Shown: piece by piece, positions 1-10,846 of the stretch
Numbering within the stretch: the stretch's first letter is position 1
How the letters are laid out: each line of letters begins with the position of its first letter
UHGV virus genome: UHGV-0335014
Length of the DNA: 10,846 nt
Strand: one strand, 5' to 3'
Origin: a virus
Made by a program: the position numbers and the translations under genes
Notes under the pieces: model-generated
What the model saw: the letters and a program-made list of their open reading frames with translations, nothing else
What the model was told of the DNA's origin: nothing
Database searches by the model: none

Positions 1-2706
1 ACGCTGAATGATTTTCTTGGTGCCATGACTGAGGATGATGTCCGTCCGGAGGCACTGCGCCGTTTTGAGCTGATGGTGGAAGAGGTGGCGCGTAACGCGT
101 CCGCGGTGGCACAGAACACGGCAGCCGCGAAGAAGTCAGCCGGCGATGCCGGCACATCTGCCCGTGAGGCGGCAACCCATGCGACTGATGCTGCAGGCTC
201 AGCACGCGCAGCCAGCACGTCAGCCGGACAGGCCGCTTCGTCGGCTCAGTCAGCGTCTTCCAGCGCAGGAACGGCATCAACAAAGGCCACTGAAGCGGAA
301 AAAAGTGCTGCCGCTGCAGAGTCCTCAAAAAGCGCGGCGGCCACCAGTGCCGGTGCCGCGAAAACGTCAGAAACGAATGCTGCAGCGTCACAAAAATCAG
401 CAGCCACTTCTGCATCCACTGCGACGACGAAAGCGTCAGAAGCCGCCACTTCAGCCCGGGATGCGGCGGCCTCAAAAGAGGCAGCGAAATCATCAGAAAC
501 GAACGCATCATCAAGCGCCAGTAGTGCCGCTTCCTCGGCAACGGCGGCAGCAAATTCTGCGAAGGCGGCAAAAACGTCCGAGACGAACGCCAGGTCTTCT
601 GAAACGGCAGCGGAACAGAGCGCCTCAGCTGCGGCAGACTCTGAGACAACAGCTGCATCATCGGCCCGTGAGGCGTCCATTAAGGCAGAGGAGGCAGCAG
701 TCAGTGCCACCGCCGCCGGAAAATCGGCAGAAAGCGCCGCATCATCCGCTTCAACAGCCACAACGAAGGCTGGCGAAGCCACTGAACAGGCCAGCGCAGC
801 AGCGAGGTCTGCTTCCGCAGCGAAGACATCCGAAACGAACGCGATAGCGTCGGAAACCAGCGCAGAATCCTCAAAAACGGCTGCCGCATCGTCCGCCAGT
901 TCGGCGGCGTCATCGGCATCATCGGCGTCTGCTTCAAAAGATGAGGCGACCAGACAGGCGTCAGCAGCGAGGGGCAGCGCCACGACGGCATCCACGAAGG
1001 CGACAGAGGCTGCTGGCAGTGCGGCAGCGGCAGCACAGAGCAAAAGTACGGCAGAATCCGCAGCAACGCGCGCCGAGACAGCAGCAAAACGGGCAGAGGA
1101 TATTGCATCCGCCGTGGCGCTTGAGGATGCGAGCACGACGAAAAAGGGGATAGTACAGCTCAGTAGTGCGACTAACAGCACTTCCGAGTCACTGGCGGCA
1201 ACACCAAAAGCCGTTAAGGCCGCGTATGACCTAGCTAACGGGAAATACACCGCACAGGATGCAACGACAGCACAGAAAGGGATAATCCAGCTAAGCAGCG
1301 CGACCAACAGCACGTCTGAAACGCTGGCGGCAACGCCAAAGGCAGTAAAAGCAGCCAATGACAATGCTGAGAAACGTCTGCAGAAAGATCAGAACGGTGC
1401 GGATATCCCTGGCAAAGATACCTTTACGAAAAATATTGGTGCCTGCCGTGCCTTCGGTGGGTCAGTAAGCACAACAACAGGAAACTGGACGACTGCACAG
1501 TTTATCGAGTGGCTGGATTCTCAGGGAGCATTTAACCATCCATACTGGATGTGCAAGGGTTCCTGGTCTTATGGCAATAATAAAATCATTACTGATACTG
1601 ACTGCGGTAATATTCATCTCGCCGGAGCTGTCATTGAAGTAATGGGGATAAAGTCAGCGATGACGATCCGCATTACCACACCGACCACCTCCACTGGTGG
1701 TGGAACAACTAACGCCCAGTTTACCTATATTAATCACGGAACAGATTATTCACCTGGCTGGCGAAGGGACTATAACTCCAGAAATAAGCCAACGGCATCA
1801 GAGATCGGGGCGTTACCGTCAGGTGGAACAGCAGTATCATCAGTTAATCTGGCTTCAAAAGGTCGGGTAACCGCGCTGACAGACAATACGCAGGGGGCAG
1901 CAGGTCTTGAGTTATACGAGGTGTATAACAACGGATATCCAACAGCGTATGGAAATATCATTCACCTGAAAGGGATGACAGCCGTTGGCGAAGGTGAGTT
2001 ACTCATCGGCTGGAGTGGTACAAGCGGTGCTCATGCTCCGGCATTTATTCGTTCACGACGGGATACGACCGACGCAAACTGGTCGCCGTGGGCGCAGCTT
2101 TACACCTCGGCTCATCCTCCTGCAGAGTTTTATCCAGTCGGTGCACCAATCCCGTGGCCATCAGATACCGTTCCGTCTGGTTATGCCCTGATGCAGGGGC
2201 AGACTTTTGACAAATCTGCATACCCGAAACTTGCAGTTGCTTATCCGTCAGGCGTGATCCCTGATATGCGTGGCTGGACGATTAAGGGCAAGCCCGCCAG
2301 TGGTCGGGCCGTATTATCTCAGGAACAGGACGGCATTAAATCGCACACCCACAGCGCCAGCGCATCCAGTACGGATTTGGGGACGAAAACCACATCGTCG
2401 TTTGATTACGGAACTAAATCCACAAATAACACCGGAGCACATACACACAACTTTGCTTACAACAATACTTCAGCATACGCAGAAACTCCCGGTACCGGTG
2501 GTGGAATGCATGCAACTAACACAAGAAAGACAGCAAGTAATCGCGTATTAAGCGCAGGAGCTCATACTCACACAGTAGCAATAGGTGCGCATACACATAA
2601 GCTCGCTATTGGTTCGCACACACACACCATTACCATTGCCGCTTATGGCAACGCGGAAAACACCGTAAAAAACATCGCATTTAACTATATTGTGAGGCTT
2701 GCATAA
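1..2706 (+). CDS. stf: Side tail fibre protein, 5'-truncated at the window edge (lambda Stf-like / P2 gpH-like). Ala/Ser-rich shaft with KTSETNA repeats, a lower-GC central module, and a His-rich HxH C-terminal region.
   Basis: Frame is open from nt 1 (no upstream stop), so the ATG at 25 is probably internal. From memory the translation closely matches lambda Stf (LNDFLxAMTEDD...[13 protein letters not shown] near the N-terminus; [14 protein letters not shown] motif; C-terminal PIPWPSDxVPSGY...[12 protein letters not shown]...[33 protein letters not shown] and the terminal [16 protein letters not shown]). The stop overlaps the tfa start as TAATG. Confidence 0.9.
361..842 (+). repeat. Ala/Ser-rich low-complexity shaft region of the tail fibre, with four dispersed copies of a K-T/S-SETNA coding motif
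   Basis: Near-identical 20-mers aaaacgtcagaaacgaatgc (361), aaatcatcagaaacgaacgc (488), aaaacgtccgagacgaacgc (570) and aagacatccgaaacgaacgc (823), embedded in GC-rich Ala/Ser codon repeats. Confidence 0.6.
1141..1356 (+). repeat. In-frame tandem duplication inside the tail fibre gene (two diverged copies of the segment encoding K/[28 protein letters not shown])
   Basis: Copy 1 starts at about 1141 (aaaaaggggatagtacagctcagtagtgcgactaacagc...), copy 2 at about 1273 (cagaaagggataatccagctaagcagcgcgaccaacagc...). The two encode nearly identical peptides with many synonymous nucleotide differences. Confidence 0.7.
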
Positions 2707-3305
2707 TGGCATTCAGAATGAGTGAACAACCACGAACCATAAAAATTTATAATCTGCTGGCCGGAACCAATGAATTTATTGGTGAAGGTGATGCATACAT
2801 TCCACCTCATACAGGTCTACCTGCAAATAGTACTGATATTGCTCCGCCAGATATTCCAGCTGGCTTCGTGGCTATTTTCAACAGTGATGAGGCATCGTGG
2901 CATCTTGTTGAAGACCATCGGGGTAAAACAGTTTATGACGTGGCATCAGGGGACGCGTTATTTATTTCTGAACTCGGCTCATTACCGGAAAATGTCACCT
3001 GGTTATCCCCGGAAGGGGAGTTTCGGAAGTGGAACGGCACAACGTGGGTGAAAGATGCAGAAGCAGAAAAAGTGTTCCGGATACGGGAGGCGGAAGAAAC
3101 AAAAAACAGCCTCATGCAGGTAGCCAGTGAGCATATTTCGCCACTTCAAGATGCCGTAGATTTGAATATTGCAACAGAGGAAGAAACATCGTTACTGGTG
3201 GCATGGAAGAAGTATCGAGTGCTGCTGAACCGTGTTGATACATCAAGAGCACCGGATATTGAGTGGCCAGCTTCCCCAGTGGAATCAAGGAGTAAACAAG
3301 CATAA
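2706..3305 (+). CDS. tfa: Tail fibre assembly protein (lambda Tfa / P2 gpG family chaperone)
   Basis: 199 aa beginning [44 protein letters not shown], which matches recalled lambda Tfa over nearly its whole length. Start overlaps the stf stop (translational coupling). GC-rich like stf. Confidence 0.9.
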
Positions 3306-3324
3306 AGGCTTTCATTTCAAACCA

Positions 3325-3348
3325 TTGTAGTCCAGTTTTTTGTATAGT
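3325..3348 (+). promoter_or_regulatory. Candidate sigma70-like promoter elements for the cargo gene (TTGTAG ... TATAGT)
   Basis: TATAGT (3343..3348) is a 5/6 match to the -10 consensus and TTGTAG (3325..3330) a 4/6 match to -35, but the spacer is only 12 bp, so this is weak. Placed in the 95-bp gap between the tfa stop and the likely ATG start. Confidence 0.2.
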
Positions 3349-3399
3349 ACCCTGCTCATTTCGGATGACATGTGTGATTTGGAATTTCAGGGTACCATT

Positions 3400-4578
3400 A
3401 TGAATGTTATTTCATCATTAAAACAGCTTAACAGACAGCGAAATATTAAAACAAAAAAGATAAAGACGAAGGCCAGACTGGCATTTCTAAAAATGCGATA
3501 CAGAAGGAAAACATCATTACAGCCGGATAGTTATAAAACAGTGTGCATTTTCATGCACATGCAAGCCATTGGTGACGGCATCGTTACCTCAGGGTTTATT
3601 AAACAACTTCAAAAATCCGGTATGGTGGTATATGTGATAGCACCTTCAAGAGTATCATTCCTCTTTACTGATATTGTTGGCGTGGATGCCTTTATATCTT
3701 ACGAGAAAAATAAATTTAACGAACTAAAAGCAAAGATAAAAAAACTGAATGTAGATCTTGTTGTTGACTTCTCAAATTTTGATAACACAGCGATAACCAG
3801 ATTGCAAACACTACATTTACTTAGACCTAAACACTCTATCTGTTTTAATCATCCTGCCGTAACTATTTTTGATACAAATATAATCGACAATCGTTCCATT
3901 CACACATCTGAAAGAATGAAAAAAGTTTTATCTTTACTAAAGATAAAAAATAATAATTATGCTGCAGCGCTTAATTTTGACAATAAAATATATGAGCCAG
4001 CAAATATTGTTGCAAATGAATTCAGGAAGAAAAACAAAAAATTAGTTATATTTAACCCTTATGGCTCTCAGAATAGCAGAACCTTATCTGATGAACAGAT
4101 AAACAAAGTACTAGCTTACCTTAATAACCTTAAGGGATATCACACAATAGTTTTTAATATGGGAAAACAGATTAATCATAATGGATTGGATAATGTGTCT
4201 CTATCTCCATTTTCTGATGCCGGATGTTCATTTGCATTGGTTCGCCATGCTGATTTTGTTATAACTGTAGATACTGCCATTGTACATTTAGCCAGTGCAT
4301 TAAACATTAGACAATACTGTATATATAATAACAGAATGCATGAAGGAAAATTCGAAAATAATATTGTGTGGGGGCCAAACAGCAAATTAGCGACTCAACT
4401 CACCACATCCGAACATCTAAGGTCTGAAGGGGGCGACGATATGCATAAATTCGACATAATGATCTTAATTAATGCTATCAAACAAGATTTGACAAACGAT
4501 ATACCGAATTACCACTCGGATTTAGGTTGTAAAAATAGATCCAGAAACCCAGAATTAGAAAGTAGCAATTCTTTATAA
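3400..4578 (+). CDS. AT-rich cargo gene: GT-B fold, GT9-like (ADP-heptose heptosyltransferase-like) glycosyltransferase with a Lys/Arg-rich N-terminal extension. Start is uncertain: TTG 3340 (ORF-track start), ATG 3370 or ATG 3400.
   Basis: Long ORF in a markedly AT-rich segment. Translation carries three motifs that line up with LPS heptosyltransferases WaaC/WaaF as recalled: an N-terminal IGDGIVTSGFIKQLQ (cf. IGPSWVGDxxxxxxLxxxLK), a central IFNPYGSQNSRTLSDEQ (cf. GFCPGAEFGPAKRWP) and FVITVDTAIVHLASALN (cf. IVTNDSGLMHVAAALN). An AGGG Shine-Dalgarno candidate lies 8 nt upstream of ATG 3400, and a TATAGT -10-like hexamer overlaps the TTG at 3340, which argues against that start. Confidence 0.7.
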   Translation: MNVISSLKQLNRQRNIKTKKIKTKARLAFLKMRYRRKTSLQPDSYKTVCIFMHMQAIGDGIVTSGFIKQLQKSGMVVYVIAPSRVSFLFTDIVGVDAFISYEKNKFNELKAKIKKLNVDLVVDFSNFDNTAITRLQTLHLLRPKHSICFNHPAVTIFDTNIIDNRSIHTSERMKKVLSLLKIKNNNYAAALNFDNKIYEPANIVANEFRKKNKKLVIFNPYGSQNSRTLSDEQINKVLAYLNNLKGYHTIVFNMGKQINHNGLDNVSLSPFSDAGCSFALVRHADFVITVDTAIVHLASALNIRQYCIYNNRMHEGKFENNIVWGPNSKLATQLTTSEHLRSEGGDDMHKFDIMILINAIKQDLTNDIPNYHSDLGCKNRSRNPELESSNSL

Positions 4579-4631
4579 AGTAGAAACCTCAACAGTTTTA
4601 TCAGGACCTACGATATATTATATAACAACAA

Positions 4632-4665
4632 GCCGCCCATTACCCAATATGAGGGTATTGGCGGC
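4632..4665 (-). terminator. Candidate intrinsic terminator closing the minus-strand tail operon after gpU; may also affect read-through from the plus-strand cargo gene
   Basis: Imperfect stem-loop GCCGCC-cat-TACCC / 8-nt loop / GGGTA-tt-GGCGGC (6+5 bp with a small internal loop), 9 nt beyond the U stop. On the minus strand it is followed by a T-rich tract (TTGTTGTTATATAAT). Lies in the convergent gap between the cargo gene and U. Confidence 0.35.
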
Positions 4666-4674
4666 AATGTAAAA

Positions 4675-5169
4675 TCAGAACAGTCCTTTAACTGAACTGG
4701 TCGCGCTGTTAAGAGATGATGTCACCTTATCTTTGAAGCCGGACAGCATATCGCTGAACGATGAGGATTGCAGGCGCTCCCGCAAATCCTCATCACAGCG
4801 TTCAAGGGTCAGTGAAAATTCTATCTTTTTCGCCTTACCGTAGCGATCAAACTCGGAACGGGTCGTATTCGTTCCGGTCAGGACATACATGCCGTAAATC
4901 TGCCCGACACCATCAATCAAAGGCCAGGGTCGTCCTGTATACGCCTGCGTGGTCAGCAGCGACAGCGACACTTCGCCACCTGTAATTTCAGGATAAAGCA
5001 CACCAGAAAGCACGATGCGATCATCACCTGCACCGATATACTGCCAGCTTGCTGAACGGTTAACGCGTTCATTTTTCACATGCCGCCAGCTTTTGTTTTG
5101 CTGTAACTGCTGATGCGGCAGCGTGCGCAGCTCAAAAACAAACATGCCGTAGATCATCATCATGGCCAT
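4675..5169 (-). CDS. U: Tail protein gpU-like (P2 U family), last gene of the tail operon
   Basis: 164 aa ORF immediately downstream of the tape measure gene on the same strand, which is the canonical position and size for gpU. A GAGGAG Shine-Dalgarno overlaps the T stop. Start may be the ATG at 5163 (the third Met) rather than 5169. Confidence 0.7.
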   Translation of the reverse strand: MAMMMIYGMFVFELRTLPHQQLQQNKSWRHVKNERVNRSASWQYIGAGDDRIVLSGVLYPEITGGEVSLSLLTTQAYTGRPWPLIDGVGQIYGMYVLTGTNTTRSEFDRYGKAKKIEFSLTLERCDEDLRERLQSSSFSDMLSGFKDKVTSSLNSATSSVKGLF

Positions 5170-5175
5170 GACTCC

Positions 5176-8019
5176 TCAATCTTTATCGTAAAAACTTCCA
5201 CGCCCGGCACGGGCGCGCCGTTCCATTTCTGCCCTGACCATTTCACCGACCAGTTTCGCCAGTTCGCGGGGATTCTGCGTAACAACGTTATGCAGATGAA
5301 CATGAATTTCACCGCCAAATCCGGAGGCAACAGGCTCCCGGTTACGGGAAGTTGCAGGAACTGATGCCACTGGCGATCGTATGGCCTCTGCCACCGGGCG
5401 GGAGCTGGCCGCAACAACAGGGACCAGCGCCGGAGACAGCGGAGCCGGAACCACAGGTGTGATATTAATTGCGGGGGCAGGCTTACTGACCTGCGCAATC
5501 TTCCGCTCCTGCCACTCCCCACGAACAGCAAGTGCGCGGGGCAGGTTCTTAAAGACAATATCGCCGAGGCCAATGCGTTTTTTCGTCTCATCAACCAGCT
5601 TACCTGTGTTATCAGCAATTTTGCTGAGTCTGCGTAGCGTACCGGTATTGCTGTCTGTGAGCGGTTTGTTGTCTTTGGGTTTATCACCTCCGGTGCCATT
5701 GCCATTTTCCACAGGCTTCGGCGGATTGATTTTCGCCAGGTCCCCCTGAAGCAAGGCAACCTTGTCCTGAAGAATGGCCGCACGCTGTGCGTCTTCGATT
5801 TTCTTGCGCGCCCTTTCCGCTTCATCCGGAAGCACACCGAGCTTTTCAAGTATCCACGCCAGCGTATCCAGCAACATTTTTGCAGGTGTCAGAACAAGTT
5901 GTAACGCACCGCCAAGAACGTTACCGAATATCTCGCCAGCACTGGTACATTTATCCAGCGTTTCCTTGCTGGACTCCATCGGTGACAGCAGCGATTTAAA
6001 CCAGTTAAACACCTGGCTGATCCCACTCCCGATTGCGTCAAAAACAGGACCAAACCGTTCAAAGGTTTCGCGCAACGGGGTCAGCCTTTCCATAATCCCG
6101 CTGAACACCCCGGCAAAAAATGCCCTGATGGGATCCCAGTATTTCCAGATAAGAACGGCAGCTCCGGCAAGCGCAGCCACGATAAGACCAACCGGACTGA
6201 ACAACGCCCCGATAGCGCCTCCCAGTAAAGAAACGGAACCCGTCACCATTCCCCACAGCGCAGGCAACACCCTGACGACATTCATTGACCGGGTAAGAAT
6301 GTCAAAACCAAGACGCAGGGTGGCCAGCTTCCCGTAAAGCACCCCAATAACCAGCGACAACGAGCCAATCGTTGCAGTCATTGCCAGCAGTGCACCGCCT
6401 GCAATCAGTAGCTGGCGCGTCAGTGCGGGATGGGCCTGCGCCAGCGCCGTCACCTTTGATACCACACGCGTGAGCCACTGCGTGACAGAACGCAGCGGAC
6501 CGTCAATCAGATCTGCAATGCGGATGCGCAACCCTTCCCATGCACTGCTGAGTGATTTCAGATCGCCGTCAAGGTTGTTGGCCATAACCTTTGCCGTGCG
6601 TTCAGCCTCACCGCGCGCCCCTTCAAGTTCTTTTCTCAGTTTGGGTAAGGAGCCGTCACCAGCCGCATCAACGAGGGCCATAAATGATGTGAAAGCCTCT
6701 TCTCCGGCAATGTCCTTAAAGAACGATACCCGGTCAACTTCCCCGTATTTGCGGGTAGCTTTATAAAGGTCAGCCAGCACATCCTCCATCGGGCGCATTT
6801 TGCCCCCGGCATCCGAGACAGACACGCCAAGCTCTTTCAGCGCCTCTGCTGCCGCCTTTGGCGGTGATGCCAGACGAGCCAGGCTGGCACGCATTGCCGT
6901 CCCGGCATCACTCCCTCTGATACCCATATTCGCCAGCACGCCCGCCATCGCTGCGGCCTGCTCCAGCGATATTCCCAGCTTACCCGCCACCGGACCTGCA
7001 TATTTCATGGTTTCGCCCAGCGCGCGAAGGTCAGTGTTAGTACGGGTAAACGCTGCTGTAAGCGTGTCACCGACCCGGTCCATCTGGTCAGCGGAGAGGC
7101 CGAACTGCGTCAGGATATTTGAGCCAATATCCGCCGTCTCGCCAAGGTCCATACCGCCAGCCGTTGCCATGCTCAGCACGCCCGGAAGCGCAGCCTGAAT
7201 GGCCTGCGGTGTGAAGCCAGCCATTGCAAGAAATGCCTGCCCACTGGCGGCATCGCCTGCGGTGAACTGCGTTTCAGAGCCAAGTTTTAACGCCTGCTCA
7301 CGCAGCGCCTTAAACTGCGGGCTGTTTTTGTCGATTCGCGTCAGTGCCTGAACGCGGGACATCTCTTTCCCGAACCCGATCGCAGGCTGCAAAAAACGCC
7401 CGGCAGCATAGCCGCCCGCCGCTGCCGCACCAATTGCCAGCGCACCACCTGTTTTCAGTTTTCCCGCTGTTTCCTGCGCGCGCGAATACCGCTCACGCGC
7501 CCGTGTTACACGCGCAAGCGCCTGCCGTTCGCGTTCAAGCTGGTTGTTGTACTGTTCGGTGCGTCTGATGGCCTGCTGGATGGTGTTATCGCTGCCTGTC
7601 AGGGAAATGCCGTGGCGTTTCAGCTCTCCGCCAAGCTCCCGCATTTTCTGAATTTCCCGTGTGCGCGATTCATTCAGGCGTTCAAGCCGGGTGCTTAACT
7701 GCTGCATCAGCTTTTGTTGTTTTTCGCTGAGCACTGTACCCGTGCGTTGTAACTGATTAAGGGCGTTAAGCTGGCGTCGTGCTTTCACGATGCCCGCATC
7801 CGCTTTACTGACAGCGTCACGGGCGCGCTCAAATGATCGCGCCTGACGCTCGAGATTTTTGATCGCCCCCTGCGTTCGCTGGATGGAGTCACCAAACTGC
7901 CCCATCAGGCGGCGGGCGTTTTCGGCAGGCCGGGTCAGCCTGTCAACGGCGCTGAAAGCGACCCGGATATCAAGAGTCTTCATTGTCTGCATTCCCGCTA
8001 CGAAGTGCCGCCCGCTCAC
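5176..8019 (-). CDS. T: Tail tape measure protein (P2 gpT-like)
   Basis: 947 aa. N-terminal region is rich in coiled-coil-like, charged sequence (RQLNALNQLQRTG...QQLSTRLERLNESRTREIQKMRELGGELKRHG), followed by Gly/Ala-rich and hydrophobic segments (LLIAGGALLAMTATIGSLSLVIGVLYG; GGAIGALFSPVGLIVAALAGAAVLIW), all typical of tape measure proteins. Sits between the E/E' chaperone genes and gpU. The ORF-track start is a GTG at 8019; ATGs at 7992 and 7983 are alternatives. Confidence 0.85.
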   Translation of the reverse strand: MSGRHFVAGMQTMKTLDIRVAFSAVDRLTRPAENARRLMGQFGDSIQRTQGAIKNLERQARSFERARDAVSKADAGIVKARRQLNALNQLQRTGTVLSEKQQKLMQQLSTRLERLNESRTREIQKMRELGGELKRHGISLTGSDNTIQQAIRRTEQYNNQLERERQALARVTRARERYSRAQETAGKLKTGGALAIGAAAAGGYAAGRFLQPAIGFGKEMSRVQALTRIDKNSPQFKALREQALKLGSETQFTAGDAASGQAFLAMAGFTPQAIQAALPGVLSMATAGGMDLGETADIGSNILTQFGLSADQMDRVGDTLTAAFTRTNTDLRALGETMKYAGPVAGKLGISLEQAAAMAGVLANMGIRGSDAGTAMRASLARLASPPKAAAEALKELGVSVSDAGGKMRPMEDVLADLYKATRKYGEVDRVSFFKDIAGEEAFTSFMALVDAAGDGSLPKLRKELEGARGEAERTAKVMANNLDGDLKSLSSAWEGLRIRIADLIDGPLRSVTQWLTRVVSKVTALAQAHPALTRQLLIAGGALLAMTATIGSLSLVIGVLYGKLATLRLGFDILTRSMNVVRVLPALWGMVTGSVSLLGGAIGALFSPVGLIVAALAGAAVLIWKYWDPIRAFFAGVFSGIMERLTPLRETFERFGPVFDAIGSGISQVFNWFKSLLSPMESSKETLDKCTSAGEIFGNVLGGALQLVLTPAKMLLDTLAWILEKLGVLPDEAERARKKIEDAQRAAILQDKVALLQGDLAKINPPKPVENGNGTGGDKPKDNKPLTDSNTGTLRRLSKIADNTGKLVDETKKRIGLGDIVFKNLPRALAVRGEWQERKIAQVSKPAPAINITPVVPAPLSPALVPVVAASSRPVAEAIRSPVASVPATSRNREPVASGFGGEIHVHLHNVVTQNPRELAKLVGEMVRAEMERRARAGRGSFYDKD

Positions 8020-8508
8020 GCCAGCTAACCACTTCGCCGGGCGTCATCATGAAGATTTCGGCGGGCGACCAGTTAAAAATGGCGGCAATATCCGCCACCA
8101 GATCTTCGATGTGCTCAAAGCACACCAGGGTGATTACGCTGCCGTCTCCTGCACGCTCTTCGCGCCAGAGTCTGGCTCGCTCATAAAATTTACAGCCACA
8201 GCGCACAACTGAATAAAATCGCGTGACGACATTTTTTTAATCATCACTTCATCCAGTCGTGGCGAGGTCACGCGAGGCAACAGCGTAAACATGGTATCCG
8301 CTTTCAGATTCAGCACATCAGACAGCGACAGACCACGCAGGGATCCAGCCTGCTCAATAGCCCCGGTGATCTCCACATACGTGATTTTTTCGCCACCACG
8401 CTCAATTGGTCGGGTCAGTTTTACGCCACGTTCGACAGCCATATCCTCACCTGCCGTCACATCATCCGCCACGGTGTTATTCCGGGTTTCAGTATCGATG
8501 TCTTTCAT
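7970..8508 (-). CDS. E+E': Predicted E+E' fusion product made by a programmed -1 translational frameshift at an A7 tract (minus-strand 8238..8232); E' portion ends at 7970
   Basis: The -1 frame relative to E is open from just after a TAA at 8242..8240 down to the stop at 7970. On the minus strand the E frame reads ATT AAA AAA ATG across a run of seven A (plus-strand T7 at 8232..8238). The E' reading frame overlaps the start of T. Conserved strategy in P2-like and other long-tailed phages. Confidence 0.5.
8134..8508 (-). CDS. E: Tail assembly chaperone gpE-like (P2 E family), zero-frame product
   Basis: 124 aa ORF between the tail tube and tape measure genes, with a strong AAGGAG Shine-Dalgarno 7 nt upstream of the ATG at 8508. 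Its 3' end is overlapped by a -1 frame ORF that runs on to 7970, the arrangement expected for the E/E+E' frameshifted chaperone pair of myovirus tails. Confidence 0.75.
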   Translation of the reverse strand: MKDIDTETRNNTVADDVTAGEDMAVERGVKLTRPIERGGEKITYVEITGAIEQAGSLRGLSLSDVLNLKADTMFTLLPRVTSPRLDEVMIKKMSSRDFIQLCAVAVNFMSEPDSGAKSVQETAA

Positions 8509-8563
8509 CAGTTGTCTCCTTTTCAGTCAGAGGCGACGCACTGCGCCGCCTGCATATTACTTA

Positions 8564-9076
8564 TCAGCCAAGCCCAAGCGCGGAACGGATACGGTCAGGC
8601 ACAATGTCCTTGCCGTCCTTCCGGTAGATGTGGTTCAACAGGTCGATTTCCCACAGCGGGCGATCGTTAACGCTCAGCTTGTAGTAGGTGTTTTTGACAG
8701 CGTAAGTGTGTGATGTGGCTTCGCCCTGTTTGGCTTCCCCCATATCAATTTCCGTCACACGCCCGCGCATCTCGATTTCATACAGATCGCTTTCTGCATC
8801 GGTGTAGTATTCACCCGCAAAACGCAGCAGCGTGCCGTCAATCGTGCCGCCATATTTAAGGAACAGCGCACGAACAGCTCCCCCCATGACAAAACTCGCA
8901 TCAAGCGCGGAGTCGTCCAGACCGAGATCAATACTTACCGCCCCCATCATGCCACCACCACGATAGCTGTCGGTTTTGCGCGTCAGTTTGGGCGGCGTGA
9001 CGGATGTCACTTTGCCCACTTCGTTTTCACCATCCACAAACAACGTAAAAAAGCGAAGATGTTTTGGTACAGCCAT
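8564..9076 (-). CDS. FII: Tail tube protein (P2 gpFII-like)
   Basis: 170 aa ORF directly downstream of the sheath gene, with the start overlapping the sheath stop (minus strand ..TGATG..) and a GGGAGGTG Shine-Dalgarno. Size and position match gpFII (about 172 aa in P2). Confidence 0.8.
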   Translation of the reverse strand: MAVPKHLRFFTLFVDGENEVGKVTSVTPPKLTRKTDSYRGGGMMGAVSIDLGLDDSALDASFVMGGAVRALFLKYGGTIDGTLLRFAGEYYTDAESDLYEIEMRGRVTEIDMGEAKQGEATSHTYAVKNTYYKLSVNDRPLWEIDLLNHIYRKDGKDIVPDRIRSALGLG

Positions 9077-10260
9077 CAGGCACCTCCCAGCACCGCAAAT
9101 GCGGGACCAAAGAATTCATCAGTAAACGTCTGGTAAAGCTCCATGTCTTCCAGTGGCGGAACGGGCGTATATTTGTAGCGAATACGCACACGTCCCTGAC
9201 GTAAATTCGTGGTGCCGTTATCCACCACGTCATACCAGCACTCCGCACCAATCAGTTTCCCGGCAGTAACCAGCGAATCCAGTTTTGCCCTGATGGCGCT
9301 GATAACATCCTTCACGTTCGCAGGTGTCAGTGGACTGTCGATGGTTTCAAACTGCGCTTCCGCAATTGAATCAGCCAGCACCTGTGCGGTTCGGGTATAC
9401 ACCTCAAAGATGTAGGCGTTCGTTTCCGGTGTGCGGTTGCCCCAGAAGCGGAACCCGTTGCGACGAATAATGGTCGTGATTTCTTTGTTGTTGAGGCTGT
9501 TGGCATCACTGTCTTCGGCCTGCAACGACCAGAACACATGCCTGGACATTCCCAGCACATTTTTAACCGGAACGTTGGACAGCGATTTGTGCCAGCCCTG
9601 CTCATGGTCAATGTACGCACGAAGGCCGCACGCATAAGCAGGCGCGGGGAACGTTTCGTTTTTGCCACTTTTCGGGTTGTAGGCGATGAAGTCAGGCCAT
9701 AAGAGCATCACCTCACGTTCGTTGAATTTCTGGCGGTAGGTAATCGCCTCAGCCATCGTGTTACAACCATGACATGTGGCATACACAAACGCGCGCAGTT
9801 TACCCGCAATCACGCACAGGGATTTTGTCACCGCCTCCGTGTCCAGCTCCGGCGCGGCCAGAATACGCGGACGGTATCCGATGCTTTCATCCTGCTCTGC
9901 AACAAGCAGCGCATACATCCCCGTATAGCTGCCGTCAGATTCAGAACCACCGATAACCAGTTGATCCTGCGTTTTTCCGTCTTCTTCTTTGTGTTCAGCC
10001 ACGCGAACGACGATCACCTTTGTGCTCACCTGGTCTGCGATGGCCTTAAGCGCACGATAAAGCGTCCCCGTTGTTCCGCATTTTCCCAGCACGTCATTGA
10101 CGCGGGTCAGCAATGTGGGCTTGTTCAGCGGGAACAGCTCCGCGTCCGCATCATCCGCCGTTGCCACGATACCGATAACGCTGGAATCAACATCGTTAAT
10201 CGCTGTTACCAGGTCGGTATTTTCCGTAACACGGGCACCATGAAAACGAGTTTCACTCAT
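9076..10260 (-). CDS. FI: Contractile tail sheath protein (P2 gpFI-like)
   Basis: 394 aa. Conserved blocks recalled from P2 FI and sheath homologues: AELFPLNKP, GTLYRALKAIADQ, KLRAFVYA, YRQKFNEREVMLLWPDF, HEQGWHKSLSNV, GFRFWGNRT, VYTRTAQVLAD, YKYTPVPPLE. Confidence 0.9.
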   Translation of the reverse strand: MSETRFHGARVTENTDLVTAINDVDSSVIGIVATADDADAELFPLNKPTLLTRVNDVLGKCGTTGTLYRALKAIADQVSTKVIVVRVAEHKEEDGKTQDQLVIGGSESDGSYTGMYALLVAEQDESIGYRPRILAAPELDTEAVTKSLCVIAGKLRAFVYATCHGCNTMAEAITYRQKFNEREVMLLWPDFIAYNPKSGKNETFPAPAYACGLRAYIDHEQGWHKSLSNVPVKNVLGMSRHVFWSLQAEDSDANSLNNKEITTIIRRNGFRFWGNRTPETNAYIFEVYTRTAQVLADSIAEAQFETIDSPLTPANVKDVISAIRAKLDSLVTAGKLIGAECWYDVVDNGTTNLRQGRVRIRYKYTPVPPLEDMELYQTFTDEFFGPAFAVLGGA

Positions 10261-10417
10261 AGCTTCAGCCCCTTGTATCCGTTAAATGATTCGGCAACAA
10301 TCATCACCCACCACGCGCGTAATCTCACCCCTGCGCCGTTCTCCCGCCACGGCGACAACAAAAAGCAGTAACCCCCTCCGCACGCACATGCGACCATGCC
10401 GCACAGGGAGGGAACAG

Positions 10418-10846
10418 ATGACCGACACCACCATGCAATTGCTCAGTCAGGGCACAGACCCCGTGAAAATGCCGGATTTTGATATTCTCGCGGAGGGTAA
10501 AACGCTGTCAGGCGTGGCAGAGCGCCTGATGAGCCTGTCACTGACCGACAACCGGGGATTTGAGGCGGACCAGCTCACCATCACGCTGGATGATGCAGAT
10601 GGTCAGTTGCAGCTACCGCCACGGGGCGCGCGCCTGACGGTTCTCATTGGCTGGAAAGGAGAACCGCTGACAGAAAAAGGCACTTACATTGTTGATGAAA
10701 TCGCTCACGAAGGACCGCCGGACAGGCTGACTGTTTCAGCCAGAAGCGCAGATTTTCGGGATGAATTTAACGTTAAACGTGAGGTGTCCTGGCATGATGT
10801 GACCGTTGAGCGTGTGGTATCCGCCATCGCTCATCGGTACGGTCTG
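10418..10846 (+). CDS. D: Tail protein gpD-like (late control gene D family), 3'-truncated by the window end
   Basis: ATG at 10418 preceded by GGGAGG with 7 nt spacing. The translation (...MSLSLTDNRGFEADQLTITLDDADGQLQLPPRGARLTVLIGWKGEPLTEKGTYIVDEIAHEGPPDRLTVSARSADFRDEF...SWHD) matches the conserved N-terminal region of P2 gpD as recalled. Open to the end of the window. Confidence 0.85.
   Translation, partial: MTDTTMQLLSQGTDPVKMPDFDILAEGKTLSGVAERLMSLSLTDNRGFEADQLTITLDDADGQLQLPPRGARLTVLIGWKGEPLTEKGTYIVDEIAHEGPPDRLTVSARSADFRDEFNVKREVSWHDVTVERVVSAIAHRYGL

Follow-up and report, generated by a model that had tools for sequence, protein, structure and literature searches.

Introduction

The gtrABC and oac cassettes of the Shigella Sf phages and of P22 are prophage-borne, modify LPS and have an atypical GC content. 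They lie between int/att and the late operon, at its tail-fibre end, are expressed in the lysogen and mask the phage's own receptor. In the Gtr system, the sugar is carried on bactoprenol and a GT-C enzyme acts on the O-antigen in the periplasm. Receptor masking is also the function of llp, found beside pb5 in T5, and of cor, found after the fibre genes of phi80 and N15. In these cases, a superinfection-exclusion function is genetically linked to the fibre or receptor-binding module, and the products, rather than being enzymes, are small lipoproteins blocking FhuA. Positions directly after tfa are occupied by the G|FI (Z/fun) variable slot in P2 and by the invertible fibre cassette of the Xuanwuvirus P88.

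Family GT9 of the CAZy classification (Pfam PF01075) includes WaaC, WaaF and WaaQ as well as the autotransporter heptosyltransferases (BAHTs) TibC and Aah, which are cytoplasmic enzymes encoded next to the gene of their repetitive, Ser-rich substrate. TibC has an N-terminal β-barrel domain (residues 1–97) and a four-cysteine iron finger formed by C339, C342, C358 and C370 (PMC4358343); a β-hairpin thumb and a dodecameric ring are further BAHT features. Here, we describe a prophage-borne GT9 gene located directly downstream of a tail fibre and tfa module, for which an earlier note had proposed, by analogy with the BAHTs, a role in glycosylation of the Ser/Thr-rich fibre. We compare this locus with the systems above and consider it rather probable that the gene is an acquired prophage moron encoding a cytoplasmic, membrane-peripheral enzyme of the GT-B fold, whose acceptor would be the host LPS and not the fibre.

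Organization of the locus

The DNA analysed (the window) is a 10,846-nt stretch of UHGV virus genome UHGV-0335014, which we read as an E. coli P2-like prophage. Its plus strand encodes, in this order, a tail fibre (1..2706), a gpG-like tail fibre assembly protein, tfa (2706..3305; Pfam Caudo_TAP, E 1e-44), and a divergent GT9 glycosyltransferase of 392 amino acids (3400..4578; Pfam Glyco_transf_9), referred to below as the cargo. The tfa stop is at 3305 and the family-conserved ATG of the GT9 gene at 3400, leaving a gap of 94 nt on the same strand, in agreement with the approximately 95 bp given earlier. The minus strand carries a converging P2-type tail operon (4675..10260) encoding the FI sheath, FII tube, E, the T tape measure and U (Pfam Phage_sheath_1, Phage_tube, Phage_TAC_7, PhageMin_Tail and Phage_P2_GpU), with 97–98.6% identity to Xuanwuvirus phages; this operon is context and lies outside the cargo.

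The GT9 gene is contained in a block of about 1.4 kb (3272..4667, plus strand), which is delimited by homology boundaries on both sides and by a drop in GC content to 0.31–0.37 (about 33% in the GT9 gene), compared with 0.45–0.60 in the flanks. On the left, the junction falls within tfa (3271/3272): positions 1–3271 are 95–97% identical to lambdoid stf/tfaQ regions that are free of the GT9 gene, similarity to these cargo-less tfaQ loci stops at 3271, and the last 11 tfa codons (3272–3305) are part of the block. On the right, backbone homology to PhiR44_2, P88 and P884B11 resumes at 4668. The same slot holds an alternative fibre tip, tfa and a DNA invertase in P88, P884B11 and PhiSM, and only 254 bp, with the cargo block absent, in PhiR44_2. 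The content of the slot in the window thus differs from that in the P88-like phages, with a GT9 gene and no invertase, and the block stands in place of the invertible fibre-tip/invertase cassette of the type P88-like phages. The GT9 gene is rare in E. coli, with copies in 49 of 5426 complete genomes. A discrete block of atypical GC content in a variable slot is a hallmark of lysogenic-conversion morons.

The fibre consists of an Ala/Ser/Thr-rich shaft, two Phage_fiber_2 repeats, a Collar domain and a His-rich tip (Pfam PF08400, matched over profile positions 93–134 only, PF03406 twice, and PF07484). Its gene is cut at the 5′ end by the window edge; an ATG at 25 was rejected as the start, the reading frame (frame 1) being already open from base 1. 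The first 380 residues contain 35% Ala, 20.5% Ser and 11.6% Thr, and the motifs KTSETNA (three copies), KSSETNA (one copy) and SSATNSTSE (two copies) bear out the repeated Ser/Thr-rich motifs described in the earlier note. Of these, SSATNSTSE corresponds to the common Pfam Phage_fiber_2 repeat, and the shaft is shared, at 95–97% identity, by many prophages that do not carry the GT9 gene. The shaft is predicted to be entirely α-helical and not β-rich like the BAHT substrates, albeit in a single-sequence AF2 model of low confidence (pLDDT 64). Fibres preceding the GT9 gene in other phages have other tip types and are not Ser/Thr-rich (Ser and Thr together 13.8% in L003).

A divergent GT9 enzyme

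The cargo gives a weak match to Pfam Glyco_transf_9 over residues 206–312 (26.9 bits, E 3.7e-6), which exceeds the cut-off of 22 bits for PF01075. Its predicted fold is GT-B, with two Rossmann domains, and is most similar to solved GT9 structures, being nearer to WaaC and WaaF than to TibC. The donor-site motif VDTAIVHLA contains a D-T-x-x-x-H signature that is shared with WaaC, WaaF and WaaQ and aligns with WaaC 261–266. In a 21-sequence family alignment, D291, T292 and H296 are invariant and match the D261-T262-G263...H266 site of WaaC, as are G58 and D59 of an N-terminal GD motif, presumably equivalent to the catalytic D13 of WaaC. These catalytic motifs are invariant among homologues with 38–98% identity.

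Despite the shared motif, the cargo is only about 12–15% identical to WaaC, WaaF and WaaQ, has an additional, conserved, basic N-terminal extension of 45 residues and, in the copy described here, is prophage-borne. The scores against the NCBIfam equivalog models are far below the cut-offs (22.9 versus 185.3 bits for WaaC, TIGR02193; 24.6 versus 467 for WaaQ, NF007742), and we therefore regard the cargo as a separate subfamily with no orthologue among the characterised core transferases. In the model, the N-terminus forms a conserved basic helix (residues 3–33) followed by a regular Rossmann N-lobe, which would fit a membrane-proximal acceptor. The β-barrel found at this position in TibC is absent from the model, and the four-cysteine iron finger is absent from the 21-sequence alignment, in which no cysteine is invariant or nearly so. 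The cargo matches no defence model in PADLOC, and no mention of the protein was found in the literature searched.

Genomic context of the family

The GT9 gene lies directly 3′ of a fibre or tfa gene in every E. coli copy that we inspected and in six distinct phage lineages, on backbones of at least three unrelated types (P2-like, E217-like and Mu-like). Given this shared gene order, the adjacency is beyond chance and the link is recurrent and real; that this position is fixed in all six lineages is a new result. Co-orientation and the association with fibre genes, together with the GT9 assignment, are among the parts of the earlier interpretation that stand. In Providencia prophages, the partner of the GT9 gene is either a GT2 gene or one for a hexapeptide acyltransferase, an arrangement expected of a glycan-building cassette, and the P. 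rettgeri copy (L019), with the order tfa, GT9, GT2, DinI, int, exactly matches the placement of gtrABC and oac.

Relatives outside phages (28–55% identity) are located in LPS or polysaccharide loci and, as is the case for WaaC, WaaF and WaaQ, some lie within waa loci. The nearest of these (L009 and L018, 54–55% identity) are found directly 5′ of waaA-coaD together with GT4, GT8 and Kdo-kinase genes, with no phage nearby. Citrobacter-type relatives (L010 and L021, 46–47% identity) are located between asmA and galF, at the head of the O-antigen cluster; those of Orbaceae lie among GT2, GT8, GT9, PF00884 sulfatase-family and rml genes; one (L056) adjoins a gene with a Wzy_C O-antigen-ligase domain; and those of Anaerobiospirillum occur with rml genes and acyltransferases. 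No autotransporter gene was found among the annotated or scanned neighbours in the phage and non-phage loci inspected.

Transcription and translation signals

As the earlier note had stated, no strong terminator separates tfa from the cargo: a consensus scan found none on the plus strand between 3305 and 3400, and RNA folding found no GC-rich stem followed by a U-run in this gap. Judging from these signals, transcription of the late fibre operon could continue into the GT9 gene, and the two may be co-transcribed. A −10-like hexamer, TATAGT, preceded by TG (3343..3348, plus strand) is a candidate promoter of the gene itself; it lacks an acceptable −35 box and was not called by the consensus scan, and no convincing sigma-70 promoter was found 5′ of the gene. 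The hexamer and an upstream TTGTAG are kept in a 76%-identical homologue (L026). The 5′-UTR also contains a hairpin (3344..3398, plus strand), seen as an inverted repeat and in both the MFE and centroid structures, whose 5′ arm overlaps the −10-like box and whose 3′ arm includes the Shine-Dalgarno sequence AGGG (3389–3392). It is predicted to occlude the ribosome-binding site of the GT9 gene in transcripts starting upstream. Hairpins of the same layout with different arm sequences are present in L026 and L003/L041, and in L019 a GC hairpin and a TATAAT box lie in the gap between tfa and the GT9 gene, where scan matches are only at chance level.

Downstream, a GC-rich hairpin (4632..4665) separates the GT9 gene from gpU, lying between their converging stop codons, with fold z-scores of −3.25 on the plus and −2.8 on the minus strand. 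A U-rich tail follows it on the minus strand only; it likely terminates the minus-strand tail operon and is possibly a bidirectional terminator.

Function and alternative models

In the model that we favour, the enzyme would be made in the lysogen and would work at the inner face of the inner membrane, where it would attach a side-branch sugar to newly made lipid A-core. ADP-heptose is the most likely donor, and the most likely acceptor is the core oligosaccharide. A surface epitope or phage receptor would be altered as a result, leading to lysogenic conversion and possibly to superinfection exclusion, with the LPS change possibly masking a phage receptor. The LPS outer-core GlcIII is the receptor of the P88-like phage PhiSM (PMC6456863). 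Compared with Gtr, this would be a single cytoplasmic GT9 enzyme that probably acts on lipid A-core before export, and the link to a receptor is inferred here. The position after tfa would reflect the end of the fibre module, which is the variable slot of these phages, fibre and tfa modules being the parts most readily swapped between phages; a functional pairing of receptor binding with receptor masking by the enzyme could plausibly contribute as well.

Several alternatives need to be weighed against this model. Glycosylation of fibre (or tfa) Ser/Thr residues by the GT9 enzyme in the cytoplasm during late growth, in the manner of the BAHTs and with an effect on host range or antigenicity, is suggested by the short, terminator-free distance to tfa, by the location of every phage-borne copy found right after fibre or tfa, and by a compatible topology, enzyme and fibre both being cytoplasmic; glycosylated virions are also known from mycobacteriophages. 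We nevertheless consider it very improbable. The BAHT-specific modules are missing, the closest non-phage relatives lie in waa loci away from any phage, the Ser/Thr-rich shaft is common in prophages without the gene and is predicted, with low confidence, to be helical, other fibres upstream of the gene differ in tip and are not Ser/Thr-rich, and a read-through transcript would have its ribosome-binding site occluded in the predicted fold. Moreover, the gene outlives the fibre: it stays intact in prophages with a split or deleted fibre, including those with portal::fibre-tip and terL::fibre-tip deletion fusions. The BAHT analogy is the part of the earlier interpretation that finds no support. 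The fixed position in six lineages exceeds what a generic 'moron slot' would predict and leaves room for a direct fibre role. Recruitment of the enzyme to glycosylate the fibre tip or the chaperone tfa, which we hold to be scarcely probable, would, if true, explain this position on at least three unrelated backbones and mean that phages of Gram-negative bacteria have a protein O-heptosylation system linked to their fibres.

With neither a convincing promoter nor a terminator after tfa, the gene could be expressed chiefly late, a timing ill suited to LPS remodelling. An LPS or envelope-glycan enzyme made mainly by late read-through might instead hide the receptors of the dying cell and of its debris from released virions, which would otherwise be lost, a model in keeping with the binding of P88-like phages to the LPS core (PMC6456863) and with the sole strong hairpin (4632–4665) coming after the GT9 gene. 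We think it unlikely: the 5′-UTR hairpin hides the Shine-Dalgarno sequence precisely in transcripts begun upstream, new LPS would make up a small share of the outer membrane per lytic cycle, and the gene is kept in prophages that can no longer be induced. It is intact in four of seven inspected E. coli prophages with a disrupted fibre, head or baseplate region and is found as a lone island at dusA; its persistence in remnants that cannot be induced points to a benefit in the lysogenic state. Another envelope glycan (O-antigen unit, ECA or capsule) as the acceptor, or a donor other than ADP-heptose, is about equally improbable; the O-antigen and rml/acyltransferase surroundings of the Citrobacter-type and Anaerobiospirillum copies and the strong divergence from WaaC, WaaF and WaaQ speak for it, and the location of the closest non-phage homologues beside waaA, the conserved ADP-heptose-type donor motif and the heptosyltransferase activity of the characterised GT9 members found (WaaC, WaaF, WaaQ and TibC) speak against it. 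Finally, the gene might be a functionless hitch-hiker on the recombinogenic 3′ end of tfa, where the left junction lies; one of the 49 E. coli copies (H89) is disrupted by an IS element and the L041 copy has an internal stop. This is highly unlikely, given the invariant catalytic motifs, the preferential retention in deletion remnants, an intact open reading frame in the other 48 E. coli genomes and a dN/dS of 0.13–0.27, indicating purifying selection.

Organization of the window and origin of the fibre gene

The window covers the tail region of an Escherichia coli P88-like (Xuanwuvirus, P2-type) prophage, with a tail operon 97–98.6% identical to those of phages P884B11, PhiSM and P88. On the plus strand, a fibre gene that is open from base 1 and cut by the window edge (1–2706) is followed by the tail fibre assembly gene tfa (2706–3305) and the 392-aa cargo ORF (3400–4578), on which the minus-strand genes for gpU, the tape measure protein, gpE, the tube protein FII and the sheath protein FI converge. 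Across the cargo ORF, GC content drops from 0.45–0.60 to 0.31–0.37. The gene order, the common strand and the gap between tfa and cargo (94 nt) were correctly described in an earlier note, which raised, as a speculative alternative to LPS modification, the idea that the cargo glycosyltransferase modifies the Ser/Thr-rich tail fibre by analogy with autotransporter heptosyltransferases (BAHTs, such as TibC and Aah).

The composition and motifs of the fibre shaft, the Ala/Ser/Thr-rich 5′ part of the gene, also match that description; the motif SSATNSTSE is present, but it is the standard Phage_fiber_2 repeat. Window 1–3271 is 95–97% identical to lambdoid stf/tfaQ regions in many E. coli genomes without a GT9 gene; the Ser/Thr/Ala-rich shaft is not confined to cargo carriers. 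Autotransporter heptosyltransferases act on β-helix substrates, and the proposed likeness to a β-rich passenger is not borne out by a single-sequence AF2 prediction, in itself weak evidence (pLDDT 64), in which the shaft is entirely α-helical.

In its first 42 residues, the fibre aligns with no more than the end of the lambdoid ‘prophage tail fibre N-terminal’ domain (PF08400), and window 1–1141 (and 1–3271) carries a fibre 5′ part of the lambdoid Stf type. In the other GT9 carriers, homology of the P88-like fibres to the window sets in only at 1142, 2126 or 2607; fibres in GT9 carriers are 582, 703 or >893 aa long and have only the tip in common, from window 2126 or 2607 on. Window 1–4700 is found as a contiguous stretch in no complete E. 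coli genome of the collection, and the fibre looks like a recombinant, a lambdoid-stf::P88-like (P2-type) hybrid. An Rfam match to IS009 (RF02111; 3049–3247, plus strand; 187.7 bits, gathering score 117) lies wholly within the tfa coding sequence and probably means that this Rfam family derives from prophage tfa, not that a separate RNA gene is present.

Homology to cargo-less tfa genes stops at 3271 and homology to the P88 backbone begins at 4668, which delimits the cargo block to 3272–4667; no terminal repeats flanking it were found. The type Xuanwuviruses P88, P884B11 and PhiSM have in this slot an invertible cassette resembling the Mu G segment, which comprises a DNA invertase and, on the other strand, a further fibre tip with a tfa (2917–5065 in P88, locus L046; 676–3143 in PhiSM, L047; 3323–5234 in P884B11, L048), and in PhiR44_2 the slot is empty. 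Given these differences in content, the post-tfa position is a variable, recombinogenic slot of this phage group.

A divergent GT9 subfamily

The cargo protein starts at ATG 3400 and not at an upstream TTG, as indicated by the conserved N-terminus of its family, and matches Pfam Glyco_transf_9 with 26.9 bits (cut-off 22). A confident AF2 model built from 21 homologues (pLDDT 89) predicts a basic helix of 31 residues followed by a regular GT-B fold. Residues G58-D59, R227 and D291-T292...H296 are invariant in the family, and the last motif aligns with the ADP-heptose site of the LPS core heptosyltransferase WaaC, the family-profile match to the WaaC donor motif being only marginal. A direct search of the cargo sequence against PDB chains returned no glycosyltransferase, and TibC did not match the family profile at E<=10. 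Hallmarks of BAHTs include an N-terminal β-barrel, a β-hairpin thumb, a four-cysteine iron finger and a dodecameric ring (PMC4358343). In contrast, the N-terminus of the cargo is helical and its family has no conserved cysteine; nor is the cargo orthologous to WaaC or to WaaQ, another core heptosyltransferase. The cargo is therefore a member of a divergent GT9 subfamily.

The family is a small one, comprising 34 clusters at 90% identity. Among PHROGs, the cargo matches only the unannotated family phrog_36326, a tblastn search of a phage database gave only two distant Campylobacter phage matches (23% identity), and no PADLOC defence model matches it. The literature searched contained nothing on the protein or on GT9 genes beside fibres; papers on P2 hotspots mention neither tail fibres nor glycosyltransferases, and one of them describes a hotspot that contains old/tin. 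The basic N-terminal helix raised the possibility of a DNA-glycosylating enzyme, which we rejected on account of chromosomal homologues in waa and O-antigen loci and of the lack of DNA base-modification genes adjoining the inspected copies.

Fibre or lipopolysaccharide as the target

In every phage-associated copy found, a fibre or tfa gene immediately precedes GT9. This is the case in E. coli P88-like prophages, in an E217-like prophage of Providencia stuartii (L003, L041), in P. alcalifaciens-type prophages, which have a fibre gene without tfa (L004, L005, L044, L053, L028), in a Mu-like prophage of P. rettgeri (L019; order tfa, GT9, GT2, DinI, int) and in two short contigs with tfa C-termini upstream of GT9 (L026, L027). 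The synteny is real and recurrent, and to that extent the earlier intuition of a link between fibre and cargo is vindicated. The fibres upstream of GT9, however, differ in tip type, in the presence of tfa and in composition (S+T 13.8% to 25.9%), and no Ser/Thr-rich acceptor is common to them.

The pattern of retention also bears on the function. The gene is present in only 49 of 5426 complete E. coli genomes, its ORF is intact in 48 of these 49 carriers, and dN/dS is 0.13–0.27 among alleles differing by 2–4%. Of seven inspected E. coli prophages, four carry the intact ORF despite a fibre split by an IS element, large deletions between head and baseplate, or reduction to a remnant. In other hosts, an intact GT9 gene follows immediately after each of two deletion fusions of independent origin, portal::fibre tip and terL::fibre tip. 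A virion-dependent function would not be kept in this way in decayed prophages. Contradicted on several independent lines, glycosylation of the tail fibre by the cargo is thus very improbable in our view.

The non-phage family members are located in LPS or polysaccharide loci. Two (L009 and L018; 54–55% identity) lie directly upstream of waaA-coaD with GT4, GT8 and Kdo-kinase genes, two (L010 and L021) between asmA and the galF/O-antigen cluster, and one (L056) near a gene with a Wzy_C O-antigen-ligase domain; the Orbaceae copies are accompanied by GT2, GT8, GT9, PF00884 sulfatase-family and rml genes, and the Anaerobiospirillum copies by rml and acyltransferase genes. By guilt by association, these contexts argue strongly for an acceptor that is LPS or another glycan. 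In Providencia prophages, GT9 is convergent with a gene for a GT2 glycosyltransferase or a hexapeptide-repeat acyltransferase (weak Hexapep match, 22.8 bits), in all cases on the minus strand (L019 6144–7118; L004 11167–11733; L044 6158–6724; L053 5153–5716), suggesting that the pairs are two-enzyme glycan-modifying cassettes.

We therefore lean towards the cargo being a prophage moron, an accessory gene, that encodes an LPS-directed GT9 glycosyltransferase, probably acting on the core and probably using an ADP-heptose donor. Such an enzyme would bring about lysogenic conversion and possibly mask a receptor. The known prophage routes of surface conversion, Gtr glucosylation and Oac acetylation, act on the O-antigen; remodelling of the core by this enzyme would, if real, be a further route, cytoplasmic and of GT9 type. 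It would be a form of prophage surface conversion that relies on a GT9 enzyme and goes consistently with fibre modules, of which no description was found in the literature searched. Given how strictly the gene is tied to fibre modules, receptor binding and receptor masking may be functions that move as a unit. A P88-like phage uses the outer-core GlcIII as receptor (PMC6456863). Many coliphages, P88-like phages among them, have the LPS core as their receptor, so that a mobile 1.4-kb gene editing the core could, if this reading is true, alter phage susceptibility, with consequences for phage therapy and phage typing, and could also alter serum or antibody recognition in the approximately 1% of E. 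coli strains with the gene.

Expression signals

As the earlier note had it, no plus-strand terminator was detected in the tfa–cargo gap, either by scan or by folding, which gave no stem followed by a U-run there; read-through from tfa into the cargo is therefore possible. Scanning and sequence reading revealed no convincing promoter upstream of the cargo, only a TG-TATAGT −10-like box (3341–3348). A stable 5′-UTR hairpin (3344–3398) pairs the Shine–Dalgarno sequence AGGG (3389–3392) with a 5′ arm that overlaps this box. In transcripts started upstream, including late read-through, the ribosome-binding site would be occluded, whereas initiation near 3355 would leave out the 5′ arm and could allow translation; judged from the sequence, the hairpin may serve to keep read-through transcripts from being translated. 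Hairpins of this design, with other arm sequences, are seen in a 76% identical homologue (L026, about 170–205) and in the P. stuartii copies (53% identity; L003, about 9958–10000), as independent folds only, the four UTRs not being alignable in register with MAFFT. A GC-rich hairpin (4632–4665) between the converging stop codons of GT9 and gpU, just outside the P88 backbone homology (from 4668), has a U-rich tail on the minus strand only.

Lesions in related prophages

In E. coli and Providencia-type prophages alike, recurrent large deletions have joined one of the head genes (for portal, terL, head completion or capsid) to the fibre gene or gene I, with the downstream GT9 intact (L028 3893–5824; L044 2417–4783; L024 7087–8308; L008 5219–6193). 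The L028 copy at first appeared to follow a portal gene, a reading rejected when Pfam showed the upstream ORF to be a portal::fibre-tip deletion fusion. A lone low-GC copy (0.31–0.33), unaccompanied by phage genes, is located between zur and dusA (L054 3980–5113; L055 759–1898) and may be all that is left of a decayed prophage; dusA is also the site of the L019 prophage integrase. In several GT9-carrying E. coli prophages, the annotated gpD has only 801 nt and is preceded by a 93-nt pseudogene fragment (L001 28064–28917; L022, L023 and L008 about 16265–17118), compared with 1101–1110 nt in OkiPb01714 and PhiR44_2. The short form may be a lesion common to that prophage lineage, and the gpD start in the window (from about 10400, plus strand) looks intact.

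Follow-up and report, generated by a model that had tools for sequence, protein, structure and literature searches.

The stretch at about nt 1380–2110 of the side tail fibre gene very probably encodes two structural cassettes of the trimeric fibre, here designated dom1 and dom2, which follow one another and assort independently. The window, which is the complete 10,846-nt stretch of viral DNA analysed (UHGV-0335014), carries these cassettes between the repeats of the fibre shaft and a distal tip related to T4 gp37. The high confidence placed in this reading is a joint one. It covers the existence of the two cassettes, their role in the shaft, their exchange at conserved linkers, the location of receptor specificity at the tip, and the explanation of the G+C step within the gene by amino-acid composition. 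The stretch represents a real but ordinary and already documented case of tail-fibre mosaicism.

Organization of the fibre gene

The side tail fibre gene (Stf type; Pfam PF08400, PF03406 and PF07484) occupies nt 1–2706 of the plus strand. Frame 1 contains no stop from base 1 until the stop codon at nt 2704–2706, and the 5′ end of the gene is therefore truncated by the window edge. The window begins 258 nt inside the stf coding sequence of phage PhiR42_1. The first 150 nt (nt 1–150) encode the last part of the N-terminal prophage tail fibre domain of lambda type, which is responsible for tail attachment (PF08400 profile positions 93–134 of 134, E 6e-13; 88% nucleotide identity with lambda stf). 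The remainder of this domain lies beyond the window edge. The domain is followed by a repetitive shaft (nt 151–1120), 73% of which is made up of Ala, Ser and Thr (38%, 23% and 12%, respectively). The shaft has a GC2 of 0.74 and contains the 26-nt repeat family D2. Two Phage_fiber_2 repeats (nt 1124–1362; PF03406, E 4e-37 in two stretches) come next and coincide with a 107-nt direct repeat (family D1). A conserved linker of 28 residues (nt 1363–1446), which aligns with the end of Sc and the start of Sv′ of phage Mu in the structure 8JU3, forms the putative left recombination boundary.

The linker leads into dom1 (nt 1447–1809), a globular alpha/beta domain common to Mu S′, P2 H and P1 Sv′. This is followed by dom2 (nt 1792–2109), which is common to P1 Sv/Sv′, SSU5 and D6. 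Both are predicted to be shaft domains. Downstream of them the gene encodes a collar domain (nt 2116–2259; PF07484, E 4e-11, and alignment to 2XGF) and a gp37-like needle with five HxH motifs (nt 2344–2703), the proximal and distal strands of which are conserved. Within the needle lies a hypervariable tip insert (nt 2440–2559), the predicted receptor-binding element. The tail fibre assembly chaperone Tfa is encoded on the same strand (nt 2706–3305; PF02413, E 1e-44) by an ORF that overlaps the fibre stop codon. The PF08400 domain, the Phage_fiber_2 repeats, the collar, the gp37-like HxH C-terminus and the tfa gene immediately downstream are all features of a lambda-type Stf.

The tfa gene is followed on the plus strand by a low-GC ORF resembling glycosyltransferase family 9 (GT9; nt 3340–4578). 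The minus strand of the 3′ part of the window carries P2-type genes for gpU, the tape measure, E/E′, the tube and the sheath. The genomic context 3′ of the fibre and tfa genes is thus a P2-like tail block and not a lambdoid one; the upstream DNA lies beyond the window edge. No Rfam match was obtained over nt 1380–2100, and promoter and terminator matches in nt 1200–3500 were at or below the level expected by chance. A minus-strand ORF at nt 1770–1961 was rejected, as it had no support.

Mosaic structure of the gene

The original prediction had described nt 1380–2100 as a horizontally exchanged mosaic module with no counterpart in lambda stf. The peptide and the nucleotide string quoted in its support (nt 1573–1620) both occur in the fibre gene, in frame 1. 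Neither blastn nor tblastn against lambda stf gave a match within about nt 1350–2139, which bears out the claimed lack of a counterpart. The blastn matches to lambda (J02459) are located at nt 1–639 (88%), 962–1219 (79%), 2140–2424 (87%) and 2581–3276 (88%). The statement that both ends of the fibre follow lambda holds roughly; the window contains an extra 322 nt of Ala/Ser repeats (nt 640–961), and nt 2425–2580 of the tip are unmatched.

Homology to the ev099 fibre breaks at nt 1409/1410 and 2098/2099. Since these positions nearly coincide with the predicted limits, the interval 1380–2100 was remarkably accurate as a homology block. In the fibres of P2-like prophages the right break lies at nt 2126. 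Sharp breaks at nt 1350–1410 and 2098–2140 are seen in the comparisons with lambda, ev099 and TH9F11, where the same slot is filled by unrelated sequence of 440 nt, 1150 nt and 516 nt, respectively.

Searched separately, the three parts of the fibre match different phage lineages. Matches to nt 1–1120 were found in lambdoid and Stx-converting phages only. The segment at nt 1410–2098 matches seven lambdoid phages at 98–100% identity and P1/P7/D6/SSU5, P2-like and Mu-like phages at 70–77%. The matches to nt 2110–2703 comprise lambdoid and P2-like phages as well as the gp37 genes of T-even phages. Because the homology to lambda stops near nt 1350 and resumes at nt 2140, and the homology to ev099 breaks at nt 1410 and 2098, the mosaic reading of the segment is correct. 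The module is paired with a lambda-type N-terminus in PhiR42_1 and other phages, follows a P2-type N-terminus in E. coli A8, and has been found together with at least three different tips. At the protein level, the matches bearing the module possess either PF12571 or PF08400 at the N-terminus and either Collar or gp37_C at the C-terminus. Of 5,426 complete E. coli genomes, about 800 contain 80% or more of nt 1000–2800 of the window. In E. coli A8 the module is broken by an IS3-family element at a site corresponding to window position about 1704–1708.

The cassettes dom1 and dom2

Together with the preceding linker, dom1 (aa 455–611, counted from base 1) matches residues 178–334 of PDB 8JU3 with an E value of 2.5e-68. 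The tblastn identity of dom1 is 71% to Mu, 69% to P2 and 81% to P1. Structure prediction of the middle segment, which had been proposed as a check, gave a confident result for one of the two cassettes. The AF2 model of dom1 is confident (pLDDT 72–93), and its sole significant Foldseek match is 8JU3 (E 2e-18); the AF2 monomer of dom2 has a pLDDT below 60 and thus an unreliable fold. Fold matches other than 8JU3 are meaningless because of this low pLDDT, and matches to R-pyocin fibres and to Photorhabdus lectins were rejected (E > 0.2). The dom2 cassette (aa 598–703) shows 64% tblastn identity to P1 at two places, Sv and Sv′. Its blastn matches include the SSU5 and D6 fibres, and it also matches PHROG 22609/37852. 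A Pfam search with the module gave only a sub-threshold match to Gp34_trimer (20 bits against a cut-off of 27 bits), and an NCBIfam search gave no match.

The two cassettes are found in different arrangements. In P1 Sv′ dom2 is proximal to dom1, so that their order is swapped relative to the window. In Mu S′ and P2 H dom1 occurs without dom2, ahead of unrelated C-termini. The homology suggests that dom1 and dom2 serve as a shaft or spacer presenting the distal tip. They are read as exchangeable shaft cassettes because the gp37-like tip is distal to them and the variability is confined to the tip insert.

Comparison with known fibres

The fibre gene shares contiguous 95–98% nucleotide identity over nt 1–2447 with the stf genes of PhiR42_1, PhiR26_1, mEp460_ev081, PhiR29_1/2, PhiR68_2 and Salmonella phage SPF_0923. 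These genes have the same architecture, contain a module that is 98.4–100% identical, and are followed by tfa. Their tip insert (nt 2448–2553), however, is unrelated to that of the window, and their last 150 nt and tfa are only 88% identical. Furthermore, their 3′ neighbourhood is lambdoid, with a Pin-type recombinase, whereas that of the window is P2-like. The Stf (orf-401/orf-314) and Tfa of Ur-lambda are also similar to the products of the window. The N-terminal domain and the Ala/Ser shaft display 79–88% nucleotide identity, and the collar, the HxH needle, the C-terminal strands and tfa display 87–88%. Unlike the fibre of the window, that of Ur-lambda contains neither dom1 nor dom2 and has the unrelated 440-nt segment in their slot. 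It also lacks the 322 nt of shaft repeats and possesses a much longer tip insert.

The G(–) fibre S′ of Mu (gp52; 8JU3) shares with the window the linker, dom1 and the Phage_fiber_2/Sc region. It differs by its Mu-type baseplate-binding N-terminus and its C-terminal domain, and by the lack of dom2, of the collar and of the gp37-like needle. In addition, the Mu fibre is switched by Gin at a gix site, which is absent from the window. The Phage_fiber_2 region and dom1 (69% amino-acid identity) are shared with P2 gpH, while dom1 (81%) and dom2 (64%) are shared with the Sv′ part of P1 gpS. In P1, dom2 stands before dom1 and both belong to the C segment, which is inverted by Cin. The C-terminal receptor-binding regions of P2 gpH, P1 gpS and the P7/D6/SSU5 fibres are unrelated to that of the window. 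The tip of T4 gp37 (2XGF) has the collar, the HxH needle and the terminal strand in common with the fibre, and this homology lies outside the module. The tip insert of the window is far shorter than the head domain of T4 gp37.

Base composition and origin of the module

The raw G+C content falls from 0.60–0.66 over nt 1–1100 to 0.455–0.52 over nt 1400–2100. Calculated by part, it amounts to 0.615 for nt 1–1140, 0.495 for nt 1410–2098 and 0.496 for nt 2099–2703, and at nt 2401–2700 it is lower than in the module (0.435–0.445). The lower G+C content predicted for the middle of the gene stands as a drop relative to the 5′ shaft; it does not stand as a central trough, since the 3′ third has an equal value. 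The predicted difference in codon usage was not found. A 5000-fold shuffle of synonymous codons within the gene, which was accompanied by partitioning into GC1, GC2 and GC3, predicted a G+C content of 0.509 ± 0.009 for the module. The observed value of 0.495 does not depart from it significantly (z = –1.5). The GC3 of the module is 0.459, compared with 0.529 upstream (Fisher p = 0.09) and 0.443 downstream (Fisher p = 0.77). The module therefore has no demonstrable codon-usage difference. The G+C step is accounted for by amino-acid composition, namely by the exit from the Ala/Ser/Thr-rich shaft, and not by foreign codon usage. Lower G+C content and codon usage, which had been taken as the signature of a swap, do not indicate one here. 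This calls for caution, as a G+C step within a fibre gene can be purely an effect of amino-acid composition.

For these reasons, a recent import of the segment as compositionally foreign DNA from a donor of lower G+C content is highly improbable. The raw drop from the upstream region and the slightly lower GC3 would fit such an origin, but the observed G+C content agrees with the shuffle expectation and neither GC3 comparison is significant. Besides, the module equals the 3′ third of the gene in G+C content, and a value of about 0.50 is normal in the DNA of E. coli phages. The real low-GC island of the window is the GT9-like gene, with a G+C content of 0.335. Vertical descent with deletion, in which the module is ancestral and was lost from lambda, ev099 and the other phages or diverged in them without any cassette exchange, is also very unlikely, if slightly less so. 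Pairwise breakpoints alone cannot give the direction of a change, and the slot in lambda is indeed shorter than that in the window (440 nt against 790 nt). The slot is nevertheless occupied by unrelated sequence of varied lengths, which is not what mere deletion leaves behind, and the flanks are 88–94% identical around a module for which no homology is detectable. Moreover, the cassettes are also found behind unrelated N-termini in myoviruses, and P1 has them in another order.

Probable location of the receptor specificity

Residues 710–901 of the fibre align with the tip of T4 gp37 (2XGF, E 1e-68), and the alignment includes the collar, the five HxH motifs and the terminal strand. About 200 residues of gp37-like collar, needle and tip are thus located C-terminal to the module, which shows that the module is not distal. 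When six relatives are aligned, the collar and needle strands are invariant and surround an insert that cannot be aligned (aa 814–853, nt 2440–2559). This insert has no match in PhiR42_1, SPF_0923, ev099 or lambda, although its flanks are conserved. Nothing else in the fibre distinguishes it from that of PhiR42_1, to which it is otherwise 98–100% identical. It is identical to the tip insert of H of the P2-like prophage L010 and is the shortest among the compared relatives. The module itself is not hypervariable, being 98–100% identical in seven phages with differing tips. According to a review, the equivalent part of lambda Stf (residues 578–774) comprises collar, needle and OmpC-binding domain (PMC7291167). 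An engineered fusion of residues 1–393 of lambda Stf with residues 251 to the end of P2 H is functional and takes on the LPS specificity of P2 (PMC11338833), which fits a modular fibre with specificity set by its distal end. The fusion point falls within the same shaft region as the module. It is most likely that the receptor specificity of the fibre resides in the gp37-like tip insert (nt 2440–2559) and the cognate Tfa and not in the module. The homology to T4 gp37 and lambda Stf points to this receptor role of the tip.

The module had originally been regarded as a receptor-binding, host-range-determining cassette that is swapped to change hosts. Several observations speak in favour of such a function: the counterpart region is variable (invertible) in Mu S′ and P1 Sv′, other modules replace the segment in lambda, ev099 and P2-like fibres, and some fibres have lateral glycan-binding sites along the shaft. 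We nevertheless consider it unlikely. A complete gp37-type collar, needle and tip comes after the module, and the variation sits in the tip insert, the module being constant in phages whose tips differ. The C-terminal domains that dom1 precedes in Mu S′ and P2 H are unrelated. No significant lectin-like fold was detected, the best matches outside Mu having E values above 0.2. As a weaker possibility, dom1 or dom2 might carry an accessory glycan-binding site. The likely specificity determinant is accordingly placed at nt 2440–2559 rather than in the module.

Boundaries and proposed mechanism of exchange

The two cassettes lie downstream of the Phage_fiber_2 repeats and ahead of the collar, needle and tip, and we propose that they are exchanged by recombination at the linkers. 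They are bounded by short conserved linker motifs of 17, 10 and 13 residues. These motifs recur in lambda-, P2-, Mu-, P1- and T-even-type fibre genes and would supply the homology for recombination between fibre segments. This mechanism is suggested solely by the end points of homology.

The left boundary motif is the counterpart of the Sc/Sv junction of Mu, in which gix is embedded. The homology to Mu Sv′ begins at nt 1380 of the window, and gixR is located 27–52 nt upstream of the corresponding position in Mu. No gix-like site was found in nt 1–3400 with up to 8 mismatches allowed, while the control search recovered gixR in Mu. The window contains neither an ORF for a resolvase or serine invertase nor an inverted alternative Sv′/U′ set; tfa is followed by the GT9-like ORF and then by the P2-like gpU gene. 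An invertase crossover site at this boundary, whether relic or active, was therefore rejected, as neither a gix-like site nor an invertase gene is present in the window. The sister prophages L022–L025 carry a resolvase ORF.

The junction with the P2-like tail block

The window shows zero mismatches to PhiR42_1 stf over nt 1336–2411 and zero mismatches to the P2-like prophage L010 (GCA_015139595.1) over nt 2317–9354. These two matches overlap, which makes the window an exact hybrid between the stf of a PhiR42_1-like phage and a P2-like prophage. The join is located inside the overlap, where both sources are identical over 95 nt of the collar region (nt 2317–2411). Nucleotides specific to the left part are found at positions 2292, 2295, 2307 and 2316, and those specific to the right part at 2412, 2424 and 2433–2445. 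The fibre of L010 itself has a P2-type N-terminus and does not contain the module. The exact Tfa and sheath proteins of the window were found only in ordinary P2-like prophages. The exact junction, searched as a 151-mer (nt 2290–2440), is absent from three public collections comprising genomes, viruses and metagenome contigs.

The hybrid could tentatively be attributed to a genuine recent homologous recombination between co-resident prophages, with a crossover between a PhiR42_1-like stf and a P2-like H at nt 2317–2411, but we regard this as somewhat doubtful. Alternatively, the junction may be an assembly chimera across the shared repeat. If the recombination is real, it would have produced a lambda-type side fibre with dom1 and dom2 that ends in a tip and Tfa of the P2 lineage, and the chromosome would have been rearranged.

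Significance

That lambda, P2, Mu, P1 and T-even phages exchange segments of their fibre genes is well documented (PMC3945230, which cites Montag 1989, Haggard-Ljungquist 1992 and Sandmeier). The stf gene is a classic case of fibre gene transfer, and recombination of lambda stf-tfa with the fibre genes of a resident prophage has been shown experimentally (PMC3945230). The module sequence has already been deposited at 100% identity. Given that the exchange is documented, that deposited phage genomes contain the exact module and that the crystal structure of dom1 has been solved, the mosaicism described here is nothing new in kind. The natural cassette boundaries at about nt 1363–1446, 1792–1809 and 2098–2140 may be used as fusion points for engineered fibres. 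The practical value of the finding is modest, and what it recovers is a textbook property of the fibre genes of enterobacterial phages.

The window is an exact hybrid of two sources, the parts of which extend over 1-2411 and 2317-10846, respectively. The left part is identical to the stf gene of the lambdoid phage PhiR42_1 (zero mismatches over 1336-2411), and the right part matches a P2-like prophage in GCA_015139595.1 just as exactly (locus L010; zero mismatches over 2317-9354). The two parts overlap at the junction by 95 nt (2317-2411), which are the same in both sources. Either two prophages have genuinely recombined or the hybrid is a chimera created during assembly.

Within the fibre gene, the Ala/Ser/Thr-rich shaft exceeds that of lambda by 322 nt (640-961). 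A shaft repeat family with a 26-nt motif (AAKTSETNA-type) is present at 355-842 in at least four copies, suggesting that the shaft length varies through repeat expansion. The downstream module, comprising two probable shaft cassettes, is also found in E. coli A8 (locus L006), where it forms part of a P2-type H gene and is split by an IS3-family element (L006 6566-7898). The insertion corresponds to approximately 1704-1708 of the window; the sequence of 1704-1708 is found on either side of the element and looks like a target-site duplication. Next to the fibre gene of the window, the tail fibre assembly chaperone gene, tfa, contains a match to the Rfam family IS009 (RF02111) on the plus strand at 3049-3247; it scores 187.7 bits, where the gathering score is 117. 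This match falls wholly inside the tfa coding sequence.

The sheath–tube–E–tape measure–gpU block (4675-10260) lies on the minus strand. In the P2-like prophage lineage (loci L008-L027), the H-G genes converge on the block from sheath to gpU, and gpD-ogr diverges from it; in P2 itself, all these gene groups run in one direction. The orientation of the block is a stable trait of the lineage and not a local accident, since 810 indexed blocks of the collection contain the identical sheath protein and the arrangement is common to all ten contigs among the matches listed.

The true low-GC island of the window is the plus-strand ORF at 3340-4578 between tfa and gpU, with a GC content of 0.335 and a GC3 of 0.306. 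The ORF encodes a glycosyltransferase-family-9-like (heptosyltransferase-like) product. This family assignment is weak: the Pfam match reaches 26.7 bits, and the NCBIfam heptosyltransferase models score far under their cut-offs. In sister prophages the same slot is occupied either by a Macro-domain gene or by an invertase accompanied by alternative fibre ends. The latter is the case in L022-L025, where a serine invertase is located 3′ of gpU together with alternative fibre C-termini and Tfa genes arranged back-to-back; this is an invertible fibre switch of the Mu G / P1 C type. The glycosyltransferase-like gene looks like a cargo gene (moron) in a variable slot. Speculatively, its putative product might act in LPS modification or superinfection exclusion.

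What the first reader, a model, noticed from the sequence alone, without database searches (positions are those of the whole stretch)
3400..3560. Lys/Arg-rich N-terminal extension ahead of the glycosyltransferase core
Before the first GT9-like motif (IGDGIVTSG), the protein has about 50 to 70 extra residues that are strongly basic (LKQLNRQRNIKTKKIKTKARLAFLKMRYRRK). Canonical LPS heptosyltransferases begin almost directly with the Gly-rich motif, so this extension is an add-on. It could mediate nucleic-acid binding, membrane association or targeting to a protein substrate, and it is the part most likely to define a function different from housekeeping heptosyltransferases. The true start codon is also unresolved (TTG 3340, ATG 3370, ATG 3400), which changes the length of this extension.
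Basis: seen in the sequence. Interest (0 to 1): 0.45.

Follow-up and report, generated by a model that had tools for sequence, protein, structure and literature searches.

The report
Basic N-terminal helix of prophage WaaU-like glycosyltransferase
The lysine/arginine-rich stretch is real and translated, but it is the standard N-terminal helix of the WaaU-type branch of LPS heptosyltransferase-like enzymes, here carried as cargo next to the tail-fibre genes of an E. coli P2-like prophage.

Summary
Window 3418-3510 encodes LKQLNRQRNIKTKKIKTKARLAFLKMRYRRK: 14 K/R in 31 residues, no acidic residue, shuffle p about 0.001.

The start codon is resolved to ATG 3400. Homologues begin there, and three have in-frame stops 0-33 nt upstream with no alternative start. 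RefSeq uses the same start. The extension is therefore 46 residues. AlphaFold2 predicts one long helix (residues 2-33), an ordered linker (34-46), then beta1.

The extension is not a private add-on. It is as conserved as the catalytic core in 34 homologues of 39-98% identity. It recurs in 146 representatives of a large GT9 subfamily. E. coli K-12 WaaU (outer-core heptosyltransferase IV) has one too, with its GD motif at residue 53 against 12 in WaaC and WaaF. Profile comparison with WaaU gives 99.4% probability, E = 8e-22.

Chromosomal relatives sit in waa LPS-core clusters. Phage-borne copies sit directly after tail-fibre (assembly) genes in three kinds of myovirus prophage. The gene has 29-35% GC against 47-59% in the flanks.

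The likely role of the helix is anchoring or acceptor contact at the anionic membrane/LPS surface; this is inferred, and a hydrophobic-moment test for amphipathicity was negative. Nothing supports nucleic-acid binding or protein-substrate targeting. This is an ordinary feature of a little-studied subfamily.

The parts
3400..4578 (+). CDS of the GT9-fold glycosyltransferase (392 aa, stop included); a WaaU-like subfamily member carried as prophage cargo
3389..3392 (+). Shine-Dalgarno-like AGGG, 7 nt before ATG 3400
   Evidence: Read directly from the sequence. Providencia homologues have a similar AAGGG or AAGG at the same spacing. TTG 3340 and ATG 3370 have no comparable element.
3400..3498 (+). 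Residues 1-33: one long N-terminal alpha-helix. Residues 7-24 are polybasic and carry the signature L-N-R-x-R-N-I-K-T-K-K-I-K; residues 25-34 form a hydrophobic/aromatic block.
   Evidence: AF2 gives helix 2-33 with pLDDT 83-89. The Dickeya homologue gives helix 3-32 with pLDDT 84-94. N11, R12, N15, K19 and K22 are at least 90% conserved.
3418..3510 (+).
   Evidence: 14 K/R in 31 residues, no acidic residue, shuffle p about 0.001. All-pairs identity is 48%, against 49% for the catalytic core.
3499..3537 (+). Residues 34-46: ordered linker (Y34, R35 and Y45 conserved) joining the helix to beta1
   Evidence: pLDDT 95-97 and no regular secondary structure. Conservation of Y34, R35 and Y45.
3538..3552 (+). 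beta1 of the N-terminal Rossmann-like domain (residues 47-51, TVCIF)
   Evidence: AF2 strand 47-51. A start at M52, as implied by PHROG 36326, would delete this strand.
3568..3594 (+). Gly-rich loop IGDGIVTSG with invariant G58 and D59, the position of the GD motif of WaaC, WaaF and WaaU
   Evidence: Invariant in 34 and in 55 sequences. Aligned to KLGDLIV of WaaU.
4267..4290 (+). C-terminal-domain motif VDTAIVHL with invariant D291, T292 and H296, equivalent to VDTGLSHL of WaaC
   Evidence: Aligned to WaaC residues 260-267. Invariant across the family.
4510..4575 (+). Residues 371-392: C-terminal tail predicted as disordered and absent from most homologues
   Evidence: pLDDT below 50. The alignment shows the tail only in the closest relatives.
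4628..4670 (.). GC-rich hairpin between the convergent GT9 and gpU genes; a candidate bidirectional terminator
   Evidence: MFE is -20.3 kcal/mol on the + strand and -21.6 on the - strand. The simple terminator scan did not call it.
2706..3305 (+). Tail fibre assembly gene directly upstream (context)
   Evidence: Pfam Caudo_TAP, E = 1e-44. Four Providencia homologues likewise follow tail-fibre or tail-fibre-assembly genes.
4675..5169 (-). P2 gpU-like tail gene, convergent with the GT9 gene (context; other edge of the cargo slot)
   Evidence: Pfam Phage_P2_GpU, E = 1.5e-38. Sibling prophages carry an acetyltransferase between tfa and gpU instead.

Best explanation
Window 3400-3537 encodes the N-terminal 46 residues of a 392-aa GT9-fold glycosyltransferase whose translation starts at ATG 3400. 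These residues form a 32-residue helix and a 13-residue ordered linker that precede beta1 of the N-terminal Rossmann-like domain. The helix has a polybasic half with the near-invariant L-N-R-x-R-N..K..K signature, a short hydrophobic/aromatic block, and an R-K-K cluster. This module is the hallmark of the WaaU-like branch of GT9. It is present in E. coli K-12 WaaU (outer-core heptosyltransferase IV) and in chromosomal waa-cluster enzymes. It is absent from the inner-core enzymes WaaC, WaaF and WaaQ.

Shown: the sequence and its composition, the start codon, conservation, the predicted helix, subfamily membership, the LPS-cluster context of relatives, and the cargo position in the prophage.

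Inferred: the hydrophobic block and linker pack on the catalytic domain. The basic arm, with its conserved Asn/Arg/Lys face, contacts an anionic surface, either inner-membrane phospholipid or the phosphorylated Kdo/heptose inner core of the lipid-linked acceptor. This would hold the soluble GT-B enzyme at the cytoplasmic face of the membrane with its cleft positioned on a distal core sugar.

Also inferred: the enzyme adds a terminal sugar, most likely heptose from ADP-heptose, to the LPS outer core of the lysogen. As cargo beside the tail-fibre genes it would change the LPS receptor or the O-antigen attachment site (lysogenic conversion).
For: Start codon:
- RefSeq starts the gene at the position equal to window 3400.
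- 22 of the 28 homologue sequences that reach this alignment column have Met there.
- In L002, L003 and L004 an in-frame stop lies 15, 0 and 33 nt upstream of the homologous ATG, with no alternative start.
- An AGGG lies 7 nt upstream of ATG 3400.

Conservation and structure:
- Residues 7-37 show 48% all-pairs identity, against 49% for the core.
- N11, R12, N15, K19, K22, R35 and Y45 are at least 90% conserved.
- The conserved polar residues (280-20 degrees) and the hydrophobic stripe (180-240 degrees) fall on adjacent faces of a helical wheel. The variable residues cluster on the remaining face.
- AF2 gives helix 2-33 at pLDDT 83-89 and linker 34-46 at pLDDT 95-97. A 27%-identical Dickeya waa-cluster homologue gives the same architecture, with helix 3-32 at pLDDT 84-94.

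Subfamily membership:
- BLASTP to K-12 WaaU gives E = 1e-16, against about 1e-3 for WaaC, WaaQ and WaaF. The GD motif is at residue 53 in WaaU and 12 in WaaC and WaaF.
- hhalign to WaaU gives 99.4% probability, E = 8e-22, and the alignment includes the second half of the helix. WaaC aligns over only 48 columns.
- In 146 full-length representatives the median GD position is 57, the median net charge of the extension is +9, and 99 of 146 have N-[RHWK]-x-[RK] near the N-terminus.

LPS role:
- P0009 (55% identical) lies between two GT8 genes and waaA-coaD in a waa cluster.
- P0181 lies in hldD-waaF-waaC-[P0181]-waaL.
- The Orbus copy is next to a GT2, another GT9 with an N-terminal extension, two sulfatase-family (PF00884) genes that may be phosphoethanolamine transferases, and lapAB.
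- WaaU adds Hep IV to Glc III, which is the O-antigen attachment site (PMC13293308, PMC4483631).

Cargo:
- GC is 29-35% in the gene, against 47-59% in the flanks.
- Sibling prophages carry an acetyltransferase in the same slot.
- Homologues follow the tail-fibre or tail-fibre-assembly gene in P2-like, E217/Pam3-like and Mu-like prophages.
- More distant GT9 proteins carry a TM-like hydrophobic N-terminus at the same position, which suggests this position can serve as a membrane anchor.
Against: - No experiment or coordinate-level analysis was possible. I could not see where the helix sits in the AF2 models.
- The hydrophobic moment of the extension is no higher than in shuffled controls across 143 family members (median z 0.16; 8% at p <= 0.05). 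It is therefore not a classical in-plane amphipathic membrane helix.
- Strict conservation of particular Asn/Arg/Lys positions, together with one variable face, fits docking on a defined protein or ligand surface at least as well as non-specific electrostatic membrane binding.
- Identity to WaaU is only 23%. WaaU lacks the LNRxRN motif, and no NCBIfam equivalog threshold is approached. Donor sugar, acceptor and linkage are therefore unknown.
- No promoter-like site was found upstream of the gene, so expression in the lysogen is not established.
Confidence: 0.6

Rival explanations
1. The helix is purely structural or an oligomerisation element. It packs against the enzyme's own N-terminal domain, or pairs with the same helix of a second subunit (the conserved hydrophobic positions 3, 7, 10, 21, 25, 28 and 32 are heptad-like). 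It would have no direct role in membrane or acceptor binding, and its basic character would be incidental or would serve solubility.
For: pLDDT of the helix is high (83-89 and 84-94) in two independent models, and the linker is very confident. Two conserved faces and one variable face is the pattern of a docked helix. The amphipathicity test was negative.
Against: Net charge of +9 to +14 with almost no acidic residues is kept across hundreds of diverged proteins. Heptad positions 14 and 17 are conserved Arg and Lys. Distant GT9 proteins have a TM-like anchor at the same position. GT-B enzymes that act on lipid-linked acceptors commonly use basic surfaces to bind the membrane (established knowledge, not tested here).
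Confidence: 0.25
2. The basic stretch binds nucleic acid, or targets the enzyme to a protein substrate as in the autotransporter heptosyltransferases TibC and AAH. This would give the phage enzyme a function unrelated to LPS.
Confidence: 0.04
3. The basic stretch is not part of the mature protein. Translation would start downstream at M52 (ATG 3553), as in the 341-aa PHROG 36326 models, or upstream at TTG 3340 or ATG 3370.
For: The PHROG 36326 profile begins at M52 of the 392-aa protein. The open frame extends back to 3340.
Against: A start at M52 deletes beta1 and the fully conserved residues 7-51. There is no SD-like element before M52. The upstream candidates are not conserved and are impossible in L002, L003 and L004 because of in-frame stops. 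Homologues and RefSeq start at the ATG 3400 equivalent.
Confidence: 0.04

Closest known systems
E. coli K-12 WaaU (formerly RfaK; ADP-heptose:LPS heptosyltransferase IV, b3623)
   Same: Both have the GT9 fold and motifs. Both carry an N-terminal extension of about 40-45 residues built as basic, then hydrophobic, then basic, before beta1 (GD at 53 in WaaU, 58 here). WaaU is the best-scoring named relative: BLASTP E = 1e-16 and hhalign 99.4% probability over 307 columns, including part of the helix. Chromosomal relatives of the phage protein occupy outer-core positions in waa clusters.
   Different: Identity is only 23%. WaaU has FHKKKRFY where this family has LNRQRN. The window gene is prophage cargo rather than part of the waa operon. 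Donor, acceptor and linkage of the phage enzyme are unknown. Even the WaaU activity is annotated as 'putative' in the K-12 record.
Inner-core LPS heptosyltransferases WaaC (HepI) and WaaF (HepII), solved structures 2h1f/6dfe and 1psw
   Different: They have no N-terminal extension (GD at residue 12). Sequence similarity is confined to about 48 columns. They act on Kdo2-lipid A or on Hep I, close to the membrane.
Prophage lysogenic-conversion LPS modifiers (GtrABC/GtrABS glucosylation, O-antigen acetyltransferases)
   Same: Like those, this is a carbohydrate-modifying enzyme carried as AT-rich cargo beside tail-fibre genes. Sibling prophages carry an acetyltransferase in the same slot. There is precedent that such modifications block phage adsorption (PMC11990801).
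   Different: This is a single cytoplasmic GT-B enzyme of the core-assembly type. It is not the periplasmic Und-P-sugar three-gene Gtr system. The expected target is the core rather than the O-antigen repeat.
Autotransporter heptosyltransferases TibC/AAH (BAHT family)
   Different: There is no adjacent autotransporter gene, no Cys cluster for an iron-finger and no extra beta-barrel domain. Similarity is much weaker than to the LPS enzymes.

Membership tests
Glycosyltransferase family 9 (Pfam PF01075; GT-B fold) | Score above the Pfam gathering threshold | tested here: met
   26.7-26.9 bits against a cut-off of 22, but only over the C-terminal domain (residues 206-312 of the 392-aa protein). 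52 of 55 subfamily members match.
Glycosyltransferase family 9 (Pfam PF01075; GT-B fold) | Two-Rossmann GT-B fold whose closest solved neighbours are GT9 enzymes | tested here: met
Glycosyltransferase family 9 (Pfam PF01075; GT-B fold) | Conserved Asp in the Gly-rich loop after beta1 and the D-T-x-x-x-H motif in the C-terminal domain (WaaC D13 and D261 as I recall the literature) | tested here: met
   G58, D59, D291, T292 and H296 are invariant in 34 and in 55 sequences. They align to WaaU KLGDLIV and to WaaC VDTGLSHL.
Glycosyltransferase family 9 (Pfam PF01075; GT-B fold) | Use of ADP-heptose as donor | not testable with these tools
   Needs an enzyme assay or LPS mass spectrometry.
WaaU-like (heptosyltransferase IV type) GT9 subfamily | Markedly closer in sequence to WaaU than to HepI, HepII or HepIII | tested here: met
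   BLASTP E = 1e-16 against 1e-3 to 2e-2. hhalign gives 99.4% over 307 columns against 48 columns for WaaC.
WaaU-like (heptosyltransferase IV type) GT9 subfamily | N-terminal extension of about 40-45 residues (basic plus hydrophobic) before beta1 | tested here: met
   GD at residue 58 here, 53 in WaaU, and a median of 57 in 146 representatives.
WaaU-like (heptosyltransferase IV type) GT9 subfamily | Encoded in the chromosomal waa core operon | tested here: not met
   The window gene lies between tail fibre assembly and gpU of a P2-like prophage. Its relatives P0009 and P0181 are in waa clusters.
WaaU-like (heptosyltransferase IV type) GT9 subfamily | Same reaction as WaaU (Hep IV onto Glc III of the K-12 core) | not testable with these tools
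   23% identity argues against strict orthology. No NCBIfam equivalog is reached.
BAHT protein heptosyltransferases (TibC/AAH) | Adjacent autotransporter substrate gene and an iron-finger Cys cluster | tested here: not met
Gtr-type prophage O-antigen glucosylation | gtrA flippase, gtrB GT2 and a serotype-specific membrane GtrC | tested here: not met
   A single soluble GT-B gene occupies the slot, with no gtrA or gtrB in the window.

The most novel reading that the evidence does not exclude
The basic N-terminal helix may be the device that lets a GT9 enzyme work on distal (outer-core) sugars of the lipid-anchored LPS precursor. It would act as an anchor or spacer lying on the anionic lipid A-inner core surface. 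Myovirus prophages of at least three lineages would then have captured such an enzyme to cap the LPS outer core of their lysogens. Capping would mask the core receptor used by their own tail fibres (superinfection exclusion) or change the O-antigen ligation site.
Probability: 0.3. Interest if true: 0.55.

Novelty: new member of a known kind. Interest (0 to 1): 0.3.

Why it matters
For the finding itself the result is deflationary. The basic extension is a family trait shared with K-12 WaaU, not a sign of an unusual function. Three things are still useful.

1. The start codon is fixed at ATG 3400, and the 341-aa PHROG 36326 models are shown to be N-terminally truncated.
2. A clear, previously unnamed sequence signature separates WaaU-like GT9 enzymes from the inner-core heptosyltransferases: an L-N-R-x-R-N basic helix, a hydrophobic block, then R-K-K. 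It could improve annotation and suggests how those enzymes meet their substrate.
3. A core-type LPS glycosyltransferase recurs directly after tail-fibre genes in unrelated myovirus prophages. This points to a testable form of lysogenic conversion at the level of the LPS core, which is relevant to phage host range and to phage-therapy resistance.

Tried and rejected
- Megablast of 3200-4700 against the INPHARED phage records found nothing. The element is known only as a prophage: 49 of 5426 complete E. coli genomes and about 15 IMG/VR contigs.
- The AFDB50 fold library was unavailable.
- BFVD gave only distant GT9-like viral proteins.
- A profile search of PDB sequences found only the short C-terminal motif in WaaC. 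No solved structure covers the extension.
- No member of the subfamily reaches an NCBIfam equivalog threshold.
- Classical amphipathic helix hypothesis: the hydrophobic moment against shuffles was negative, so I dropped the phrase 'amphipathic in-plane helix'.
- Transmembrane helix hypothesis: only 1 of 146 representatives has a 19-residue window with Kyte-Doolittle above 1.6. Rejected for this family.
- Promoter scan: no sigma-70-like site between 3306 and 3399. Whether the gene has its own promoter or is read through from the tail-fibre operon is left open.
- Literature searches returned nothing on this protein or on the extension. The searches covered heptosyltransferase with prophage and tail fibre, GT9 with prophage, prophage-encoded LPS core glycosyltransferases, and heptosyltransferase N-terminal extension.
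- Nucleic-acid binding and protein-substrate targeting were rejected on context and fold grounds.
Full report
**What is in the window**

The window is part of a P2-like prophage of E. coli.
- The genes are a tail fibre gene (25-2706, +), a tail fibre assembly gene (2706-3305, +; Caudo_TAP, E = 1e-44), and an ORF open from 3340 to 4578 (+).
- Convergent on the minus strand are gpU (4675-5169; Phage_P2_GpU, E = 1.5e-38), the tape measure gene, the tube gene and the sheath gene.
- The 1.5 kb around the ORF is at least 95% identical in 49 of 5426 complete E. coli genomes, always chromosomal. PGAP annotates it as 'glycosyltransferase family 9 protein' flanked by 'tail fiber assembly protein' and 'phage tail protein'.
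- It has no match among deposited phage genomes. It does occur in about 15 IMG/VR prophage contigs.

**Check of the observation**

- The quoted string LKQLNRQRNIKTKKIKTKARLAFLKMRYRRK is encoded at 3418-3510. It has 8 Lys and 6 Arg in 31 residues and no Asp or Glu.
- Residues 1-37 from ATG 3400 have net charge +14 and 38% K+R, against 11% in the catalytic part.
- Only about 0.1% of shuffles of the whole protein produce so basic a 31-residue window.
- The motif IGDGIVTSG follows at residues 57-65.
- K-12 WaaC and WaaF, read from the MG1655 record, have their GD motif at residue 12.

**Start codon**

Four lines of evidence agree on ATG 3400.
- RefSeq starts the protein there (WP_001100987.1, 392 aa).
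- In the alignment of 34 homologues (39-98% identity), 22 of the 28 sequences that reach this column begin with Met there. The few longer models have unrelated upstream sequence.
- In the Providencia and Orbus loci L002, L003 and L004, an in-frame stop lies 15, 0 and 33 nt upstream of the homologous ATG, with no other start codon in between.
- ATG 3400 is preceded by AGGG at a 7-nt spacing, as in the Providencia genes. TTG 3340, ATG 3370 and the internal Met codons have nothing comparable.

The PHROG family that matches this protein (phrog_36326, E = 8e-243) begins at M52. That start would remove strand beta1 and 45 conserved residues, so those phage gene models are truncated. The extension is therefore 46 residues long (nt 3400-3537).

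**Anatomy of the extension**

- AlphaFold2 with the 34-sequence alignment gives a confident model (pLDDT 90.1, pTM 0.86).
  - Residues 2-33 form one continuous helix. pLDDT rises from 83 to 89 along it.
  - Residues 34-46 form an ordered linker (pLDDT 95-97).
  - beta1 is residues 47-51, and the usual GT-B core follows.
  - Residues 371-392 are disordered and are found only in the closest relatives.
- A second model, of a 27%-identical Dickeya protein, shows the same arrangement: helix 3-32 at pLDDT 84-94 and beta1 at 47-52.
- Within the helix, N11, R12, N15, K19, K22 (and R35 and Y45 in the linker) are at least 90% conserved.
- On a helical wheel the conserved polar residues occupy 280-20 degrees. 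A hydrophobic stripe (positions 3, 7, 10, 21, 25, 28, 32) occupies 180-240 degrees. The variable positions (5, 6, 9, 13, 20, 23, 24) fall on the remaining face.
- Residues 25-34 form a hydrophobic/aromatic block (consensus L-K-L-F-Y-M-K-L-F-Y), followed by R-K-K.
- The segment 7-37 is as conserved as the catalytic core: 48% against 49% all-pairs identity.

**The protein is GT9-fold and WaaU-like**

- Sequence matches to GT9 are weak. Pfam gives 26.7 bits, over the C-terminal domain only. NCBIfam heptosyltransferase models score far below their cut-offs.
- The GD loop (G58, D59) and the VDTxxxH motif (D291, T292, H296) are invariant.
- An exhaustive profile search found 3115 cluster representatives at E <= 1e-3 and 748 at E <= 1e-10. 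Among 146 full-length ones:
  - the GD motif sits at a median position of 57;
  - the extension has a median net charge of +9;
  - 99 carry an N-[RHWK]-x-[RK] motif near the N-terminus, for example KLRELNRQRNY in Dickeya and Erwinia and MIRKLNRQFQDY in Fusobacteria.
- As similarity falls to HepII/HepIII-type sequences, the extension disappears (GD at 12-18).
- The named enzyme in this branch is E. coli K-12 WaaU.
  - Its N-terminus is MRLGTFHKKKRFYINKIKINFLSFLFRNKINNQITDPAQVKSCLIIHDNNKLGD, with GD at residue 53.
  - BLASTP to the window protein gives E = 1e-16, against about 1e-3 for WaaC, WaaQ and WaaF.
  - hhalign gives 99.4% probability (E = 8e-22) over 307 columns that start inside the helix. 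WaaC aligns over 48 columns only.
- The literature describes WaaU as ADP-heptose:LPS heptosyltransferase IV. It adds the fourth heptose to the third glucose of the K-12 outer core, which is the O-antigen attachment site (PMC4483631, PMC13293308).
- I found no paper that mentions the N-terminal extension.

**Genomic context of relatives**

| Relative | Identity to window protein | Context |
|---|---|---|
| P0009 | 55% | Textbook waa cluster: GT4, Kdo-family kinase, GT4, GT8, GT8, [this family], waaA, coaD, GT2, mutM, rpmG, rpmB, radC |
| P0181 (Dickeya) | 27% | hldD-waaF-waaC-[P0181]-waaL. In that cluster WaaF, WaaC and a WaaQ-like protein have GD at 12, 12 and 22; P0181 and one further GT9 have GD at 58 and 48. 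|
| P0032 (Orbus) | 43% | Next to a GT2, a second extension-bearing GT9, two sulfatase-family (PF00884) genes and lapAB |
| P0029, P0027 | 46%, 47% | Polysaccharide gene clusters: a WaaL-like (Wzy_C) gene, a Wzx-type flippase gene and other GT genes beside P0029; sugar-nucleotide genes and a Wzx-type flippase gene beside P0027 |
| P0020 | 50% | Isolated chromosomal gene with no LPS or phage genes beside it |
| P0011, P0016, P0025 (Providencia) | 53%, 51%, 48% | Directly after the tail-fibre or tail-fibre-assembly gene of E217/Pam3-like myovirus prophages |
| P0018 (Providencia) | 52% | Directly after the tail-fibre-assembly gene of a Mu-like prophage, followed by a GT2 gene |

In the window the gene has 29-35% GC, against 47-59% in the flanks. 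Sibling E. coli prophages with the same tfa and gpU genes carry a hexapeptide-type acetyltransferase in this slot instead. The gene is therefore exchangeable cargo in a slot that collects carbohydrate-modifying enzymes.

**Mechanism**

Shown:
- The extension is translated, conserved and predicted helical.
- It is a hallmark of the WaaU-like branch.
- It is absent from the inner-core GT9 enzymes.

Inferred:
- The hydrophobic block and linker belong to the folded body, as the pLDDT gradient suggests.
- The polybasic arm, with its conserved Asn/Arg/Lys face, contacts an anionic surface: inner-membrane phospholipid and/or the phosphorylated, carboxylated lipid A-inner core of the acceptor.
- This contact would position the catalytic cleft on a distal core sugar.

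One observation supports the inference. More distant GT9 proteins have a TM-like hydrophobic segment at exactly this position.

Two observations count against a simple version of it.
- The hydrophobic moment of the extension is no greater than in shuffled controls (median z 0.16 over 143 proteins). It is not a classical amphipathic in-plane helix.
- Two conserved faces and one variable face fit docking on a defined surface. That surface could be the enzyme itself or a partner subunit.

I could not inspect model coordinates, so the structural or oligomerisation rival stays at about 0.25.

For the phage, the most economical reading is lysogenic conversion. A terminal sugar, probably heptose, would be added to the LPS outer core, altering the receptor or the O-antigen ligation site. 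There is precedent for prophage Gtr systems that block phage adsorption (PMC11990801). Expression in lysogens is not established. No promoter-like site was found in the 94-nt gap after the tail fibre assembly gene.

**Rejected readings**

- Nucleic-acid binding and protein-substrate targeting (TibC/AAH-like) have no support. The same extension sits in enzymes embedded in waa clusters. No autotransporter gene or Cys cluster is present. TibC is a much poorer structural match.
- A downstream or upstream start is contradicted by conservation, structure and in-frame stops in homologues.

**Verdict**

The interpretation as a distinctive add-on is only partly right.

The protein is a new, phage-borne member of a known but poorly characterised kind. 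Interest is modest at 0.3. What remains of value is the sequence signature that separates WaaU-like from inner-core GT9 enzymes, and the recurrent capture of such an enzyme next to the tail-fibre genes of unrelated myovirus prophages.

Noticed in passing
window 25-2706 (+): The N-terminal half of the tail fibre protein is a long Ala/Ser/Thr-rich low-complexity repeat. It creates spurious long ORFs in other frames (146-847 +, 246-1364 -). The C-terminus carries repeated HxH motifs (GAHTH...IGAHTH...IGSHTH).
   Followed up: no
window 4675-10260 (-) and L001 9476-16318: The sheath-tube-E/E'-tape measure-gpU module lies on the minus strand, convergent with the tail fibre genes. A short (266 aa) gpD/VgrG-like gene follows on the plus strand. 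As I remember the P2 map, this module is inverted relative to P2.
   Followed up: no
L010 2565-3137 and L011 2566-3111: Sibling E. coli prophages with the same tfa and gpU genes carry a 'serine O-acetyltransferase' or 'transferase' gene on the minus strand in place of the GT9 gene. The tfa-gpU slot is a cargo hot spot for carbohydrate-modifying enzymes.
   Followed up: partly
window 3400-4600: GC content drops to 29-35% across the GT9 gene, against 47-59% in the flanking phage genes. This indicates acquisition from an AT-rich donor; the homologues are from Providencia and Orbus.
   Followed up: yes
L001 5265-6493; hit H20 (NZ_CM166354.1): The prophage is decaying in some hosts while the GT9 gene is kept. 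In strain A8 an IS3 element splits the tail fibre gene. In strain CH468 an IS5/ISKpn26 element interrupts the matched 1.5-kb region around the GT9 gene.
   Followed up: no
L003 8001-10111 and L006 6001-8118: The GT9-like gene is paired with a GT2 gene both in the Orbus chromosome and in a Mu-like Providencia prophage. This may be a two-enzyme LPS-modifying cassette. The E. coli prophage carries the GT9 gene alone.
   Followed up: no
proteins P0241, P0243, P0247, P0249, P0252: More distant GT9 proteins have a TM-like hydrophobic N-terminus (for example MIYVLLTYLFYPFLSLIASLKKK) at the position where this family has the basic helix.
   Followed up: no
window 3553 (M52 of the 392-aa protein): The PHROG 36326 profile (341 positions) starts at M52. 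The phage gene models behind it therefore lack the N-terminal helix and strand beta1, which is probably a systematic start-codon miscall.
   Followed up: partly
window 4628-4670: A GC-rich hairpin (about -20 kcal/mol on either strand) lies between the convergent GT9 and gpU genes. It is a candidate bidirectional terminator that the simple scan did not report.
   Followed up: partly
window 4510-4575: The last 22 residues (DIPNYHSDLGCKNRSRNPELESSNSL) are predicted to be disordered. They are absent from all but the closest homologues.
   Followed up: no
L044 10516-11616 (-): The Dickeya waa cluster holds a further GT9 gene with a different basic N-terminal extension (MKKGWKFKAVDFYLRLVAARKARLQ, GD at 48). 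N-terminal basic extensions may have arisen more than once among non-inner-core GT9 enzymes.
   Followed up: no

Follow-up and report, generated by a model that had tools for sequence, protein, structure and literature searches.

We report that the viral genome UHGV-0335014 carries, in the stretch of 10,846 nucleotides analyzed here (the window), the tail end of a P88-like prophage in which the tail genes FI-FII-E/E'-T-U lie on the minus strand, between plus-strand stf, tfa and GT9 glycosyltransferase genes on one side and a plus-strand gpD on the other. We consider it very probable that this layout reflects an old FI-U inversion fixed throughout the clade, with late promoters that would share one activator site and with the GT9 gene as an independent moron. 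As judged from gene order in relatives, the inverted arrangement is the normal, fixed order of the P88 group, neither recent nor caused by the cargo gene, and the finding is an ordinary one.

Gene layout and identities

The genes and other features of the window, with coordinates counted from its first letter, are the following.

1(25)-2706, plus strand: tail fibre gene (gpH/stf analogue); Pfam Phage_fiber_2, phage_tail_N, Collar
2706-3305, plus strand: tfa, tail fibre assembly (gpG analogue); Pfam Caudo_TAP, E 1e-44
3400-4578 (maximal ORF from TTG 3340), plus strand: GT9 glycosyltransferase moron; Pfam PF01075, E 4e-6
4632..4665, minus strand: GC-rich hairpin, then UUGUUGUUAUAUAAUAU; fold of 4575-4690, -31.9 kcal/mol, z = -2.8
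4675-5169, minus strand: gpU tail protein, last gene of the inverted block; Pfam PF06995, E 1.5e-38
5176-8019 (maximal ORF), minus strand: gpT tape measure; Pfam PF10145, E 3.7e-58
8134-8508, minus strand: gpE; Pfam PF10109, 20.6 bits, under the Pfam cut-off of 25 bits
7970-8508 (stop 7972..7970), minus strand: predicted gpE+E' fusion, 179 aa; PF06528 (GpE) on the -1 frame part, E 2e-12
8564-9076, minus strand: gpFII tail tube; Pfam PF04985, E 2e-45
9076-10260, minus strand: gpFI tail sheath, first gene of the inverted block; Pfam PF04984, PF22671, PF17482
10261..10417 (157 bp), between the two strands' genes: putative divergent FI-D control region; conserved activator-type site
10418-10846, plus strand: gpD (baseplate hub / late control gene D), N-terminal 143 codons; homology via P88 gp51

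The tail fibre gene is cut by the left end of the window, with no in-frame stop in bases 1-24, and the phage_tail_N match places profile positions 93-134 on fibre residues 1-42. The C-terminal part of the fibre is of the lambdoid side-tail-fibre type, and the gene shares 94-96% identity with lambdoid stf genes; the likeness of tfa to lambdoid tfa genes stops at about 3268-3271. With tfa, the plus-strand late operon V-W-J-I-H-G comes to its end. Within the minus-strand block, the maximal ORF of the tape measure begins at a GTG (8019) and the P88 homologue measures 2808 bp; the start is probably the ATG at 7983 or 7992. Just upstream of T, a slippery heptamer (A AAT TTT at 8191..8185, minus strand) is predicted to join E to E' through a -1 frameshift. 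For the sheath, identity is 46.5% to P2 FI and 98-99.7% to the FI proteins of the P88 group.

The gene gpD runs past the right end of the window, and in relatives ogr comes next on the same strand. Because the 143-residue fragment alone has no Pfam or NCBIfam match, it was assigned through its full-length homologue: the fragment matches the start of P88 gp51 at 100% identity, and full-length gp51 matches PF05954 (Phage_GPD) and shares 49% identity with P2 gpD from end to end (E 2e-121). With homologues of FI, FII, T, gpU and gpD, the window has a P2-type contractile tail module of the Peduoviridae. Scans of the window for tRNAs, tandem repeats and Rfam families returned nothing relevant to the junctions.

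An earlier note on this DNA had described the FI-U block as opposed to the fibre genes and gpD, with 4579-4674 as the convergent interval towards the cargo gene and 10261-10417 as the divergent one towards D. The ORF layout, Pfam and BLASTP bear out the opposed orientation, and both intervals are exactly as claimed; the gpD assignment made there is right as well, on the evidence of P88 gp51, PF05954 and P2 gpD given above. The canonical P2 order given there is likewise correct. The P2 RefSeq record lists V W J I H G, fun(Z), FI FII E E' T U D ogr, with fun(Z) alone on the minus strand and all the other genes together on one strand. The window departs from this canonical order, in which FI..U-D form one operon on the strand of V-W-J-I-H-G.

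Conservation of the inverted order

The likeness of the window to P88-like phages starts at 4668, and the left 4.6 kb, comprising fibre gene, tfa and cargo gene, is not P88-like. Positions 4668-10846 align with eight P88-like phages at 92.6-98.6% nucleotide identity, in one collinear piece each; identity to P88, again in a single piece, is 97.0%, and to P884B11 98.6%. The inverted order is found also in P88 (Xuanwuvirus), P884B11, Shae_phiSM, 520873, 503458, Chuche, 500465-2 and PhiR44_2, and the block is inverted too in Klebsiella phage Kp4851-1 (Reipivirus). High identity together with the same synteny, U-T-E-FII-FI being inverted between G and D, places the window in the P88-like clade. This placement draws on 10.8 kb, and the ICTV criterion for a genus is identity across entire genomes.

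The survey of gene order covered 57 chromosomal loci, located by their sheath protein and scored by tblastn. At a sheath identity of at least 69%, D-ogr is divergent from FI in every locus (23/23), and V/W/J/I lie on the strand opposite FI-U wherever these loci extend that far. The inverted form occurs in about 13 Enterobacterales genera in all (Salmonella, Citrobacter, Edwardsiella, Enterobacter, Kosakonia, Symbiopectobacterium, Mixta, Pantoea, Erwinia, Izhakiella, Kluyvera, Trabulsiella and Serratia). At a sheath identity of 48% or less, FI..U-D is collinear in all 31 loci that reach D; the sheaths of these distant collinear loci are 32-48% identical, and the loci belong to Alpha-, Beta- and Gammaproteobacteria. 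Since all 23 close loci are inverted and all 31 distant ones are collinear, we infer, by outgroup parsimony over the sampled loci, that the inversion arose as a derived trait in a single clade.

Because inversions are symmetric, their polarity cannot be read from a single genome, and the P88-type order might be taken as ancestral and the collinear P2 order as derived. We regard this as very unlikely, given the uniform collinearity of the distant P2-like loci reaching D (31/31) and the restriction of the inverted form to a single close-knit clade of Enterobacterales, whose sheaths share 69% identity or more. Moreover, gpD shows no conservation over its first 13-18 residues, either within the clade or with P2, as would be expected of a new 5' end made at the breakpoint.

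Of the explanations put forward in the earlier note, a genuine inversion or a lineage-specific tail architecture unlike that of P2 proved right, the block being inverted relative to P2 in the entire clade. The inversion is thus real with respect to the P2 order, but it is not peculiar to this sequence: relatives routinely share the arrangement. An assembly artefact, also put forward there, finds no support. It is true that the window's whole-length sequence is absent at 99% or above from the set of complete E. coli genomes, which would be compatible with a contig or segment mis-oriented during source assembly. Nevertheless, 36 complete E. coli genomes carry both junctions, collinear and in one place, with the GT9 gene included. 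A 6.2-kb alignment to eight independent phage genomes runs unbroken across the FI|D junction, and about 13 genera contribute 23 chromosomal loci with the same orientation. P88 and PhiSM, furthermore, are viable, plaque-forming phages (PMC5285337, PMC6456863). The chance of such an error is negligible.

Cargo gene and terminator at the G|U junction

The heptosyltransferase-like GT9 gene is AT-rich (GC 31-37%) and compositionally foreign, and ATG 3400 corresponds to the start annotated in its homologues. The PF01075 match of the cargo protein reaches 26.7 bits against a cut-off of 22 and covers residues 228-332 only, and the NCBIfam WaaC/WaaQ models score 21-23 bits, far under their cut-offs of 185-467. 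PGAP names the homologues 'glycosyltransferase family 9 protein'. Judged by these scores, the protein probably has a GT9 fold domain and is probably not an orthologue of the core heptosyltransferases. The cassette is present in 49 of 5426 complete E. coli genomes; a GT9 gene at this moron site is rare, and it may modify LPS.

The content of the G|U junction varies by clade member, being nothing at all, GT9, or an invertase that in some cases is accompanied by an alternative fibre. In most members tfa and gpU simply converge, with about 90-160 bp between their stop codons. P2-like phages have a known moron site downstream of G, between G and FI ('moron position 2'; PMC3573123), and in the P88-like clade this site falls between two convergent late operons. 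Because the G|U junction corresponds to this known P2 moron site, and because its content varies, the GT9 gene is best read as an independent moron at the usual site, here between G and U, and as unrelated to the inversion.

The earlier note had suggested that the inversion and the cargo insertion might be linked. In its strongest form, this would be a recent inversion of the individual genome, mechanistically tied to the arrival of GT9, and the cargo gene does abut one end of the block and does have a foreign composition. Most clade members, however, are inverted with no cargo whatsoever between tfa and gpU, and others carry invertase cassettes at the same place; the GT9 gene has the narrow distribution given above among E. 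coli genomes, yet the inversion is clade-wide. The region downstream of G is a general moron site even where the gene order is normal (PMC3573123; fun(Z) in P2), and none of the 25 longest inverted-repeat pairs joins the two junctions. A cargo-linked recent inversion was rejected on the existence of inverted relatives without cargo, and we consider it extremely improbable.

Between the convergent units, the hairpin at 4632..4665 is probably the intrinsic terminator of the FI-U operon, as predicted from its fold. In P88, a comparable hairpin separates the invertase gene from gpU.

Invertase genes and repeats

The window contains no invertase gene, and the gix-like crossover site of P88 has no match in it at up to three mismatches; the core of that site is likewise unmatched. 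Among the 25 longest of 128 inverted-repeat pairs in 3200-10846, none joins 4579-4700 to 10240-10430, and the nearest pair (I7; 19 nt, 84%) lies within the coding sequences of gpU and gpD. The inverted repeats or recombinase sites that the earlier note had proposed to seek at the junctions were looked for in this way, and none of those examined brackets the block. The attributes of a Gin/Cin/Hin-type invertible segment, a serine invertase and bracketing gix/cix-like sites of about 26 bp, are absent from the window.

These results bear on whether FI-U might be an actively switchable block, flipped by a Gin/Cin-type invertase such as the one beside gpU in P88. A serine invertase adjoins gpU in P88 and in Citrobacter, Edwardsiella (remnant) and Kluyvera relatives, gix-like crossover sites are recognisable in P88, and an ancient event at quasi-sites, catalyzed by such an invertase, is a possible historical cause of the inversion. 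Active switching is nonetheless exceedingly unlikely: the window has neither the gene nor a crossover-site match, none of the 25 longest inverted-repeat pairs surrounds FI-U, and the P88 invertase sites enclose the fibre-tip cassette only. The orientation, moreover, is the same in all of more than 30 relatives, and a flip would part FI from its promoter.

The FI-D spacer and candidate late promoters

The spacer between FI and D contains the site TTGTTGT-N12-AGAAC at 10338-10361 (minus strand), in which TGT-N12-AGA occupies 10357..10340 and is centered at 10348.5. One -10-like hexamer lies on either side, GATGAT at 10305..10300 (minus strand, FI side) and GACCAT at 10392-10397 (plus strand, D side), both 43.5-48.5 bp from the site center, and Shine-Dalgarno sequences stand ahead of the FI and D start codons. 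These elements are conserved clade-wide without indels, as TTTTTGTTGT-N12-AGA(A/C)C, a GATTAT/GATGAT box and a gAtCaT box. The 24-nt site pattern is found once in the window, and P88 has just two zero-mismatch copies of the same 12 specified bases, one in its P-O and one in its FI-D spacer; 6-base patterns, for comparison, occur by chance about 17 times per genome. Run over the whole P88 genome, the strict late-promoter pattern did not find the V-operon promoter, and it is therefore an incomplete description of the late promoters of this lineage.

The late promoters of P2 have a TGT-N12-ACA consensus and depend on Ogr (PMC3931495). The site in the window fits this consensus at 5/6 positions, with AGA in place of ACA. 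In the P2 record a single activator site (3057-3087) serves pO and pP, whose starts lie 55-56 bp on either side of it, and the -10 of pO lies 43-48 bp from the site center, which is the distance of both hexamers in the window. An ogr/Delta-like gene follows D in relatives. Ogr/Delta-dependent P2 late promoters combine an element of partial dyad symmetry, about 55 bp ahead of the start, with a weak -35. From the conserved motif and its geometry we infer that the FI-D spacer is a putative bidirectional late promoter of the Ogr type, its promoter function, Ogr dependence and bidirectionality all being predictions by likeness to P2. A generic scan for sigma-70 promoters and terminators gave numbers near the shuffled expectation and flagged neither candidate late promoter, as is expected of activator-dependent promoters.

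The rightward half of this prediction has a competitor, in which gpD-ogr would be driven independently of the shared site, by a constitutive sigma-70 promoter or by a second activator site in the spacer. The ogr gene of P2 has its own promoter (P2 record), the D-side -10 is weak (GACCAT, 3/6 matches, with the key A2 and T6 kept), and a conserved GC-rich block on the D side, CACGCGCGCG, could act as an operator of its own. The 157-bp spacer, on the other hand, has a single conserved TGT-N12-AGA site, the symmetric spacing of the hexamers fits the experimentally mapped site shared by pP and pO in P2, and gpD, as a structural late protein, should be co-regulated with the tail genes. We hold independent control of gpD-ogr to be possible but on the unlikely side. 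The start predicted for D from the shared site, at ~10404, would leave a D leader of only about 14 nt.

Proposed history and significance

In the history that we propose, an old inversion would have broken the P2 order at two points, in the moron region that follows G and precisely between U and D. FI-U would have kept its Ogr-dependent late promoter PF, which would now read leftward from the 157-bp spacer, and its transcript would end at the hairpin terminator facing the end of the fibre operon. The inversion would have cut gpD and ogr off from PF, and they would be transcribed rightward from the same spacer instead. Both promoters would use the one partly dyad-symmetric site centered at 10348.5, about 55 bp upstream of predicted starts near 10293 (minus strand) and 10404 (plus strand), a form of shared use modelled on the single activator site of P2 that serves the divergent pP and pO.

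We give about an even chance to the further proposal that the inversion was tolerated, and then became fixed in the clade, because P2-type activator sites are inherently bidirectional, so that the PF site could drive both FI-U and D-ogr. If true, the P88-like phages would possess a second divergent late promoter of the pP/pO kind, ogr would come under direct positive autoregulation through D, and the P2 late circuit would have undergone a regulatory rewiring not described before. The second bidirectional Ogr-dependent promoter predicted here is easily testable in P88 or PhiSM.

The inverted arrangement is already known from deposited genomes, and we found no explicit published statement of it. 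Searched with targeted terms, the P88 (PMC5285337) and PhiSM (PMC6456863) papers make no mention of the inversion, and among the papers listed for P2-like phages or Peduoviridae with inversion or gene order, none describes it in title or abstract. The outcome is a clean negative: the arrangement is not a misassembly, not recent and not tied to cargo, so it need not be flagged in P88-like prophages. It also provides a clade-defining synteny character that sets P88-like phages (Xuanwuvirus, Reipivirus and many Enterobacterales prophages) apart from P2/186-type phages.

Comparison with known systems

P88 and its Xuanwuvirus relatives, including Citrobacter phage PhiSM, share with the window the strand of U-T-E'/E-FII-FI, the divergent D(-ogr) and the convergent fibre operon, and the P88 group has the same FI-D spacer, TTGTTGT-N12-AGAAC site included. 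P88 differs in what lies between tfa and gpU: where the window has GT9, it has a Gin-like invertase together with an alternative fibre-tip cassette that can be inverted. Its fibre and tfa are of their own type, whereas those of the window are of the lambdoid stf/tfa type (94-96% to lambdoid phages).

P2 has the same tail genes in the same internal order, the kind of E/E' -1 frameshift that is predicted for the window, a moron site downstream of G and sites of the TGT-N12-ACA type about 55 bp upstream of its late starts, and its pP/pO promoters, a divergent pair on a single site, have the same geometry as the FI-D spacer. In P2, however, FI-D is one rightward operon on the V-G strand, with U and D overlapping by one base, whereas in the window the entire block intervenes between U and D, and D begins on the opposite side of the PF region. 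At the right half-site the window has AGA where P2 has ACA or CCA.

Other P2-like tails have been rearranged in a different manner. In Stenotrophomonas phage Smp131, V-W has moved beside the FI operon, and a single palindromic site serves PP' and PO' (PMC3931495); the alphaproteobacterial loci of our survey have the order J-I ... V-W-FI. In both cases V-W (or I-J, in locus L039) is translocated and FI..U-D is still collinear, and none has FI-U inverted relative to D. Smp131 and the alphaproteobacterial loci make clear that gene order in P2-like tail/baseplate regions can vary and that late promoters move with their modules.

Gene organization of the window

Genes were called from six-frame open-reading frames (ORF) and Pfam matches, and the resulting map is unambiguous.

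Genes of the window (coordinates, strand, identity)
Left edge to 2706, plus: tail fibre gene (Phage_fiber_2, Collar)
2706-3305, plus: tail-fibre assembly gene tfa (Caudo_TAP)
3340/3400-4578, plus: AT-rich ORF with a family 9 glycosyltransferase domain (GT9), probable start ATG at 3400
4675-5169, minus: gpU
5176-~7983, minus: tape measure T
8134-8508, minus: E
8564-9076, minus: tube FII
9076-10260, minus: sheath FI
From 10418, off the right end, plus: N-terminal part of gpD, by identity to the N-terminus of P88 gp51

The minus-strand genes gpU, T, E, FII and FI are contiguous, and both the ORF layout and the Pfam matches bear out the inverted block that the earlier note had observed, together with its coordinates. 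The E' extension was found in the -1 frame (PF06528), and a canonical slippery heptamer (A AAT TTT, 8191..8185) would generate a 179-aa E+E' fusion with its stop at 7972..7970. The fibre gene is truncated by the window edge, its phage_tail_N match starting at profile position 93 and bases 1-24 lacking an in-frame stop. Its N-terminal third (25-1100, plus) is a long low-complexity Ala/Ser/Thr-rich repeat region of ~60% GC that gives rise to long spurious ORFs in other reading frames (146-847, plus; 246-1364, minus). The GC content of the GT9 ORF is 31-37%, versus 52-60% in the surrounding DNA. By itself, the gpD fragment has no Pfam or NCBIfam match; P88 gp51 begins with exactly this sequence, and at full length gp51 matches Phage_GPD and shares 49% identity with P2 gpD over its whole length (E 2e-121), upholding the earlier gpD assignment. 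The P2 gene order of the earlier note also agrees with the P2 RefSeq record (V-W-J-I-H-G, fun(Z), FI-FII-E-E'-T-U-D-ogr), in which the whole V-to-ogr series lies on one strand except for fun(Z), on the minus strand.

Related phages and prophages

In megablast searches, positions 4668-10846, comprising the block, the FI-D junction and gpD, match phage genomes as one collinear piece, with 92.6-98.6% identity to P884B11 (Xuanwuvirus), Citrobacter phage Shae_phiSM and Escherichia phages 520873, 503458, P88, PhiR44_2, Chuche and 500465-2. The annotated P88 genome carries V, W, J, I, H and G on the plus strand, followed by an inverted alternative fibre cassette with a serine invertase, then U, T, E', E, FII and FI on the minus strand and D on the plus strand; tblastn locates an ogr homologue, unannotated in the P88 record, 3' of D on the plus strand. 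Since the int, C, cox, A, Q-P, O-N-M-L and lysis modules of P88 are all in P2 orientation, its difference from P2 is a simple inversion of FI-U. The inverted arrangement is functional, since both P88 and PhiSM can be induced and form plaques (PMC5285337, PMC6456863).

The comparison with P2-like relatives proposed in the earlier note thus shows a lineage-typical arrangement. That note had also entertained an assembly artefact, which is ruled out for practical purposes by 36 complete E. coli genomes, two of them inspected, in which 80% or more of the window lies in a single place, GT9 and both junctions included. Within Peduoviridae, the window belongs to the P88-like group; its fibre/tfa module is of lambdoid type and its GT9 moron is rare.

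Fibre and tfa (1-3271) share 94-96% identity with the side-tail-fibre/tfa modules of mEp460, PhiR42_1 and other lambdoid phages, and P88-like homology begins only at 4668. The element is a mosaic, which suggests that lambdoid and P2-like prophages have exchanged fibre modules. The 3' end of tfa, its last ~35 bp (3272-3305), groups with the GT9 cassette and not with the lambdoid match. A full-length match to Rfam IS009 (RF02111; 187.7 bits, gathering score 117) at 3049-3247 (plus) lies wholly within tfa, and this 'sRNA' family appears to coincide with a conserved segment of the prophage tfa gene.

Distribution and origin of the inversion

We surveyed 57 chromosomal loci with sheath-protein relatives, taken from one-genome-per-species contigs, placing FI, FII, E, T, U, D, ogr, V, W, J and I by tblastn with P88-type and P2 queries. 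The outcome is bimodal by sheath identity. At 69% identity or more, D and ogr diverge from FI in 23 of 23 loci, and V/W/J/I lie on the strand opposite FI-U wherever the locus extends that far; these loci come from Salmonella, Citrobacter, Edwardsiella, Enterobacter, Kosakonia, Symbiopectobacterium, Mixta, Pantoea, Erwinia, Izhakiella, Kluyvera, Trabulsiella, Serratia and one contig labelled Vagococcus. At 48% identity or less, FI..U-D is collinear in all 31 loci that reach D, spanning Gamma-, Beta- and Alphaproteobacteria. A Reipivirus, Klebsiella phage Kp4851-1, is also inverted. Outgroup parsimony makes the inverted order a derived trait of a single Enterobacterales-associated clade, which encompasses at least two ICTV genera.

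The Vagococcus-labelled sequence (sp. WN89Y, NZ_JBQPOM010000071.1, L006) is a 226-kb contig, and the sheath of the P88-like prophage on it shares 98% identity with that of the window; for a contig attributed to this Gram-positive genus, contamination or a mislabelled assembly is most likely. Among alphaproteobacterial loci (L035, L038-L059), those of Sphingomonadales and Caulobacterales read J-I ... V-W-FI, with V-W relocated beside the sheath gene, and L039 has I and J inverted downstream of D; FI..U-D is collinear in all of these rearranged loci, L039 included.

The first 13-18 residues of gpD (10418-10470) are conserved neither among inverted-clade genera nor with P2, and the protein beyond them is 70-79% identical. 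Together with the one-base overlap of U and D in the P2 record, this is consistent with a breakpoint exactly at the U-D boundary, gpD then gaining a new 5' end.

Inverted repeats and recombinase sites were sought at the junctions: none of the 25 longest of 128 inverted-repeat pairs in 3200-10846 joins them, and the window contains neither the P88 gix-like site at up to 3 mismatches, nor its core, nor an invertase gene. In P88, the gix-like sites (TTATCNAANACCTCGGTTTACAGGAA) flank the fibre-tip cassette only. FI-U orientation is identical in all relatives, and a switchable FI-U segment is very unlikely. An ancient quasi-site event by a P88-type invertase could be the historical cause of the inversion; nothing testable of such an event remains.

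Gene content of the G-U junction

A search of every inverted locus for tfa, gpU, invertase and GT9 reveals three states. Most members have nothing at the junction, the tfa and gpU stop codons lying ~90-160 bp apart. P88, Citrobacter youngae, Edwardsiella (a remnant), Kluyvera and the Vagococcus-labelled locus have an invertase there, in some cases accompanied by an alternative fibre cassette, and GT9 occupies the site in the window and its E. coli relatives. Of 5426 complete E. coli genomes, only 49 carry the GT9 cassette, in each case on the chromosome and adjoining a tail-fibre assembly gene. The site downstream of G is 'moron position 2' of P2-like phages (PMC3573123), the same position occupied by fun(Z) in P2. 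Given a variable junction at a known moron position, the coincidence of inversion and cargo is trivial: one breakpoint fell in the moron region, which is still a landing place of morons. The linkage of cargo insertion to inversion suggested earlier is ruled out by the cargo-free inverted members and the rarity of GT9; of that initial interpretation, a real evolutionary inversion stands, typical of the clade in phage genomes and chromosomal loci alike, and artefact and cargo linkage fall.

The GT9 protein falls far short of the WaaC/WaaQ equivalog cut-offs. Its target may be the LPS core, the receptor class of P2-like phages (PhiSM uses LPS core GlcIII; PMC6456863), and by modifying this core the protein could act in lysogenic conversion or superinfection exclusion. 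Both inspected GT9-carrying E. coli prophages (L002, 19352-20573; L003, 10352-11326) are defective, with an internal deletion that fuses a head gene (head-completion or capsid) to the fibre gene or gene I. Lysis and baseplate genes are gone and the FI-U block, D, ogr and GT9 are intact, which could reflect domestication or moron retention.

The FI-D spacer

The inversion cuts gpD, an essential structural gene, off PF, the P2 late promoter of the FI operon, and the upstream plus strand offers only 5.6 kb of antisense read-through; the D promoter must therefore lie within the 157-bp FI-D spacer. Alignment of this spacer from 22 clade loci and the window reveals four elements kept at indel-free spacing. 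These are a Shine-Dalgarno sequence ahead of both start codons, the motif TTTTTGTTGT-N12-AGA(A/C)C, and two boxes, GATTAT/GATGAT towards FI and gAtCaT towards D, the latter reading GACCAT in the window.

Candidate regulatory features of the window (coordinates, strand, identity)
4632-4665, minus: GC-rich hairpin, then a U-rich run
10305..10300, minus: GATGAT -10-like box, FI side
10338-10361, minus: putative activator site, pattern unique in the window
10357-10355 and 10342-10340, minus: TGT and AGA half-sites, centre 10348.5
10392-10397, plus: GACCAT -10-like box, D side

Late promoters of P2 carry TGT-N12-ACA and depend on the late activator Ogr (PMC3931495). In the P2 record, the PF activator site lies ~57 bp upstream of the mapped start, and a single site (3057-3087) serves the divergent pP and pO, with mapped starts (3016, 3127) 55-56 bp to either side and the pO -10 (GAAACT) 43-48 bp from its centre. 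In the window, the GATGAT and GACCAT boxes are each 43.5-48.5 bp from the site centre. With zero mismatches, TTGTTGT-N12-AGAAC (24 nt) occurs at exactly two sites in the 35.8-kb P88 genome, the P-O spacer and the FI-D spacer, versus ~0.004 matches expected by chance for its 12 fixed bases. An ogr/Delta-like gene lies 3' of D in the relatives.

The shared pP/pO geometry and the double occurrence in P88 support a bidirectional promoter. The most economical reading would be a second pP/pO-like late promoter: PF would have travelled with the inverted block, its dyad-symmetric activator site now also serving D-ogr. We give this predicted Ogr-site model even or slightly better odds, its limits being AGA in place of the consensus ACA, a weak D-side -10 and a short predicted D leader (~14 nt). 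The main alternative is an independent D promoter inside the same spacer. On the D side of the spacer, a conserved GC-rich block (10370-10385) separates the activator site from the D-side -10; it reads CACGCGCGCG in most genera and CATGTGCGTGCG in the window, and might act as a second operator or stand in for a -35. Small ORFs in the spacer (L001 17563-17694, annotated as P88 gp50; window 10282-10434, minus) overlap the predicted promoter elements and the FI start, and are probably spurious gene calls. At the opposite end of the block, the hairpin and U-rich run at 4632-4665 form a plausible terminator for FI-U; in P88, a comparable hairpin separates gpU from the invertase gene.

Discussion

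All deposited genomes of the P88-like group show the inverted tail operon, which is thus a feature already known, even if no description of it was found in term searches of the P88 and PhiSM papers or in the titles and abstracts of papers listed by broader full-text searches. Only the predicted activator site shared by PF and the D promoter (PD) is modestly new. If true, bidirectional use of an Ogr site would amount to a rewiring of the late expression of D-ogr and FI-U. Rearrangement of the P2 tail module has been documented in another lineage, that of Smp131 (PMC3931495).

Follow-up and report, generated by a model that had tools for sequence, protein, structure and literature searches.

A candidate A_AAT_TTT slip site for the -1 frameshift of the E/E' tail chaperone genes in a P2-like Escherichia coli prophage

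The stretch of DNA analysed here (10,846 nucleotides, UHGV virus genome UHGV-0335014, hereafter the window) is a P2-like E. coli prophage. Over the queried stretch it is 100% identical to Xuanwuvirus P88_4B11 (NC_049391 / LR595891), a P2-like phage of the family Peduoviridae; its identity is 99.3% with Citrobacter phage phiSM and about 85% with phage P88. Its tail genes follow each other on the minus strand in the order sheath, tube, E, -1-frame E' and T, and E and E' are thus placed on one strand between the tube gene (FII) and the tape-measure gene (Table 1). The Pfam domain PhageMin_Tail has been recorded on homologues of T in relatives.

Table 1. Features of the E/E' region and neighbouring tail genes (window coordinates)
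Feature	Position	Strand	Basis
Sheath gene	10260..9076	-	gene order
Tail tube gene (FII homologue), directly upstream of E	8564..9076	-	Pfam Phage_tube recorded on homologues
Gene E, putative tail assembly chaperone, 124 aa; ATG 8508, TAA 8136..8134	8134..8508	-	ORF and homology
-1-frame TAA closing E' upstream; overlaps the first two A's of A7	8237..8239	-	sequence
A7 tract, codons AAA AAA A/TG (Lys-Lys-Met)	8232..8238	-	sequence
Proposed slippery heptamer A AAT TTT: A of GTA, AAT (8190-8188), TTT (8187-8185)	8185..8191	-	X_XXY_YYZ motif and homology
E' extension after the proposed slip; first new codon TAT (8185-8183), stop TGA 7972..7970	7970..8185	-	ORF and Pfam
Tape-measure gene T; ATG 7983..7981	5176..7983	-	annotated CDS of NC_049391

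Gene E is preceded by a Shine-Dalgarno sequence (AAGGAG, 8521..8516). Its product matches phrog_103 'tail protein' (E=1e-36) and scores 20.6 bits with Pfam Phage_TAC_7, under the cut-off of 25. It aligns with P2 gpE and shares its invariant columns. In a protein alignment of 18 sequences (33-86% identity), residues D97, L101, V106 and F108 of E are family-invariant, and the residue that follows F108 is Leu in every sequence except in the window lineage, which has Met.

The -1 frame is open from 8236 to 7970 (88 codons), with an overlap of 103 nt with E, and its end overlaps the start of T by 14 nt. A previous reading of the same DNA from its letters alone (the sequence-only reading) had correctly described this frame as open to 7970 and running into the start of T. 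It had located the TAA that closes the frame upstream at 8242..8240; these positions read GAT and the TAA is found at 8239..8237. The -1-frame product matches Pfam Phage_P2_GpE (PF06528) with 46.3 bits (cut-off 23, E=2.9e-12), and the match covers its C-terminal 36 residues. E' therefore carries a GpE domain and lacks an independent start site: GTG 8125 is not preceded by a Shine-Dalgarno sequence at suitable spacing, the nearest AGGAG ending 20 nt before it, and GTG 8206 is preceded by none. Taken together, the location between the tube gene and T, the GpE domain in the -1 frame and the P2-like arrangement indicate a P2-type chaperone pair. We therefore consider that E and E' are almost certainly a P2-type tail assembly chaperone pair using programmed -1 frameshifting, as the sequence-only reading had proposed; gene order, the Phage_P2_GpE match and the P2 precedent all support that part of it.

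The only canonical X_XXY_YYZ heptamer in E of the window is A_AAT_TTT, which lies inside the E/E' overlap. It is located at the family-invariant V-x-F codons, a position homologous to that of T_TTT_TTG in P2, and it is invariant in the 113 window-type loci (113/113). This site stands just outside the interval flagged by the sequence-only reading (8200..8245) and had been missed. The corresponding position was then compared in other species, using 80 genomes of different species that provided 76 intact loci, gathered with the E' alignment. About 72 of these 76 loci read xxT TTT TTN at the V-x-F codons; several of the exceptions are cases in which the script picked the wrong Phe codon and are truly T_TTT_TTC, and only one locus (L109) genuinely lacks the motif. 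In many of these cross-species loci E and E' overlap by just 34 nt, which leaves no room there for a slip site further upstream. The conserved slip position, at V-x-F(-L), is about 45 nt downstream of the A7 tract.

The window itself reads GTA AAT TTT ATG (N-F-M) at this position, and the P2-register T_TTT_TTG is absent. We regard this as a variant of the site that leaves membership of the chaperone family unaffected. Indeed, the presence of TTT ATG in place of TTT TTG in this lineage destroys the P2 register, while the overlapping heptamer in the upstream register survives. We also considered whether all V-N-F-L lineages keep the GTA Val codon, from which the heptamer takes its first A; they do not, as locus L178 has GTT, and the upstream register is thus not generally required where T_TTT_TTG exists. 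Conservation of this codon was therefore abandoned as an argument. Phage phiSM is identical to the window across the whole stretch from A7 to the heptamer, and this temperate phage forms plaques and lysogens (PMC6456863). The N-F-M arrangement is therefore compatible with a working phage, and the viability of phiSM gives indirect support to the predicted fusion.

The two reading frames are constrained differently on either side of the heptamer. Between A7 and the heptamer, the zero frame of the window is identical to P88, L181 and L178 at 11, 9 and 10 of 13 residues, versus 4, 6 and 7 of 13 in the -1 frame, in which stops are present. After the heptamer, the corresponding values are 8, 8 and 7 of 16 residues in the zero frame versus 12, 11 and 10 of 16 in the -1 frame. 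Among 66 window-type haplotypes, third positions of the zero frame are polymorphic in 8 of 13 codons before the heptamer versus 3 of 16 after it (Fisher p=0.027), a count limited to the two regions flanking the heptamer, the outer two being inflated by misalignment and indels. It is thus at the heptamer, and not at A7, that the -1 frame takes over from the zero frame as the more conserved one.

The sequence-only reading had assigned the slip to the A7 tract. The tract is present as it described, on the minus strand at 8238..8232 (T7 on the plus strand), with the zero frame reading ATT (8241-8239), AAA (8238-8236), AAA (8235-8233) and ATG (8232-8230). Its presence is no more than expected by chance, AAAAAAA being observed twice in the window versus 2.63 times expected. 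Only 13 stop-free -1-frame codons are needed between A7 and the conserved heptamer, and we estimate that such a stretch arises by chance about half the time. The phasing of the tract is T_AAA_AAA followed by ATG, which is not a canonical X_XXY_YYZ heptamer: the A-site tRNA-Lys could re-pair, but the P-site tRNA would have to re-pair to UAA, so that A7 would behave as an A_AAA tetramer. The earlier remark that this heptamer is not a textbook one therefore stands. The non-standard mechanism suggested along with it is not needed, A_AAT_TTT being canonical, and the recoding is of an ordinary, known kind.

According to a first alternative, A7 (8238..8232) would be the main slip site or a significant second route in the N-F-M lineage. 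Either tRNA-Lys would move from AAA (8235-8233) to AAA (8236-8234) or RNA polymerase would insert an extra A, giving E(1-92)+NVVTRFYSVVRCGCKF+YERARLW..., and this would compensate for the lost T_TTT_TTG register. We consider this unlikely. It is in agreement with the coexistence of A7 and an open -1 frame, with the intrinsic shiftiness of A-runs and tRNA-Lys, and with the window-type loci, in which A7 is invariant (113/113) and the -1 frame is open from A7 in 110 of 113, and with the divergent L087-L089, where this frame is open too; moreover, among the sampled A7-bearing lineages, loss of T_TTT_TTG accompanies absence of the TGA described below. As A7 and the heptamer are both invariant in 113 of 113 loci, the window lineage alone does not discriminate between the two sites, and the comparison with relatives is more informative. 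Phages P88, Chuche, PhiR44_2 and 500465-2 and locus L181 keep an identical A7 and have a -1-frame TGA (CGT GAC) 15-18 nt downstream; a slip on A7 in these P88-type phages would give ...KKNGIP-stop, ending within four to five codons. A7 is thus conserved where it is useless for E', and its conservation needs no frameshift explanation. This -1-frame stop is also present in L178, which has no A7. In 3 of the 113 window-type IMG/VR loci (L019 and L022/L024), prophages that may or may not be viable, CGC>CGT, synonymous in E, creates this TGA as well; two independent backgrounds carry it, which differ at 58 of 2100 sites and are each nearer to TGA-free loci. More distantly, no A-run is found at this position in the P0051, Salmonella, Klebsiella, Enterobacter, Yersinia and P2 lineages, where the homologues read AAG CGC, GCA AAG, AAC GAA, GTC ACG and similar. 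A fusion at A7 would also replace E residues 93-108, including the invariant D97, L101, V106 and F108, with a peptide that is unconserved in the -1 frame, whereas the zero frame is conserved there. Finally, the A_AAA tetramer left by the T_AAA_AAA phasing gives 0.13-0.26% frameshifting in E. coli reporters (PMC4066793 Table S2), seven A's are fewer than the runs of about 9 associated with bacterial transcriptional slippage (PMC5009743), and no structure was found after A7 (z = 0.01). Database fusions at A7 (P0020, P0021, P0057) were discarded as junction evidence: their contigs carry A8 in the DNA, an indel or read error that is silent on ribosomal slippage. Such contigs (P0021 and similar) do show that the tract varies in length, and for other database fusions (P0048, P0059, P0082) the junction is the T-run or another site. 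The sequence-only reading had itself held that homologues joining E' elsewhere would speak against A7, and they do so, at the V-x-F(-L) position. A7 would yield at most a trace by-product; very probably it does not serve as the slip site, and it is most likely a bystander, an incidental Lys-Lys-Met string made of two preferred Lys codons and ATG.

The other alternatives appear even less attractive. That A_AAU_UUU and A7 act as two sites which together compensate for the loss of T_TTT_TTG in the N-F-M lineage (about 600 of 5,426 complete E. coli genomes) is very unlikely; if it were true, the phage would make two E+E' isoforms differing in a 16-residue linker, or would keep the A-run as a back-up. 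A model without frameshift, in which E' would be translated from an internal start at GTG 8125 (51 aa) or GTG 8206, could call on the 51-aa ORF present in GenBank and RefSeq (8125..7970), on the 78-aa GTG ORF (8206..7970) and on phrog_1756, which aligns from residue 12 of the -1 frame. We find it highly improbable: neither GTG has a usable Shine-Dalgarno sequence, automatic gene callers output separate ORFs for any open frame, in P2 both the annotation and the literature give the homologous frame as extending E in -1, and the conserved in-frame heptamer (about 72 of 76 loci) would be left unexplained. The starting point of the phrog_1756 alignment probably reflects ORFs called from GTG 8206 and is uninformative on the junction. 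Finally, E' could be decaying, the TTG>ATG change having killed the frameshift and left tail-defective prophages. The P2-register heptamer is indeed broken and most sampled copies are prophages in genomes, but the 113 IMG/VR loci keep an intact E', better conserved than the tail of E that overlaps it, about 600 complete E. coli genomes are at least 95% identical over the E/E' region, and the window matches a classified phage genome. The plaque-forming phiSM, with its identical segment, largely refutes this model, to which we give next to no weight.

We therefore favour a slip at A_AAT_TTT (8191..8185) producing E+E', with A7 incidental, and judge it likely on the basis of homology, motif rules and comparative data. 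The gene order, domains, frame geometry, heptamer and its phasing, conservation and stop codons in relatives are observed; that the slip occurs, its place, its frequency and the chaperone function are inferred. Briefly, most ribosomes would stop at the E terminator and release the 124-aa E. A minority would slip back by one nucleotide on A_AAU_UUU, the P-site tRNA-Asn re-pairing from AAU to AAA and the A-site tRNA-Phe from UUU to UUU, and would resume reading in the -1 frame with TAT GAG CGA... The predicted E+E' product has 179 aa; it is joined at ...DFIQLCAVAVNF/YERARLWREER... and carries the GpE domain at its C-terminus. A slip on the heptamer is expected to give the tryptic junction peptide DFIQLCAVAVNFYER, and a slip on A7 the peptides NVVTR / FYSVVR instead. 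By analogy with E/E+E' of P2 and G/GT of lambda, tail assembly would involve the action of both E and E+E' on the tape-measure protein, and the slip frequency would set their ratio.

The efficiency of such sites has been measured in E. coli reporters. A_AAU_UUU gave 0.070, 0.355 and 11.4% frameshifting with no stimulator, the IS911 stimulators and the IS3 pseudoknot, respectively (PMC4066793, Tables S2 and S3), and U_UUU_UUG, the P2 heptamer, gave 0.118, 0.247 and 0.765% under the same reporter conditions (PMC4066793). In the presence of the pseudoknot, the tetramers U_UUU and A_AAA reached 0.80% and 0.26%, and a correctly phased A_AAA_AAA reached 24.8% (PMC4066793). A_AAU_UUU, thus shift-prone in these reporters, is strongly under-represented in E. 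coli genes (z = -9.1), and R_RRU_UUY motifs were named among the frameshift-prone ones in a systematic E. coli survey (PMC4066793). The value of only 0.07% obtained for A_AAU_UUU without stimulator counts against the proposed site.

A downstream stem-loop or pseudoknot, which the sequence-only reading had suggested looking for, was not supported after either candidate site: single-sequence folds were no better than shuffles (z-scores from -1.2 to +1.4 overall; -1.19, 0.01 and -0.82 for the 3' structure, the second being that after A7). The consensus fold of six relatives (alifold) contained weak irregular pairs only, with a covariation term of +0.89. A stable conserved structure of the IS3, IS911 or dnaX type, 5-9 nt downstream, is thus not observed. 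A conserved 9-bp hairpin (8127..8107) was rejected as a stimulator; it stands downstream of the heptamer by about 57 nt, and its sequence codes for the conserved residues VCFEHI. As no stimulator was found, the native efficiency is unexplained, as it is for P2, which shifts at TTTTTTG and has no downstream hairpin (PMC3091744).

Several known systems can be compared with the window. In P2, the programmed -1 frameshift of E and E+E' belongs to the FETUD tail operon (Christie et al. 2002, as cited in PMC3091744). The P2 record (NC_001895) joins E and E' into one CDS and labels GGT TTT TTG as 'site of -1 translational frameshift', so that the use of TTTTTTG by P2, already mentioned in the sequence-only reading, agrees with both this record and PMC3091744. 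The two phages share the order FII tube, E, E' and T, homologous E and E' (Phage_P2_GpE), a -1 extension overlapping both the end of E and the start of T, a slip position close to the C-terminus of E, at the invariant V-x-F(-L) codons, and no evident downstream stimulatory structure. They differ in the heptamer: P2 slips on T_TTT_TTG, whereas the T_TTT_ATG of the window cannot support A-site re-pairing, which leaves A_AAT_TTT, one codon upstream, as the usable heptamer. They also differ in the length of E (124 aa in the window versus 91 aa in P2), in the number of codons by which E continues past the slip (16 versus 6) and in the -1-open overlap (103 nt versus 37 nt); moreover, the P2 site is verified, whereas that of the window is proposed from its sequence. 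The P2 frameshift is said to reach roughly 10% (attributed to Christie et al. 2002).

Phages P88, Chuche, PhiR44_2 and 500465-2 (Xuanwuvirus / Gemsvirus) resemble the window more closely, with about 85% nucleotide identity, the A7 tract and the GTA AAT TTT context. They differ from it in reading AAT TTT TTG, so that A_AAT_TTT and T_TTT_TTG are both available, and in having the -1-frame TGA between A7 and the heptamer. The sequence GTC CCT TTC TTG is found in Klebsiella phage ST16-OXA48phi5.4 (Reipivirus) and in a K. michiganensis prophage; as in the window, the P2 register is broken and only a heptamer in the upstream register, C_CCT_TTC, is left at the same codon position. Their heptamer is C_CCU_UUC and not A_AAU_UUU, and their E protein is about 50% identical. 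Lambda G / GT shares a -1 frameshift between the tail tube and tape-measure genes with a fixed low long:short ratio (PMC5009743), but lambda is a siphovirus, its heptamer is G_GGA_AAG and there is no sequence similarity.

Diversity of heptamers among tail-chaperone sites was reportedly already known (Xu, Hendrix and Duda in 2004), and knowledge of tail-chaperone frameshifting in general is unchanged by the window. What the comparison adds is that a programmed slip site can change its position by a single codon, through overlapping heptamers (AAT TTT TTG) of which one is later lost (AAT TTT ATG); the Klebsiella phages represent a parallel one-codon shift. The main consequence concerns annotation. 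In the public records sampled, among the matches listed, E' appears as a free-standing 51-aa ORF (8125..7970) named 'tail protein / P2 GpE family protein', and none of these records carries a slippage annotation for this phage group. The prophage family concerned is common, being present in 1,374 of 5,426 complete E. coli genomes, about 600 of which have at least 95% nucleotide identity to the E/E' region of the window. For these phages, the correct E' product is most likely the 179-aa E+E' joined at 8185.

In the P0051 lineage of E. coli prophages (loci L178 and L180), the sequence reads GTT AAT TTT TTG and a -1-frame TAA directly adjoins T_TTT_TTG, the -1 frame being open from 1 nt before the Phe codon. 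Because this TAA abuts T_TTT_TTG, slippage in this lineage is confined to the register used by phage P2. Two further loci, from Klebsiella phage ST16-OXA48phi5.4 (L090) and K. michiganensis (L109), have the heptamer of the P2 register broken (TTC TTG), and the sole heptamer left is C_CCT_TTC, one codon upstream. Both display the same register shift as the window and constitute an independent example of it.

The 9-bp hairpin listed in the table is kept in six relatives; in two sequences, both bases of one pair have changed. This hairpin lies ~57 nt beyond the heptamer proposed as slip site (A_AAT_TTT), and the same nucleotides code for the conserved VCFEHI of E', the -1-frame extension of E.

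Features located downstream of the E stop (window coordinates)
Feature	Position	Strand	Location
9-bp hairpin (GUGUGCUUUGAGCACAU region)	8107..8127	minus	directly past E stop
Protospacer region	8016..8050	minus	inside E'

In the GenBank and RefSeq records of the phage group, and among the E. coli genome entries listed, E' is entered as a separate 51-aa ORF with a GTG start (7970..8125, minus strand) named "tail protein" or "GpE family phage tail protein", and the annotation of E' in these same records and entries carries no ribosomal-slippage join. By contrast, the record of P2 itself includes the E/E' join.

Comparison of window 7960..8300 with 5,426 complete E. coli genomes places this prophage family in 1,374 of them: ~600 carry the type of the window (N-F-M, AAT TTT ATG; at least 95 % identity) and ~770 the P88 type (N-F-L, AAT TTT TTG; 80-90 %). 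The N- and C-terminal modules of the E proteins are mosaic, which implies recombination inside the E gene.

Citrobacter phage phiSM (OR565851) is 99.3 % identical to the window over the compared region. PMC6456863 places phiSM among the siphoviruses and gives its tail as long and non-contractile. Genes for the tail tube, the E/E' pair, the tape-measure protein T and a sheath are present in the window; this gene content does not obviously match the published morphology of phiSM.

A type I-E CRISPR array of E. coli strain GmM066 (NZ_CM183652.1) includes a spacer, ATGACGCCCGGCGAAGTGGTTAGCTGGCGTGA, that matches window 8047..8016 at 100%, with an adjoining ATG PAM at 8050..8048. This spacer is apparently leader-proximal and looks like natural CRISPR immunity against the phage family of the window.

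Finally, the seven-A tract of E (window 8232..8238) is replaced at the equivalent position by eight A in two contigs (L174 and L175; Logan ERR13669365 and ERR13868096), in which E and E' are joined as a single 179-aa ORF (P0021, with 15 member sequences); similar proteins are P0020 and P0057. This A7/A8 tract is a hot spot either for indels or for sequencing errors. From an A8 variant no plain E would be produced, and the fusion would be made without the conserved C-terminal core of E.
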